From an uncultured Anaerolineaceae bacterium (GTDB taxonomy: Bacteria; Chloroflexota; Anaerolineae; Anaerolineales; UBA4823), in NCBI GenBank assembly GCA_964463505.1, contig CAYXDC010000006.1:9914-73913 (forward strand): a DNA stretch of 64,000 nucleotides. Direction: 5' to 3'. Positions 1 to 64,000 of the stretch are shown in pieces. The position numbers were made by a program, and so were the translations under genes. The notes beneath the pieces were generated by a model that saw only the letters and a program-made list of their open reading frames with translations, searched no databases and was not told the DNA's origin. Every line of letters starts with the position of its first letter. Within the stretch, counting starts at the first letter, position 1.

Positions 1-80
1 GGGTTTGAGCTGCTAAGGGGCGGTTTGCCTCGGGGATTATACCAGCCTTTAAGCCCAGTTAATAGGCTGGGTGTGGCTCG

Positions 81-89
81 TGTTATACT
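81..89 (+). promoter_or_regulatory. extended -10 element (TGtTATACT) upstream of hemW; predicts a leaderless transcript
   Basis: TG at 81-82 and TATACT at 84-89. The last base is 7 nt before the ATG at 96, and there is no Shine-Dalgarno in between. Confidence 0.4.
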
Positions 90-95
90 GCGCTT

Positions 96-1268
96 ATGCC
101 GCTTTATGCCGTTTACCTGCATATTCCCTTCTGCATCCATCGCTGTGGTTATTGCGATTTCAACACCTATGCTGGGCTGGAAGACCTGATCCCGGCTTAT
201 ACGGCAGCCCTGGTGCATGAAATTGAGCTGGTGGCGAGTTCAGCCGGGGAGCGCCTGCCGGCGCAGAGCATCTTTTTCGGCGGCGGCACGCCATCCTTGC
301 TTTCTGGGGCTCAGTTAGCATCCATCCTGCGCGCCCTGGAAGAATCTTTTCACTGGCTGCCTGGGATCGAAATCACCCTGGAGGCCAATCCTGGCACGCT
401 CAGCCTGGCCTCGCTGCAGGAGATGCGCAGCCTGGGCGTGAACCGCCTCAGCCTGGGGATGCAGTCCGCCCATCCCGGCGAACTGCGCCTGCTGGAGCGC
501 CAGCACGATTACCCGCAGGTGGTGCGCGCCGTCAGCGCTGCCCGCCAGGCCGGTTTCGACAACCTGAACCTGGATCTGATCTACGGCCTGCCGGAGCAGG
601 CCCTATCCACCTGGCAGCGCAGCCTGGAACTGGCGCTGGGCCTGCATCCCGAGCATCTATCCCTGTATGCTCTGACCATCGAGCATGGCACGCCGCTTAA
701 GCGCTGGGCGAAGCGTGGTCTGATCCCCGAGCCGGACCCCGACCTGGCTGCAGAGATGTACGAGTGGGCGGATGAGCGCCTGGCTGCAGTCGGATACGAG
801 CAATATGAAATTTCCAACTGGTCCAGGCCTGGACGCGCCTGCCGCCACAACCTGCAGTACTGGCGCGGCCTGCCCTACCTGGGTCTGGGCGCCGGAGCGC
901 ATGGCTATGCAAACGGAGTGCGTACTGCCAATGTGCTGGCGCCTGCCGCCTATATCACCCGCCTGGAAAACGGGGCGCTGCAGGAGTTCCCGCGCTCGCC
1001 CGCTACCGCCAGCCTCACGCAGGTGGATCGCACTGCTGAGATTGGCGAGACCATGATGATGGGCTTGCGCCTGACCCGGGAAGGCGTCTCGGAAGCCGAT
1101 TTCCAGGCGCGTTTCGGGCAGGGCCTGGATGAAGTGTTCGCAGCTGAGATTGAAGAATTACGGGGTTATGGTTTGCTGGAATGGGCCGGAGAAGCACCCT
1201 GGCGTTGCCTGCGCCTGACGGATCGGGGGCGTTTGCTGGGCAACCAGGTGTTCGTGCGCTTTATCTAA
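96..1268 (+). CDS. hemW: radical SAM HemW/HemN-family protein (heme chaperone / oxygen-independent coproporphyrinogen oxidase-like)
   Basis: 390-aa ORF with an N-terminal CxxxCxxC radical-SAM motif (CIHRCGYCDF), a GGGTPS motif and a HemN_C-like C-terminus. Confidence 0.85.
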   Translation: MPLYAVYLHIPFCIHRCGYCDFNTYAGLEDLIPAYTAALVHEIELVASSAGERLPAQSIFFGGGTPSLLSGAQLASILRALEESFHWLPGIEITLEANPGTLSLASLQEMRSLGVNRLSLGMQSAHPGELRLLERQHDYPQVVRAVSAARQAGFDNLNLDLIYGLPEQALSTWQRSLELALGLHPEHLSLYALTIEHGTPLKRWAKRGLIPEPDPDLAAEMYEWADERLAAVGYEQYEISNWSRPGRACRHNLQYWRGLPYLGLGAGAHGYANGVRTANVLAPAAYITRLENGALQEFPRSPATASLTQVDRTAEIGETMMMGLRLTREGVSEADFQARFGQGLDEVFAAEIEELRGYGLLEWAGEAPWRCLRLTDRGRLLGNQVFVRFI

Positions 1269-1283
1269 GCATGCACAGCCGGA

Positions 1284-2291
1284 TTATGCTTTGCGATGCA
1301 ATAGCTGGTTGGCCAGCTCGCGCAGCTTATCCCCTGCTTCTCCTTGCGGCTGAGCTTCGTCCAGCGCCTGAAGTGCTTGCTGCGTCAGGCGGCTGGCATG
1401 CTCCTGGGTGAACTCGCGTGCACCTTCCTTGGTGAGTTGTTCCGCCCAGCGCAAGGCTTCTTCTTCCCGGATGGTTCCCTTGGCCCAACGCCGGGCAAAG
1501 CTGCCCCCCTGGCTGAGTCCATATAGCACCGGCAGGGTCTTTTTGCCCTGCACCAGGTCGCTCTCGGTCGATTTACCGGTCAGGGCTGAATCCCCCCACA
1601 TCCCCAGTAGATCATCCTCGGCCTGAAAGGCCAACCCCAGAGCGCGCCCGAACTGGCGGTAGGCATTGACGATGTTTGGCTCTGCCCCGGCTGCCAGCGC
1701 ACCGATATGCGTGCAGGCGGTCAGCAACGCCGCCGTCTTGCCGCTGATCATCGGCCAGTAAGCATCCAGGTTCAGGTCGCCGCACGCCTCGTAGTGCATG
1801 TCCAGGTACTGCCCCTGGGTGAGTTGCAGGCTGGTTTCGTTGAGCATCTGGGCCGCTTTCAAGGCTACCGCCGGATTGGTGGTCTTTTCCAGGCTTAAAA
1901 CGGCCAGTTGCGCCAGAGTGAACATGGCGTCCCCGGCGTTGATGGCCTGGGGGATGCCCCATTTCTTCCACACGGTGGGTCGCCCGCGCCGCAAGGGGCT
2001 GTTATCCTGGATGTCATCATGGATCAGCGAGAAATTGTGGATCAGCTCCACCGCAGCCGCGCCGGACAAGGCATTACGCCACGCACCGCCCGCCGCAGAA
2101 CACACCAGCAAAAACAATAAGGGACGCACGCGCTTGCCGCGCGCCGTCCGCCCCGAGCCTTCACCCTCCCAGCCCAGGTGATAGGCCAACATATGGTGCA
2201 TCTCTTCCAGGCTACTACCATTGGCGCGTGCCACGACCTGGCGCAGCTCATCTTCAACAGCTTCAAGCATGGTGCGGGTGAGATCTTCCAT
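1284..2291 (-). CDS. polyprenyl diphosphate synthase (trans-isoprenyl diphosphate synthase family; chain length unknown)
   Basis: First Asp-rich motif LIHDDIQDNSPLRRGRPT and second Asp-rich motif EDDLLG. Start moved to the internal ATG at 2291 (MEDLTR), which is preceded by GGGAGGG; the longer ORF would overlap fni. Confidence 0.85.
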   Translation of the reverse strand: MEDLTRTMLEAVEDELRQVVARANGSSLEEMHHMLAYHLGWEGEGSGRTARGKRVRPLLFLLVCSAAGGAWRNALSGAAAVELIHNFSLIHDDIQDNSPLRRGRPTVWKKWGIPQAINAGDAMFTLAQLAVLSLEKTTNPAVALKAAQMLNETSLQLTQGQYLDMHYEACGDLNLDAYWPMISGKTAALLTACTHIGALAAGAEPNIVNAYRQFGRALGLAFQAEDDLLGMWGDSALTGKSTESDLVQGKKTLPVLYGLSQGGSFARRWAKGTIREEEALRWAEQLTKEGAREFTQEHASRLTQQALQALDEAQPQGEAGDKLRELANQLLHRKA

Positions 2292-2308
2292 CCTGTTCCC
2301 TCCCTGGC

Positions 2309-3340
2309 TTATGGTCTGGCTTCCAGCTTGCCGGCTTGCAAAGCAGATAGATTGCCTGCCCCACATCCAAACATGCATACCTGAATCTCACGGCGGAGCT
2401 CCTGGATGATCTGCACGGTCACATCCACCCCGGCAACGGCGGCTTTCAAGTATGGGCCGGCCATGCCGCCCAGGCTGGCGCCCAGCGCCAGGCACTTTGC
2501 AATTTCCACTCCATCCCTCAGCCCGCCCGAGGCAAATACCAGCAGGTCCGGGGCGGCCCGGCGCACATTGAGAATGGCCTGGCTGGTAGGGATGCCCCAA
2601 TCGAGAAAGGCGGCTGCCAGGCGGCGCTGGCTCTCATCCGCAGCGCGGTGCATTTCCACCTGCGACCAGGATGTGCCGCCTGCCCCGGCGACATCGATCG
2701 CTGCCACGCCTGCCTCTGCCAGGCGGCGGGCATCCGCCTGGGAAAAGCCCCAGCCCACCTCTTTGGCAATCACCGGAATGGGTAAGACCCGGCATACCTG
2801 CTCAATCTTATCTAGCAGGCCCGCAAAGCGCGTATCCCCTTCGGGCTGCACAGCTTCTTGCAGGGCATTGAAATGCAGGATCAAGCCATCCGCCTCGATC
2901 ATATCCACCGCCCGCTGGCAGTGTTCAACGCCGTAGCCATAATTGAGCTGGATGGCGCCCAGGTTCGCCAGCAGTAAAATATCGGGGGCCAGGGTGCGCA
3001 CCTGGAAGGAAGCTGCCAGATCAGCTTGTTCAAGCGCAGCGCGCTGCGAGCCGACCCCCATGGCAATCCCGGTCGCCTGGGCGGCCTGAGCCAGGGTGCG
3101 GTTGATCGTTCCGGCCTGCTCGGTCCCGCCGGTCATGGATGAAATCAGCAGCGGCGCCCGTAAATGTCGGCCAAAAATATTTACACTCAGATCCACCGCT
3201 TCCAGGTCCAGCTCGGGCAGCGCCTGGTGGATAAAATGATAGCGTTCCAGGCCGGTGGTCAGCCCTGAACGCACATCTTCTTCCAGGTTTATGCGGATAT
3301 GATCGGCTTTACGCGCCCCGATGGGCGTAACTTTTGACAT
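2309..3340 (-). CDS. fni: type 2 (FMN-dependent) isopentenyl-diphosphate delta-isomerase
   Basis: 343 aa with [21 protein letters not shown] and a GVGSQR-type TIM-barrel pattern typical of IDI-2. It lies 17 nt upstream of the polyprenyl synthase on the same strand. Confidence 0.9.
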
Positions 3341-3431
3341 GGGTCGGTGTTCCTGTTGTGTGAAGTTATCTTACCAGTCTGGCACACCCCTGTCAATAAA
3401 TGAGCCCGCATGCGAATCCCGCAGCTCATCC

Positions 3432-3459
3432 TTGACAGAACGCCCGGCAAGATTACAAT
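3432..3459 (+). promoter_or_regulatory. sigma70-like promoter for acpP
   Basis: TTGACA (3432-3437), 16-nt spacer, TACAAT (3454-3459), about 71 nt upstream of the acpP ATG. Confidence 0.4.
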
Positions 3460-3536
3460 AAGCCCCGGTAGGGCAAGCACAAATGTAGCAGGTTCTATCC
3501 GGGAATATTTCAAATCATAAATGAGGAGGCAATCTC

Positions 3537-3773
3537 ATGTCAGATACCTACGAGAGCGTGAAGGCAATTATCGTCGATTTGTTGGGCGTGGATGAAAGTA
3601 AAGTCACCATGGATGCGCGTTTCCGCGAAGAGCTGGAAGCCGATTCGCTGGACTTGGTGGAATTGATCATGGCGTTTGAGGATAAGTTCGGGGGCGAGAT
3701 CTCCGACGAAGACGCCCAGACGATCACCACGGTTGGCGAAGCTGTCAAATATCTTGAAAGCCACGGCGGCTAA
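3537..3773 (+). CDS. acpP: acyl carrier protein
   Basis: 78 aa with the phosphopantetheine attachment motif [23 protein letters not shown] Shine-Dalgarno upstream. Confidence 0.92.
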
Positions 3774-3865
3774 GTAATACGCTGGTTGAGAGCCAGATTT
3801 GTTAAGCTACTTTTAGCGAATTACAAAGTTTTCCCTGACCGGCAGAGAAAAAATTAGCACAGGCG

Positions 3866-3900
3866 CAGCTCACCCTGAGCAGGGTGGGCTGTGTTAGTTT
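3866..3900 (+). terminator. stem-loop downstream of acpP (probable intrinsic terminator)
   Basis: 11-bp stem (3866-3876 pairs with 3881-3891, one G-U), GAGC loop, then the T-rich tail tgttagttt. Confidence 0.4.
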
Positions 3901-4084
3901 AACTCGCGCTGAGGCGGCTTGAATTTGATTAAATTTAGATGCTACCCCATCTTATGCAATATAACTTGCTTAACCTATACTTAATAAAATTCCCAATGTA
4001 AATTAACGTAACATCCTGCTGTAGTGTGCGTTATACTAACAGAAACCGCACGCGGAAATTTTCCACGTGGAAAGGAGAAACACG

Positions 4085-4954
4085 ATGTTTCAAGTATTGA
4101 TGATATTGGTCCTGGCAGTCTCCGCCGTTGGAGGCACCGTCAGCGCAGCCGATCAGGCTGTTCCGGGGGACGCTCTATACGGGCTGGACCGCGCCATGGA
4201 GCAAGCTTCACTTGACCGTGTTCGCTATGATGTGGATCGCGCCGAGTTAGAACAGCGCTTGATCAACGAGCGCCTGGAAGAAGCAGCCATTCTGCTCCAG
4301 GATGATGATGGCCTGGCAAAGAAACCCAAACCTTCAGCGACTCCGGACCCATCGGGGACGCCAGATCCTTCGGAAACTCCGGACCCATCGGAGACACCTG
4401 ATCCTTCAGAGACACCTGATCCTTCAGAGACACCTGATCCTTCAGAGACACCTGATCCCTCAGCGACGCCTGACCCAGAGAAAACTACCTGCACTGGGGC
4501 GAATCCTCACCCGCGGGCGACCGATCTGGCGGAATACTATGCAGTGGATTACGAGACGGTGATGACCTGGTTCTGCGAGGGCAACTTTGGCTTTGGCGAG
4601 ATCATGCATGCTCTGGAAGCCAGCCAGCAGACTGGAATGACCCCCGAAGAGATCCTGGAAAAGCGCGTTGACCAGGGCTGGGGTCAGATCTGGCAGGAGC
4701 TGGGCCTTAAGGGCAAGCCGGCTAAGGAAGCGGATGCACCCCTCGATCCAACGGCTATGCCGCCCACCGCTGAACCAGAAACCGTGGATCCACTTTTAGT
4801 GCCTGGCTCCGATAAGGGCCAGCCAGATGACAAGGGTAACCCCGAAAATCCGGGTAAATCCGAGGATCAGGATAAAGGCAAGCCTGAGAAACTGGATAAA
4901 ACCAAAGACAAGGGCAAGCCTGCTAAACCCCCCAAGCCATCGAAAACCAAGTAG
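4085..4954 (+). CDS. secreted protein with a (PSxTPD)n tandem repeat and a Lys/Pro-rich C-terminus; function unknown
   Basis: Start placed at ATG 4085 (MFQVLMIL), 7 nt after AAAGGAG. Signal peptide ends ...GGTVSA|ADQ. Eight PSxTPD hexapeptide repeats, then a KGKP/DKGKP-rich tail. Confidence 0.7.
   Translation: MFQVLMILVLAVSAVGGTVSAADQAVPGDALYGLDRAMEQASLDRVRYDVDRAELEQRLINERLEEAAILLQDDDGLAKKPKPSATPDPSGTPDPSETPDPSETPDPSETPDPSETPDPSETPDPSATPDPEKTTCTGANPHPRATDLAEYYAVDYETVMTWFCEGNFGFGEIMHALEASQQTGMTPEEILEKRVDQGWGQIWQELGLKGKPAKEADAPLDPTAMPPTAEPETVDPLLVPGSDKGQPDDKGNPENPGKSEDQDKGKPEKLDKTKDKGKPAKPPKPSKTK
4331..4474 (+). repeat. 18-bp in-frame tandem repeat, 8 copies
   Basis: Units start at 4331, 4349, 4367, 4385, 4403, 4421, 4439 and 4457. 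Units 5-7 are identical (ccttcagagacacctgat). Confidence 0.95.
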
Positions 4955-5087
4955 ATTATTTAACCTTCAGGCGAGGCCCTCCTGGCAGGGGCCTCGCCTG
5001 GTTCCATCTTTATGAACTTTCATACCTTTGCCTGACCCTGGTGCGGATTGCCTCCCCAACACCAGGGTTTTGATTTTAAGAGGCGCC

Positions 5088-5963
5088 TTAATGGACGTGC
5101 TTCATCAACAGCTCAGGGATTTGTTCTGGGTGCTGCGCCACATCCACTGTGGCGGCTTGCAGGGCGCGGATCTTATCCGCTGCCAGGCCGGAGCTGCCTT
5201 CTACAATCGCTCCTGCATGCCCCATGCGTTTACCGGGAGGGGCGGTCTGCCCGGCGATAAAGGCCACCACGGGTTTGGTCATGTGATCAGCGATGAATTC
5301 GGCGGCTCTTTCTTCATCTGACCCACCAATCTCACCGATCAGCACCACCATCTCCGTCTGCGGGTCTTCTTCAAACATCCTCAAGGCATCGATAAAGTTG
5401 GTGCCGTTAACCGGGTCGCCGCCGATGCCCACGCACGTGCTGACGCCCATATTTACCAGCTTGAGCGCGTACAACACCTCATAAGTCAGCGTGCCAGAGC
5501 GCGAAACTACACCCACATTGCCGGGCATAGAGATATCGCCCGGGATGATGCCGACCTTACATTCGCCCGGCGTGAGCAAGCCGGGGCAGTTGGGTCCAAC
5601 CAGGCGCACGTTTTTCTGGTCCAGGTAGTTGCGAACGCGCATCATATCTTGCACCGGGATGCCTTCAGTGATGCATACGATCAGCTCCACTCCGGCGTCG
5701 GCAGCTTCAAAGATAGCATCTGCGGCAAATCGCGCCGGTACAAAGATCACGCTGGCGTTGGCGCCGGTGGCTTCCACGGCGAATTTCACCGAATCAAATA
5801 CCGGCACTTTGCCATCCAGCACCCACTCACCACCCTTGCCAGGGGTTACCCCGGCGACGACGTTGGTGCCGTAAGCCACCATGTGCGTGGTGTGAAAAAG
5901 ACCTTCGTTCCCGGTGATCCCCTGCACCAGCAGGCGTGTATGTTTATTGATCAAGATGCTCAT
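5088..5963 (-). CDS. sucD: succinyl-CoA synthetase alpha subunit
   Basis: 291 aa with N-terminal [10 protein letters not shown], the catalytic-His region RMGHAGAI, and a position immediately downstream of sucC. Confidence 0.93.
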
Positions 5964-5966
5964 GCG

Positions 5967-7103
5967 TCAGGCTCCCTTCGCCACGTTGACTGCCTTTTGG
6001 GCAGCCTCCGCCAGGGTTTCGGCGGTGATCATGTGGGCATCCGCCAAAATACGGCGACCTTCTTCAGCATTGGTGCCGACCAGACGGATAACCATGGGTA
6101 CTTTGGTTTTGACTTCCTTTAAGGCAGTCAGGATGCCGCGCGCCACTTCGTCGCCGCGCGTGATGCCGCCAAAGACATTGAACAGCACCGCTTTGACATT
6201 GCGGTCAGACAGGATGATGCGCAGCGCAGCAGCGACTTTCTCGGCATTGGCGCCGCCGCCGATATCCAGGAAATTCGCCGGTTCGCCGCCAAAGAGCTTG
6301 ATGATGTCCATGCTGGTCATTGCCAATCCGGCTCCGTTCACCATGCAGCCGATATTGCCATCCAGTTTGATAAAGGAAAGCCCGTACTTGCGCGCTTCGA
6401 TCTCAGATTCGGCTTCCACATCCAGGTCGCGCATTTCGTTTAAGTCGCTGTGGCGGAAGAGGGCATTATCGTCCAACACCATCTTACCGTCTACTGCCAG
6501 TAGTTTATTCTCCGCGGTGATCACCAGCGGGTTGATCTCTGCCAGGGTGGCGTCGGCTGCTTTGTAGGCCTGCCACAGGCCACTGGCGATCTGCCCAAAG
6601 ACTTTCCAATGCTCGCGCGGCAGATCAATGGCCACGGCGATGTCACGCGCCTGGTAATCGCGCAATCCCAGTAAGGGATGGATGGATTCGCGGATAATCT
6701 TTTCCGGCGAGACGCGCGCAACTTCCTCGATATCCACCCCACCTGCCGAGGATGCCATCATCACCGGCATGCGCAAAGAGCGATCGTTGGTGATGCCCAG
6801 GTAGATTTCCTTGTTGATATTGGCAGCCTCATCTACCAGCACCTTGCGTACCGGCAGACCCTTGATCTCCATCCTCAAGATTTGCGTCGCCAGGCTCTCG
6901 GCTTCTTCGGGCGTTTTTGCCAGGCGAATCCCGCCTGCTTTGCCGCGCCCGCCCACCAAAACTTGCGATTTAATAACAACGCGGCCACCCAACTCTTCAG
7001 CAATTTGCTTTGCTTCGTGTGCGGTAGCCGCTACTCTTCCCCGAGGAATGGGGATGCCATACTTGGCAAACAGTTGTTTCGATTGATACTCGTGTAGTTT
7101 CAT
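5967..7103 (-). CDS. sucC: succinyl-CoA synthetase beta subunit (ATP-grasp)
   Basis: [23 protein letters not shown]-terminus. Start moved to ATG 7103, preceded by AGGGGAG. Confidence 0.93.
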
Positions 7104-7366
7104 GCAGCTGTGACTCCCCTTCAATTCTGAGAGCGCTTGTGCGCTCCGGTTGGATTGGGTATTGAAATTATACCATCAGGCTTTCGGCGCGGCTCGTCCT
7201 GCAGGCATCGGCCTGCAAGGTTGGCAGGTTGCCGGTTGCTTTTTGCCTTGCAACTTCAACCTTGAAACTGCGTAGATTATTCTAGATCATAACCTTCAGG
7301 ACATACACACTTGATTGATTTCCCCTGAAGTGCTTAAGTCCGAATCTTTTTCGAGGAGTATCCATC

Positions 7367-7729
7367 ATGGAAACCAATGTCAAAATCATCGCCTGGCTGC
7401 ATATTGTCCTCAGCGCCATTGGTCTGGTAGGTGCGCTGTGTCTCAGCGCGGTCGTTTTTGGGGGTGGTTTGATCTCCCAGGATGACACCGCCATCACGGT
7501 AACCGGGATCGTAGCACTGTGTATGCTGGGTTTCTTCTTCGTCTTGTCCATCCCGGGTTTGCTGGCGGGGATCGGTTTGTTGAGCTTCCGCAACTGGGCG
7601 CGCATCCTGGCAATAATTCTATCGGTGCTGAATCTGATGAATGTCCCCGTGGGCACAGCCCTGGGAGTCTACACTCTGTACGTGATGCTGGACGATGAGA
7701 CTTCGGCGCTGTTCTCTGCTTATCGTTGA
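7367..7729 (+). CDS. small integral membrane protein (about 4 TM helices), function unknown
   Basis: 120 aa, hydrophobic throughout, with a GAGGAG Shine-Dalgarno upstream. Confidence 0.6.
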   Translation: METNVKIIAWLHIVLSAIGLVGALCLSAVVFGGGLISQDDTAITVTGIVALCMLGFFFVLSIPGLLAGIGLLSFRNWARILAIILSVLNLMNVPVGTALGVYTLYVMLDDETSALFSAYR

Positions 7730-7992
7730 CGTCCAATGCGCCAGAAGATCAGACCGGTAGCCAGCCCGGCTGCCAGCACTGCCAGCAGCAGATTGCGCTG
7801 GGTATTGACTACCGGGATCACCTCTTCGCTGCCATCCGGTCTTTGAACCAGGATCGACACAGGCCGGTTCCACAACCAGTGCACCTCGCCTCCCAGCAGT
7901 TGAAAGCCGGTGCGTTGCGAAAAGGGGATCAGCGTGAATGTCTCTGCCTTTAATGGCGGGCTGGGGTTGGTTTCAATGCGTAAGAAGGCCAT
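7720..7992 (-). CDS. hypothetical protein with a C-terminal TM anchor
   Basis: ATG at 7992 lies 1 nt after the stop (7994-7996) of the upstream gene. C-terminal hydrophobic helix LLLAVLAAGLATGLIFW. Confidence 0.45.
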   Translation of the reverse strand: MAFLRIETNPSPPLKAETFTLIPFSQRTGFQLLGGEVHWLWNRPVSILVQRPDGSEEVIPVVNTQRNLLLAVLAAGLATGLIFWRIGRQR

Positions 7993-7993
7993 T

Positions 7994-8404
7994 TCAAGCC
8001 CCGCCTTCTGTGGGCGGATTGTCCACACCGGGTGGGGTTTGTGTTTCAGTAGGGGTCTCGCTGGCAGACGACCAGCGTTGAGCTACTTTGGATAGCTCCT
8101 GATTGGCAGTTCGTAAAGCCGCCAGCAGCTCTTCCCGCACCCGGCTTTCGGCTGCCCCGCTGCGTACACGCTCACCCAGGTCGTCCAGATCATCTTTCAG
8201 GCGCTGGCCGGTTGGGCTTTCACGGAAAGCATCCATCTCCTGGCGCAGGGTGGCGCTTAGCTCATTTAAGTTGCTTTCCAGCTCCTCAGACAGGCGTTTG
8301 CGCTCCGGGGCATCCCAGGCGCTGCGCAGCGCCTCCAACAGGTTTTTACCCAGTGTGCGGAATTCATCGGCCAGGTTTTCTTCAGGTGCTCGTTCTTCGC
8401 TCAT
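7994..8404 (-). CDS. hypothetical acidic helical protein
   Basis: Start at ATG 8404 (MSEERAPEEN) preceded by AAGGAG. Highly charged with predicted long helices; no motif recognised. Confidence 0.5.
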   Translation of the reverse strand: MSEERAPEENLADEFRTLGKNLLEALRSAWDAPERKRLSEELESNLNELSATLRQEMDAFRESPTGQRLKDDLDDLGERVRSGAAESRVREELLAALRTANQELSKVAQRWSSASETPTETQTPPGVDNPPTEGGA

Positions 8405-8724
8405 GTGACTCTCCTTTGGCAGGCGCGATATCATAAGCTTATTTTGCCCCAAGCCGCCCGCCTGTCAAGAGGTGGGCGGCTTTTCTCATGGCTTACACAT
8501 GCTTTATGGGAGAGACTGGCTAGAATTTTATCAGCTCCGAAAATCATTCGAAGCTGGCCGGCACCGAGATTAATAGCATGGCAAGTAGGGACTTCTCGGT
8601 TTATACTAGCCATGATGGCTGCTCAGGATGGGTTGACTTCAAATTTTTCTTGAAGTACGTAACTCCTGTTAGATGCATTGTGGCGCAGCAGAACGCAGTT
8701 GATCGCGTATAAGAAGGAGCCTGT

Positions 8725-10455
8725 ATGCCAAAAAAACGCTCTCTGGCTGTAATTTTAGCTGGAATTGTTGGCTTGAGCCTGTACCAGTATCGCCGGCAAT
8801 TGATTGGTCAGGCGCTGCGCTTGCGCCCGCCGCGCTATGGGGTGCAGGTACAGCGCAATATCCAGATTCCCATGCCGGATGGTGCGCTGTTGGCTGCCGA
8901 TCTGTATACCCCGCGCTCGCCCAGGCTGTTCCCTACCTTATTAATGCGCACTCCTTACGGGCGCGGCCTTACCGTTGGCCCGAGCGGTATGATGATGAGC
9001 TTTCTCGCGCAGCGTTTTGCCGAGCGTGGTTATAACTTACTGGTCCAGGATGTGCGTGGGCGTTTCGATTCCGGTTCCGATTTTGTGCCCTTTGTTCACG
9101 AAGCTGCGGATGGCCAGGCTACGATTGCCTGGATCGTGCGCCAGGACTGGTTTAACGGCTTGTTGGGCATGTGGGGAGCCAGTTATATCGGCTATACCCA
9201 ATGGGCGGCTGCGGCTGGCGCTTCACCATCCTTAAAAGCAATGGTCCCGGCGGTTACTGGCGCCAACCTCCCCGTGTCCTTCCTGAACCAGGGGGCTTTT
9301 GGGCTGGACACCAGCCTGCGCTGGATGTACGAACTGGATGCCATGCAGCGCCGCACCTGGTTGCGCAGCCTGTTGGGTCTGGGGCGTATGGCGCCCGTGA
9401 TCATGGAGCGCCGTTTGCGGGTGGCTGCCAACCACCTGCCGCTGGTGGATGTGGACCGCCTGACCACCGGCAATCAGGTTTCTTTTTACCAGGAATGGCT
9501 GCAGCATCCCAGCCTGGACGACCCTTATTGGCAGGCAGCCGACTTCTCAGCTCAGGTTGGGGGAGTTACTGCAGCCGTGCATTTCATTTCGGGCTGGTAC
9601 GATCTCTTCCTGCGCGACCTGCTGGCGGATTATGCCTCTTTAAGGCGCAGCGGGCAGCAGCCTTACCTGACGATTGGGGCCTGGTTCCATATGCACACCG
9701 ATCTGGCCAGTGAAAACCTGCGCCAGGGGATCACCTGGTTCGATGCAACTTTGAAGGGCGACCGGCGCGGGCTGCGCCAGGCTCCCGTACGCGTCTACGT
9801 GATGGGCTCAGACCAGTGGCGTGAATTTCCCGATTGGCCGCCGCCGGCGCAAAAGCAGGTCTGGTATTTGCAAGCAGGTGGGGACCTGGACCAACAGGCG
9901 CCTGCCAGTCCGGCGGAGCCCAGCCGCTATACCTACGACCCTCACGATCCCACACCGGCGCTGGGGGGTCCCCTGCTCAGCCTGAGCGCCGGCGCCACCG
10001 ATAACCGCCCGTTGGAAGCGCGCCCAGACGTGCTCACTTTCACCACCACACGCCTGCAGGCCGACCTGGAAGTGATCGGACCGGTACAGGCACGACTGTA
10101 TGTGCAATCCGACCGGGCGCATACCGACTTCTTCGCCCGCCTGTGCGATGTTTCTCCCAATGGGGAATCGCGCAATATCTGTGATGGTTTTCTGCGTTTG
10201 TTCCCCGGCAGCGCCGACGCCCAAACGGATGGCAGCCTGCGTATTGAGCTGGATCTATGGGCCACCGCGCACTGTTTCCGCGCCGGGCATTATCTGCGCC
10301 TGCAAGTCTCCAGTGGGGCGCACCCGCGCTTCGCCCGCAATCCCGGCAATGGTCTCCCGCTCAGCCAGGTGGTGGAAATGCTGCCTGCCCAACAAGCCCT
10401 CTACCATGATGTGGATCACCCATCTATGCTGGTGCTGCCGGTGATGCAGGATTGA
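8725..10455 (+). CDS. CocE/NonD family alpha/beta hydrolase (S15 X-Pro dipeptidyl-peptidase-like)
   Basis: 576 aa with an N-terminal TM anchor, LLMRTPYGRG, the nucleophile elbow GASYIGYTQW and a C-terminal jelly-roll-like domain. Confidence 0.8.
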   Translation: MPKKRSLAVILAGIVGLSLYQYRRQLIGQALRLRPPRYGVQVQRNIQIPMPDGALLAADLYTPRSPRLFPTLLMRTPYGRGLTVGPSGMMMSFLAQRFAERGYNLLVQDVRGRFDSGSDFVPFVHEAADGQATIAWIVRQDWFNGLLGMWGASYIGYTQWAAAAGASPSLKAMVPAVTGANLPVSFLNQGAFGLDTSLRWMYELDAMQRRTWLRSLLGLGRMAPVIMERRLRVAANHLPLVDVDRLTTGNQVSFYQEWLQHPSLDDPYWQAADFSAQVGGVTAAVHFISGWYDLFLRDLLADYASLRRSGQQPYLTIGAWFHMHTDLASENLRQGITWFDATLKGDRRGLRQAPVRVYVMGSDQWREFPDWPPPAQKQVWYLQAGGDLDQQAPASPAEPSRYTYDPHDPTPALGGPLLSLSAGATDNRPLEARPDVLTFTTTRLQADLEVIGPVQARLYVQSDRAHTDFFARLCDVSPNGESRNICDGFLRLFPGSADAQTDGSLRIELDLWATAHCFRAGHYLRLQVSSGAHPRFARNPGNGLPLSQVVEMLPAQQALYHDVDHPSMLVLPVMQD

Positions 10456-10483
10456 GCTTGCCCAGGTACGAATTGGAGTAGAT

Positions 10484-11053
10484 GTGATGCCTGATTTATA
10501 TGCTGGCTTACCGGCGCTGTGGCGGCGCAGGCTTATGTGGATTGCCAGTGGCGTATCCATCCTGGTGCTGTCTGTTTTCAATGGGATGGGTGCGCCGCTT
10601 ACCACCCCCGCAGCGCCCTGGGGTATGGTTTCTTTTCAATTGGCGCGCACACCCGAGCAGGTGCAGGCCATCCTGGCGAGCTGGGACGCGCTGACGCGCC
10701 AGGCGGCTGCTTTTTGCCTGGGATTGGATTACTTGTTCATGCCTGCCTACGCCCTGGCGATTGGCCTGGCAGCTCGCTGGGTTGGGGTGGCGCTGAAACA
10801 GCGCGGCTGGCCTCTGGCAGGCAGCGGGGTACCCCTGTCCTGGGCTGTGTGGCTGGCTGCACTGCTAGACGGGATTGAAAATGCTGCCCAGACCGCCATG
10901 CTTTTTGGCAGCAGCAATGCCATTTTGCCAGGGCTGACCTGGTTGGTGGCGATGGTCAAATTTGGCCTGGTTTTCGCGGCGCTGGTTTATGTTTTCTATG
11001 GGCTGGTGGTGCGTCTGGGGATCAAGCTGTCTGATTCTGCCCCGCAAGCCTGA
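10484..11053 (+). CDS. integral membrane protein, function unknown
   Basis: 189 aa with about 5 hydrophobic helices. ATG at 10487 follows GGAG. Confidence 0.55.
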   Translation: MMPDLYAGLPALWRRRLMWIASGVSILVLSVFNGMGAPLTTPAAPWGMVSFQLARTPEQVQAILASWDALTRQAAAFCLGLDYLFMPAYALAIGLAARWVGVALKQRGWPLAGSGVPLSWAVWLAALLDGIENAAQTAMLFGSSNAILPGLTWLVAMVKFGLVFAALVYVFYGLVVRLGIKLSDSAPQA

Positions 11054-11127
11054 TTGATTCTGCAACCATCTGGTGTCTGCAGCGTATATGGACTAGAAAC
11101 ACGTTCTTACACAGATGGAGGTTTGAG

Positions 11128-11994
11128 ATGAAAACGAAAGCTTTATTAGCCATTGTATTGGTGCTATCCCTGGCGGCCATGGCGTGCCGTGTGAACATCG
11201 ATCTACCAGAAATTGAATACAAGACCAGCGCAACCGTGACAGAGCAAGTCCAGGTTCCTGTTCCCGAGGGCAGCACCCCCGTGGATGTGAGCTTGAACTT
11301 TGGAGCCGGGCAGCTTAACCTGGATCCTGGCGCAGAGCAGAACCTGATCCAGGGGACAGCGACTTACAATGTGCCCGATTTCAAGCCGCGCCTGGTCACC
11401 ACGACCAGCGGGATTGAGCTATCGAGCGGTGAGCTAGAAATTAACGCCATCCCGCGCCTGGCTAATGACATTGAGAATCAGTGGGATCTGCAGTTAGGCA
11501 GTACACCCATGAACCTGAGGATCAATGCTGGGGCCTATCAGGGCCGCTATGAGCTGGGCGGGCTGGCGCTGACCGGTCTGGATATTTCCGATGGGGCTGC
11601 AGATGTAGAAGTCAACTTTGCTGAAGCCAACCTGGTGGAAATGGATACCTTGCGCTATGGCACCGGAGCCTCCCAGGTCAGCTTAACCGGCCTGGGGAAT
11701 GCTAATTTCAGCGATCTGATCTTCCGGGGTGGAGCGGGTAACTATACCCTGGACTTTGGGGAAGCTTTGCTGCGCGATGGGCGGGTAGATGTAGAAGTGG
11801 GCATCAGCAGCTTGCGCATTGTGGCGCCTGAGTCTGCCAACGTGCAGGTGATTGTAAGCGGTGGCCTGTCGAGTGTCTCGGCCAGCGGCGCCTGGAGCAA
11901 AGTGAACGATGAATACCGGCTGGACGGCACTGGGCCCAGCCTGGTGATCGAAGTCACCATGGGCGCCGGCAGTCTGGAGCTGCGCACGCCGTAA
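11128..11994 (+). CDS. secreted/lipoprotein-like beta-rich protein, function unknown
   Basis: Signal peptide ending LAAMAC, GGAGG Shine-Dalgarno, and a repetitive beta-strand-like pattern. Confidence 0.6.
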   Translation: MKTKALLAIVLVLSLAAMACRVNIDLPEIEYKTSATVTEQVQVPVPEGSTPVDVSLNFGAGQLNLDPGAEQNLIQGTATYNVPDFKPRLVTTTSGIELSSGELEINAIPRLANDIENQWDLQLGSTPMNLRINAGAYQGRYELGGLALTGLDISDGAADVEVNFAEANLVEMDTLRYGTGASQVSLTGLGNANFSDLIFRGGAGNYTLDFGEALLRDGRVDVEVGISSLRIVAPESANVQVIVSGGLSSVSASGAWSKVNDEYRLDGTGPSLVIEVTMGAGSLELRTP

Positions 11995-12017
11995 AGTATC
12001 GGTCTACTAAAAACATA

Positions 12018-12067
12018 CGGGGCTGTCTCGAAGATTGAGAAAGCCCCGCAGTTATTTAATTTTTTTC
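12018..12067. terminator. stem-loop plus T-tract between convergent genes
   Basis: CGGGGCT (12018-12024) pairs with AGCCCCG (12042-12048), followed by tta...ttttttt. Confidence 0.45.
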
Positions 12068-12079
12068 CTACCCGGAAGA

Positions 12080-12481
<402 letters not shown>

Positions 12482-12663
12482 AGAAAAAACCTCCGTGTTT
12501 GTTAAAGTGGATGATAATTTGAGCTTTTGACAACTGTATTGTACCTTAATTATGACAAGGGGACAATAAGCAAGATCATAGCAATCATATTAATCATATT
12601 AATCCGATTTAAAGCGGATGCGGGTTTGCAGCTTGTGTAGACCTGTAAACTCAGGTACTAATC

Positions 12664-12692
12664 TTGACAAGATTGGTCTTTAAAATTATGAT
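12664..12692 (+). promoter_or_regulatory. sigma70-like promoter for sodN-sodX
   Basis: TTGACA (12664-12669), 17-nt spacer, TATGAT (12687-12692). Predicts an approximately 86-nt leader. Confidence 0.5.
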
Positions 12693-12784
12693 GATTGGGA
12701 AGTGATTTGCGCCGGGGGCGTATGTTGCGCGAACCGGCGTTGATAGCTACCCTACCCACTATTTGATCCTATAGGAGACCGAAT

Positions 12785-13282
12785 ATGTTCTATAAATTAC
12801 TTGCCGCGCTAGACCGCAAAGTTAAGTTCCCAGAAGCGCAAGCTCACTGTGATATCCCGTGCGGGATCTACGACCCGATTGTCGCGCAGATCAATGCGCT
12901 CACCGTCGTGCGTATGCTCGACTTGATGGCGGATCTGGATGCCACCACGGGCGATAAGCTGGCTTACCACAATTCGATGTCCCGCTATATCGCCGTAAAG
13001 GAAGAGCACGCCGAGAAAGCCAAGCACGAAATCCGCGTGATCTTTGGCGATTACATCAAAGCCCCTCATGTTGAAAAATATCCCGAGCTGCCCACCCTGG
13101 TGCACAAGATTATGATGGCCGGCTCCAAGGTCCGCCAGAGCACCGACCGGGCCGCGGCGGTGGAATTTGTGGAGTTGATCAACAAATTCGCCCAGATCTT
13201 CTGGGAGACCAAAGGCATCAGCACCAAGCGCGCCAAAGCGCCCTACAAGCCCGAGCTGGAGCTGGTTTACCCCAATCTCTAA
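12785..13282 (+). CDS. sodN: nickel-containing superoxide dismutase precursor
   Basis: Ni-hook HCDIPCGIYDP begins at residue 21, after a 20-aa propeptide ending AQA. YPELPTLVHK and IFWETKG regions match the NiSOD pattern. Confidence 0.9.
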   Translation: MFYKLLAALDRKVKFPEAQAHCDIPCGIYDPIVAQINALTVVRMLDLMADLDATTGDKLAYHNSMSRYIAVKEEHAEKAKHEIRVIFGDYIKAPHVEKYPELPTLVHKIMMAGSKVRQSTDRAAAVEFVELINKFAQIFWETKGISTKRAKAPYKPELELVYPNL

Positions 13283-13588
13283 TTGCCCATGTGTCGCCTT
13301 CTAAAAGTACATGGCGACAGTCTGATTCCGGACTATCAGGAAGGGGATTTTGTGCTCGTTTCCAAAATCCCCTTCCTTTTTGCATCCCCGCGCCCCGGTC
13401 AGGTGATTGCCTTTCACATGCCTCCTTATGGTACGCTGATCAAACGGGTTGAGCAGGTATTGGAAGGTGGCCATTCCTTTTTTGTCGCCGGCACGCACCC
13501 ACTCAGTGTGGACAGCCGCCAGTTTGGCCCGGTGAGCCGCCAGGCGCTGCTGGGACGGGTGGTCTGGCATATCCCAAAGCCAGGCTAG
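13283..13588 (+). CDS. sodX: NiSOD maturation protease (S26 signal-peptidase-like)
   Basis: The ORF starts at the base immediately after the sodN stop. GDSLIP matches the S26 GDSM-type catalytic Ser motif. Small single-domain size; start may be TTG 13283 or ATG 13289. Confidence 0.75.
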   Translation: MPMCRLLKVHGDSLIPDYQEGDFVLVSKIPFLFASPRPGQVIAFHMPPYGTLIKRVEQVLEGGHSFFVAGTHPLSVDSRQFGPVSRQALLGRVVWHIPKPG

Positions 13589-13640
13589 CCTGGCTCGCCT
13601 GAAAAGCCAGCTTGGTTCGCCCGAAATAACCGGCTTCCTT

Positions 13641-13646
13641 TATAAT
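13641..13646 (+). promoter_or_regulatory. -10 hexamer TATAAT; predicts a leaderless or near-leaderless EamA transcript
   Basis: TATAAT overlaps the ORF-track ATG (13645) and ends 8 nt before the in-frame ATG at 13654. No Shine-Dalgarno. Confidence 0.35.
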
Positions 13647-13653
13647 GGGCGTC

Positions 13654-14637
13654 ATGTTGCAGCCCGCCAATTCGCCGCGTGTGCCACCCTTCGTAGCCCT
13701 GACTTTCGGTATTCTGGCCGTTTCCACCGCCGCCATTTTTATCCGTTTTGCCCAGTCTGAAGCGCCCTCCCTGGTGATTGCTGCCTATCGCATGGGTCTT
13801 TCAGCGCTCATCCTAGCGCCTTATGCCTGGCTGCGTCACCGCCAGGAGCTGCGCAGCCTTGACCGGCGTTCTCTGGCTTTAGCCGCGCTTTCCGGACTGT
13901 TTCTGGCTTTGCATTTCGCTGCCTGGATCACCTCCTTGGAATATACAACCGTTGCCAGCTCGGTGGTCCTGGTGACCACCACCCCCCTGTGGGTCGCCTT
14001 GCTTTCGCCCTTCTTTCTGAAAGAATCCCTCACCCGCCCAGTCTTGCTGGGCCTGGGATTGGCTCTTAGCGGAGGGCTGGTGGTCGGGTTAAGTGATGCC
14101 TGCGTCTGGCAAGGTGGGCTGGTTTGCCCCTCTCTGGCGGAGATGGTGCGCGGCCAGGCTTTCCTGGGGGATGCGTTGGCTTTGTTTGGAGCCTTGATGG
14201 CGGCTTCTTATATTATGATCGGGCGCAGCCTGCGCATGCAGTTGTCCTTAGGAGCATACATTTTTGTGGTCTATGGCATGGCTGCGCTGGTGCTGTTGGG
14301 GCTGGTGCTGTGGAGTGGGCAGCCCTTGGGAGGCTATTCCTCGCCAACCTACGGCTGGTTCCTGCTCCTGGCGGTGGTGCCGCAGCTCTTCGGGCATACG
14401 GTCTTCAATTGGGCTTTGCGTTATATCTCTGCTGCCTATGTCTCCGTGACGCTGCTCGGCGAGCCGGTCGGCTCGACCATCCTGGCCTATTTTCTGCTGC
14501 AGGAAAGCCCCACCTGGATTAAAATTATTGGTGCTATACTTATTCTTACTGGAATCAGTGTGGCTTCGCGCGGCGAATCGCGCCGGGTAAAAGCAGCTCT
14601 GCCCACCAATCAACCGGCTGGCGGGCCAATACCCTGA
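13654..14637 (+). CDS. EamA/DMT family transporter
   Basis: About 10 TM helices in two EamA-like halves. Start chosen at 13654 (MLQPANS); the alternative is 13645. Confidence 0.8.
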   Translation: MLQPANSPRVPPFVALTFGILAVSTAAIFIRFAQSEAPSLVIAAYRMGLSALILAPYAWLRHRQELRSLDRRSLALAALSGLFLALHFAAWITSLEYTTVASSVVLVTTTPLWVALLSPFFLKESLTRPVLLGLGLALSGGLVVGLSDACVWQGGLVCPSLAEMVRGQAFLGDALALFGALMAASYIMIGRSLRMQLSLGAYIFVVYGMAALVLLGLVLWSGQPLGGYSSPTYGWFLLLAVVPQLFGHTVFNWALRYISAAYVSVTLLGEPVGSTILAYFLLQESPTWIKIIGAILILTGISVASRGESRRVKAALPTNQPAGGPIP

Positions 14638-14672
14638 GCGCAAACAGCCACTACTCAACACCTTAATTTTGC

Positions 14673-16997
<2,325 letters not shown>

Positions 16998-17047
16998 TTC
17001 ACTTGTTGTTTCCCATCGCTATCTGGACAAATCCTGTTGATCTTATC

Positions 17048-17076
17048 TTGACAGCCCTGCGGGCATGGGATAGCAT
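17048..17076 (+). promoter_or_regulatory. sigma70-like promoter
   Basis: TTGACA (17048-17053), 17-nt spacer, TAGCAT (17071-17076). Confidence 0.4.
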
Positions 17077-17127
17077 AGCTTATCGTTTATCGAGAACAAA
17101 TCCTGACCTGGAAGGTAAACCCTGCTT

Positions 17128-17757
17128 TTGGAAAAAGCCAGTGAACGTACCCAACCCATGACTCTGACTGATTTAATGCGCCTGCGCTTTAAAGGCATAC
17201 TGGACCCCATCGGTCGCTTGCTAAATAACTTAGGTTTAATGCCCAACACCATGACCTTGCTGGGTCTGGCGGGGAATACTGCTGGAGCGATTCTATTGGC
17301 CCGGGGTGAAATGTTCTGGGGTGGCATCCTGATCTTGTTAATGGGCCCGGTAGACGCCCTGGATGGCACCATGGCGCGCCTGCGAGGCATGGCCAGCGAC
17401 TTCGGCGCGTTTGTCGATTCGGTCACCGACCGTTACTCCGAGCTGGTGATCTTCGGTGGCTTGTTGTATTACTTCGCCAACCAGGGCGATACCCTGGCTG
17501 CCATCCTGGTGTTCGTTGCTGCAGCCGGATCCGTGCTGGTCTCTTATGTGCGCTCGCGCGGCCAATCTCTGGGTGCAGATACCAAAGTCGGCATCCTTAC
17601 CCGCATGGAACGCTATCTGGTCCTGGCGCCGGCTTTGCTGCTCAACCAGCCGGTTTGGGGCTTGTGGGTTATCGCTGTCCTGGCCAATATTACCGCGCTC
17701 CAGCGTATCTATGACGTGCGTCGCCAGTTGACCAATCCACCTGCGAACAAAAAGTAA
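17128..17757 (+). CDS. CDP-alcohol phosphatidyltransferase family protein
   Basis: Motif DALDGTMARLRGMASDFGAFVDSVTD, i.e. D(x)2DG(x)2AR...G(x)3D(x)3D. Start uncertain: TTG 17128 or ATG 17158. Confidence 0.85.
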   Translation: MEKASERTQPMTLTDLMRLRFKGILDPIGRLLNNLGLMPNTMTLLGLAGNTAGAILLARGEMFWGGILILLMGPVDALDGTMARLRGMASDFGAFVDSVTDRYSELVIFGGLLYYFANQGDTLAAILVFVAAAGSVLVSYVRSRGQSLGADTKVGILTRMERYLVLAPALLLNQPVWGLWVIAVLANITALQRIYDVRRQLTNPPANKK

Positions 17758-17798
17758 TTATTTTTCATCTCCCATGGTACCAAGCAAAGTGAGGCAAA

Positions 17799-18605
17799 AT
17801 GCCTGGCATAAAAATTGGTGATTTTACGTTATTTACCTGGTATGGATTGATCCTGATGGGCGGGGCGGTGTTTGCGGCCTGGGTCGCCAGCCGTGAAGCC
17901 AAACGGCGCGGCTATAACCCTGAATTGGTGTGGGACGCACTGATCTGGATCCTGGTTGCCGGCATTGTAGGGGCGCGCCTGTGGCACATATTCACCCCTT
18001 CTCCATCCCTTCAAGCCCAAGGCATTACCACCTATTATTATCTCACCCATCCCCTGGACGCGATCTGGACACGCAACGGAGGACTGGGAATCCCTGGGGC
18101 GGTGATTGGCGGTGCACTGGCGCTGTACTATTTCACCCGCAAGCGCGGTATGAGCTTTGCCGTGTGGGCGGATATTGCTGCTCCGGCAGTGGCATTGGGC
18201 CAGGCGATCGGGCGCTGGGGCAATTACGTAAACCAGGAGCTGTACGGGGCTCCCACCGATCTGCCCTGGGCGATCACCATCGAGCCGCGTTTTCGTCTGC
18301 CAGGCTTCGAGAATTACGCTACCTTTCACCCGCTCTTTTTGTACGAATCGCTGTGGAACTTCGCCAATTTTGTATTTCTGCTCTGGCTGGGGCGGCGCTA
18401 TCCTGAGAAGCTGAAAGATGGCGACCTGTTCCTGATCTACCTGATCACGTATCCTGCGGCGCGTTTTCTGCTGGAGTTTATCCGCCTGGACTCGGCTCAG
18501 GTTGCCGGGCTAAACGCCAACCAGACCGCTATGGCAGTTGTGGCAGTCCTGGCCTTGCTGGTGTTGATCTTGCGCCACCGCAAGCCTGCACAGTCTGTGG
18601 CATGA
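17799..18605 (+). CDS. lgt: prolipoprotein diacylglyceryl transferase
   Basis: 268 aa with GRWGNYVNQELYG, the Lgt signature region, and multiple TM helices. Confidence 0.9.
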   Translation: MPGIKIGDFTLFTWYGLILMGGAVFAAWVASREAKRRGYNPELVWDALIWILVAGIVGARLWHIFTPSPSLQAQGITTYYYLTHPLDAIWTRNGGLGIPGAVIGGALALYYFTRKRGMSFAVWADIAAPAVALGQAIGRWGNYVNQELYGAPTDLPWAITIEPRFRLPGFENYATFHPLFLYESLWNFANFVFLLWLGRRYPEKLKDGDLFLIYLITYPAARFLLEFIRLDSAQVAGLNANQTAMAVVAVLALLVLILRHRKPAQSVA

Positions 18606-18724
18606 ACCTCCTAACTGATCTGTAATCTATAACCCGCCATCCAGGGGTTAGAATACTTGGCATAAGCCGTACTCAGCTCGGCTGGCTGCGGCATTACTAG
18701 ACCTTTGCAGAAGATTGGCTGGAA

Positions 18725-19666
18725 ATGATCCAGACACAGGACCTGAGCAAACGTTTCGATAATTTCCTGGCCGTAGATGGTGTTACCCTTGAACTGGGCG
18801 CCGGGCAAGTTTTGGCATTGCTTGGGCCGAATGGCGCTGGAAAAACAACCACGGTGCGCATGCTCACCTCGATACTGCGACCTACCTCTGGCTGGGCGCG
18901 CGTGGCAGGTTGGGATGTCGCCACGCACCCGGCCCAAGTGCGGGCTGCCGTGGGCGTGCTGACGGAGCAGCATGGCCTGTACGGGCGCATGCGCGGGGAT
19001 GATTATCTGGATTTTTTTGGTCAGGTATATGGTTTAACCACCCAGCGCCGCCACCAGCGCACGCAGCAGCTTTTAGACCAATTTGGCCTGGCGCAGGATG
19101 GTCAGCGCAGGATTGCTGAATATTCCAAAGGTATGCGCCAGAAGCTGGCCCTGGCGCGGGCTTTGCTTCACGAGCCGCCAGTGCTGTTGCTGGATGAGCC
19201 TTCCTCCGCCATGGACCCCGAGAGCGCCCACCTGGTGCGCGATGCCATCCGGGACCTGCGCTCCGCAGAACGCGCCATCGTGATTTGTTCCCACAACCTG
19301 GCTGAAGCCGAAGAATTAGCCGACCAGATCGCCATCATTCGCCGCGGGCGCATCATCGCCCGCGGCTCTCCGGAGGCCCTTAAAGAGAGCTTGCTTGGCC
19401 CGTTGGAATTCGAGCTGCGCCTGGGCACGGTAACGAACGGTTCCCGGCCTCCACTGCCTCCGGCGGTTGAAATCACTGCATTTGGAGCGGATTGGCTGCG
19501 TTTCCGCACGCTCGATCCTCTGCGAGATAATCCGGAGGTCCTGCGCGCTCTGCTGGCGCACGGCTTGCCTGTTGTCAGCTTGCAGGAAGTACCGCGCAGC
19601 CTGGAAGAAGTCTATTTACGCGCCATCGCTGCACCTGCGGCAGAGGAGCTGCCCCATGCTGGATAG
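18725..19666 (+). CDS. ABC transporter ATP-binding protein (ABC-2 type)
   Basis: Walker A GPNGAGKTT, signature-like YSKGMRQK and Walker B LLLDEP. Confidence 0.9.
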   Translation: MIQTQDLSKRFDNFLAVDGVTLELGAGQVLALLGPNGAGKTTTVRMLTSILRPTSGWARVAGWDVATHPAQVRAAVGVLTEQHGLYGRMRGDDYLDFFGQVYGLTTQRRHQRTQQLLDQFGLAQDGQRRIAEYSKGMRQKLALARALLHEPPVLLLDEPSSAMDPESAHLVRDAIRDLRSAERAIVICSHNLAEAEELADQIAIIRRGRIIARGSPEALKESLLGPLEFELRLGTVTNGSRPPLPPAVEITAFGADWLRFRTLDPLRDNPEVLRALLAHGLPVVSLQEVPRSLEEVYLRAIAAPAAEELPHAG

Positions 19667-21077
19667 CCTGCGCCTGGCCTGGATTATTACGCGCCGCGAA
19701 GTGAGCGACCAGCTGCGCGACTGGCGTATCATCCTGCCGGTGCTTCTGTTGACCATTTTTTTTCCCGGTCTGATGAATTTCACCGCCGGTCAGATCACGG
19801 GTTTTGTGGAGAGCTACAACGCCCCACTGATCGGCGATCGCTTGATCCCTTTCTTGTTGATGATTGTGGGGTTTTTCCCCATCTCGGTGTCGTTGGTGAT
19901 AGCCCTGGAAAGCTTTGTGGGTGAGAAAGAACGCCACAGCATTGAACCGCTGCTCAGCTCGCCGCTCTCTGACGGGCAGCTTTATCTGGGCAAACTGGCT
20001 GCTGCCGTAATTCCTCCTTTGCTGGCCTCCTATCTGGGTATCACGGTGTACCTGATCGGGGTGTTTTTGGATGTGGGCTGGCGGCCCACATCCATGTTGC
20101 TGCTGCAGATCGTCTTGCTGACCACCGTGCAGGCGGTCTTGATGGTCAGTGGGGCTGTGGTGGTCTCCTCGCAAACCACTTCCGTGCGGGCTGCGAATTT
20201 GCTGGCTTCTTTTATCATTATTCCCATGGCTCTGCTCATCCAGGGGGAAAGTGTGGTCATGTTCTGGGGCAGTTATTCTAGCCTGTGGTGGATCATCGCG
20301 GGGCTGGCTGTGATTGCCGGCTTGCTGGTGCGCACGGGTCTGGCGCACTTTAATCGCGAAGAATTACTCGGGCGCGAGTTGGATTCGCTCAACCTGCGTT
20401 GGAGCTGGCGCGTATTCAGCCAGCAATTCCGTGGCGGAGCCCGCTCCTTGCGTGGCTGGTACCAGGCGCAGGTCTTCCCGGCAGCCCGCCGCCTGGGCAT
20501 ACCGGCGGCGATGATGTTGCTGGCGCTTGCCGCGGGATTGCTGGTCGGCGCCAGCCAGGCGCGGGTTTTTCCGCTTCCACTGGAAATGCTCAGCCTGAAT
20601 AGTCTGGATGATGGTTTTGTGGAAGGCCTGGAATTATTAAATCTCTTCTCCCCTTTGGGTGTGGGTACGGTCTGGCTGCACAACCTGCGCGCCATCCTGC
20701 TGGCAACCGTGCTGGGCATTTTTTCTTTTGGGGTTTTAAGCGTGCTGGTGCTGATGCTGCCATTTATGATCGTGGGGTACCTGGCGGCTGGGGTTGCCAG
20801 CGCAGGTACCAGCCCCGGGTTGTTCTTGCTGGCGTTCATTGCCCCCCATGGCATGTTGGAGATCCCGGCGCTGGCTCTGGCTGGCGCAGCTATCTTACGC
20901 ATCGGGGCTACTCTGGCTGCTCCGGCCGAGCATATGACTATTGGCGAAGCCTGGTTGCGCGCCGTGGCTGACTGGGCTAAAATTCTATTGGGTCTTGTGC
21001 TGCCCTTGCTCCTGGGTGCAGCCGCTATCGAGGTCCTGCTAACCCCGCGCCTGGCTGTCCTGCTCCTGGGCAATTAA
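19656..21077 (+). CDS. fused ABC-2 permease / SpoIIM (DUF95)-like membrane protein
   Basis: ATG 19656 overlaps the ATPase stop by 11 nt. The N-terminal half is a multi-TM ABC-2-like permease. The C-terminal half carries PHGMLEIPALALAGAAILRIG, typical of stage II sporulation protein M-like proteins. Confidence 0.7.
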   Translation: MLDSLRLAWIITRREVSDQLRDWRIILPVLLLTIFFPGLMNFTAGQITGFVESYNAPLIGDRLIPFLLMIVGFFPISVSLVIALESFVGEKERHSIEPLLSSPLSDGQLYLGKLAAAVIPPLLASYLGITVYLIGVFLDVGWRPTSMLLLQIVLLTTVQAVLMVSGAVVVSSQTTSVRAANLLASFIIIPMALLIQGESVVMFWGSYSSLWWIIAGLAVIAGLLVRTGLAHFNREELLGRELDSLNLRWSWRVFSQQFRGGARSLRGWYQAQVFPAARRLGIPAAMMLLALAAGLLVGASQARVFPLPLEMLSLNSLDDGFVEGLELLNLFSPLGVGTVWLHNLRAILLATVLGIFSFGVLSVLVLMLPFMIVGYLAAGVASAGTSPGLFLLAFIAPHGMLEIPALALAGAAILRIGATLAAPAEHMTIGEAWLRAVADWAKILLGLVLPLLLGAAAIEVLLTPRLAVLLLGN

Positions 21078-21106
21078 GCTCGAGTTATGAAGGGAATATC
21101 CTAACC

Positions 21107-21862
21107 ATGCCAAAATTAATCTACCTGGGCGTATCCAACGCCATCCCAACCGCACAGCACGAGAATACCCACATGGTGTTGGTGGGGGAGTCGCGCGTGG
21201 TGCTCATCGATACCGGGCACAATCCACTCATTCGCCTGGGGCAAGCCGGACTGGAGTATTCCCTGATCACCGATCTGATCCTGACCCATTTTCACCCCGA
21301 TCACACTTCCGGGGTGGCTTCCTTTCTGATGAGCTCCTGGCTGATGGGACGCAAGACCGGGCTGAATGTTTACGGGCTGGAATACACCCTGGAACGCACG
21401 CGCAAGCTGATGGAGTTTTATGACTGGGGGAGCTGGCCAAATTTCTACTCGGTGAATTTTATCCCACAGCCAGCCCAAGAGATGGCGCCTGTGCTGGACT
21501 GTGCGGATTTCCGCATATATTCATCTCCCGTGCACCACATGGTGCCCAATATCGGCCTGCGGGTGGAATTCAAAGCCAGCGGCAAAGTGCTGGCATATTC
21601 CTGTGATACCGAGCCATGTGCTGAGGTTGTGCGTCTGGGCTGCCAGGCAGATATGCTGGTCCATGAAACAGCCGGCCAGGGATTGGGGCATACCTCCGCC
21701 CGTCAGGCCGGGGAGATCGCCCATGAAGCCGGCGCACGCCAGCTACACCTGATCCATTATCCCACCTGGAACTACGACCCTGCGCCGTTGGTGGCGGAAG
21801 CTGCACAGACCTTCTCAGGTCCAGTCGCCCTGGCCGATGATTTTATGACTTTGGAATTTTAA
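21107..21862 (+). CDS. MBL-fold metallo-hydrolase (RNase Z-like)
   Basis: HFHPDHTSG (HxHxDH) metal-binding motif; 251 aa. Confidence 0.85.
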   Translation: MPKLIYLGVSNAIPTAQHENTHMVLVGESRVVLIDTGHNPLIRLGQAGLEYSLITDLILTHFHPDHTSGVASFLMSSWLMGRKTGLNVYGLEYTLERTRKLMEFYDWGSWPNFYSVNFIPQPAQEMAPVLDCADFRIYSSPVHHMVPNIGLRVEFKASGKVLAYSCDTEPCAEVVRLGCQADMLVHETAGQGLGHTSARQAGEIAHEAGARQLHLIHYPTWNYDPAPLVAEAAQTFSGPVALADDFMTLEF

Positions 21863-21966
21863 TGCGTTAGGACTTACGCACTTGGTTGGAGGATGGGGGT
21901 TGTTGGGCGTGCGCAGCACGCGCAACAACCCCCATTTTCCCCGGAACTGCGTAACTCCTATGCGTT
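21862..21966. mobile_element. MITE/REP-like element: 91-bp imperfect inverted repeat flanked by 7-bp direct repeats
   Basis: ATGCGTT at 21862-21868 and again at 21960-21966. The left end AGGACTTACGCACTTGG matches the reverse complement of the right end, AGGAGTTACGCAGTTCC. The core hairpin is GGGGGTTGTTG...CAACAACCCCC. Confidence 0.4.
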
Positions 21967-22010
21967 TTAAATCGAGTAGGGGGCGGTTAACCGCCCCCTA
22001 CTCGATTTAA
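21967..22010. terminator. 44-bp perfect palindrome (bidirectional terminator candidate) between convergent genes
   Basis: TTAAATCGAGTAGGGGGCGGTT|AACCGCCCCCTACTCGATTTAA; every position checked as self-complementary. Confidence 0.55.
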
Positions 22011-22019
22011 TGACCCAGT

Positions 22020-22523
22020 TTACCAGCCTTCGATGTACGGCTTCCACTCCTGATTTTCAGGCAGGTGGCGGGCGAAGAAGTAAATTGCTGAAGCAGGCGG
22101 CTCTTTGGCTGGGCGCAGCAGGTTCATCTGCGCCTGCTCGGCAGTACGCCCGCCCTTGCGGTGGTTGCAGGCCGGGCAAGCTGCCACCAGGTTATCCCAG
22201 CCATAATGCCCACCCAGGCGGCGCGGGATGATATGGTCAATCGTCAGATAGGAGACACGCTGCCCGCAGTACTGGCAGGTATATTCATCCCGGCGCAAGA
22301 TTTCGCGCTTGGTCAGATGCACCCTGGGGCGCGGGCGGCGTATCATATGCTCCAGGCGAATGACAGATGGCCGCGGCAAGTTGAGCGAGACGGTTTTGAC
22401 GACACCTCGCCCATTGAGCACCAGGCTGGCTTTCCCGGAAAGCATCAGGCCCAGGGCCCGCCGGGTGGTACAGACATGGATAGGCTCAAAATTGGCATTC
22501 AGGACCAGCACGGGTTCATGCAT
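22020..22523 (-). CDS. HNH endonuclease family protein
   Basis: CQYCG...DHIIPRRLGGHYGWDNLVAACPACNHRKG (an HNH/zinc-finger pattern) preceded by an approximately 80-aa N-terminal domain. Confidence 0.85.
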   Translation of the reverse strand: MHEPVLVLNANFEPIHVCTTRRALGLMLSGKASLVLNGRGVVKTVSLNLPRPSVIRLEHMIRRPRPRVHLTKREILRRDEYTCQYCGQRVSYLTIDHIIPRRLGGHYGWDNLVAACPACNHRKGGRTAEQAQMNLLRPAKEPPASAIYFFARHLPENQEWKPYIEGW

Positions 22524-22549
22524 CTCAGTGTCCCTGCGGCAATGTGCGA

Positions 22550-22577
22550 ATTATAGCACGCCCTGCCAGGATGCAAA
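22550..22577 (-). promoter_or_regulatory. sigma70-like promoter for the HNH gene
   Basis: On the minus strand, TTTGCA/TTGCAT (22571-22577), a 15-16 nt spacer and TATAAT (22550-22555). Confidence 0.4.
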
Positions 22578-22679
22578 ATCCCTTAATCAGCATCTAATTC
22601 ACTCGGATTGCGCCTGGAAGAGCTCTCTCATCGCCTCGTCCGGTACCTAATTCCTGTAAAGGTTGCGAAGTTCCTCAGG

Positions 22680-22685
22680 TATAAT
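22680..22685 (+). promoter_or_regulatory. -10 hexamer TATAAT; predicts a leaderless transcript
   Basis: The last base (22685) is exactly 7 nt before the ATG at 22692. No Shine-Dalgarno. Confidence 0.4.
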
Positions 22686-22691
22686 TGCCCT

Positions 22692-23207
22692 ATGCAAGCC
22701 AGCGCAACTACCCAGGAATATCGCCCGGTGCTGACTTCCCGGGTCGGGGAGGGGCTGGCATGGCTGGCGGCGCTTAGCCTGGGCGCAGCCGGGACCGCCA
22801 TTCCCGCGCGCGTCGGGTTGTTGGGCGCGTTGCCCTTCCTGACCGGTATCGTCGGCTTGATCGCGGCCGGCATCACCCTGAGCAATTGGATGGACCGCCA
22901 GACGGTGCTGCGCCTGGAGGCGCAAGGCGTATTTTTTACCAATGGCCTGCGCCGGGTGGCGTTGGACTGGGATAAAATTCAGCAGATCAGCGTCTTCACC
23001 GGCTCGCTGGGTAAAAAGGTCCAGGTGGTGGGTGGCGTGGAGCATTTTGAGTTTCGGTTCTTGAGCGAGGTAGAGTTGTTGGGACGAGCGCAGGGACAAT
23101 TGGGCTTTCCGGATGGGGCAGCCATTTTAGCTGCTATTTTGCAGCGTTCAGGCTTGCAGCGCGCCCAATCCGATACGCCCGATACGGTCTATTATGCTCG
23201 CCCGTAA
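22692..23207 (+). CDS. membrane protein (2 TM helices plus a small cytoplasmic beta-rich domain), function unknown
   Basis: Start placed at ATG 22692 (MQASATT). The ORF-track start at 22608 is a non-ATG codon without a Shine-Dalgarno. Confidence 0.55.
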   Translation: MQASATTQEYRPVLTSRVGEGLAWLAALSLGAAGTAIPARVGLLGALPFLTGIVGLIAAGITLSNWMDRQTVLRLEAQGVFFTNGLRRVALDWDKIQQISVFTGSLGKKVQVVGGVEHFEFRFLSEVELLGRAQGQLGFPDGAAILAAILQRSGLQRAQSDTPDTVYYARP

Positions 23208-23231
23208 CCAGGTTCTGCGGTGAGCACAGCG

Positions 23232-23257
23232 CGCCCTCTCCGCAGAGGGCGTTTTTT
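23232..23257 (+). terminator. intrinsic terminator
   Basis: CGCCCTCT-ccgc-AGAGGGCG (8-bp GC stem) followed by TTTTTT (23252-23257). Confidence 0.75.
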
Positions 23258-23288
23258 ATTGCCCTAATTTTCTTTTGGGAGGCCAGGA

Positions 23289-24524
23289 ATGGACGTACGC
23301 CAGATGACAATCGACCAGCAGGTAGCTTACCTGATGCAGGGCACTGAGTATGGGGATGAAACCCTCAAACAGGCCATGGCGGACGAGCTGCGGGCGCGCT
23401 TGATCGAAGCCCACAACGAAAAACGCCCGCTGCGCATCTATTGCGGCTTTGATCCGCGCACGAGCGACCTGCACCTCGGTCATACCGTGCCCATGCGCAA
23501 ACTGCGCCAGTTCCAGGAGCTAGGCCACGAAGTGACCTTTCTGGTCGGCACCTACACTTCCTTGATCGGCGATCCCTCGGACAAGGATAAACTGCGCCCC
23601 CAGCTCAGCTCTGCTGAGGTGGAACACAACGCCCGCACGTACGCCCAGCAGGCATACAAGGTGCTGGACAAAGATAAAACGCAGGTGCGCTTCAATGCCG
23701 AGTGGCTGTCTGAGCTGTCCTTTGCTGAGGTGATCGGTTTAGCCTCCAATTTCACCCTGCAGCAGTTCCTGACGCGCGAGAATTTCCGCCTGCGCTGGGA
23801 TAAGGGTGACCCTATTTATCTGCACGAGACGTTCTATGCCATCATGCAAGGTTACGATGCCTACGCCCTGAAAGCCGATGTGCAGGTGGGCGGCACAGAC
23901 CAGTTGTTTAATATCGTCACGGCTGCGCGCAAGTTGATGACTTTCCTGGGCGCGCGCCCCAATGTGGCAGTGATCCTGGGCATCCTGCCGGGCACGGATG
24001 GCGAAGTCAAGATGAGCAAGTCGCTGGGCAACCATATCCCGCTGCTGGCCGAGCCAGCCGATATGTATGGCAAGGTCATGTCGGTGCCGGATAAGGCCAT
24101 GGGGCTGTTCTTCCGCCTGGTGACGCGCTGGACGCCGGATGAGATTGCCTCCCTGGAGCAGGGCATGACGACAGGGACGCATAACCCCCGCGATGTTAAG
24201 ATGAAACTGGCCAAAGAAATCGTCGCCATTTACCATTCCCCCGAGGCGGCTGCGCAGGCTGAAACAGAATTCGTGCGTGTTTTCCAGCAGCACGACCTGC
24301 CGGAGGAGATGCCAGAATATGCTCTGCAAGCCGGGCAAACGCTGCTGGATGTGCTGGTAGATGGTGGGCTGGTCCCCAGCCGGGGCGAGGGCAAGCGCAT
24401 GTTCCAGCAGCGCGCCGTGCGACTGGATGGAGAGACCCTGCAGGAGCCTGATGCAGCCTTCCCGCACCCGGGTGTGCTGCAGGTGGGCAAGCGCCGCTAT
24501 CTGCGCGTGATTTCTGGCGGCTGA
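23289..24524 (+). CDS. tyrS: tyrosine--tRNA ligase
   Basis: HIGH-type motif DLHLGH, KMSKS present, and a C-terminal S4-like domain; 411 aa. Confidence 0.93.
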   Translation: MDVRQMTIDQQVAYLMQGTEYGDETLKQAMADELRARLIEAHNEKRPLRIYCGFDPRTSDLHLGHTVPMRKLRQFQELGHEVTFLVGTYTSLIGDPSDKDKLRPQLSSAEVEHNARTYAQQAYKVLDKDKTQVRFNAEWLSELSFAEVIGLASNFTLQQFLTRENFRLRWDKGDPIYLHETFYAIMQGYDAYALKADVQVGGTDQLFNIVTAARKLMTFLGARPNVAVILGILPGTDGEVKMSKSLGNHIPLLAEPADMYGKVMSVPDKAMGLFFRLVTRWTPDEIASLEQGMTTGTHNPRDVKMKLAKEIVAIYHSPEAAAQAETEFVRVFQQHDLPEEMPEYALQAGQTLLDVLVDGGLVPSRGEGKRMFQQRAVRLDGETLQEPDAAFPHPGVLQVGKRRYLRVISGG

Positions 24525-24532
24525 TTAAAAGT

Positions 24533-27199
24533 TCAGGGGGCTGGCGAAAGATCTATATTCAATGCCGCACTCAGCAGGGCGCGCCCGGCTTGCTGCGCAG
24601 CGACGGCTGGCGATTCTTCCAGCAGGACGACCACCACGCGCGCCGCAGAAGCATTCTCCGGCAGCGTTCCGCCTAGATACCAGGCTACCATCCCGGCTTC
24701 GCCCAGCGGCGCCAAGCCGCTGGCTTCCCAGACGAGCTGCTCTGGCAGAGCCAGTAGGCGCGCCGCGCGTTGGGTGCCGCCGGCGGGCAGGGCGTTTGCG
24801 GCTGTAGCTGCAGGTGGGAGCAGCACCCAGCCCGCCTGAGGTGTATTTACGCCCGTAGCCAGGCTGAGCGCCGGCAGCGAACCTGCATTGGTCAGCGCTG
24901 CTGCGGCGCGTGCCAGTTGCAGCGGGCTGATCTGCAGTGTACCGGTTCCCAGCGCTTCACGATCATCTTCCGGCCAGGCTGCCAGGCTGGTGCTACTGAA
25001 AGCCTCCAGACCGATCTCCGGCGGGCTAAAAAATCCCAGGCTGTTCAATAAATTCAGGCGTTGTGCAGGTTCTAGCGTCTCAACCAGGGCCAGTTGGGCG
25101 TCCGGGCACCCTGCAGCCACGCGCGTTCCCCAGGCCGCCTCGCCTTCGGGTAGTGCTCCCGGTGCCAGGGCGCAGTCCCGGGTTGAACCCACCAGGCTGC
25201 GCTCGGGCAGGTCTCCAGCCGCAGCCGCCTGCGCCAGGAAGAAGGGCGCTAGGCTGGTTCCGGGCAGGTAGCTGCCTTGCACTGCCCGATTGATCAGGGG
25301 TTTGGTGGGGTCGCCGATTAAAGTTTCCCATTGCGCTTCGAGCTGGTTGGAATCAAAAGTCGGGTGCGAAGCCAAGGCCAGGATCTCCCCGCTGAGCGCG
25401 TCCAGCAAAACCGCCGCGCCGCGCTGCTCGCCCAGGCTGGCATCTGCCAGGGTCTGTAAGGCAAGGTCCAGGCTCAGGCGCACATCCAGGCCGGGTGGAG
25501 GCTCACCATACACCAGGTGATTCCACCAGATGGTCAGCCCGGGATTGCCTTGCAAGCCGCGCAGGTAGGGGTCCAGGCTGGCTTCCAGGCCAGATTGCCC
25601 ATAAACCGGATTCGTATAGCCGACAACTGCGCTGAGCTGCGGGTAGCGGGTTACGCGGAGGTAGCTGCCAGACTCGCCCTCAGTTTCATTAATTGGGTTC
25701 AGATTGCGGTCGAGCAGCGCGCCGCGCTCGACATTGCGGTCGGAGATCACCCGGCGGGCGTTATCGGTGCGCCCCAATAAGTCTGGGCCACGCACCACCG
25801 CCCACCAGCCCAGTACCAGGGCCGCCCCCGCCAGACCCGCCAGGATCAGCGTTCCCAGGTGTAAGTATGGGCGGCTGGCGGATTGCGCCACCAGGCGTAC
25901 CGTCGGCTGGCTGCTGATCAGGATCAAGAGCAGGACTGCCACCAGAGAGGTTAGCAGCGACGAGCCGCCGTAAGAGACAAACGGCAGGGTCACCCCGGTC
26001 AGGGGCAGCAAACGCAGGTTACCGCCAATGATCAGGACGCTCTGCCCCCCGATGTAGGCGGTCAGCCCGCCTGCCAGCAAACGCCGGAAGGGGTCGGGAG
26101 CATGCAGGGCGATCTGCAGGCCGCGCCCGCTGAGCAGCGCTAACAGGGCCAGCAGCCCCAATCCACCTACCAGGCCGGTTTCTTCCACGATGGCGGCGAA
26201 GATAAAATCTGAATGCGGCACGGGCACCAGTCCGGGGTTGCCCAGGCCTGGCCCGCGCCCAAATACGCCCCCATTGGCGATTGCCAGCAGGGATTGGACG
26301 ATCTGGTAAGAACGCCCGCTGGGGTCCAGCCAGGGGTTGAGCCAGGCATCCATGCGCAGGCGCACCAAGTCAAACAGCAGCATCCCGGCCACACCTGCCG
26401 CGCTGATCACCAGCGCCCCGGTCACCGGTGCAATGCGCCGCCCGGTGCTGAGATAGATGATGGTTGTATACAGGAACAGGAAGATCGTAGCCGTGCCCAG
26501 GTCACGCTGCACCAGTAACAAGCCCAGCGCCAGGCCGGTCATCACCAGGGTGGGAGCCAACAGTCCCATCAGGACGCGCCGGTTGGGGTGCTGCCCAGCA
26601 GGCAGCGTGGCGCGCGGTTCGCCCAGGTAGGCTGCCAGATAGATCACCAGCAGTAATTTGAGCGGCTCGGAAGGCTGCAGATAAATCCCGCAGCAGCCCA
26701 GCCACATGCGTGGACCGTACCCCAGTGGGTTGGTGCCCAGCCACAGGGTCAGGCCCGTGAGCAGTAAGCCACTCGTGAGCCAGACGTATTTGTAACGCCG
26801 CAGGCTGCTCAAGTCGGGTGCCAGGCGGAATAAGCCCACGCCCAGCATGGCTGCCCCGGCGATAAACCATGCGCTCTGGCGCAGCCCTGCTGCGGGCCAC
26901 AGGCGGTAAATAGTCAGCAAACCCCAGCCCATCAGTAAACCGGTAAGCGGCAGCAGGTAGGGGTCGTGACGCTCCAGGCGGCGGTTAAGCCAGTTCTCCA
27001 GCAGCCTGATAAATGCCAGCCAGGCAGCCACACCGATCCAATGCTGCCAGCGCAGGTCCACAGGCCAGCTACGGGCGCGTACGGCTGGCGCCAAGCTGAG
27101 CGCTGCCGCATATACCAGCATAAACAGCGTCGCCAGGATCAGCAGGCGACGCTGCAGTTGTTGATCGGGAGTAGGGATCGGTCGTTCAGCGACACTCAA
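24533..27199 (-). CDS. fusion of SEDS glycosyltransferase (RodA/FtsW) and a penicillin-binding-protein-like domain lacking catalytic motifs
   Basis: N-terminal half: about 10 TM helices with PHSDFIFAAIVEETG and LPFVSYGGSS. C-terminal half: bPBP-like PLINRAVQGSYLPGTSLAP (where PGSTFKP is expected) and GTGTLQISPLQLARAAAALTNAG. There is only one Lys in the last ~455 aa. Confidence 0.8.
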   Translation of the reverse strand: MSVAERPIPTPDQQLQRRLLILATLFMLVYAAALSLAPAVRARSWPVDLRWQHWIGVAAWLAFIRLLENWLNRRLERHDPYLLPLTGLLMGWGLLTIYRLWPAAGLRQSAWFIAGAAMLGVGLFRLAPDLSSLRRYKYVWLTSGLLLTGLTLWLGTNPLGYGPRMWLGCCGIYLQPSEPLKLLLVIYLAAYLGEPRATLPAGQHPNRRVLMGLLAPTLVMTGLALGLLLVQRDLGTATIFLFLYTTIIYLSTGRRIAPVTGALVISAAGVAGMLLFDLVRLRMDAWLNPWLDPSGRSYQIVQSLLAIANGGVFGRGPGLGNPGLVPVPHSDFIFAAIVEETGLVGGLGLLALLALLSGRGLQIALHAPDPFRRLLAGGLTAYIGGQSVLIIGGNLRLLPLTGVTLPFVSYGGSSLLTSLVAVLLLILISSQPTVRLVAQSASRPYLHLGTLILAGLAGAALVLGWWAVVRGPDLLGRTDNARRVISDRNVERGALLDRNLNPINETEGESGSYLRVTRYPQLSAVVGYTNPVYGQSGLEASLDPYLRGLQGNPGLTIWWNHLVYGEPPPGLDVRLSLDLALQTLADASLGEQRGAAVLLDALSGEILALASHPTFDSNQLEAQWETLIGDPTKPLINRAVQGSYLPGTSLAPFFLAQAAAAGDLPERSLVGSTRDCALAPGALPEGEAAWGTRVAAGCPDAQLALVETLEPAQRLNLLNSLGFFSPPEIGLEAFSSTSLAAWPEDDREALGTGTLQISPLQLARAAAALTNAGSLPALSLATGVNTPQAGWVLLPPAATAANALPAGGTQRAARLLALPEQLVWEASGLAPLGEAGMVAWYLGGTLPENASAARVVVVLLEESPAVAAQQAGRALLSAALNIDLSPAP

Positions 27200-27202
27200 G
27201 GG

Positions 27203-28072
27203 TTACTGCGCCAGGTATTTCCCCACCAGCAAACTCAGGCGGCTGCGCATCTCGGGGGGGACTGCCTTGGGGTCGGTGATCAGCGCATTTTCCAGGGCGT
27301 TGCCGCATTCACAATCGCGCTGCGTCGCCAGGTCTGAAGCCAGCGTGAGAATAATTTTCTGCGCCAGTTGCAGGTTGCGGTTCAGGATCTCCACGACTAG
27401 ATCCACCGAAACCGGCGCTTCTGAGATATGCCAGACATCATAATCGGTGACATGCGCCATGGTGGCATAGCAAATCTCGGCCTCGCGCGCCAGGAACGCT
27501 TCAGGAGAGGCGGTCATGCCAATGATCGACATCCCCCACGCCCGGTAAGTATTCGATTCTCCACGCGTCGAGAAGCGCGGCCCTTCAATGGTCACCAGGG
27601 ACCCGCCTTTGTGCACCTTGGGGGTGCGTATCTTGGAGGCCGAGAACAACTGGGCGGAGAGGTCCGGGCAGAATGGATCGGCGACGCCGACATGTCCCAC
27701 CAGTCCTTCGCCAAAGAAGGTGTTCTGCCGCCCGCGCGTCAGGTCGAAGATCTGGTTGGGGATGACAATATCCCCGGGCGAGTAATCTTCGCGCAGGGAG
27801 CCGCAGGCACTGACGCTGACGATGCGTTCCACGCCGAGTGATTTCAGGGCGTAGATATTGGCGCGGTAAGGCACTTCACCGGGCATCAGGTGGTGTCCCA
27901 GTCCATGCCGGGAGAGAAATGCTACCGGAACGCCGGAAAGCTCACCCACGGTAATCGGAGAGCTGGGCTTGCCAAAGGGGGTATCGACTTCGAGCTGCTG
28001 GATTTTCTCCAGACCGGGCATGCTTTGCAGGCCGGTGCCGCCAATGACAGCAAGTTTGGGTTGTGTTTGCAT
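27203..28072 (-). CDS. mtnP: S-methyl-5'-thioadenosine phosphorylase
   Basis: KLAVIGGTG, FLSRHG and VSACGSL motifs of the MTAP/PNP family. Start at ATG 28072, preceded by GGAGGG. The stop lies 3 nt before the SEDS-PBP start. Confidence 0.88.
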   Translation of the reverse strand: MQTQPKLAVIGGTGLQSMPGLEKIQQLEVDTPFGKPSSPITVGELSGVPVAFLSRHGLGHHLMPGEVPYRANIYALKSLGVERIVSVSACGSLREDYSPGDIVIPNQIFDLTRGRQNTFFGEGLVGHVGVADPFCPDLSAQLFSASKIRTPKVHKGGSLVTIEGPRFSTRGESNTYRAWGMSIIGMTASPEAFLAREAEICYATMAHVTDYDVWHISEAPVSVDLVVEILNRNLQLAQKIILTLASDLATQRDCECGNALENALITDPKAVPPEMRSRLSLLVGKYLAQ

Positions 28073-28115
28073 GGGTTCGCCCTCCGCGTTCAAAATTAGC
28101 CTGAAGATTTCCGGC

Positions 28116-28550
28116 TCAATGAGAATGTTCGATCAGGACGTTTAGTTCGACCTGCCCACAGCGTAAGTGATCGCCGTGGGTGATCACCACCGGCTCGCCC
28201 ACAATCTCCTGGTTCAAGAGTGTGCCGTTGCGCGAATGCAAGTCTTCCAGCCACCACTGCCCGTGATGGAAACTCAGCCGGGCGTGGCGCGCAGAGATGG
28301 TGGGGTCGTCCAGGTGCAGGTCGCTGGCGGGATCGCGCCCCACCAGCACCAGCTGGGTATTGTAATAAGCGGGCTCGACCTGAGCATCGGCTGGCAGCAG
28401 CGCCAGGCGCGGGAATTGCGGTGCAGCCATATGCCGGCTGGCGGAGCGCAGGCTTTGCCAGGTCAGGTACAATGCCAGACCCAGAAAACCATACAGTGCC
28501 AGGGCTAAGATGGCGCGCAAGGCCAACAATAGCGGAGCGCTGAAGCTCAT
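28116..28550 (-). CDS. membrane-anchored FHA domain protein (FhaB/FipA-like)
   Basis: N-terminal TM helix, then an FHA pattern GRDPASDLHLDDPTISARHARL...SRNGTLLN. Overlaps the upstream gene by 4 nt. Confidence 0.85.
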   Translation of the reverse strand: MSFSAPLLLALRAILALALYGFLGLALYLTWQSLRSASRHMAAPQFPRLALLPADAQVEPAYYNTQLVLVGRDPASDLHLDDPTISARHARLSFHHGQWWLEDLHSRNGTLLNQEIVGEPVVITHGDHLRCGQVELNVLIEHSH

Positions 28551-29335
28551 CGGATCACCTCGGGGCCAGGTGAGAGCCGCCCGATATCCTGAGTCTCACT
28601 GGAGGGGTCTTGCCCGTACACCAGGGGCACGCCTGCCAGGGTGATTACGTCGCCAGGCGCCAGCAAGGCCTGCCGCACCCGCTCGCCGTTGACATAGGTG
28701 CCGCCGGTCGAATCCAGGTCAAAGATCAGGTAACGCCCGCGCACAGCTCGTAATTGGGCATGCACGCGCGAGACGCGCGCATCATTTACCACCAGGTGGT
28801 TATCAGAACGCCGCCCAATATTGATCACACTGCGCCGCAGGGAGAAAGCTTGCACGCCATCCACGATCAAAAAGGCATCCGGGGGGAATTCCCCGTTCTG
28901 CAGCCATTCATCCTGACTCAGGTCGCTGGTCTGGGCCAAGCCCGCCAGGCTGTTTTGAGAATGAATACTGACCTCGCTGCCATTCAAGGACGCTTCTACG
29001 TAAACACGCAAGACTGGAGGGCTGGAGAATGTAACTCCCGCCTGGGCCGCGGCTTCCTCTAGCGCCTGGCTGAGCTGGTCAAACAGGCCTGGATTGGCTT
29101 CCAGGAGCGCCATACGTTGTGGTGAGACAAACAAGGTATATAAATTAGGCGCAACCAGCTTACCATTGGCTTCCTGGTGTAGTCCGGTTTGCACTTCACG
29201 CGCCAGGCGTTGGGCCAGGTCTTCTTCCGGCGAGCCGCGCCCGAATAAGCGTGCCGCGCTGCCTTCGATAAGGTTTTGCAGGCGGGCTTCAATCTTTGCC
29301 AGGGGGTTGCGTGAGTTGGAGCGAGATGGTTTCAT
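28547..29335 (-). CDS. FhaA-like protein (DUF3662-type N-domain plus C-terminal FHA domain)
   Basis: N-terminus NPLAKIEARLQNLIEGSAARLF. C-terminal FHA pattern IGRRSDNHLVVNDARVSRVHAQL...GGTYVNGERV. Start at ATG 29335. Confidence 0.8.
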   Translation of the reverse strand: MKPSRSNSRNPLAKIEARLQNLIEGSAARLFGRGSPEEDLAQRLAREVQTGLHQEANGKLVAPNLYTLFVSPQRMALLEANPGLFDQLSQALEEAAAQAGVTFSSPPVLRVYVEASLNGSEVSIHSQNSLAGLAQTSDLSQDEWLQNGEFPPDAFLIVDGVQAFSLRRSVINIGRRSDNHLVVNDARVSRVHAQLRAVRGRYLIFDLDSTGGTYVNGERVRQALLAPGDVITLAGVPLVYGQDPSSETQDIGRLSPGPEVIR

Positions 29336-29395
29336 GGGCTCATTCACCCGGTTATTATAATGCAACCTGCGATGGATGAGCAGCCGTGTGGTTTG

Positions 29396-29404
29396 TGCTA
29401 GAAT
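29396..29404 (+). promoter_or_regulatory. extended -10 element (TGcTAGAAT) for archease-rtcB
   Basis: TG at 29396-29397 and TAGAAT at 29399-29404, about 34 nt upstream of the archease ATG. Confidence 0.35.
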
Positions 29405-29437
29405 GTTGATAGACCTATACTAAGGAGTGTACTGGGA

Positions 29438-29866
29438 ATGGTTGCACCGGCAGGCTACCGCGAAATCGATCATGCCGCCGACTGGGAGCTGGAAGTCTGG
29501 GCGCCAGACTTGCCTGGCGTGCTGGAACAGGCTGCCCGGGGTATGCAGCACCTGGCAGGCTTGCGCCTGCAAGACGCGCCTGCACGCTTGCTTGAGCTTC
29601 AGCTAACTGCCGCCGACGCCGAAAGCTTGCTGGTAACTTTCCTGGGTGAGCTGCTCTACAGCATCGAACAACATAAGCTGGGTTTTAGCGATTTTGACCT
29701 GCACGTAAGCCAGCTACCCGAGGATGCCGGCCTGGAATTGCATGCCAGCTTGCAAGGGCAGCCCCTGCTGGCGCTGGAGAAAGAAATCAAAGCCGTCACC
29801 TATCACCGGCTGGAAGTGCAGAGCACACCGGCTGGATTGTGCACCCGGATCGTATTTGACGTCTGA
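29438..29866 (+). CDS. archease
   Basis: 142 aa with [14 protein letters not shown] (the archease N-terminal His-x-Ala-Asp motif), immediately upstream of rtcB. Confidence 0.8.
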
Positions 29867-29886
29867 CGGTGGGTGCGGAGGTTGAG

Positions 29887-31338
29887 ATGGTAAACCTGAG
29901 AGATTTAAAGAAGATCAGCGATTATGAATGGGAGATTCCCCAGAGCTACCGCGGGGATATGCGCGTCCCGGTGCGCATCTTTGCCAGCCGCCGCCTGCTG
30001 GAAGCGGTGATGGACGACAAATCCCTGGAGCAAGCTGTCAATGCAGCCTCTTTGCCCGGGCTGGTGGGGCAGGTCAACATCATGCCGGACATGCACCAGG
30101 GCTACGGCTTCCCCATTGGCGCGGTGGCTGCTACGCGCCTGCCCGATGGGGTCATCTCTCCCGGTGCAGTGGGCTACGATATCAATTGTGGGGTGCGCCT
30201 GTTAGCCTCCCCCCTTCAATATCCGCAGGTGGAGCCATACCTGGATGAATTAGCCACCACGCTTAACGCTTACTGCCCCAGCGGGGTCGGTGAGTCTGGC
30301 TCGGTGAAGCTCACAGATCACGACCTGGAGCAGGTCTGCCGGGAAGGCTCGAGCTGGGCGCTGAAAAACGGCTATGCCACCCCAACCGACCTACGCCGTA
30401 CGGAAGCCGGCGGGCGCCTTGAAGGAGCCGACCCTGCCAAAGTCAGCCTGCGAGCGCGCCAGCGCGGCCGCCCGCAGCTGGGCACCCTGGGCGCCGGCAA
30501 CCATTTTATCGAGGTTGATATCGTGGACCAGGTGTATGATTCCCGCGCTGCCCAGGCGATGGGCTTGCAAGAAGGCTGTCTGGCGCTGCAAATTCACTGC
30601 GGCTCACGCGGTTTCGGACACCAAATCTGCACCGACTACGTGCAGAGTTTCCAATCGGCTGTCAAACGCTATAATATTCACCTGCCCGACCGTGAGCTGG
30701 TGTGCGCCCCGTTGAACTCCCCTGAAGGCCAGGATTACCTAGCCGCCATGCGCTGCGCCGCAAATTATGCCTTTGCCAACCGCCAGGTGCTGGCATATCA
30801 CGCCCGGCGTGCCTTTGAAGCTGTCTTGGCAGTGAAAGGCCTGCCTTTTCAACTGCACCAGGTGTACGACATTGCCCATAATATGGCCAAGTTCGAAACG
30901 CATCTGATCGATGGCAAGCCAATGAAAGTCTGTGTGCATCGCAAGGGCGCCACGCGTGCCTTTGGTCCGGGGCACCCCGAGCTACCGGAAGAATATCGCG
31001 CCCTGGGCCAGCCGGTGCTGGTGCCAGGCAGTATGGGCACAGCCTCCTGGGTGCTGCTTGGCACCGAGGCCAGCATGGAGCGCTCGTTTGGCTCATCCTG
31101 TCATGGGGCGGGGCGGGTGATGAGCCGCGCCCAGGCCAAAAAACAGGTGCGCGGCGAAACGCTGCGGCGTGATCTCGAAAAAGATGGCATCCATATCCGG
31201 GCTGGCTCGCTGCCAGGCTTGGCCGAGGAAGCTCCGCAGGCCTATAAAGATGTGGACGATGTGGTAGCGGTGGTGTGTGGGGCGCAAATTGCTCGCAAGG
31301 TAGCCCGCCTGGTCCCGGTGGCGGTCATCAAAGGCTGA
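29887..31338 (+). CDS. rtcB: RNA 3'-phosphate ligase RtcB
   Basis: [26 protein letters not shown] and SSCHGAGR motifs. Start at ATG 29887, after GGAGG. Confidence 0.92.
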
Positions 31339-31425
31339 GCCGACCTGGCAGCGGTCCTCACCGGACCAGGGAACAAAATTTGTCCGGATGGCGTCTTATT
31401 CCTGAAAGCTGATATACCAAGGAGG

Positions 31426-31974
31426 ATGATCATGCGTAGTAATTTATTGGGTTTACTTCTCGTACTGGCGATGCTCCTGAGCGCTTGCGCCCAGGCAGCC
31501 CCCAGCGAACCTTTACCGGGCAATACCCCGGCCGGGGAGAACCCGTTACCCAGTGATACCCCGCCGGTTTTTGAGCCGGTCGATCCCGATGATGTGGTCA
31601 CAGGCCCCGACAAGCCAGGGGATGCTACACCCCCAGCTAACGACTGGGACCCTCAACCGGAAGATAAGTTCCTGGAGCGCGGAAACGTCTTCATCAACGC
31701 CCGAGATTTGTTGATCATGGAGAGTTTTCCGCCCCAATACGCGCTCAGCCTGGAAGGCGACCTGCCTACCCCCTGCAACCTGTTGCGCGTAATAGTCGCT
31801 GAACCGGATGCGCAAGGCCAGATCGCAGTCGAAGCCTATAGTGTGGTCGATCCCAATGTGGCCTGCATCCAGATGCTATCTCCGTTCAGCGTGAGTATTC
31901 CGCTGGGTAGCTTTGAAACCGGGCAGTACACTGTCCTGTTGAATGGTGAAAAAGTCGGGCAGATCGGCGAATAG
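31426..31974 (+). CDS. lipoprotein, function unknown
   Basis: Lipobox LLSAC, a Pro-rich linker, then an approximately 100-aa globular domain. AAGGAGG Shine-Dalgarno. Confidence 0.65.
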   Translation: MIMRSNLLGLLLVLAMLLSACAQAAPSEPLPGNTPAGENPLPSDTPPVFEPVDPDDVVTGPDKPGDATPPANDWDPQPEDKFLERGNVFINARDLLIMESFPPQYALSLEGDLPTPCNLLRVIVAEPDAQGQIAVEAYSVVDPNVACIQMLSPFSVSIPLGSFETGQYTVLLNGEKVGQIGE

Positions 31975-31990
31975 CCGGCGCCTGTAAAAC

Positions 31991-32024
31991 AAAAACGACC
32001 GTGCCGGGCTGCGCGGTCGTTTTT
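31991..32024. terminator. bidirectional intrinsic terminator
   Basis: AAAAACGACCG...CGGTCGTTTTT: an 11-bp stem including the A/T tracts, between convergent genes. Confidence 0.7.
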
Positions 32025-32065
32025 CGTTAATGGCTTGGCCTGCTGCACAATCTTGGGGAATGCAC

Positions 32066-32824
<759 letters not shown>

Positions 32825-32957
32825 GGCTTCCTCCTGGGGCGAGTGGACGATATTTTGGAAAGTTAAATCCTGTGGTGGTCAGCGACTGATTTGAGAATTA
32901 TAAAGTGATTTTCCCTGAGGGCAAGCCTGTGCGCCAATCTCATGGCCGCAAATTGTC

Positions 32958-33437
32958 TCAGTCGCGGGTTGCGATGGGCGCGCTACGGGCATTGGTCAGT
33001 TTTAGCAAGTCTGTCACGGGCAAGCGGATATTTAACCCGCGCTGACCGCCAGATATGTAGATCTCGACCAGCGACTGGGCGGTTTCATCCACTAGCACCT
33101 GGAAACCTTTGTTGAGCAGTGCCAGGGGCGAGATACCGCCGGCCTGCAGCCCGGTGAGCTGCTCGGCTTCGCGCTCGGTGGGCAGGAAGACCTTCTTTTC
33201 GCCGATGGCTTTCGCCACAGCTTTCAGATCGACTTCGGACGGACCAGGAACAACCGCCAGGATGGGTTTGCCTTTCCTTTCACGCTTCATCACGATCGTC
33301 TTGAAAACTTGTTCAGGCGGTACGCCCAGGATTTGGGCGGCTTCCAGCGCGCCCAGCTTTTCGGGCGGCAACTCGTAGGCTGTGAAAGCGATCTTGCGGC
33401 TCTCCAGCAGGCGTGTGACGTTATTGCGGATGCTCAT
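32958..33437 (-). CDS. ybaK: Cys-tRNA(Pro)/Cys-tRNA(Cys) deacylase YbaK
   Basis: 159 aa with a YbaK/EbsC-like pattern (KTIVMK...AVVPG...GGISPLAL). Its start overlaps the stop of the histidine kinase by 4 nt. Confidence 0.8.
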   Translation of the reverse strand: MSIRNNVTRLLESRKIAFTAYELPPEKLGALEAAQILGVPPEQVFKTIVMKRERKGKPILAVVPGPSEVDLKAVAKAIGEKKVFLPTEREAEQLTGLQAGGISPLALLNKGFQVLVDETAQSLVEIYISGGQRGLNIRLPVTDLLKLTNARSAPIATRD

Positions 33438-34816
33438 GTGCTGGATCTCAATGGCAGGCTCAGCGTGAAAACCGCCCCACCTTCAGGATGGTTGGCTGCG
33501 GTCAGCGTGCCGCCATGCGCCTCAGCAAACTGGCGCGCGATCGCCAAGCCCAGCCCGCTTCCGCCTTCCGCCCGGCTGCGCGAGCGGTCGGCGCGGTAAA
33601 AGCGCTCGAAGACATGCGGCAAGGCTTCTACGGGTATACCCGCTCCGCTGTCCCGCACCGTCAGCGCCAGCGCCTCGGCTCCCTCGCCCAGCCCCAGCCT
33701 GATCTGCCCGCCGGTTGGGGTGTAGCGCAGGGCGTTGGAGAGCAGGTTGGTGATGATCTGCTCCACACGCCCGGGATCAATCGGGATATTTGGCAGGTGG
33801 GCAGGAGCATCCAGGCTCAGGCTTACCCCTGCGGCAGCTGCCTGGGCTGAGAAGCGCTCCAGCATGCGATCTGCCAGCGTTCTCAGGTTAGTAGGCATGC
33901 GCTCCAGGGTAAGCTGCCCGGCTTCTGCCAGGGCCAGGGAGCGCAGGTCGTCCACCAGACGGGTCAGCATCAGGTTCTGCTCCAGGATCGGCTGCAATTG
34001 CTCAGTCGTCAGCGGGTAGACGCCATCCTGCAAAGCCTCCAGGTTGGCGCGCTGCACCGATAGCGGGGTACGCAGCTCGTGGGCAATATCGGCGGTCATC
34101 GAGCGGCGCACTTCCCCGGCGCGCTGTAAGCCCTGCGCCATGTTGTTGAAGGTATCTCCCAGGCGCGCCAACTCATCGCGCCCATGGACTTGTACGCGCT
34201 GGCTCAGATCGCCCTGCGAGAGATTCTCAGCCGCCCGGGTGAGCTGCCGGATGGGCGCCAGCAGGCGATACGCCAGGAAGAGTGCCAGGACCAGCGCCAG
34301 ACCACCCCCGATCAAAGCAGCAGAAATTGCCGCCTGGGTCAGGCGGTTCACCAGGTTGGTCTCTTGCTGGCGGGTAAAGCCGATTCCCCCTTCTGCCAGT
34401 AAGTATCCTACCGTTTCGCGCCCGGATAGTAGGGCGACGGACGCATCCAACTCAGACTGGCTCAGGCTGCCGCTGGCTGGGCTGGCGCCGCTGTCGTAGA
34501 TCAGGTTGCCATCTGTATCCGCCAGGCGCAGCCGCTGGCTCATCATGGCCTGGACAGCCGCCCCCTGACCCTGTCCGCGCCCCATCATACCGCCATGCGT
34601 CGTCGTGTCTGCCAATAAGCTTTCGACACCCTGCCAGGAATCGTTGGCGGTGTAATAATCTTCCAGCGCGCTCACCAGCTCTTCGCTGCCAGTCATGCCG
34701 CCGCGAAACATAAAACTGCGCACGGCCTGTGTGGAGCCCAAACGGGCGACCAGCACCACTGCCGCAACGGTGACCAGCACAACCAGGCTAAAGGATAGGA
34801 TCAATTTGATACGCAT
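33434..34816 (-). CDS. sensor histidine kinase (TM-sensor-TM-HAMP-HisKA-HATPase)
   Basis: H-box ADIAHELRTPLS, N-box LLSNALRYT and G-boxes DSGAGI / GGSGLGLAI. Confidence 0.9.
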   Translation of the reverse strand: MRIKLILSFSLVVLVTVAAVVLVARLGSTQAVRSFMFRGGMTGSEELVSALEDYYTANDSWQGVESLLADTTTHGGMMGRGQGQGAAVQAMMSQRLRLADTDGNLIYDSGASPASGSLSQSELDASVALLSGRETVGYLLAEGGIGFTRQQETNLVNRLTQAAISAALIGGGLALVLALFLAYRLLAPIRQLTRAAENLSQGDLSQRVQVHGRDELARLGDTFNNMAQGLQRAGEVRRSMTADIAHELRTPLSVQRANLEALQDGVYPLTTEQLQPILEQNLMLTRLVDDLRSLALAEAGQLTLERMPTNLRTLADRMLERFSAQAAAAGVSLSLDAPAHLPNIPIDPGRVEQIITNLLSNALRYTPTGGQIRLGLGEGAEALALTVRDSGAGIPVEALPHVFERFYRADRSRSRAEGGSGLGLAIARQFAEAHGGTLTAANHPEGGAVFTLSLPLRSST

Positions 34817-34844
34817 GGGTCATCCTCGCGCAGCAAAGCCGGGA

Positions 34845-35540
34845 TCAGGAGCCGCGCCCGGGGTTTTGCGCAAAGCGGTAGCCCACCCCAAACACCGTTT
34901 CTACGTACAGGGGATGGCGCGGGTCTGGCTCCAGCTTGGCACGCAGATTCTTAATATGCGCATCCACGCTACGCTCGTAGCCCTCGTAGGCGTTGCCCTG
35001 CGCAGCTTCCAGGAGCTGCAGGCGGCTGAAAACGCGCCCGGGCTGCTCAGCCAGGGTCGCCAGCAAGCTGAACTCGGTGGGCGTCAGGTCAACCGGCTCG
35101 CCGGCGCGGTGGATGGTATGGGCGCCCAGGTCGATCTCCAGGTCGGCGGCGCGCAGGATGGTTGCAGCCTGTGGGGCTGGCGCAGAACGGCGCAGCAGGG
35201 CGCGCACGCGGGCCACTACCAGGCGTGGCGAAAAGGGCTTGGTCATGTAATCATCCGCGCCCAGCTCCAGGCCGACTAACTGGTCGGCTTCCTCCACGCG
35301 TGCCGTCAGCATCAGGATGGGCGTACTGCTTTTGCGGCGGATGGCACGGGCGACATCCAGCCCATCCATGCCGGGTAGATTCAAATCCAGGATCACCAGA
35401 TCGGGCTGGCGCTGTTCCCAGGTAGCCAGTCCGGTATCGCCGCGCCCGCTGCTGAAGACTGTGAAACCAGCCTGCTCCAGATAAGAGCGCAGCACTTTGA
35501 CCAATTCAGGTTCGTCTTCGACTATTAAGATCGTTGCCAC
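34845..35540 (-). CDS. OmpR-family response regulator
   Basis: REC domain (ILIVEDE, LVILDLNLPGMDG, KPF) plus a winged-helix output domain (VETVFGVGYRF). GTG start after GAGGGA. Confidence 0.9.
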   Translation of the reverse strand: MATILIVEDEPELVKVLRSYLEQAGFTVFSSGRGDTGLATWEQRQPDLVILDLNLPGMDGLDVARAIRRKSSTPILMLTARVEEADQLVGLELGADDYMTKPFSPRLVVARVRALLRRSAPAPQAATILRAADLEIDLGAHTIHRAGEPVDLTPTEFSLLATLAEQPGRVFSRLQLLEAAQGNAYEGYERSVDAHIKNLRAKLEPDPRHPLYVETVFGVGYRFAQNPGRGS

Positions 35541-35628
35541 AATTTTCCCTCAGCCTATCTCGGAAAGATTTGGATAAATTATATCCATAACCATGCCTTT
35601 GTGCGGGAGTCATCGCTTTGAAAGAATT

Positions 35629-35663
35629 CCGCCTCCTGCCAGTATTACACTGTAAGGAGGCGG
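35629..35663 (-). terminator. stem-loop downstream of the Met/Gly-rich protein gene
   Basis: CCGCCTCC...GGAGGCGG: an 8-bp stem with a 19-nt loop, followed on the minus strand by aattctttc. Confidence 0.35.
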
Positions 35664-35694
35664 ATGCATCTAGGGAGAATTAAGCGGGTTAGGT

Positions 35695-36243
35695 TTAGGG
35701 TGTGGTTGGTTGGCTCCAGCGGCCCCCACCTCGACCGGCTCTGGCGCCACTCATGGTGCAGTCGCCGGGGGCAAATTCGCTAGAATTCATGGTATTCATG
35801 CGCTCCAGGCGGAAATCAGCCTGTTCCTGGGTCAGCAGTCCATCGGCGACCATGGCGTTCAATGCCAGCGTGCGCGCCTGGATCATCACGCCCTTGATCT
35901 CTTCGTCGCTAAGGCCCTGGTCGGCAACGATCTGCCACATGCTTTTGTCGGCGTCAATCTGGGCCTGAATATCTTCAACGGTCAGGCCAAGCACCTGGGC
36001 GTAAGCTTCCACCATATAAGTGTGCATAGGCCCGCTGCTGCCGCCCAGCATCATGCCGCCAGCATTAGAACCGTTCATCATGCCGCCCCCACGTGCGCCA
36101 TTCATCATTCCGCCTCGTCCACCACTCCACGGGGTGGTAGGTGTGGCGGGGGTAGTGTCCTGAGCATAAGCCAGTCCGGCGAAGGCCAGGGCTGCAACTG
36201 CTACAAAGATCATGGTTACAACAAGTAAGTTTTTCTTCATCAT
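35695..36243 (-). CDS. secreted Met/Gly-rich protein, function unknown
   Basis: Signal peptide ...GLAYA|QD, three GGMMNG/GGMMLG repeats, then a helical domain with a LTQEQ motif. Confidence 0.6.
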   Translation of the reverse strand: MMKKNLLVVTMIFVAVAALAFAGLAYAQDTTPATPTTPWSGGRGGMMNGARGGGMMNGSNAGGMMLGGSSGPMHTYMVEAYAQVLGLTVEDIQAQIDADKSMWQIVADQGLSDEEIKGVMIQARTLALNAMVADGLLTQEQADFRLERMNTMNSSEFAPGDCTMSGARAGRGGGRWSQPTTP

Positions 36244-36424
36244 TACCTTCCTTTCAAAGGTGAATCTGTGTCGTTTATTGTCTCTATCTTAGCGGTAAGT
36301 TATGTAGAAGTTGTGAAGATTGGTCGAAGGTGCTGTGAAGATTTCGCAGCCTGCTCTCGTCAGGCGGGCAACTATCGGTTAGAATCGGACTGTAACCCGC
36401 TAACAATTTTTCTCGAGGAGACGG

Positions 36425-36970
36425 ATGACTTACCAGCCCGCCCCAGTTTCAAAGCCAGAGTTACTGGCCCATATGCTCAGTGCGATCGACACGTATGAGC
36501 AGGTGATTGCGCGTCTAACAGTGGAACAGATGCTGGATACCGGCATGGATAATGGGGTATCTTTTAAAGATCTGCTGGCGCATCTGAGCGCCTGGGTGCA
36601 TCTGGAATTAAACTGGCTGGAGGCTTCATTCCGAGGCGAGCAGGCAGAGCGTTATGCCCCTGGTTTCGAGATCACCGATCGCGATCCTGAGGATGTCATC
36701 AATCATCTGAACAGCGCCATCTACCAGGCTCATAAAGATGATCCCCTGCCTGATGTGCTGCGGGATTTCCGTTTATCGCACCAACGCTTATACACCCTGG
36801 TGCAGGCGTTGCCGGAGAGCACGCTCAATAATCCGCAGGCATTCGACTGGTGGCGCGGCGAGCCAGTGTGGACTTCCATCGCCCACAATTCTTACCTGCA
36901 TTTTCAAGATCACCTGGATGGGATCCGTAGCTGGCTGGAACAAACGCAATCAACGCCTGCGCAGGTCTGA
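36425..36970 (+). CDS. DinB/ClbS(DfsB)-like four-helix-bundle protein
   Basis: 181 aa with SFKDLLAHLSAWVHLELNWLE and a C-terminal HNSYLHFQDHL His-containing pattern. Confidence 0.55.
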   Translation: MTYQPAPVSKPELLAHMLSAIDTYEQVIARLTVEQMLDTGMDNGVSFKDLLAHLSAWVHLELNWLEASFRGEQAERYAPGFEITDRDPEDVINHLNSAIYQAHKDDPLPDVLRDFRLSHQRLYTLVQALPESTLNNPQAFDWWRGEPVWTSIAHNSYLHFQDHLDGIRSWLEQTQSTPAQV

Positions 36971-36981
36971 TCGCTCCGGTT

Positions 36982-39012
36982 TTATTCTTCCCCTGAAAGC
37001 AGCTTGAACTTCTCCCATGGCTTGACCTTGGGGTCCTCCGCCAGGATGTTGCGCAGCTCATAGATCTGGTCGCGCAGCACAGCTGCTTTTTCAAATTCCA
37101 GGTTGCGGGCGGCTTCCTTCATTTGTTTTTCCATCTCGGCGATAATCTTGTTGATCTCAGCCTTGGGGGTATCTTGTTTGACATGATACGCTCCCTGGGG
37201 CTCTGCCACAGCGTGCATAGAGACTTGATCGGTGAGATCGCGCACCGCTTTTATAATACTGACTGGCTCGATGCCATGCTCGCGGTTGTAGGCCTCCTGC
37301 TTGGCGCGCCGGCGGTTGGTCTCATCGATCGCCCGTCGCATCGAATCGGTCATCTTGTCGGCGTACATAATCACTCTGCCGTCCAGGTGGCGGGCAGCGC
37401 GCCCGATGGTCTGGATCAGGGCTGTCCCTGAGCGCAGGAAACCCTCTTTATCTGCATCCAGGATGGCAATCAGCGAGACTTCCGGCAAGTCCAGGCCTTC
37501 GCGCAGCAGGTTAATCCCCACCACCACATCGAAGACGCCCAGGCGCAGGTCGCGCAGGATGCCAATCCGCTCCAGGGTGTCTATCTCGGAGTGTAAATAG
37601 TGAACCTTGATGCCCAGCTCTAGCAGGTAATCGGCCAGTTTTTCAGCCATGCGCTTGGTCAGGGTGGTCACCAGAGTGCGCTGGCCGACCTCCACCCGCC
37701 GGCGGATCTCACCTACCAGGTCGTCGATCTGACCTTCGGTGGGGCGCACCTCTACCTGTGGGTCCACCAGGCCGGTGGGACGGATGATCTGTTCAACCAC
37801 TTGCTCGGCGCGGCCCATTTCATACGGCCCGGGCGTGGCGCTGGTGTAGATGGTATAACCCATGCGCTGCTCGAATTCGTGGAATTTGAGCGGGCGGTTA
37901 TCCAGGGCGGAGGGCAGGCGGAAACCATAATCCACCAGGGTGGTCTTGCGCGAGCGGTCGCCGTTATACATTCCCCGGATTTGCGGCACCGTCATATGCG
38001 ATTCGTCGATCACCAGCAGGTATTCGCTGGGCAGGTAATCCATCAGCGTCCAGGGCGCCGAGCCTACCGGACGCTGGTCCAGGTGGCGCGAATAATTCTC
38101 GATGCCGGTGCAGTAACCCACTTCGCGCAGCATCTCCAGGTCGTAGATGGTGCGCTGTTCCAGGCGCTGGGCTTCCAGGAAACGATCCTCTGCTTTAAGC
38201 TGGCGCAAGCGCCCTTCTAGCTCGGCCTCTATATCCTGGATGGCCTGTTTGAGTTTGTCTTCGTCCGTGATAAAGTGTTTGGCGGGATAGATGGCAGCTG
38301 TAGTCAGCTCATGCTGCAGCTCGCCGGTGACCGCGTCAAACTCCATCATCCGTTCCACCTCGTCCCCGAAAAAGGTGACCCGGTAGCCGTAGCGGTCCTG
38401 GTAGGCAGGCAGAATATCCAGCGTATCCCCGCGCACACGGAAAGTACCCGGGCGCAGCTCGATATCATTGCGCTGGTATTGGCTCTCAATCAGCTGGCGC
38501 AGTAAGGCATTGCGGCGGTATATTTTCCCCGACTCGAGATTGATCACCACCCGCCCATACGCTTCCGGGTTGCCGATGCCATAAATGCACGAAACCGAGG
38601 CCACGATCACCACATCCTTGCGCGACATCAGCGCCGTGGTGGCTGCCAGGCGCAAGCGCTCGATTTCCTCGTTGATCTCCGATTCTTTCTCGATGTACAG
38701 GTCGTGGCGCGGCACATAGGCTTCGGGCTGGTAGTAATCGTAGTACGAGACAAAGTATGCCACCGCGTTATCGGGAAAAAACTCTTTGAACTCGGCGTAT
38801 AGCTGGGCTGCCAGGGTCTTATTGTGCGCCATGACCAAGGCTGGCATCTGCAGCTCCTGGATGATGGAAGCGACGGTGAAAGTTTTGCCGGTGCCGGTAG
38901 CGCCCAGCAAAACCTGGTTGCGCTGACCCTGGCGGATGCCCTGCACCAGCTCGCGGATGGCTTCAGGCTGATCGCCGGTGGGAATAAAGGGAGCTTTGAG
39001 TTGAAATTCCAT
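36982..39012 (-). CDS. uvrB: excinuclease ABC subunit B
   Basis: GATGTGKT Walker A, DESH box, beta-hairpin region and a C-terminal UVR domain ([11 protein letters not shown]). Confidence 0.95.
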
Positions 39013-39016
39013 AAGC

Positions 39017-40093
39017 TTATTTCACCACATAAATTGGATTGCTGATGATCCAAGTCCGCCGCCGCCCGGCAAATTGAATGAACGCTTCAACCCGGTATAC
39101 ACCCGGCTCTGTCGAAATATGCGTGCATAGATCGTGGTGTTGCCAGGTCTTAAGCGGCTTGCCATCTTTAAGCAGGCGGCACTCGGTGCGGCGGGGCAAG
39201 CGTATCTGAAAGGTAACCCCATTTTTGGCGGAGAGTTGTTCGCCCATTTGCGCCGTCTGCTCTTTTCCATGCGCCACAAAGCGGAAACCACGTGTGCTGG
39301 CAGGTAGGTCGTAGCCGATGAAAGCACGCCCCTTGCGCAGGGTTTCATAGATCAGGGTCGCGTCTTCATTGGCTTCCCCACACAAGGCTTCAGGGGCGAT
39401 GAGATGGGTATTGATCCCCCGGAAATGAAATTCATAGGGGAAAAGCACTTTGCGTAACGGTCCGAGCCGCACATGGAAGGCATGCGCATCCGAGCCGCCC
39501 AGCGCCACCACTTTGCGCCCCTCCGCCAACAGGCTATCCCAGCGCTGGATCGCTTCGGGATACGGCCCACGCCCAATATGCCTGGGGAAGAAGGCGTAAT
39601 ACAGCGCGTGCAAGCGGGTTTTCAGCAGCCCCTTGAACTCGGACATGGAATTCCACAGCTCCAGTCCGGTATAGCCTTGCACATCCCAATCCACCCAGGA
39701 GATATCGGCTTCTTTGACGGCTGGTGCTGCCGGATCAACCGGATGGGCGATGAAGGACAACCCTCCCGCTCGATTCACAGCGTCAATCAGGCGCTGAGGC
39801 TGGTCGGCGTAGGCAGCCAACTCACGGTACGCCCCGAAGACCAGCATATGATTCTTCTGCGGTTGGCGTGTGCGGTCATGCAGCTCCTCGCCCACCAAAA
39901 GCAAGGTGCGCCGGTCGCCATCCTGATAATACATCTGCGGACCCTCTACCCACACATTATGATCGGTGACGATCACTGCATCCAACCCGGCTTTGAGCGC
40001 CGCCCTGGCAATCTCGGCATGGCTACCGCTCCCATCCGAGTAGGGAGTGTGCATATGCAGGTTGATGACCAGCTCGAATTTGGAAGACTCCAT
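39017..40093 (-). CDS. PHP-domain metallo-phosphoesterase (CehA/McbA-like)
   Basis: [18 protein letters not shown] and GGSDAH metal-binding motifs. Confidence 0.8.
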
Positions 40094-40165
40094 TTGACGT
40101 TTCGCCCGTGGAAAGGTATAATCCGCCTGCCTAAGCGCATGAATCGTACGTTTTGGAGGCTTGAG

Positions 40166-40390
40166 TTGGAGATTTATCTAAATATCGCACTGATTATAAC
40201 GTCAATTGCCCTGATCGCCAGCGTCATCTTGCAGAGCAAGGGCGCCGGCCTGGGTGGCTTTACCGGTGGCGACACCGGCGCTATCTTTACTGCGCGGCGG
40301 GGAATTGAGAAAGTTCTCTTCCGGGTCACGATTATATTGAGTATCATCTTCTTTATTCTGGCAATCGCTACCGTCCTGGTAAAAGGCTAA
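40166..40390 (+). CDS. secG: preprotein translocase subunit SecG
   Basis: Two TM helices flanking LQSKGAGLGGFTGG. TTG at 40166 lies 7 nt after GGAGG; the alternative start is ATG 40139. The 305-aa ORF in the track is an antisense read-through of the PHP gene. Confidence 0.75.
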   Translation: MEIYLNIALIITSIALIASVILQSKGAGLGGFTGGDTGAIFTARRGIEKVLFRVTIILSIIFFILAIATVLVKG

Positions 40391-40526
40391 CCAGGCAGGT
40401 AAAACCTGTTTGGAAGGGAAAGGATAGACACCTAGCGAAGAGGCCAGGGGCAGCTCACGGCTGGTCGGCTTGCGGACAAGCTGGGGAGCGCCCTTTTTTG
40501 TTGTCTGGCATCCTTTGCTCTTGCAC

Positions 40527-42233
40527 ATGAAAAGATTGCGTTGGCAACTTGTTGTTGTCGTCATCACCCTGGTGGTGATCGCCTTGCTACTGCTCAGCCA
40601 GCAGCCTGGGGTATTGCCAGGGATTGTAGAACCGGTCGTGCAGCCCACCTCAGGCGGCGCGTATAGCGAAGCTCTGATCGGCTCGCTGCACCGTCTTAAT
40701 CCTGTGCTGGATTGGTACAACACGCCCGATCAGGATGTAAATCGCCTGCTTTATTGCAGCCTGATGAGCTTTGACGAACGCGCCTTGCCGTCCGGGGATG
40801 TGATCGAAACCTGGGGCATATCCGCGGATGGCACCGTCTACAACTTTTCCATCCGCGCCAATGCCGTCTGGCATGACGGTGAGCCCGTCACCAGTGAGGA
40901 TGTCGTTTACACCACCGGCTTGCTCGCCGATCCCGAATTGCCTGCCCCGGACGATCTGAAAGCGCTGTGGGCTGAGATCGATGTCGTTCCCCTGGACGAT
41001 AAAACCTTCCAGATGATCCTGCCGGAGCCGTTTGCGCCCTTCCTGGATTATCTGACCTTTGGGCTGTTGCCTGCTCACTCGCTGGATGGCGTCACGGCTG
41101 CCGAGCTGGTGGATGATGAATTTAACCTGAATCCAGTTGGCTGCGGTCCTTACCGCTATGAGCAGTTACTGGTCACGGATGGCGCGATCAGTGGGGTGGT
41201 GCTCAGCGCTTTCCCCGAATACTACTCCCAACCAGCGTATATCGAAGAAGTTACTTTCAAAACTTACCTCGACGCGGCTGCCGCTCTGCTGGCATATCAT
41301 GCGGGTGAGGTGCTGGGGGTATCGGAATTGACTCCAGAGACCCTGGCCGAGGGGCTGCAGAGTACCGAGCTGAACCTGTACAGTGGGCGCTTGCCGCGCC
41401 TGGAGCTGATCTTGTTCAACCTGAATGATCCTGGGCTGCCCTTCTTGCAAGATTCCGCCTTACGCCAGGCTTTACTGCTGGGTATGAACCGCCAGCGCAT
41501 CATCGATCGCCTCCTGGGCGGGCAAGCCATCCCGGCGGATGGGCCTATTTTCCCGGGAACTTGGGCATATTATGAAAATATGCCACAGTATGCCTTCGAC
41601 CCCGAACGCGCCCTCAACCTGCTGAAGCAGGAAGGTTATAACCCTACGGCAGCGGACAGCTCGCTGCGCGCTAAAGAAGGCGAGCCGGCGCTGGAATTTG
41701 AACTAATCCACCCCGACCAGGCGCCTTATCCTGAAATTGCCGCCGCCATCCAGGAAGATTGGGCGCGCCTGGGGGTTAAGATCACCCTGACTGCGCTGCC
41801 CTATAGCGATCTGGTGTCCGAGCATCTGGAAACCCGTGAATTTGCCGCAGCGCTGGTCGATCTGGACTTCACCGGTCAGCATGACCCTGACCCATATGCT
41901 TTCTGGCACGACACCCAGACAACCAGCGGTCAGAACTACACCCAATGGAATGACCGCCAAGCCTCGGAATACCTGGAGCAGGCGCGCATCCGGGATGATT
42001 ATGGCGAGCGAGCGCGCCTGTATCGCAATTTCCAGGTGCGCTTTGCCAATGAGCTACCTGCTTTACCGCTCTTTTACCCCGTATACAGCTACGGGATTGA
42101 CCAGTCCATCCAGGGCGCTAGTATTGGCTCGCTCACCGAGCCGAATGACCGCCTGACAACTTTGCCCACCTGGTTCCTTGAGTCACGCCTGACCGCGCCT
42201 ACCGCCGCCCCGGAGCTCACCCCCACACCTTAG
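40527..42233 (+). CDS. ABC transporter substrate-binding protein, family 5 (peptide/nickel type)
   Basis: Start at ATG 40527 (MKRLRW, TM/signal anchor). SBP_bac_5-like pattern (WHDGEPVTSEDVVYT ... YNPTAAD...). No cognate permease is adjacent. Confidence 0.8.
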   Translation: MKRLRWQLVVVVITLVVIALLLLSQQPGVLPGIVEPVVQPTSGGAYSEALIGSLHRLNPVLDWYNTPDQDVNRLLYCSLMSFDERALPSGDVIETWGISADGTVYNFSIRANAVWHDGEPVTSEDVVYTTGLLADPELPAPDDLKALWAEIDVVPLDDKTFQMILPEPFAPFLDYLTFGLLPAHSLDGVTAAELVDDEFNLNPVGCGPYRYEQLLVTDGAISGVVLSAFPEYYSQPAYIEEVTFKTYLDAAAALLAYHAGEVLGVSELTPETLAEGLQSTELNLYSGRLPRLELILFNLNDPGLPFLQDSALRQALLLGMNRQRIIDRLLGGQAIPADGPIFPGTWAYYENMPQYAFDPERALNLLKQEGYNPTAADSSLRAKEGEPALEFELIHPDQAPYPEIAAAIQEDWARLGVKITLTALPYSDLVSEHLETREFAAALVDLDFTGQHDPDPYAFWHDTQTTSGQNYTQWNDRQASEYLEQARIRDDYGERARLYRNFQVRFANELPALPLFYPVYSYGIDQSIQGASIGSLTEPNDRLTTLPTWFLESRLTAPTAAPELTPTP

Positions 42234-42283
42234 GTTTTATAACCCCGCTTCCTCCTTCACAGCTTAATTCCTGATTGTGAATC

Positions 42284-42315
42284 AAAAAGGACCGGCGCAC
42301 ATGCCCGGTCCTTTT
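42284..42315. terminator. bidirectional intrinsic terminator
   Basis: AAAAAGGACCGG-loop-CCGGTCCTTTT between convergent genes. Confidence 0.7.
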
Positions 42316-42324
42316 ATCATCCTG

Positions 42325-42864
42325 CTATTTTGTTGAGCCATGCAGCCAGCGCGCCAGAAAAGGGATTTTAGCCAGCAGCACAAACAACCCATAGCCAAGG
42401 CCCACCCCCAGCGTATTCAGGATCAAATCATCGACATCAAACACCCTGACTGCCAGGAAGAATTGAAATAACTCGATGAATAAGGTGACCAGAAAGCCGG
42501 TCCCCACAGTCGCCCACCAGCGCCGGTAGCTTGGGGATAGAACCGGCAGGAACACGCCCAGGGGCGCCAGCAGCAGCAGATTTCCCAGGATATTCATCAC
42601 CACATATGGGCTCATGTAGCGCAGCATGTGCAGGGTCTTGACCAGAGGCTGGAAGTTGGCCTGTTTGGGCTGAAGATCGGCCACGTTGATATACATGGGC
42701 CAGAATGTCAGGCGGGAAACCGTCAACAGATAACCAAAAAACAGATTTACCAGCACTTCGCGCCCAATCGCCAGCCGTCCGGCGCGCCGCCAGTTGATCA
42801 GGCGATACACGATCCAGGTAAAAATTGCGATCGCCAGGATCAGAGTCTCATTGATGGCAACCAA
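42325..42864 (-). CDS. VanZ-like family membrane protein
   Basis: 179 aa with NILGNLLLLAPLGVFLP and FDVDDLILNTLGVGLGY, typical of VanZ-like proteins. Confidence 0.7.
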   Translation of the reverse strand: MVAINETLILAIAIFTWIVYRLINWRRAGRLAIGREVLVNLFFGYLLTVSRLTFWPMYINVADLQPKQANFQPLVKTLHMLRYMSPYVVMNILGNLLLLAPLGVFLPVLSPSYRRWWATVGTGFLVTLFIELFQFFLAVRVFDVDDLILNTLGVGLGYGLFVLLAKIPFLARWLHGSTK

Positions 42865-43019
42865 AAATAATCCTCCTGCTAGTCAAATTTTCAGGGTTTT
42901 TCGGATTTGGTCATCCGGATATTGCCGGAAAAGCGACGGACAGTAAGTACACCCATTCTGGCAGGCATGCGTTCACCTGGCCTGCCGCACCGGGGCGCGG
43001 TTCAGGCCAAAGCCTGGAT

Positions 43020-43054
43020 AAAAAAAACGGGGAAAGCCAGCCAGGCTTTCCCCG
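43020..43054 (-). terminator. intrinsic terminator of ppk2
   Basis: 11-bp stem CGGGGAAAGCC/GGCTTTCCCCG with an 8-nt A-tract on the plus strand, i.e. a U-tract on the minus strand. It starts 16 nt after the ppk2 stop. Confidence 0.8.
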
Positions 43055-43069
43055 GGTAAAAGTTGGAGC

Positions 43070-44014
43070 TCAGTAGATTTCTGGTACAAAGGTCTGGTCA
43101 CTCATCGGCGGGCGTACATAGCCTGAATCTTTTTCACGCTCCGGCAGCACGATGGCTTCGGGCGTGAGGTCATCATAAGGGATCTGGCTGAGCAGGTGCG
43201 AGATCATATTCAGCCGGGCGCGGCGCTTGTCGTCCGAATTGACCACATACCAGGGCGCCTGTTTGGTGTCGGTAAACTTGAACATTTCGTCCTTGGCGAC
43301 CGAGTACTGCACCCAGCGTCTGCGTGACTCGAGGTCCATGGGGCTGAGTTTCCAGCGTTTGGTGGGGTCATCCAGGCGCGCCTGGAAGCGCCGTTCTTGT
43401 TCTTCATCACTCACAGAGAACCAGTATTTGATCAGAATGATTCCGGCGCGTACCAGCATGCGCTCGAATTCCGGGCAGGAGCGCATAAACTCGCGGTACT
43501 CATCCTCTGTGCAAAAGCCCATCACGCGCTCGACATTGGCGCGGTTGTACCACGAGCGATCAAACAGCACCATTTCACCGCCGGCAGGCAGGTGTGCAAC
43601 ATAGCGCTGGAAGTACCACGAGGTTTTATCGCGTTCGGTGGGTGTGCCCAGGGCCACAACCCGGCAGATGCGCGGGTTCAGGCTCTCGGTGATGGCTTTG
43701 ATCGAGCCACCCTTCCCGGCAGCATCCCGCCCTTCAAAAATAACCACGACTTTCAGGCCCTTGGCTTTGATCCACTCCTGCAGCTTAACCAGCTCAATGT
43801 GCAGCCTGGCGATCTCCGCCTCGTAATCCCGACGCTTCATTTTGGGTTTCTTTTCGTGGGAGTCGCTGTGCATCTGGATGCGCGCCACCGGTTCAGGAGG
43901 CGTGGTTGTCTTACCATCACCTCCGGCTTTGGCTGGCTTGGCTGGAGAGGCCTTCATCTCCACCGCTTTGCTTGCGGGTTTCGGCTCTTTCTTTGGTTTT
44001 TCTTTTTTACTCAT
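43070..44014 (-). CDS. ppk2: polyphosphate kinase 2 family protein
   Basis: VVIFEGRDAAGKGG Walker A-like motif, a PPK2 lid region and a Lys-rich N-terminal tail. Start at ATG 44014, after GGGAGG. Confidence 0.88.
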   Translation of the reverse strand: MSKKEKPKKEPKPASKAVEMKASPAKPAKAGGDGKTTTPPEPVARIQMHSDSHEKKPKMKRRDYEAEIARLHIELVKLQEWIKAKGLKVVVIFEGRDAAGKGGSIKAITESLNPRICRVVALGTPTERDKTSWYFQRYVAHLPAGGEMVLFDRSWYNRANVERVMGFCTEDEYREFMRSCPEFERMLVRAGIILIKYWFSVSDEEQERRFQARLDDPTKRWKLSPMDLESRRRWVQYSVAKDEMFKFTDTKQAPWYVVNSDDKRRARLNMISHLLSQIPYDDLTPEAIVLPEREKDSGYVRPPMSDQTFVPEIY

Positions 44015-44166
44015 ATTGCCTCCCGTGCCCACCCTTGCCTGCATCTGATGCGATATTCTCATTATAGGGAAAAAACCTTCCAGATGCAATGTTTATTTCT
44101 AAATATAGAGATTTTCTCCGCCCTGGGGGAGTCAGGGCCTGATCAGCGCCCCTGTTAAATCCTTTT

Positions 44167-44203
44167 TAGCACCCCCCCGACCGCTGCCATTCGGGGGGTG
44201 CTA
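44167..44203. other. GC-rich stem-loop just downstream of the ASCH-TPR gene
   Basis: TAGCACCCCCC(c)G...CGGGGGGTGCTA with a 12-nt loop. The T-tract is on the plus-strand side only, so a terminator role for the minus-strand gene is uncertain. Confidence 0.3.
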
Positions 44204-44206
44204 TTT

Positions 44207-45421
44207 TCAGGATCGCATGCGTTCTTCTGCTACGGTTTGAGCCTGGCGGGCGCTTTCAGTGCTGCGCATGTCGCCCAGGGCTTCATAGGCAATGGCTCGG
44301 GCAGCATAGGCGCGCCCCACCCCCGGCCAATTTTCGAGCGGCTCCAGAAGGACCAAGGCCTGCCGGGCGGCTTCCAGCGCTTCGGGTGCGCCGCCGCTGG
44401 TGACGTGCGCGTTGGCCAGATCGGCGCGCAAGATCCAGTACCAGCCGAGCCCCTGGCGGTGGTCATAACTATCGCCGCGACTGAACGCCTGGCGCGCTTC
44501 TTCCAGGTATTCCAGCCCTGGCTCCACATCTCCACTAAAAATGAGCGTGGCGCCATACGAGACCAGGCTGCGCGCCAGGGTCAGGTCATCGCCGGACAGC
44601 CGCGCCGCCTCCAATTCGCAGATACTGACCTCAGCCGCCTTCTCGCGCCGCCCAAACTGGCGCAGGATATTGGCCTGGCGCATCAATACGGCGGCCAGGA
44701 CGCGCTGCTGCGCCTGGAACTGCGCCTCGCCCGGGTTGAGCTCCAGCGCCAGCAGGCGTTCCTCCAGCGCCCAGTAAGCTTTAAGTGCGTTTTCAAGGTC
44801 TTCGGCCTGCTCATACTGCTTTAACGCCTGCTCGAGCTCCGCTTCTATCTTCTGGATCATCAGCTCGATCCCGGCTTGAATTGGCGGATTTGGTGGGCGG
44901 TAGAGCACTTCAAAGCGCTCGCATACCACCGGCATATCCTGTGCAGGTTCGCGCCTGATAGCAGCGCATTCTCGGGAGAAGAAATGCCAGTGTACACGCC
45001 GCCAGTTTTCCAGGCTGCGGTCGTCTTCGCCTTCGTCATAGGCAAACTGGGCATCCACCAGGTTGAAGGGTATACGGCGCACTTCTGTGGTGCGAATCAG
45101 GCACAATGGATCACCTGCCCAATTTAGGATGATGGATAGGTCTCCAGGCTTTGGGAGCGGTTCTCCTTCGGCAGCATAGACCCATTCAAGCGAGGCAGTA
45201 GCCGTCTTCTTCCCTGCAACTACCAGAGCGCCAAGCTCGTCAGCAGCAGACTGAATTTGTGCTTGCATCTGGGCTCCGAGCTCGTCGGTGGCTTCCGGTT
45301 CATCCATGAAATGCCAGGCTTGTGGGGGTATGAGCGGGGCATTGGCGTCTGCTGGCAGGCTGCTCAAATAACCTTGCCAAAAAGCTTGAATGCGGGGGTC
45401 ATTCGTTCCTTGATTGGTCAT
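44207..45421 (-). CDS. ASCH domain protein fused to a TPR-like helical repeat domain
   Basis: N-terminal ~190 aa: GKKTATASLEWVY...GDLSIILNWAGDPLCLIRTTEV...FAYDEGEDDRSLENWRRVHWHFF (ASCH/YhfF-like). C-terminal ~200 aa: Ala/Leu-rich repeats with a TPR-like pattern. Confidence 0.65.
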   Translation of the reverse strand: MTNQGTNDPRIQAFWQGYLSSLPADANAPLIPPQAWHFMDEPEATDELGAQMQAQIQSAADELGALVVAGKKTATASLEWVYAAEGEPLPKPGDLSIILNWAGDPLCLIRTTEVRRIPFNLVDAQFAYDEGEDDRSLENWRRVHWHFFSRECAAIRREPAQDMPVVCERFEVLYRPPNPPIQAGIELMIQKIEAELEQALKQYEQAEDLENALKAYWALEERLLALELNPGEAQFQAQQRVLAAVLMRQANILRQFGRREKAAEVSICELEAARLSGDDLTLARSLVSYGATLIFSGDVEPGLEYLEEARQAFSRGDSYDHRQGLGWYWILRADLANAHVTSGGAPEALEAARQALVLLEPLENWPGVGRAYAARAIAYEALGDMRSTESARQAQTVAEERMRS

Positions 45422-45594
45422 TTGTGTGCCTCAGAAGGATCTGTGAATAAGTAATCTGATTTTACCCCAACCTGCCTCCGGCAAGTCGAAAGAGGCAAAA
45501 AAAAGGAAATTCGACGAAAATATGATGACAATCGGTAATATTGCTTAGAAGTATCCTCAGGTATTCTAGTTTATAAGATTATTCGGAGGGATCA

Positions 45595-48519
45595 ATGATG
45601 CTAAAACGTCGCCTGTTCTTCATCCTGATTGTCTTTGCAGCCTTCGTGCTTATCTTTAGTTTCCAATCCAGTCGTGCCCAATCTAGCTTGCCACCCGCCC
45701 AGGAAGAACACCTGGAGATACTGCGCGACTCGCTGGGTCAGGGACTGCCTGAATACCTGCAAGCCCCGGCCCTATACGATTCTGGACTCGAGGGCGGTCA
45801 GAGTGAGCAGGAAATCAATGCGCTTAATTTGCCCGCCTGGTACCAGATTGTATTCCAGGTTCCAGGAAGTGAAACCTGGGATCTGTACCTCATGAATGGG
45901 CAAAGCACTGAAATTCGACCATTTATAGATGGCAATGATAATGACATGTATCCCGCTTTTGCCTACACAGGAGACCGGGTATTCCTGGCGCGGGAAGTGT
46001 CCAACAATGAATTTGATCTGCATTCGTATACCGTCGATCAGAGCTCTTTTGTACGCCTGACGGATACTCCAGGTAATGATCTCGACCCTCAGCCATCTCC
46101 TGATGGTATCCAGGTCGTTTTTCAATCGTTGCGGGATGGTAATTCCGAGATCTATGTCATGGATGCCGATGGCTCCAACCCGCGCCGCGTGACTGAGCAT
46201 CCCGGGTACGATGGCGAGCCCACCTGGTCGCCGGACGGAACGCAAATCGCTTTTGTTTCCGATCGTGGTGGGGTGTATGACCTTTGGGTGATGAACGCCG
46301 ATGGAGGCGATCTACGTCAGTTGACATCGGGCGCTTATGCATTTACTCCCGCCTGGTCTCCAAATGGAAACCGGATCGCCGTAAGCATGGATAGCAACCT
46401 GGATGGTTTCTTGGAGTTATGGCTGGTTGGCGCTGATGGAGATGGCAGTGTTAGGCCATTACAACAATTTACCAATGAAAAATACGATTATTGGAAACCA
46501 GTCTGGACACCAGATGGCAATACTATTTTATTCATCCAGACAGGTTGGCAATACGATAACAATTATCAGGAGTGGTATATTTGGGGCTCCCAGATCACGC
46601 AATATGATGTGGTTACCGAGAATAGTCTGGGTGCCTTTGGCTTTTCGTATTTTGTTTGGGGAGTCGATATCGTTGCACCCGATCAAATTGCACCTACAAG
46701 CTGCCATTTGATCAAGGATGATGCCGGTAGCGTCGCCGGTGATGGGGCGCTCTTTCGTATTCAGGCGGATGATTCTGGTTATATTGGTGCCGTCGCCTAC
46801 CAGGTCCAGGCGCGGTCGGATGCTTATCGCGAATGGCAGGATGTCTATACCTGGCTACCTGTTCCTGGCGGTGTGATGAGCGGGGGAATCTATGCTAGCC
46901 AGGAACTGCGCTGCCGGGCGGTCGATAGCGGCGGCAACTGGGGGCCCTGGTCCGCACCACCTTACACCCGCCTGGAATATGACGCCGCTCCACCGGAATC
47001 GATGGTGTTATTGGGCGCGATCGATCCTCTGGCCGAGCAAGCTTCGCTTACCATCCGGGCTTACGATCTTGGGGTTGGTATCGCCAATGTTGATTTATAT
47101 GCTCGTACACAAGATGCGGACACAGCCTGGGATTTGTATTTAGCAGATTTACAGCCCGGCGAAGAGATCCTCTTCCCAATCCAGGCAGGTGTTACTTATG
47201 AAGTCCGCAGTTCAGCGGTGGACCGGGTGGGGAATTATGAGATTTGGAGTCCTATCCCAGATCTTACTTTTACCTCCGTACAGCCATCGCGCATAGCGAA
47301 TCAACCTGATGCTGTCAGTGAGTTCGTGGAAGATGCTGCCCATGCTGCATACCTCCCTATGATCCAGCAAGGGCGTGACGCGCAGGAATATACTAGTCTG
47401 CTTAATGATTGGCCAACGTACGGACAAAATTATGCTCGAACATCTTTCAGCGACCGTGAGCCTGGTGCTTCTCATTATGAACGAATCTGGTCAGAAACGG
47501 TTACTGCCTGCTCAGATTATTACTCGCTCTCTCTGGGTGGAGGGGTACTCGCATATTCCTTGGCAGGGTGCGATAATTTGACCCCGCGCCTGGTTGCTCG
47601 TGATCCCCGTTTTGGCACATTCCTTTGGCGCCAGGATGGAATTGCCGAAGATATGTATGCAGTATTTATGGATAGCACACTAAAATATGGGCGGATTTTC
47701 CAGCATTACGTGGGGAATTCTTTTAATAACAGGATCATCTCAACGCATTTACGTTCAGGGAACAACCAGTGGGAGATAAGCCTGGCGAACCGAATAACAA
47801 ATGGACCCTATGGGCCGCTGATTTCTCAGGATACGTTATATACCTTCCTTGACCAGGGCTGGCTGGCGGCATATGATGCTGCCAGCGGTATGCTGAGATG
47901 GACCAGCCGTAACTCCAGTGCCACGAATACCACCCTGGCGCTTGCGACCGATCCACAAACAGGGAGTGAGCGCTTGGTGACCCATAATATTGACGGATTG
48001 AAATTGTTGCACATGAATTCCGGATTTATGGATTGGGGTATTGATCGGACAAATTTTGATGCCAGCTTGTTTGCCTCCCCAGTCATTGACGGAAATCTTG
48101 CTCTGTTTCAATTTGACTATGAGCTGGTCGCTGTTGATTGGTCTACCCACCAGGTCTTATGGTCATTAGCCGATTACAACCATTATATGTTTGATGACCA
48201 GCCTGCGGTGGATGGTAATGAAATTTATGTTATTATCTACGACGCGTTGCAGGTCCTGGATCGAACCGATGGAAGTTTGCTCTGGGATTTTGCTGTGCCT
48301 GGGGATGAACTATTAGGTACTCCGGTTTTAACCAAGAAGTATGTCTTTGTTCAAACACTTTCAAACCTGTATATTGTTGATCGAGAGTCTCATACCGTTG
48401 TCCAGGTGCTGCCTGGGTTCGGACAGTTCATCGTTGCCGATGGACATCTTTATCGCCTGCGTCAGATCAATAATGAATCTGATGTAATCATAGAGATTTA
48501 CCGCGCCGAAAATCCATAA
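45595..48519 (+). CDS. large secreted/anchored protein with TolB-like PD40 repeats and a C-terminal PQQ/BamB-like beta-propeller
   Basis: N-terminal signal anchor. Repeated ...SPDG.QI(A/V)F.S.RDG..(E/D)(I/L)(Y/W)VM(D/N)ADG(S/G)... motifs. The C-terminal 400 aa has repeated (W/Y)...G.L(Y/L) propeller-like blades. Lower GC than the flanks. Confidence 0.7.
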   Translation: MMLKRRLFFILIVFAAFVLIFSFQSSRAQSSLPPAQEEHLEILRDSLGQGLPEYLQAPALYDSGLEGGQSEQEINALNLPAWYQIVFQVPGSETWDLYLMNGQSTEIRPFIDGNDNDMYPAFAYTGDRVFLAREVSNNEFDLHSYTVDQSSFVRLTDTPGNDLDPQPSPDGIQVVFQSLRDGNSEIYVMDADGSNPRRVTEHPGYDGEPTWSPDGTQIAFVSDRGGVYDLWVMNADGGDLRQLTSGAYAFTPAWSPNGNRIAVSMDSNLDGFLELWLVGADGDGSVRPLQQFTNEKYDYWKPVWTPDGNTILFIQTGWQYDNNYQEWYIWGSQITQYDVVTENSLGAFGFSYFVWGVDIVAPDQIAPTSCHLIKDDAGSVAGDGALFRIQADDSGYIGAVAYQVQARSDAYREWQDVYTWLPVPGGVMSGGIYASQELRCRAVDSGGNWGPWSAPPYTRLEYDAAPPESMVLLGAIDPLAEQASLTIRAYDLGVGIANVDLYARTQDADTAWDLYLADLQPGEEILFPIQAGVTYEVRSSAVDRVGNYEIWSPIPDLTFTSVQPSRIANQPDAVSEFVEDAAHAAYLPMIQQGRDAQEYTSLLNDWPTYGQNYARTSFSDREPGASHYERIWSETVTACSDYYSLSLGGGVLAYSLAGCDNLTPRLVARDPRFGTFLWRQDGIAEDMYAVFMDSTLKYGRIFQHYVGNSFNNRIISTHLRSGNNQWEISLANRITNGPYGPLISQDTLYTFLDQGWLAAYDAASGMLRWTSRNSSATNTTLALATDPQTGSERLVTHNIDGLKLLHMNSGFMDWGIDRTNFDASLFASPVIDGNLALFQFDYELVAVDWSTHQVLWSLADYNHYMFDDQPAVDGNEIYVIIYDALQVLDRTDGSLLWDFAVPGDELLGTPVLTKKYVFVQTLSNLYIVDRESHTVVQVLPGFGQFIVADGHLYRLRQINNESDVIIEIYRAENP

Positions 48520-48523
48520 ACCG

Positions 48524-49447
48524 ATGCCATACCTTTTCCGCCCTCAGCCGCCCGCCACTCCTGCGCCTGCTCTTGCAGCGCCCATCAAAGCCCACACCGA
48601 TTGGCGGGCGGTGGGGCTGGTGGTGCTGGGTGCGGTTTCCTACAGCACAGTTATCATCTTTACCCGCCAGGCGGAGGGACTGAGCGCGCTGAGCGTATCT
48701 TTTTTCCGCGCTTTGTTCGCCTTTTTATTTACCGGTGGGCTGCTGCTCCTGTACCGCCAGCCCCTGAATTGGGCCAGCCTTAAGCCATACTGGAAGCTGC
48801 TGCTGGTCCAGGCCTTGTTCATGACCGGCACTGCGACCCTGTATGTATTTGCGGTGCAAAATACCACCGCCGCCAATGCTGCCTTGCTGGTTAATTCGGG
48901 TCCCATCTATATCGCCTTGCTGGCGCCATTGTTGCTGAAGGAAGCCAGCCCGCGCTATACCAGACTCAGCCTGGTGTTGATCGTGGTGGGGGTGATTTTG
49001 CTGACCGGCGTGCTTGATCAGAGCATAGCAGGAATTTCATGGCCTGGCTTGATCGCCGGCTTTTTCTCAGGTTTGTTTTACAGTTTTGTTTTACTTGCCA
49101 GCCGTTACCAGCGCGGGCAGGTGCCCGGCCTGGTGCAAGCCTGGGTAGGTTCTGGGGTCGCCACACTACTGCTCTTGCCCTGGGGGTTAACTGCTGAGCG
49201 CGCCCTGGTGTTTGACTACCTGCCGGTTTTGGTGTTGTTAGGCGTGATATCTTATGGTCTGCCCAGTTTCTTGTATTTCCTGGCTTTAACGCGCTTAAAG
49301 GCACAGGTCGTCAGCACGGTAGCCTTGCTGGAACCGGTCTCTGGCGCATTGATTGGCATCTTGATTTATGGGGAGATGCTTTCGCTGGCAGCCTTAATCG
49401 GCAGCCTGATGGTGCTGGCAAGTATATATTTAATTGCTCAGGAATAA
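48524..49447 (+). CDS. EamA/DMT family transporter
   Basis: 307 aa with 10 TM helices in two EamA halves. Starts 4 nt after the preceding stop. Confidence 0.8.
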   Translation: MPYLFRPQPPATPAPALAAPIKAHTDWRAVGLVVLGAVSYSTVIIFTRQAEGLSALSVSFFRALFAFLFTGGLLLLYRQPLNWASLKPYWKLLLVQALFMTGTATLYVFAVQNTTAANAALLVNSGPIYIALLAPLLLKEASPRYTRLSLVLIVVGVILLTGVLDQSIAGISWPGLIAGFFSGLFYSFVLLASRYQRGQVPGLVQAWVGSGVATLLLLPWGLTAERALVFDYLPVLVLLGVISYGLPSFLYFLALTRLKAQVVSTVALLEPVSGALIGILIYGEMLSLAALIGSLMVLASIYLIAQE

Positions 49448-49457
49448 AATCGGGGGA

Positions 49458-49928
49458 TTAAGCTCGGTTCTTGAGCCACTCTTCCACTTCAGCCGGCACG
49501 CCTTTAGCGCCTTCGATATTAGCATAGATGATGTTGGCATCTCGTAGATCGACATGCCACAAGTTGGCGCGCGTCAGATCAGCCCCGCGCAGGTTCGCTC
49601 CCCGCAGATCGGCCTCGCGCAGGTCAGCATCACGCAGATCCACCGTGCGCAGGTCCGCCCCCACGAGATTAGTATGCCGTAGACTGGCGAATTGCAGGTT
49701 GGCTTCCGAAAGGTCAGCGTATTCAAGGTTCGCGAAGTCCAGGTTGGCTTTGTTCAGGTCAGTGTTGGTCAGGCTGGCTTTGGAAAGGTTTGCATAAGCC
49801 AGATTGGCGCCCGCCAGGTAAAGGTGGTTCAGCAAAAGGCCCGTGAGATCAGCGCCGCGCAGGATAATCCCTTTGCCTGAATTGGTTGCAATCAATTTGA
49901 TCAGCTCCGGTCGGGTCAGGTCAGCCAT
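49458..49928 (-). CDS. pentapeptide repeat protein
   Basis: About 20 consecutive A(D/N)LxX pentapeptides (ADLREADLRGANLRGADLTRANL...). Confidence 0.9.
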   Translation of the reverse strand: MADLTRPELIKLIATNSGKGIILRGADLTGLLLNHLYLAGANLAYANLSKASLTNTDLNKANLDFANLEYADLSEANLQFASLRHTNLVGADLRTVDLRDADLREADLRGANLRGADLTRANLWHVDLRDANIIYANIEGAKGVPAEVEEWLKNRA

Positions 49929-50061
49929 GGGGGTCTCCTTGTTGAGCGCGCTGTGTGAAGAATCAATCTAAGTAATTCGCCATAAGGAGCTTAACAAATC
50001 GGGCTCTCAACCAGCGTATACCTTAGCTTGATCCAGATTATACCTAAATTCAGGCAGGGTG

Positions 50062-50613
50062 TCACCTGTTGATGACCACCTGCAGTTGGCCTTGGTCGTC
50101 GTAGAACGAGCGTGCAAAGAAGGGTGGGTCGCCTGGGCGCTGGGTCAGGACGCGCGGCAGCAGGGTTTTAAGATCTTCTACCAGCGGCAACTCAGCCAGC
50201 GCCTCCACTGCTAACCATTCGGGTGCGCCTTCCGTCATAGCGGATGGTGCACCTTCCGGCATACTGGATGGTGTGCCTACGGGTGAGGGGCGGGCTTCTT
50301 CTTGGGGCAGATAACCGGTCAGGATGAAAACTGCCACACCCATATCCGGCTCGGCATCCACGGTCAAGATACCACTCAGCTGCAAATCTGGGGGCTCTAG
50401 CCCGGCTTCTTCGCGCAGCTCGCGCCGGGCCGCGCTGAGGATATCTTCCCCGCGCTCCACATGCCCGCCCAGGCCATTATAGCGGTTAGCCCACAGGCGC
50501 TTGTGGGGCGCGCCGCGCAGCAACAGCACTTTGTCGCCGCGCCGCAAGAAGATCAGGGTGCGGGGTACGACCGCATAGCGTTTGACGTGCAGGCCCTGGT
50601 CCGTTGCCGGCAT
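50062..50613 (-). CDS. NUDIX hydrolase
   Basis: Nudix box GGHVERGEDILSAARRELREEAGL. Confidence 0.88.
   Translation of the reverse strand: MPATDQGLHVKRYAVVPRTLIFLRRGDKVLLLRGAPHKRLWANRYNGLGGHVERGEDILSAARRELREEAGLEPPDLQLSGILTVDAEPDMGVAVFILTGYLPQEEARPSPVGTPSSMPEGAPSAMTEGAPEWLAVEALAELPLVEDLKTLLPRVLTQRPGDPPFFARSFYDDQGQLQVVINR
50222..50280. repeat. 24-bp in-frame tandem duplication inside the NUDIX gene
   Basis: ggtgcgccttccgtcatagcggat / ggtgcaccttccggcatactggat / ggtgtgcctac(partial). Encodes the SSMPEGAP/SAMTEGAP repeat. Confidence 0.85.
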
Positions 50614-50746
50614 GAATGGCTCCTTCTACCCGGTGTTGCGGGGAATAGAGCCGGGCAGCTCAGGCCGGGCAAATGCTTTGCCCAAATTGGCCTACCTGCC
50701 CGGCAGTTTGCTTTCATGGTGCGGAAAGATGATCCCAGTTGTGAAA

Positions 50747-52168
50747 TCAGTCCGCCAGATCGGATACATCCTCTTCGGCTGCAGCCTCGCCCAGGTAATC
50801 CCTGGTGGTTGGCGTTACCAGCACCGGCTGGATGGTCTGTTCAACAAATTTGCGGGTGCCTTTCAGGCCCAGCAGGGTGAACAGTTTTAGGAATTGTTTC
50901 TCCCATACCTGCCCGATGGCGGCTTTCTGAGTTTCTGGCAGCTTCCAGCTCCTGGCTTTGAAAGGCCCGATCACGTTCTTGCGCGTCTTGTAATAGAACT
51001 GTTCGTCGGTCATATCGGGTTTGCGCTCGCTGGCGCTCTTCTCGTCCAGCCAGGCGTACATTTCAGCTTTCAGGTCCTCTGGGATGTGATCGAAGAACAT
51101 ATTCTGGAAGTTGGTCGCCAGGTGTACTTCGCAAGCTTCGGATTCTACGAATTTACCGAAGGCGTCTTCAGGCAGCGTAGAAGCCCCGTGCTGGACTGCG
51201 CCGCCCATACCATAATCGTGGCGCGCCACACGGCTCAGCCTGAGCAGGGTATCAAAGTCTACGGAAACCTTGGCGATACTGCCATCCGGCAGCACCACAC
51301 CGCCGTGCGACGTACCGGTCTGGATGCTGATCTTGCTGATGCCAGGTTTGCCAGAGGCAGCCTTGGCTAGGGCGGCGTTGTAGCCATCCATATAGGCGCG
51401 CAGCTCTTCTTCGGTGGAGTTCTGCCCGCCTACTTCGCCGATCTCACCACCCACCGAGATGGTAATCCCGGCCGGTTCGATGGAGCGAATGAAGGCAGTG
51501 AACATGGCGGACAGGCCGGTGTTCAACGCTTGCTGCTCATCGATGGTGCTCTTGGAGAGATCCACCAGGGTGGAGGTATCGATATCGATATTGTAGAAAC
51601 CAGCTTTGACAGCCTCCACGGTCAGATCGCGCACGGCTTGAAGCTCGGTTTCGGGATCGGCGGCATAGCGCTTGGCCGAAACCTGGAAGTGGTCGCCCTG
51701 GATAAAGACTGGGCCGCGATAGCCCTCTGCAATGGCGGCGGCGAGCATATTGGTCACATATTCTGCCGGGCGCTGGTCAGTGTAGCCCATCTCGGAGCGG
51801 GCGATTTCGAAGATGAACGCGGCTGCATCGAGCTGGTTGGCAACCTGGTACACTGCGCGGGCAGCATCAAAAGAGATTGTGCGCAGGTTGAACGCCGGCA
51901 CGGTGAAGCTGTAGGGGAGTTCGCCACGCCCGCGCGCCATGTAAAGCTCGTGGATGGAGGCAGGATAGATCCCCAGTGCGTGGGCTGCCAGCCGGGTGAG
52001 ATAGCGCGCCATCCCCTGGCGCGGTCCGCTTTCCAGGGCTGAAACTTCGGCCAGATGCTGGATTTTGGCTTTCAGGGTCGCTTCGGAGACCACGCGTACC
52101 CCACCATCTACCAGCTCCAGACTGTGGTCCAGTTCTGCCAATAGTTCAGCTAATTCAATTTTTGACAT
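50747..52168 (-). CDS. class II fructose-bisphosphate aldolase family protein (long form)
   Basis: Start at ATG 52168 (MSKIEL), after AAGGAG. FIQGDHFQV, NIDIDTS and TGTSHGG regions fit class II aldolase metal/substrate motifs. Confidence 0.7.
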   Translation of the reverse strand: MSKIELAELLAELDHSLELVDGGVRVVSEATLKAKIQHLAEVSALESGPRQGMARYLTRLAAHALGIYPASIHELYMARGRGELPYSFTVPAFNLRTISFDAARAVYQVANQLDAAAFIFEIARSEMGYTDQRPAEYVTNMLAAAIAEGYRGPVFIQGDHFQVSAKRYAADPETELQAVRDLTVEAVKAGFYNIDIDTSTLVDLSKSTIDEQQALNTGLSAMFTAFIRSIEPAGITISVGGEIGEVGGQNSTEEELRAYMDGYNAALAKAASGKPGISKISIQTGTSHGGVVLPDGSIAKVSVDFDTLLRLSRVARHDYGMGGAVQHGASTLPEDAFGKFVESEACEVHLATNFQNMFFDHIPEDLKAEMYAWLDEKSASERKPDMTDEQFYYKTRKNVIGPFKARSWKLPETQKAAIGQVWEKQFLKLFTLLGLKGTRKFVEQTIQPVLVTPTTRDYLGEAAAEEDVSDLAD

Positions 52169-52353
52169 ATTCAACTCCTTTTCGGGAAAATAATGACAAG
52201 GTGTAGCAGAATTATAACACCTGCTGTGACAGGGCAGCGCGCGCGGCATACAACTTTTCACGCGCGCCAGCGTAGATGATATGTGAAGGCTGCTGCGCCT
52301 CACGGCTTGTGGAAGCGACCGCTATTGTAGAGAGAAATATTTGCATACCATTA

Positions 52354-52382
52354 TTGCCGAGCCGGGCAAGTGAGGCTATAAT
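52354..52382 (+). promoter_or_regulatory. sigma70-like promoter
   Basis: TTGCCG (52354-52359), 17-nt spacer, TATAAT (52377-52382). Predicts a 34-nt leader with GAAGGAG. Confidence 0.5.
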
Positions 52383-52422
52383 CAATTAGAATACCGAAGT
52401 ATCTATTACGAAGGAGAAAGCA

Positions 52423-52959
52423 ATGACCGACCAATTTTTTGGCTCTGTGCAAGAAGACATGGATCCTTTCAAGAAGATCCTGGCTAAGATCCCTGGGTTC
52501 AAGGGCTATATCGAGCGCCAGGCACGCCGTGACTCGGACAAGCTGCTGCGGGATACAATTGCCGACCGCTACGAAAAGGAATGGCAGCGTATTTCTACCT
52601 TGCAAGTAGAGTTTATTACACAAGGCGAGATCACCTATGTGGACGACCTGGAGCGCGCCGCCATCAAGCTGCGCACCTTCGTAGACCGCATCCGCCGGGC
52701 AGCGCGTGGACATTCCTCCCTGTTTGAAGCGGTGAAGATCAACGAACATGAATTGGAAAAACTATACCAGCATGATGTAGCTTTGCTGGACCTGGCTGAT
52801 GAAGTAGGCCGGGCAATTGATAATGTAGAGACTTCTGTGGGTTCTGAGGGCCTTCCGGCTGCGTTGCGCCACCTGACGTCGATTTCGCAGTCCGCAATCG
52901 ACGCCTTTAACCTGCGTGAATCAGCCATCTTGGACGAGGCCCCTGCCGAGCAGGAGTAA
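52423..52959 (+). CDS. hypothetical helical protein, probably co-transcribed with the SPFH gene
   Basis: 178 aa, charged and helical, with a good Shine-Dalgarno. No motif recognised. Confidence 0.5.
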   Translation: MTDQFFGSVQEDMDPFKKILAKIPGFKGYIERQARRDSDKLLRDTIADRYEKEWQRISTLQVEFITQGEITYVDDLERAAIKLRTFVDRIRRAARGHSSLFEAVKINEHELEKLYQHDVALLDLADEVGRAIDNVETSVGSEGLPAALRHLTSISQSAIDAFNLRESAILDEAPAEQE

Positions 52960-53007
52960 TCTGCTAAGCGTACTTGTTTGTAAAAGAATTGAACCAGGAG
53001 ATAAGCA

Positions 53008-54069
53008 ATGGCCAGAGTATTTGATGTCATAGAATATCCAAATGAGATGCGTGATGAGATTGTCCACCGCTTCCCCGAAGAGGGACCGGGCAATTTCCGC
53101 ATCGGTTCACAGCTGATCGTGCGTGAATCGCAGACTGCGGTGTTCTTCCGGGATGGCAACGCCCTGGATGTGTTCGGCCCTGGACGGCATACAATCACTA
53201 CCGCGAACGTACCGCTGTTGACCGATCTGCTGGGGAATCTGTTCAGTGGTCGTACACCCTTCCCGGCGGAAGTGTACTTTGTGTCGATGCGTGAATTCGC
53301 TGACCGCAAATGGGGCACTCCGCAGCCGATTATCGTGCGCAACCCCAATATGGGCCTGGGTGTAGCACTGCTGCAAGGTTTCGGCGCCTACAGCTTCCAG
53401 GTGAAGGACCCGCAGCAGTTCGTGACCCAGGTAGTGGGCACACAGGGGATTTACAACACCAGCGATATCGAATCTCGCTTGCGCTCCATGCTGCTCTCCC
53501 GCCTGCAGGATCTGCTGGGCGAGACGGCGGCTAAGAACAGTGTGCCGGAGATGATCGGCTTGACCGACGAGCTCGGGGCCGGCGTGCGCGCCAAGGCGCA
53601 AGACGATTTCCTGGCGCTGGGCCTGGTGCTTAAGACCTTCTATATCGAAAACTTAAAGCCTTCCACCAAGTCGGCGGAAGAGCTGCGCCAGATGGGCATG
53701 CTCGATATGGCTACCTACACCCAGTTGCAGGCCGCAGATGCCATGCGCGATGCAGCCCAGAACCCCAGCGGTGGGGCTGGCCTGACGGCAGGTATTGGCG
53801 CAGGTCTGGGCGTGGGCAATGTGCTGGCCGAATCGCTCAAAGGCATGACCGGCTCGTCAGCTTCTACACCGGCGGGCGGCGCGCCAGCCGGTGGCGCGGC
53901 TGCAGCTGCAGCTTCGGGGGTCATGACTCCCGGTGAAGCAGCTAACTACCTGAAGGTTTCCGAAGAAGATGTGCTGGCTGCGATCACTGCCGGCGATTTA
54001 AAAGCGCGCAAGATTGGCAGCGCCTTCCGTATCAGCAAGGAAGCCCTGGACGATTTTTTGAAGGGCTAA
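53008..54069 (+). CDS. SPFH-domain protein (YdjI/COG4260-like) with a C-terminal excisionase-type HTH
   Basis: N-terminus FDVIEYPNEMRDEIVHRFP...LIVRESQTAVFFRDGNALDVFGPGRHT, then a Gly/Ala linker. The last ~50 aa, MTPGEAANYLKVSEEDVLAAITAGDLKARKIGSAFRISKEALDDFL, resembles an HTH_17 domain. Confidence 0.7.
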   Translation: MARVFDVIEYPNEMRDEIVHRFPEEGPGNFRIGSQLIVRESQTAVFFRDGNALDVFGPGRHTITTANVPLLTDLLGNLFSGRTPFPAEVYFVSMREFADRKWGTPQPIIVRNPNMGLGVALLQGFGAYSFQVKDPQQFVTQVVGTQGIYNTSDIESRLRSMLLSRLQDLLGETAAKNSVPEMIGLTDELGAGVRAKAQDDFLALGLVLKTFYIENLKPSTKSAEELRQMGMLDMATYTQLQAADAMRDAAQNPSGGAGLTAGIGAGLGVGNVLAESLKGMTGSSASTPAGGAPAGGAAAAAASGVMTPGEAANYLKVSEEDVLAAITAGDLKARKIGSAFRISKEALDDFLKG

Positions 54070-54083
54070 AACTTCCAATCATC

Positions 54084-54119
54084 AAAAGGGCTGCCCGTTT
54101 TTGGGCAGCCCTTTGTTTT
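54084..54119. terminator. bidirectional intrinsic terminator
   Basis: 12-bp stem AAAGGGCTGCCC/GGGCAGCCCTTT, loop GTTTTT, followed by GTTTT. Confidence 0.8.
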
Positions 54120-54168
54120 ATGTGCGCCCAGCCAGGTTTTGACAGGGCAAAGGTTCACCAGGTCGCGC

Positions 54169-54963
54169 TCAGGCCTCGCTCGGGTTTTCCGCCTCGGCTT
54201 CTACTTCGGCCACCACATCTGTTTCGGTGGGTTCTTCGCTCTTTTCGACCGGCCCCAGCGTCTCTGGGTTTTCAAAGGCTGCGCGCAGCTCATTGATCTG
54301 GGCATTGGACAAGGTCGGCCCCTTGCTTTTAGCCGCCTTGCGCACCACATCCTTGAGCTTGTCGGCTGTTACGAATGGGAAAGCTGGTAATTCATCCTCC
54401 GGCTGCACTACCGTTACGCGCGGGTTGATGAATACCAGCGCCGCGTTCACCGTTGGCAGCTTATCTTCTGGCAGCACTTTGCGCAAATAAGAACGTACAC
54501 GGGCGATCTCAGCCTGGACTTCTAAGTCAGGCCGTCCAATCCCTTCCTGCCCAAAAATTTTCAGATAAATATTGCCGCCCTTTTGGCGATAACGCCCATT
54601 TGCGTAGCTGATGGCGCCGCCTTGATAGCGCGGCTGGATCACCCACAACCCCGAAGGACCTACCAGCAGGTGTGCAGCCGGGGTGGTGTAATGGTACATC
54701 GTGTAACGCCCATCCAGCCCTTTGAGGGATTTGTTGATTGCATCATAGGGGCGGGGCTGGCGCGCCCAGCGATTGCTGGTGTGGATACCCACCTGCGAGA
54801 GCAGAAAACCCAGCAGTAGCGCCCCCAGCGACAAGTTGACCATCTCGGGCATGCGGATATTGACCACCATGCCGCCCACCAGCACTGCCATGCCACTGAA
54901 CATCAGGATCTGGCCGATGCGTGTATTGCGTTTGACCAGTTGGCTATTGATCAGAATATTCAT
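54169..54963 (-). CDS. membrane protein with a NERD-like (nuclease-related) domain
   Basis: Two N-terminal TM helices, then YTMYHYTTPAAHLLVGPSGLWVIQPRYQGG, resembling the NERD core, and an acidic C-terminal tail. Confidence 0.5.
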   Translation of the reverse strand: MNILINSQLVKRNTRIGQILMFSGMAVLVGGMVVNIRMPEMVNLSLGALLLGFLLSQVGIHTSNRWARQPRPYDAINKSLKGLDGRYTMYHYTTPAAHLLVGPSGLWVIQPRYQGGAISYANGRYRQKGGNIYLKIFGQEGIGRPDLEVQAEIARVRSYLRKVLPEDKLPTVNAALVFINPRVTVVQPEDELPAFPFVTADKLKDVVRKAAKSKGPTLSNAQINELRAAFENPETLGPVEKSEEPTETDVVAEVEAEAENPSEA

Positions 54964-54975
54964 AAATCTCCTTGT

Positions 54976-56223
54976 TTATCCGCCAAAGCGGGTGAGCACT
55001 ACACAGGCATTTTGCCCGCCCAACCCAAAAGAATTGGACATGGCCACGTTAATAACTGCCGGGCGCGCCTGGTTGGGTACGTAATCCAGGTCGCAATCGG
55101 GGTCAGGGGTTTCGTAATTGATGGTGGGCGGCAGGAAGCCTTCGCAGATCGCCATGACACAGGCAATCGCCTCCAGCATGCCCGATGCCCCCATGGCATG
55201 CCCCAGCATCGACTTGGTCGAACTGATTGCCAGTTTATAGGCATGCTCCCCAAAGACATCCTTGATCGCTTTGGTCTCGGTCGCATCATTGAGCGGGGTC
55301 GATGAACCGTGGGCATTGATATAATCCACGGCCTCCAGGGGCAGGTTGGCGTCGCGCAGCGCCCAGCGCATGGCGCGCGCCGGGCCCAGACCCTGCGGCT
55401 CGGGGGCTGCCATGTGAAAAGCATCCGTGGAGGAAGCATGCCCGGCGATCTCGGCGTAAATCCGCGCCCCGCGCGCCTGGGCGTGCTCCAGGCTCTCCAC
55501 CACCATGGCGCCAGAGCCTTCGGAGAAGATAAAGCCTTCGCGATCCAGGTCAAATGGCCGTGAGGCTGCTTCGGGGCGGTCATTAAAGTTGACCGGCATG
55601 GCACGCATGGCTGAAAAACCGCCAATGGCGAAGTCCTTGATCAGGGCTTCAGTCCCGCCGGCAACCACCACATCGGCTGCGCCGCGCCGGATCAGTTCGG
55701 CGGCTTCGCCTACCACCTGAGTGCCGGTTGCGCAAGCGGTTGTGATGGTGGCATTGGGTCCCAGGCATTGAAACTGGCGCGCTACAATGAAAGCAGCCAG
55801 GTTGGGAATGCCGGACGGGATTGTAAAGGGATTGACGCGTCCGTAGCCCTCGTTGCGCAGGGTCTGCAAGCCCTCATCGATCCGGTCCAGCCCGCCGATG
55901 GCTGTGCCGAACAGCACGCCGACACGTTCGGGGTCGATAAATGGGTGGGTCAGGCATGAATCCTGGATGGCCTGGGTGGCTGCGCCCAGAGCGATCTGAG
56001 ATGAGCGTGGGATACGGCGCGCTTCTTTGCGCTCGATATAATCTTCGGGGTTGAAGCCTTCAATCTCCCCGGCAATCTGGCAGGGGAAGGGGGAGGGGTC
56101 GAATTGGGTGATGCGGCGGATGCCGGAACGTCCTGCGATCAATCCATCCCAAAGCTCCATGAGATTGTTGCCCAGACAGGTGATAGCCCCCATTCCGGTG
56201 ATGACGGCGCGTGGCTGGCTCAT
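54976..56223 (-). CDS. fabF: beta-ketoacyl-ACP synthase II
   Basis: Active-site Cys region ITTACATG, His motifs YINAHGSSTP and KSMLGHAMGASG, and C-terminal NSFGLGGQN. Confidence 0.93.
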   Translation of the reverse strand: MSQPRAVITGMGAITCLGNNLMELWDGLIAGRSGIRRITQFDPSPFPCQIAGEIEGFNPEDYIERKEARRIPRSSQIALGAATQAIQDSCLTHPFIDPERVGVLFGTAIGGLDRIDEGLQTLRNEGYGRVNPFTIPSGIPNLAAFIVARQFQCLGPNATITTACATGTQVVGEAAELIRRGAADVVVAGGTEALIKDFAIGGFSAMRAMPVNFNDRPEAASRPFDLDREGFIFSEGSGAMVVESLEHAQARGARIYAEIAGHASSTDAFHMAAPEPQGLGPARAMRWALRDANLPLEAVDYINAHGSSTPLNDATETKAIKDVFGEHAYKLAISSTKSMLGHAMGASGMLEAIACVMAICEGFLPPTINYETPDPDCDLDYVPNQARPAVINVAMSNSFGLGGQNACVVLTRFGG

Positions 56224-57278
56224 AGGGCGGGTTCCTCCGCTGTGGTTTGGGTAGCTGATAGATCGAGGTGCGCCAGGCGCTCGGCGATGGCGCCCTGCAA
56301 GGCGGAAAGCAGGTTGGCTTCCACTGCCTGGCGAGCGGTGTGCACTGCCGAGAGCATGGCGTGTGCGTCGGAGCGCCCGTGCCCGATAAAGACCAGGCCA
56401 TTGACGCCCAGAAGCGGGGCAGCGCCGATCTCGCCGGGATCCAGCATTTGCTTGATTTTACTGAAGGCTGGTTTTGCCAGGGCGGCGCCCAACATGCTCA
56501 TCGGGCTGGCTTTCAGCTCCTGCTTCAATACGTCCGTGATCAGTTTGGCGACCGCCTCGCTGGATTTGAGCAGGATGTTACCGGTAAAACCGTCCGTCAC
56601 GGCTACGTCAGCGCCCCCACCAAACAGCTCTTTCCCTTCAATATTTCCCACGAAGTTTAAGCCGCTGGCTTCCAGCAGAGGATAAACCCCGCGCACCAGC
56701 TCGTTGCCTTTGCCGGCTTCTTCGCCATTAGAAAGCAGTCCAACGCGCGGATTGGCGATGCCGCGCAGTTTATTGGCGTAGACGCTGCCCATAATGGCAA
56801 ATTGCAGTAAATGCAAAGGCTTGCAGTCCGGGTTGGCGCCGATATCGACCACCGCGCACACCCCATTTTTGACCGGAAATAGCCCGGTCAGCCCGGGGCG
56901 TTCCACCCCTGGGATAACCCCCATGCGATAATAGGCCGTCGCCAGTGCGCCGCCAGTATTGCCGGCGGTGACAAATGCGTCTGCCTCACCCCGGATCACC
57001 AGGTCGATGCCCACAGCCATGGAGGTTTGTGAGCCGCGCCGTTTGGCTTTCAGGGCTAATTTCAAGCCCTTATCTTGCATGGTGATCGTATCTGGCGCGT
57101 GGATCAGGCGCACCAATGGATGTTTGCCACCCAGGGCTTCTAGGCGCGCCTCCAGGCGGTCCTGCGGTCCTACCAGAAAGATTTCCTCGTTATACAGACG
57201 CCCGGCTTCCAGGGCTGCCTGAATTTCAGGTTCAGGGCAGTCATCACTGCCCATTGCATCCAGAGCAATACGGATCAT
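56220..57278 (-). CDS. plsX: phosphate acyltransferase PlsX
   Basis: IALDAMGSD, AFVTAGNTGG and GHGRSD motifs. Overlaps the fabF start by 4 nt. GGAGG Shine-Dalgarno. Confidence 0.92.
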   Translation of the reverse strand: MIRIALDAMGSDDCPEPEIQAALEAGRLYNEEIFLVGPQDRLEARLEALGGKHPLVRLIHAPDTITMQDKGLKLALKAKRRGSQTSMAVGIDLVIRGEADAFVTAGNTGGALATAYYRMGVIPGVERPGLTGLFPVKNGVCAVVDIGANPDCKPLHLLQFAIMGSVYANKLRGIANPRVGLLSNGEEAGKGNELVRGVYPLLEASGLNFVGNIEGKELFGGGADVAVTDGFTGNILLKSSEAVAKLITDVLKQELKASPMSMLGAALAKPAFSKIKQMLDPGEIGAAPLLGVNGLVFIGHGRSDAHAMLSAVHTARQAVEANLLSALQGAIAERLAHLDLSATQTTAEEPAL

Positions 57279-57334
57279 AAAGCCTCCTGGGTGCGCCGTG
57301 GGTTAGCATTCTACGGCGTGGATGAGTGGGAATT

Positions 57335-57352
57335 ACACCGCAGCTGCGGTGT
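57335..57352. promoter_or_regulatory. 18-bp perfect palindrome (candidate operator) upstream of plsX-fabF
   Basis: ACACCGCAGCTGCGGTGT lies 57-74 nt upstream of the plsX ATG and 22-39 nt upstream of a minus-strand TAGAAT (57308-57313). Confidence 0.35.
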
Positions 57353-57360
57353 GGTCGAGG

Positions 57361-57480
57361 GGCAAGCTCGAAAGCAGCATCGCTGACACGCAAGTAGCGT
57401 CGCTGATACGCAAGTAGCGTCGCTGACACGCAAGTAGCTTCGCTGACACGAAAGTAGCGTCGCTTGACAGATCAGCGATG
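57361..57480. repeat. 20-bp abutting tandem direct repeat array (4 near-perfect units plus 2 degenerate flanking units)
   Basis: CGCTGACACGCAAGTAGCGT at 57381, 57401, 57421 and 57441, each with at most 1 mismatch. Degenerate units at 57361 and 57461; the last one supplies the TTGACA -35 box. Confidence 0.95.
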
Positions 57481-57491
57481 GAGATTATAAT
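57464..57491 (+). promoter_or_regulatory. consensus sigma70 promoter of tRNA-Leu
   Basis: TTGACA (57464-57469), 16-nt spacer, TATAAT (57486-57491). The predicted TSS is about 57498, 5 nt before the mature tRNA 5' end. Confidence 0.7.
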
Positions 57492-57502
57492 ACCACTACT
57501 TT

Positions 57503-57584
57503 GCGCTGGTGCTGGAATTGGCAGACAGGCATGGTTGAGGGCCATGTGCCGCAAGGCGTGAGGGTTCAAGTCCCTCCCAGCGCA
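57503..57584 (+). tRNA. tRNA-Leu (anticodon GAG), no encoded CCA
   Basis: Hand-folded cloverleaf. Acceptor GCGCTGG/CCAGCGC, 3-bp D stem with a GG-containing loop, and anticodon stem CATGG/CCATG with loop TTGAGGG. A 13-nt variable arm (class II), T arm GAGGG-TTCAAGT-CCCTC and discriminator A. Confidence 0.92.
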
Positions 57585-57591
57585 CACAGAC

Positions 57592-57612
57592 AACCGCCTG
57601 CGGGCGGTTTTT
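57592..57612 (+). terminator. intrinsic terminator after tRNA-Leu
   Basis: AACCGCC-tgcg-GGCGGTT followed by TTT(G). Confidence 0.7.
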
Positions 57613-57829
57613 GTATTTGTTAAAAGACCCAAGACCGGCAAGCTCAAAATTCAAAAATAACTGGACACTTATATCTGGTTGTAGTAAACTTTTTTCATTA
57701 AGCTTCGAGGCAGTGTTCTAATGCTGCGAAAGGCAGGTGATACACGCTTAGCAGACCAGCCCTTTTCCGTGAACCATACACAACGCCCTGATCAATTGTA
57801 AGATTTGCAAATTACCAAGGAGGAAGTAA

Positions 57830-58582
57830 ATGAAACGCCGATTTTGGATTCTGATGATTGCCATGCTGGTGCTCAGTATGGCGCTGGCTGCTTGCTCGAC
57901 TGGCGGGACGCAAAAAGTGCGCGTCGCCACCGATGCCACCTGGCCTCCCTTTGAAATGGTGGACGAGGCTACCAAAGAGATCGTCGGGTTTGATATCGAC
58001 CTGATGAACGCGGTTGCTGAAAAAGGTGGCTTTGAAGTCGAGTTTGTCAACGTGGGCTTCGACCCACTCCTGGCAGGCATGGCTTCCTGCCAGTATGATG
58101 CAGCCATCTCGGCCATCACCATCACCGAAGAACGCAAAGCCGATTTTGGCTTCTCCGGTCCATATTTTTCTGCTGGGCAGGTGGTAGCCGTACAGGTGGA
58201 TAATATGGACATCACCGGAAAAGATACCCTGTCGGGCAAAGTGGTTGGCGCACAGATCGGCACGACCGGCGCCATCGAAATTGAAGGCATTGCTGGCGCT
58301 ACCCTCAAAACCTATGATGATGTCGGCCTGGCTTACCAGGACCTGATCAATGGACAGGTGGACGCGGTGGTGGCTGATGACGGCCTGGCGCAGGGCTATG
58401 TCGCCAAGAACTCAGAATCACTAAAAATCGTTGGCGAGCCATTCACCGACGAGTCCTACGGTATTGCAGTGTGCAAGACCAATACTGAGCTGCTTGAAAA
58501 AATCAACACTGGCCTGAATGCGGTCATTAGCGAAGGCTTGTTGGATGAGCTTACCCTGAAATGGCTGGTGGGTGAGGGTTAA
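57830..58582 (+). CDS. polar amino-acid ABC transporter substrate-binding lipoprotein (family 3)
   Basis: Lipobox LAAC and an SBP_bac_3 pattern (VATDATWPPFE..., GFDIDLMNAVA, ITEERK). Confidence 0.88.
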   Translation: MKRRFWILMIAMLVLSMALAACSTGGTQKVRVATDATWPPFEMVDEATKEIVGFDIDLMNAVAEKGGFEVEFVNVGFDPLLAGMASCQYDAAISAITITEERKADFGFSGPYFSAGQVVAVQVDNMDITGKDTLSGKVVGAQIGTTGAIEIEGIAGATLKTYDDVGLAYQDLINGQVDAVVADDGLAQGYVAKNSESLKIVGEPFTDESYGIAVCKTNTELLEKINTGLNAVISEGLLDELTLKWLVGEG

Positions 58583-58641
58583 GGCCTCCCGCAGATCGAT
58601 GGGCGAAAGACTACAGCTTCGATCTGAATGATCAACGACCA

Positions 58642-58682
58642 CAGGGTGTCTGCTTGCCACGCCACGGCAGGAAGACACCCTG
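58642..58682 (+). promoter_or_regulatory. intercistronic stem-loop between the binding-protein and permease genes
   Basis: 10-bp outer stem CAGGGTGTCT/AGACACCCTG with an inner extension and no strong U-tract. Confidence 0.4.
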
Positions 58683-58712
58683 CTTCATTATGTGTGATCC
58701 AAAGGAGGCTTG

Positions 58713-59549
58713 ATGGCTAAAACCACCAATTCCGCCCTGGCCCCGGAAGATGAAATCCTGGCCTATGTACCAGGTGCTGAGCCGAGTGCGCGCATTGATG
58801 CCTGGTGGGGGTTAGTCGCGCTGGTAGTGGTGATGATCCTGGTCATGGTGATTGGCCAACCAGATCCATTCATGCGCATCCTGCTGTTTGTGCGCGATGG
58901 CTTGTGGGTCACAGTGTACCTCACGGCCATATCTTTTTCCTTGACTTTATTCCTCGGACTGATCGGCGGTCTGGGCCGGCTCTCCAAAAACCGGGTGGTG
59001 CTTGGGATCTCTACCCTTTACGTGGAGCTGATCCGCGGCATTCCGCTGATGGTGCAGCTCATCTGGTGGTATTTTGCTTTTCCATCCATCATTAAATCCT
59101 TTGGGGCGGCGCGGGGCATCCCAGCACTGGCGAATTATCAGGCTAACGCCAATCTGATGGCGATCATCGGCTTGACGATCTGTTATGGGGCCTACATGAG
59201 TGAGATTTACCGTGCTGGCATTCAGAGCATCCCCAAAGGACAGATGGAAGCCGCCCGCAGCCTGGGCATGAATTATTTTCAATCCATGCGCCATGTGATC
59301 CTGCCGCAGGCGGTGCGGGTGATCCTGCCGCCCGTGGGCAATGAATTCATCGCCATGCTGAAAGATTCATCGCTGGTCAGCGTGGTGGCAGTCGCTGACC
59401 TCACCCGGCGGGGGCGTGAATTCATGTCTACGAATTTCAATCCGATTGAAGTCTGGTCATTGGTGGCATTGATCTACCTGGTGATGACCCTGTTCTCGGC
59501 GCGCGTGGTTTCCAACATCGAGAAACGCACCCGTACCACCAGCCATTAA
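58713..59549 (+). CDS. polar amino-acid ABC transporter permease (His/Glu/Gln/Arg/opine family)
   Basis: EAA-like loop MEAARSLGMNYFQSMRHVILPQA, about 5 TM helices, and ATG 58713 after GGAGG. Confidence 0.88.
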   Translation: MAKTTNSALAPEDEILAYVPGAEPSARIDAWWGLVALVVVMILVMVIGQPDPFMRILLFVRDGLWVTVYLTAISFSLTLFLGLIGGLGRLSKNRVVLGISTLYVELIRGIPLMVQLIWWYFAFPSIIKSFGAARGIPALANYQANANLMAIIGLTICYGAYMSEIYRAGIQSIPKGQMEAARSLGMNYFQSMRHVILPQAVRVILPPVGNEFIAMLKDSSLVSVVAVADLTRRGREFMSTNFNPIEVWSLVALIYLVMTLFSARVVSNIEKRTRTTSH

Positions 59550-59569
59550 CCCCCAAATTTTTCGCGAGC

Positions 59570-59608
59570 AGGCGAAGCGCAGCCTTGCGTTTCGCCTATT
59601 TTTATTTC
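59570..59608 (+). terminator. intrinsic terminator
   Basis: 12-bp stem AGGCGAAGCGCA/TGCGTTTCGCCT, loop GCCT, followed by ATTTTTATTT. Confidence 0.8.
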
Positions 59609-59655
59609 TGCCTTGCACAGGCAGAACCGCCCATCAATCTACTCTGGCATATTAA

Positions 59656-59684
59656 TTGCAATTTGATCCGACAGATATTATAAT
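59656..59684 (+). promoter_or_regulatory. sigma70-like promoter upstream of the cyclase gene
   Basis: TTGCAA (59656-59661), 17-nt spacer, TATAAT (59679-59684). Predicts an approximately 160-nt leader. Confidence 0.5.
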
Positions 59685-59850
59685 AATCCACAAAATACGT
59701 TGCGATCAGAAAATTCCTGACAAAATTGTAATCTGGATGGGGTGTGGTTTGAGGTAACGCTTAAGAGGCTACTCTGGTATCCTTGAAGTACGCAACTATG
59801 AGCAATAAGGTGAAAACCGGCAGCGGAACCGTCGCGCGCCAGGAGGCTGT

Positions 59851-62181
59851 ATGATGTCCAGACGGGTCTTAATCTTTCAGAGCGACCCGCTCTCGGCCAA
59901 AAACCTAAGCCGCTATTTCCTGAACCACGGGGATCGGGTGTGGAAAACTGCCCGCTTATCCGAAGCGGTGGCATTGCTTGATTCCGAGCCGCCAGAATTG
60001 GCGTTGATTGACCTGGATGCCCCCGACGGTGCGGGGTTGGCGCTCATCCGCCAGTGTCGCCGGCGCGCGCCCATGGCGCAGATGGTCATCACCAATCGCC
60101 AGGTTGATTTGCGCGCCGAGCTACAGGCGCGTGAGTCGGGCGCAACAATATTCCTGCGCGAGCCCTTCACGCCTGAGTGGATCGAGCGCGCCTTGGTAAC
60201 GGATTCCCAGGCCAATCCCCAGCCCACACCGCCCACACCCGCCACGCGCCCTAACTTGCGCGTGCGCATGCCCATGCGCATCAAAATCACGGTTCCATAT
60301 GTGATCCTGGCGCTAACGTTTATCCTGATGACAGCTTTCCTGGTTGGGCGTTACGTCCAGGAATCCCTCCAGGAACGCTTCACCAACCAGCTTGCGGATA
60401 CCGGGCGCCTGGCAGCCGATTGGATGGTGGAAGAAGAGCGTCGCTTGCTGGAGACCTTGCGCCTGATCGCCAATACAGAAGGGGTTTCCGATGCAGTGGC
60501 AGCTGCAGAAGCCGATCGCTTGCATGCCCTGGTGCTGCCCCTAGCAATCAATGCCCAGGAAGAGGCCGTGGAGATCCTGAACCTGAGCGGAACGAGCTTG
60601 CTCAGCTTGCATCGCATCCCTGAGTCGACCGGAGAATATCGCTCCACGCGCAACAGCCGGCTGTTCGCCGATCTGCCCTTCGTCCAGCGGGTGCTAGCTG
60701 GCGACGTGGATACCCTGGGTGATAAATTTCCCGGGCTGGCAGGCGATGATACCGGGCAGGTATTTTATATTGCGGGGCCAGTGCGCGATCTAAACAACCA
60801 GGTGGTCGGTGTGGTGCTGGTGGGCAAGACCCTGCCCACCCTGGCTAACCAGCTGCGCCAGGCTACCCTGGCACACCTGACGTTTTATACCCCTGAGGGC
60901 CAGCCCTTGGCTTCGACCTTATTTGAAGCGACTGAGGTGCAGCCGCTCGATCCGGGGGAAGGACTCAACGTGCTGCTCCAGCAAGATAAGGGCAGCCTGC
61001 GGCGCGACCTGCAAAGCGCCTCCTCGATCTACACCGAAATTATTGGCCCGTGGGAGGTACGCAGCGGAGTGGACCTGGGATTGATGGGGGTCGCCCTGGC
61101 GCCGAACCTGCTGGCTGCACCGCGCCAGGCGACGGGTTTGCAGGCCCTGGTTTTTGTTGTGCTGATCTTCCTGGCGGTGATCCTGGTGGGTATATTGACC
61201 GCCCGCCAGGTCACCCATCCGCTGAAGCAGGTCGTGGATGCCTCCCAGCGTATCGCGGATGGCAATTTCCAGGTCAAGGTCAAACCCACTGGCAACGATG
61301 AAATTAGCGTGCTGGCGACGGCTTTCAACTACATGGTCGCTGGACTGCAAGAAGGCTCCATCTACCGCGATTTGCTGGGGCGCACCGTCTCACCGCAAGT
61401 GCGCGAGGCGCTACGTCAGTCCTTTGCCTCGGGCGAGCTTAAGCTGGAAGGGCAGAGCACCGAAGGCACTGTGCTGATGAGCGACATCCGCAACTTTACC
61501 AGCCTGGCTGAAAAAGAAGACGCCACCACGATCTTGAAGTGGCTGAATGAATATTTTGGTCGGCTGGTACCGGTGATCAACCAATTCGGCGGTGTCATCG
61601 ACAAGTTCGAAGGCGACTCCATGATGGCCTTTTTTGGGATCTTGCCAGCGCGCCTACCGGCAGAGGAGAGCAGCTATCAGGCCTGCCAGGCAGCCGTTGC
61701 CATGCTGCAGGTGGTCAACGACTATAATATGGAGCGCGCCGCGCGCGGCGATCCGCTATTGATCACTGGCCTGGGGATCAATACCGGCATGCTGATGGTG
61801 GGCGGTCTGGGGGCCAGCGATCGCCTGGATTACACGATTATCGGCGATACGGTCAACACTGCTCAACGCATGCAAGAGCTGACTCGCCAGTTTGGTGAAA
61901 CCGGCTGCGTGGTGGGTGAGAATACCCTGACTGTATTGCGCGAACGGCGCATGGATTTCCGTTTTGATCCGCTGGGCGAGCACGCCTTAAAAGGAAAATC
62001 TGAATTATTGTGGGTGTATCGCCTGCGAGCTGGCGAGGGCCAGCGCAAACGTCTGGATGAATCGGTTAAGCCGGATGGGCTAATTAACCCACCCGAAAAG
62101 AACGAGCAGCTTAGCGCCTCGGGAGACTCTCTTGAACCCACTCCCGACTCAACGGTGAAGGATGCCACCCCACAAGCGTAA
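59851..62181 (+). CDS. receiver-domain / extracytoplasmic sensor / HAMP / class III adenylate-guanylate cyclase
   Basis: N-terminal REC-like fold (LALIDLDAPDG), two TM helices flanking an approximately 290-aa sensor region, and HAMP (PLKQVVDASQRIADGNF...AFNYMV). Cyclase motifs VLMSDIRNFT, KFEGDSMMAFFG and IIGDTVNTAQRMQ. Confidence 0.85.
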   Translation: MMSRRVLIFQSDPLSAKNLSRYFLNHGDRVWKTARLSEAVALLDSEPPELALIDLDAPDGAGLALIRQCRRRAPMAQMVITNRQVDLRAELQARESGATIFLREPFTPEWIERALVTDSQANPQPTPPTPATRPNLRVRMPMRIKITVPYVILALTFILMTAFLVGRYVQESLQERFTNQLADTGRLAADWMVEEERRLLETLRLIANTEGVSDAVAAAEADRLHALVLPLAINAQEEAVEILNLSGTSLLSLHRIPESTGEYRSTRNSRLFADLPFVQRVLAGDVDTLGDKFPGLAGDDTGQVFYIAGPVRDLNNQVVGVVLVGKTLPTLANQLRQATLAHLTFYTPEGQPLASTLFEATEVQPLDPGEGLNVLLQQDKGSLRRDLQSASSIYTEIIGPWEVRSGVDLGLMGVALAPNLLAAPRQATGLQALVFVVLIFLAVILVGILTARQVTHPLKQVVDASQRIADGNFQVKVKPTGNDEISVLATAFNYMVAGLQEGSIYRDLLGRTVSPQVREALRQSFASGELKLEGQSTEGTVLMSDIRNFTSLAEKEDATTILKWLNEYFGRLVPVINQFGGVIDKFEGDSMMAFFGILPARLPAEESSYQACQAAVAMLQVVNDYNMERAARGDPLLITGLGINTGMLMVGGLGASDRLDYTIIGDTVNTAQRMQELTRQFGETGCVVGENTLTVLRERRMDFRFDPLGEHALKGKSELLWVYRLRAGEGQRKRLDESVKPDGLINPPEKNEQLSASGDSLEPTPDSTVKDATPQA

Positions 62182-62887
62182 AGCCAGGCAGGTTGTGACT
62201 GTGCCTGGCTGGCTGCCTTATGCGCTGGGCGGGCTGGTGCTGGTCGCAGGTCTGCTATTGGCGCTGATCCCGTGGGGTTCGTCTTTCTCCTGGCTATCCA
62301 TTGCGCTGCATTCTTTATTGAATGCCGATTATTCACCCGATCTGAATGCCACGCGCATGGCGCCGGTGCGCCTGGCCCTGGCTGCCGAAGCCCTGGCGGA
62401 TGAGGCGCGTGATTTGGGTACGCTGCTGCCCGGTGATACGCTGGCGACCCTGCAAACCGGCATTTTGACCCCTGTACCTACCGTCACCGCGCGCCCAGGA
62501 GAAACGCTCGTTCCCCTCGCCACCCTGGGCTACACGCCTACGCTTGGGGGCCCACCGCAACCAGGCTTGAGCGAAACCCCCAACTGGACGACCACCGCCA
62601 CAGTTCTGGTGACCATCACTGGCACGCCTGGAATCAACCCTACCAGCACAGTCACGCCGGCCTATCCATACTCTACGCCAACAGGTGTTTTTATCCCGAC
62701 CCCGACCCGCCGCCCGACCAACCCCCCGAGCGTACCCAGCGCGACTTCCCAGCCCGTTCTGCCAACCACCACACCAACACAGACAGCCAGTGCAGTTCCT
62801 ACGAATACTACCCCCCCAACTTTGCCACCGACCAGCACCCCCCGGCCTACGGCAACTGAAGTTCCATATCCACCGCCGTATCCATAA
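62162..62887 (+). CDS. membrane-anchored Pro/Thr-rich protein, function unknown
   Basis: Overlaps the cyclase 3' end by 20 nt. One TM helix, then a low-complexity PT-rich region. Confidence 0.45.
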   Translation: MPPHKRKARQVVTVPGWLPYALGGLVLVAGLLLALIPWGSSFSWLSIALHSLLNADYSPDLNATRMAPVRLALAAEALADEARDLGTLLPGDTLATLQTGILTPVPTVTARPGETLVPLATLGYTPTLGGPPQPGLSETPNWTTTATVLVTITGTPGINPTSTVTPAYPYSTPTGVFIPTPTRRPTNPPSVPSATSQPVLPTTTPTQTASAVPTNTTPPTLPPTSTPRPTATEVPYPPPYP

Positions 62888-62938
62888 TTTACCTGAATTC
62901 GGTTGTATTAATCTATTTTTGAGATAGCTTCTAGAGGT

Positions 62939-63703
62939 TTATTGAAACAGGGGCGCCAGGTCTGGGCGCACCAGGTTCACCAGGCGCACCCCGCGGCGGT
63001 GGATCTGGCGGAAATTGGCGCCTTGCGAAACCAGGCGCATCACCGCCTCCACATCGGTCACGATTGATCCGGACAGCACGCCAATTCCATCATCGAACAA
63101 GCGCGGGTGAAGCGGGGTGCTGGGCCCTAGCAACAATACATTGGCTCCCGGCGCGACCAGGGTCATTAGCTGCTCAAAGGTGTGATTTAAGATGGTCATG
63201 CCGGTGATGGCGGCTACTTGGGCGTCTCCCAGGACCTGGGGCGCGGCTTCGGCAGGCAGATCGCTGGGGCGCGGGTTCAGCTCCAGGATGTGCAGCTCGC
63301 CAACGCGCGGGCGCAGATGTTCAACAAATGGGAAATGCCCCACCAGCGCCACGCGCTTGCCGGCTCCCAGGCGGGCGATCATCTCCTCCGCGTTCAGATC
63401 GGGTGTATCCAGGGCAGGTAATGGGAGCAGGGCATTAAGCGCTGCCAATCCCACCGAGCACAGGGTGGGCTGGTCGGGGGAATCGGCTAGCGCCGCCAGC
63501 TCCAGCCCCCGCAGTTTGTGCAGCTCTCCCGCCTGGGGGACATCCGCTCCGTCGTGATGGTGCGTGCCATGCAGGCTGGAAGCCAGTCCGCAGCGCAGCG
63601 CGCTATCCACCAGCATGCTGACCGCCGTCCAGTGCAGGCCAATACGCACATCCTGCACAACCCCCTCCGGGGCCAGGCGCAGTAAATCCTGGATCAACTT
63701 CAT
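62939..63703 (-). CDS. DUF4213/DUF364-type Rossmann-like protein (putative metal-chelation family)
   Basis: 254 aa with an N-terminal VQDVRIGLHWTAV pattern and a C-terminal Rossmann-like VALVGHFPF...; recalled family resemblance only. Confidence 0.5.
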   Translation of the reverse strand: MKLIQDLLRLAPEGVVQDVRIGLHWTAVSMLVDSALRCGLASSLHGTHHHDGADVPQAGELHKLRGLELAALADSPDQPTLCSVGLAALNALLPLPALDTPDLNAEEMIARLGAGKRVALVGHFPFVEHLRPRVGELHILELNPRPSDLPAEAAPQVLGDAQVAAITGMTILNHTFEQLMTLVAPGANVLLLGPSTPLHPRLFDDGIGVLSGSIVTDVEAVMRLVSQGANFRQIHRRGVRLVNLVRPDLAPLFQ

Positions 63704-63912
63704 GCGGATCCTTCTTTGCCAACCAGCCCTTCCAGAAGAGTCTGGGTGGCTTTAGCCACCTGCTGGACAGCGCGCTCGAATGCTGCCTGGTTGGCGCGGG
63801 ATGGCTTGCGATAGCCGCTGATCTTGCGCACATACTGCAAAGCTGCCGCCTGGATCTCTGCTTGGGTGGGGGCCGGCTCAACCCGGCGTAAGGTCTGGAT
63901 ACTACGGCACAT
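63700..63912 (-). CDS. DUF2277 family small protein
   Basis: MCRSIQTLRR...AAALQYVRKISGYRKPSRANQAAFERAV matches the DUF2277 pattern as I recall it. Overlaps the downstream gene by 4 nt. Confidence 0.6.
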   Translation of the reverse strand: MCRSIQTLRRVEPAPTQAEIQAAALQYVRKISGYRKPSRANQAAFERAVQQVAKATQTLLEGLVGKEGSA

Positions 63913-63939
63913 CAGGCGTACTCCTTTTTAATGCAGGTT

Positions 63940-64000
63940 TCAGTCCTGGGAATTTTCGCTGCTGATCTCCCATTCCTCAGGATGGTGCACCAGGGGATCA
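63940..64000 (-). CDS. 3' end of an unidentified gene running off the window
   Basis: Open frame ...DPLVHHPEEWEISSENSQD* ending at the stop 63940-63942. Too short to identify. Confidence 0.25.
   Translation of the reverse strand, partial: DPLVHHPEEWEISSENSQD

Follow-up and report, generated by a model that had tools for sequence, protein, structure and literature searches.

In current models a penicillin-binding protein of class B (bPBP) has two jobs, cross-linking and switching on a SEDS polymerase, and so far these jobs have been split only by laboratory point mutants. A gene of an Anaerolineae (Chloroflexota) bacterium, lying within a window of 64,000 nucleotides (the whole stretch of DNA that was analysed), raises the question of whether the same split exists in nature and, if so, what a transpeptidase domain that cannot cross-link is kept for. 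The product is a single chain in which a SEDS polymerase of the FtsW/RodA type is followed by an 11th transmembrane (TM) helix and then by a PbpA-type bPBP ectodomain. The gene and its parts are:

24533 to 27199, reverse strand: whole gene for the RodA/FtsW-PbpA single-chain protein of 888 residues (ORF call, profile matches; stop codon at 24533-24535)
25907 to 27199, reverse strand: SEDS glycosyltransferase half, residues 1-431, about 10 TM helices (PF01098, 2e-69; FtsW/RodA structure matches)
25790 to 25906, reverse strand: cytoplasmic linker and 11th TM helix, residues 432-470, the bPBP membrane anchor; the least conserved segment
25424 to 25789, reverse strand: PbpA-type pedestal, residues 471-592 (weak PF21922 match, profile alignment to Mycobacterium tuberculosis PbpA)
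24536 to 25423, reverse strand: transpeptidase-fold domain without catalytic residues, residues 593-888 (AF2 model, Foldseek)

The frame begins with TTG and continues for 2,667 nt with no internal stop. All of the peptides quoted in a preliminary description of this DNA are found in it: PHSDFIFAAIVEETG (residues 328-342) and LPFVSYGGSS (405-414) in the SEDS half, and PLINRAVQG (634-642), PGTSLAP (646-652), GTGTLQISPLQLARAAAALTNAG (751-773), and WYLGG (840-844) in the ectodomain. Two contigs from independent metagenomes encode the protein as well, one at JGI with an identical sequence and one at ENA with 95% identity. The proposal that the fusion is natural is borne out by 174 proteins of at least 780 residues, from many assemblies and with a conserved gene order, which like this one carry PF01098 and PF00905 on a single chain, arranged as glycosyltransferase, pedestal, transpeptidase. 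The same fusion recurs in hundreds of independent assemblies (JGI, ENA, NCBI, Logan) and at 25 or more genome loci; contigs CAWCPR010000003, CAWBUW010000012, and CAVVUF010000002 are examples from near-complete MAGs. Separate, adjacent rodA and pbpA genes do occur in more distant relatives, and frameshifts interrupt a small number of copies from long-read MAGs (L026 and L029), as might be expected if sequencing, assembly or gene calling had merged two genes; however, given the unbroken frame in the window and the recurrence of the fusion in hundreds of assemblies, an artefact of this kind is ruled out for all practical purposes. Moreover, the PbpA of the split-gene relatives does not carry an intact STxK but is likewise degenerate, with the Lys replaced by Glu or Gln.

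Two sites within the SEDS half bear on its activity:

26207 to 26209, reverse strand: Asp331, counterpart of the essential Asp255 of T. thermophilus RodA (alignment HTDF / HSDF)
26657 to 26668, reverse strand: E178-P-L-K181, aligned to the Glu and Lys of T. thermophilus RodA QPLELAK

The Pfam model FTSW_RODA_SPOVE (PF01098) matches residues 106-431, whose mean column identity is 0.76, with 234.5 bits against a cut-off of 26.4, and comparison with known structures gives E values of 5e-30 to FtsW and 1e-27 to RodA. The TIGR equivalog models for ftsW (225 bits) and rodA (197 bits) are both under their cut-offs, and thus the SEDS subtype is not assigned by sequence. In SEDS polymerases, the large extracellular loop is the place of the essential Asp (D255 of T. 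thermophilus RodA), and D331 is found there; D331, E178, and K181 are all invariant among 62 aligned fusions. These residues agree with the initial description of the polymerase half as intact. Predicted from its conserved residues, then, the N-terminal half looks like an intact, functional glycan-strand polymerase.

The extra TM helix that had been noted between the two halves corresponds to the PBP's own membrane anchor, modelled by AF2 as a helix of residues 439-469. In the pedestal that follows, residues R477, D479, N480, R482, and R483 are invariant. Its Pfam model, PF21922 (PBP_dimer_2), is sub-threshold in the query (19.8 bits versus 27), but many homologues have a recorded match. In the family profile, alignment with M. 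tuberculosis PbpA begins at residue 8. The transpeptidase model PF00905 scores 45.6 bits against a cut-off of 22.1, with only its N-terminal 51 positions matched. Multiple comparisons nevertheless connect the whole ectodomain with PbpA-type PBPs: the family profile matches their ectodomains with E values of 1e-61 to 4e-64, and Foldseek finds them with E values of about 1e-17, a probability of 1.00, and target-normalised TM scores of 0.68-0.76. The AF2 model of the fusion has a pLDDT of 88 and a pTM of 0.83, with pLDDT mostly >90 in the transpeptidase-fold domain. On the strength of these matches and this model, the transpeptidase fold is kept despite the loss of the motifs.

The positions of the catalytic motifs were mapped by three methods: phmmer against E. 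coli PBP2, the family profile (HMMER), and MAFFT L-INS-i, the last two with PbpA of M. tuberculosis and the Coriobacteriia ectodomains of E. lenta and A. parvulum as references. The methods agree, and the remnants are:

25247 to 25258, reverse strand: T648-S-L-A651, in place of S-x-x-K of motif 1 (phmmer, HMMER profile, MAFFT)
25103 to 25111, reverse strand: G697-C698-P699, in place of S-x-N of motif 2, which is S-C-N in M. tuberculosis PbpA (HMMER profile, MAFFT)
24716 to 24724, reverse strand: A826-S827-G828, in approximate place of K-T-G of motif 3 on strand beta3 (HMMER alignment to 4mnr)

Thus SxxK, SxN, and KTG are all gone in the alignments, the first and the last as the preliminary description had proposed, and the loss extends to the whole family. 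Ser and Lys do not occur together at motif 1 in any of the 270 family members. Position 648 is T, A, S, P, G, E, N or M, and position 651 is never Lys in a full-length member; a single 160-residue fragment (P0219) has Lys there together with Pro at 648. At motif 2, G and C are invariant in the 62 fusions and P is present in at least 90%, leaving the middle Cys as the sole survivor of the PbpA S-C-N. MAFFT moves the motif 3 remnant by a few residues, and the strand is without Lys in any member. The residues at motif 1 (T/A/S/P/G) and motif 3 (G/A/T/S/Q) vary freely across the family, which argues against a relocated active site. A scan of the ectodomain for conserved Lys, Ser, and His likewise led to the rejection of a relocated Ser/Lys pair, as no column of the family alignment contains more than 16% Lys. 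The conserved Ser residues 541, 611, and 758 lie outside the three catalytic motifs, in segments that are also conserved in active bPBPs.

Residue counts confirm two further points made at the outset, a single Lys in the last 455 or so residues and the absence of S-x-x-K, which is found nowhere in the 888 residues; the whole protein has three Lys (137, 181, and 633). One Lys in 455 residues has a P of about 5e-5 against the window mean, but because the proteins of the whole window are Lys-poor (mean 2.7%, several <1%), this scarcity is weak evidence alone. The real evidence for motif loss is the residue-by-residue alignment to active PBPs. By that alignment the ectodomain has lost its acylation machinery, that is, the Ser and Lys of SxxK, the Ser and Asn of SxN, and the Lys of KTG, and is therefore a pseudo-transpeptidase, predicted to be unable to cross-link stem peptides or to be acylated by beta-lactams via the canonical mechanism. 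Without transpeptidase motifs, at most one activity is left, despite the "bifunctional" label given to SEDS-bPBP fusions.

Could the ectodomain still be an enzyme, of a non-canonical kind, with Thr648 or Ser649 as the nucleophile or with a centre based on Cys698 and Cys676 as in L,D-transpeptidases? Thr or Ser is indeed present at 648-649 in the closest clade of the query, and two Cys are invariant in the family, one of them within the former SxN motif. The partner of Cys698 is:

25172 to 25174, reverse strand: Cys676, invariant, matching the upstream Cys of M. tuberculosis PbpA (conservation, MAFFT alignment)

The variability of residue 648 and the lack of Lys at 651 in all full-length members do not fit such an enzyme, and the column scan of the ectodomain reveals no conserved Lys or His near the site. 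Furthermore, the Cys pair matches one in the active PbpA of M. tuberculosis, spaced by 16 residues in the aligned sequence, one Cys being the middle of S-C-N; we take this pair to be C266 and C282. The match suggests that the two Cys are structural and inherited, probably as a disulfide, and do not form a catalytic centre of recent making; a new nucleophile within the pair was judged unlikely. Altogether, a non-canonical enzyme is quite improbable.

In a comparison with a 95% identical relative, the transpeptidase domain has a dN/dS of 0.13, the pedestal one of 0.06, and the SEDS half one of 0.10; all three values were calculated from a single pair of sequences in which substitutions are few (the transpeptidase domain has 24 non-synonymous ones). 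Across the family, column identity is 0.73 in the pedestal, 0.76 in the SEDS core, and 0.56 in the transpeptidase body, so the pedestal is about as conserved as the polymerase core and the transpeptidase body is the least conserved folded part. A full-length ectodomain persists in 174 divergent proteins, among which ectodomain identity falls to about 35%. These comparisons indicate that the dead domain is under purifying selection. In one lineage (L024), however, the whole ectodomain has been deleted, with the SEDS half, TM11, and the gene order kept; the domain is thus not indispensable everywhere. That clean deletion, together with the lower conservation of the transpeptidase body, is what might be seen if the domain were a relic without function that is gradually disappearing, but the full-length retention in so many divergent proteins, the low dN/dS of the domain, and its confidently predicted fold make a relic hard to credit.

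The architecture itself is not new (PMC12516126; PDB 4mnr, 4jbf), and SEDS-bPBP fusions have been described as "bifunctional bPBPs", 117 of them in one table (PMC12516126). The Coriobacteriia have FtsW/RodA-PbpA fusions, active ones with solved ectodomain structures among them, represented by Eggerthella lenta (PDB 4mnr), Atopobium parvulum (PDB 4jbf and beta-lactam complexes), and a 931-residue protein of Senegalimassilia faecalis (PMC12516126), in which SEDS polymerase, TM helix, pedestal (PF21922), and transpeptidase fold likewise form one chain; a protein with PF01098, PF21922, and PF00905 matches the 4mnr ectodomain at 100% identity. Their ectodomains are the best sequence-profile and structural matches of the Anaerolineae ectodomain, with only about 20% identity in the structural alignment. 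Unlike the Anaerolineae protein, which lacks all three motifs, the Coriobacteriia fusions keep STFK or SSFK, SSN, and KTG, and crystals of the A. parvulum ectodomain contained bound penicillins, according to the PDB titles.

M. tuberculosis PbpA shares the PbpA-type pedestal and transpeptidase fold (E 1e-61, TM 0.75) and the Cys pair, one member of which is the central residue of SxN, but in M. tuberculosis, RodA and PbpA are encoded by separate genes and PbpA is active and binds beta-lactams, whereas in the Anaerolineae there is one gene and the motifs are lost. The SEDS core also aligns throughout with those of RodA-PBP2 and FtsW-FtsI (T. thermophilus 6pl5, E. coli 8tj3, P. aeruginosa 8bh1), with the catalytic Asp kept. 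These complexes, however, are non-covalent and have a pedestal of another type (PF03717) and an active bPBP, in contrast to the fused, PbpA-type, and dead partner seen here. A full-text literature search found nothing on SEDS-bPBP fusions with degenerate motifs or on Anaerolineae ones, and we have found no earlier description of a clade-wide, catalytically dead SEDS-bPBP fusion.

What, then, is the dead domain for? The explanation that we consider probable is that the polymerase carries the pseudo-transpeptidase as its own built-in activator or scaffold while other enzymes cross-link. It builds on the architecture, the motif loss, the family-wide conservation, and the purifying selection, all of which are observed. 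The protein would be a single-chain RodA-PbpA peptidoglycan synthase whose SEDS half polymerises glycan strands and whose C-terminal half, with anchor, pedestal, and transpeptidase fold but no acylation machinery, would be retained for the non-catalytic job of a bPBP partner. bPBPs activate their SEDS partner via the anchor helix and the pedestal (PMC10257715), and for the activation mechanism we infer that, as in RodA-PBP2 and FtsW-FtsI, the pedestal would touch the extracellular loop ECL4 of the polymerase and switch polymerisation on. The globular head would probably be a lever, spacer or docking site. As to the identity of the cross-linking enzymes, we infer that cross-links in the strands would come from another bPBP, a class-A PBP or an L,D-transpeptidase.

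There is precedent for separating the non-catalytic role of a bPBP from cross-linking. Cells with a catalytically inactive bPBP variant can still divide provided that they have another bPBP (PMC12516126), and with a back-up bPBP, growth is supported after inactivation of B. subtilis PBP2B or C. difficile SpoVD (PMC12516126; PMC12713402). Those are laboratory point mutants, whereas in the Anaerolineae the inactive state is natural, ancient, fixed in a large clade, and covalently fused to the polymerase. Evolution appears to have made the split itself: a large clade stripped a PBP of its catalytic residues and joined what was left to the polymerase, and purifying selection has maintained it. The fusion may therefore serve for work on the non-catalytic role in a single chain made by nature, both for which surfaces stay conserved and for whether the pedestal alone suffices.

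An overlapping idea is that the dead domain acts mainly as a docking platform for a separate active transpeptidase or regulator rather than as an allosteric switch. In B. subtilis and C. difficile, the alternative bPBP drives division only with the inactive canonical bPBP present, and bPBP-bPBP contacts have been reported (PMC12516126); the purifying selection on the transpeptidase body, while cleft residues vary, would also fit. However, conservation is strongest in the pedestal and not in the head, and in about 30 genomes the fusion locus has no PBP gene linked to it, nor has a partner come to light. We consider docking as the main role unlikely. Pfam searches of the window revealed no other PBP and no L,D-transpeptidase, and a family HMM that also detects canonical bPBPs found no other PBP in 690 kb of related loci.

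The built-in activator reading raises the question of which enzyme cross-links the strands of the fused SEDS machine. A bolder, rather doubtful extension is that the Anaerolineae and the lineages with split degenerate rodA-pbpA have long run a SEDS machine without a cognate D,D-transpeptidase: cross-linking would be carried out only by unrelated enzymes (YkuD/VanW-type L,D-transpeptidases or class-A PBPs), the bPBP would be purely regulatory, and the wall machinery would be largely penicillin-insensitive. One Anaerolineae isolate, tested at 60 C, is insensitive to ampicillin and penicillin G and sensitive to vancomycin (PMC4070665). The make-up of the wall machinery may be the structural reason for its beta-lactam insensitivity; the link to the dead domain is circumstantial. 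For annotation, "bifunctional" or "penicillin-binding" labels derived from domain content alone may be attached to proteins with one activity or none.

The operon genes upstream of the fusion also resemble a wall-synthesis locus of the actinobacteria:

27203 to 28093, reverse strand: MTAP-like phosphorylase, 3 nt from the fusion start (PF01048; position conserved in about 30 loci)
28116 to 28550, reverse strand: small membrane FHA protein, FhaB/FipA-like (PF00498; synteny)
28547 to 29365, reverse strand: FhaA-like protein with FhaA_N and FHA domains, overlapping the next gene by 4 nt (PF12401 and PF00498; synteny)

The order FhaA, FHA-TM, MTAP, fusion is common to about 30 Anaerolineae loci. 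As in M. tuberculosis, the stretch directly upstream encodes, on the same strand, an FhaA-like protein and a small FHA protein of the membrane. Compared with the described actinobacterial locus fhaA-fhaB-pstP-rodA-pbpA-pknA-pknB (PMC6554272), the MTAP-like gene takes the place of pstP, and the PP2C phosphatase and Ser/Thr kinases are absent from the operon. Downstream of the fusion lies a convergent tyrS gene and no kinase; a kinase and an FHA regulator are found nearby only in a relative with split genes (L034).

The fusion is specified by one unbroken reading frame, which starts at TTG and spans 888 codons:

24533..27199 (-), SEDS polymerase half, an 11th transmembrane (TM) helix, and a PbpA-type class-B PBP (bPBP) ectodomain consisting of a pedestal (residues 471-592) and a transpeptidase-fold (TP) domain (residues 593-888)

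A preliminary description had proposed a natural SEDS-PBP fusion whose PBP half is catalytically dead. All the peptides it quoted are found in the 888-residue protein, and its claim of a single-ORF fusion holds: the 888 codons are uninterrupted, and the same protein is present on independent metagenome contigs (one identical, one at 95% identity). Pfam assigns residues 106-431 to FTSW_RODA_SPOVE (234 bits), while the PbpA-type pedestal (PF21922) is sub-threshold and the Transpeptidase model matches over only the first 51 of its 299 positions. So short a match suggests that the remainder of the TP domain has drifted. The fusion contains three lysines (137, 181, and 633), and S-x-x-K is found nowhere in it. 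Because the proteins of the whole window are Lys-poor and Arg-rich (2.7% K, 6.6% R; 27 genes), several having <1% Lys, a low Lys count by itself carries little weight in this genome.

From an alignment of 62 sequences, AlphaFold2 gives a confident model (mean pLDDT 88, pTM 0.83), which places an extra TM helix at residues 439-469, followed by the pedestal and then an alpha/beta domain. Its top Foldseek matches in the PDB (E about 1e-17, target-normalised TM 0.68-0.76) are the ectodomains of Eggerthella lenta (4mnr) and Atopobium parvulum (4jbf and its penicillin complexes), and M. tuberculosis PbpA (3un7, 3lo7). Searching with a profile of 25 ectodomains recovers these same proteins over near full length (E 4e-64 to 3e-56). 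The positions of the three motifs of active PBPs were mapped by phmmer to E. coli PBP2, by the 25-ectodomain profile, and by MAFFT L-INS-i with references rebuilt from the profile alignment, and these three independent alignments agree:

Motif 1, SxxK (STFK, SSFK, or STVK in the references): T648-S-L-A651 in the fusion
Motif 2, SxN (S-C-N in PbpA, SSN in the Coriobacteriia proteins): G697-C698-P699 in the fusion
Motif 3, KTG (the KTG strand in the references): about A826-S827-G828 in the fusion, with a register uncertain by a few residues

No Lys is available in the motif 3 region whatever the register. The reported absence of the Lys-dependent catalytic motifs is borne out by TSLA and about ASG in their places, motif 2 is likewise lost to GCP, and the ectodomain is predicted to be incapable of canonical Ser/Lys acyl-transfer.

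A protein search yields well over a hundred full-length fusions of 50-95% identity which, where named, belong to Anaerolineales, Anaerolineaceae, or Chloroflexota. An exhaustive search with the ectodomain only, against 1.84 billion cluster representatives, gives 296 at E <= 1e-30. In none of the 270 sequences aligned to the family HMM are Ser and Lys both present at motif 1, where T/A/S/P/G occupy the Ser position and G/A/T/S/Q the Lys position. Motif 2 is G-C-P almost everywhere, and the motif 3 positions are variable. The loss of the motifs is shared by the whole family rather than peculiar to one sequence. It is unlikely that an active site was moved or evolved anew at the former cleft, since the residues there are free to vary; in the 62-sequence alignment no ectodomain column exceeds 16% Lys. 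The sole cysteines of the ectodomain, Cys676 (25172-25174) and Cys698 (25106-25108), never vary within the family, and the alignment sets them opposite a Cys pair of active M. tuberculosis PbpA, one of which is the middle residue of S-C-N. Most simply, they are probably a structural pair inherited from an active ancestor, with a probable disulfide.

The ectodomain family also has standalone members (440-470 aa), whose genes come immediately after a separate FtsW/RodA gene. These too are degenerate, with Glu or Gln at the motif 1 Lys position. Related loci with split, truncated, or broken genes are:

L034 6509-9335 and L037 430-3286, an FtsW/RodA gene (461-466 aa) and then a PbpA-like gene (444-472 aa), SxxK Lys replaced by Glu/Gln
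L024 9992-11404 (MAG MFD09964.bin.2.169, Anaerolineae), a SEDS gene of 470 aa ending just past the 11th TM helix
L026 10001-12606 and L029 10544-12447 (long-read MAGs), the fusion gene split over two or three reading frames

Relatives with separate rodA and pbpA genes and an intact STxK would, according to the preliminary description, have refuted its reading; the split PbpA has Glu/Gln for Lys, and this refutation therefore fails. The predicted catalytic loss extends at least as far as the fusion does. The broken frames of L026 and L029 are most likely indel errors rather than pseudogenes. Near the split pair of L034 lie a Ser/Thr kinase, an FHA-domain regulator, and tyrS.

Among 62 fusions, mean column identity is highest in the SEDS core (0.76), nearly as high in the pedestal (0.73), and lower in the TP domain body (0.56); invariant pedestal residues include R477, D479, N480, R482, and R483. 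Nei-Gojobori dN/dS against the 95% identical L038 is 0.10 (SEDS), 0.06 (pedestal), and 0.13 (TP), rough values from one pair with few substitutions. The fusion is retained at full length down to about 35% ectodomain identity. Neutral decay of the TP domain is excluded by these rough dN/dS values together with this retention, and the dead domain is still under selection. In L024, which has the same FhaA / FHA-TM / MTAP order, the pseudo-PBP ectodomain is wholly deleted and tyrS follows 36 nt after the SEDS gene. L024 shows that a lineage can dispense with the ectodomain, so that any claim of its indispensability has to be qualified.

Residues 118-428 of the fusion align to solved FtsW and RodA structures (E 5e-30 to 1e-27). 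By counting along the alignment, D331 lies opposite T. thermophilus RodA D255 (HTDF versus HSDF), and E178 and K181 lie opposite the Glu and Lys of QPLELAK in that protein. D331, E178, and K181 are invariant among 62 full-length relatives and K137 is nearly so; K137 and K181 are two of the three lysines of the fusion. The N-terminal half is read as a putatively functional SEDS glycosyltransferase. The TIGR equivalog models for ftsW and rodA both fall under cut-off, and it is the context and the PbpA-type partner that favour RodA over FtsW. The fusion gene is the last of four closely packed genes on one strand, with a convergent tyrS next:

First, same strand as the fusion, FhaA-like protein (FhaA_N + FHA)
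Second, same strand, small membrane FHA protein, 4-nt overlap with the FhaA gene
27203-28093 (-), MTAP-like purine/methylthioadenosine phosphorylase, 22 nt past the FHA gene and 3 nt ahead of the fusion

Anaerolineae MAGs keep this order, through tyrS, in about 30 loci; the MTAP-like gene lies between the FHA genes and the fusion in all of them, with no obvious reason for the linkage. The order is reminiscent of the actinobacterial fhaA-fhaB-pstP-rodA-pbpA-pknA-pknB locus (PMC6554272), in which, however, the PP2C phosphatase gene pstP sits where the window has the MTAP-like gene; the phosphatase and kinases are absent at the fusion locus. Given this resemblance and the PbpA-type pedestal, RodA-PbpA is the best orthology call.

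In RodA-PBP2 and FtsW-FtsI, the bPBP contacts the polymerase through its TM helix and pedestal, and polymerisation is switched on when the bPBP opens conformationally (PMC10257715). bPBP variants without catalytic activity can still sustain division provided that another bPBP is able to cross-link (PMC12516126). The ectodomain of the fusion may be kept for such a non-catalytic role, as an activator of the SEDS polymerase, and strand cross-linking would be left to enzymes encoded elsewhere. This role fits because the anchor helix is kept, the pedestal is as conserved as the enzyme core, the head is folded with a freely varying cleft, and the polymerase is intact. The 64-kb window and 690 kb of related loci contain no other PBP or L,D-transpeptidase. 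The Anaerolineae isolate Thermomarinilinea lacunofontalis is reported to be unaffected by 50 ug/ml of ampicillin or penicillin G but inhibited by vancomycin (PMC4070665), circumstantial evidence that fits, without proving, a wall machinery little dependent on PBPs. The assay was done at 60 °C, a temperature at which beta-lactams are unstable.

The SEDS-bPBP fusion architecture is already known. A 2025 survey counts 117 InterPro proteins with both domains, termed putative 'bifunctional bPBPs', and gives as an example a Coriobacteriales protein with a PbpA-type pedestal (PMC12516126). A protein with PF01098, PF21922, and PF00905 matches the E. lenta ectodomain of 4mnr at 100% identity, so solved ectodomains of active fusions date back to 2013. 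Unlike the Anaerolineae fusion, the E. lenta and A. parvulum fusions have intact STFK/SSFK, SSN, and KTG, and penicillins are bound to the A. parvulum ectodomain in solved structures. Full-text literature searches yielded no description of a natural, clade-wide degenerate pseudo-transpeptidase that partners a SEDS polymerase or is fused to one, and no treatment of the Anaerolineae fusion proteins. The Anaerolineae fusion offers a natural system for non-catalytic bPBP function and a warning that the label 'bifunctional' is unsafe from domain content alone.

Other features of the window are:

29438-31338 (+), archease and RtcB RNA-ligase gene pair, divergent beside the FhaA operon, its position kept in many related loci
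19467-21077 (+), 536-aa ORF with an ABC-2 permease region and C-terminal SpoIIM domain, downstream of an ABC ATPase
12785-13282 (+), nickel superoxide dismutase gene (Sod_Ni 4e-47)
59851-62181 (+), 776-aa receiver / dCache / HAMP / adenylate-guanylate cyclase signalling protein

The 536-aa ORF overlaps the 3' end of the preceding ABC ATPase ORF, and its true start may be further downstream; the ATPase / permease-SpoIIM arrangement is kept in several related loci.
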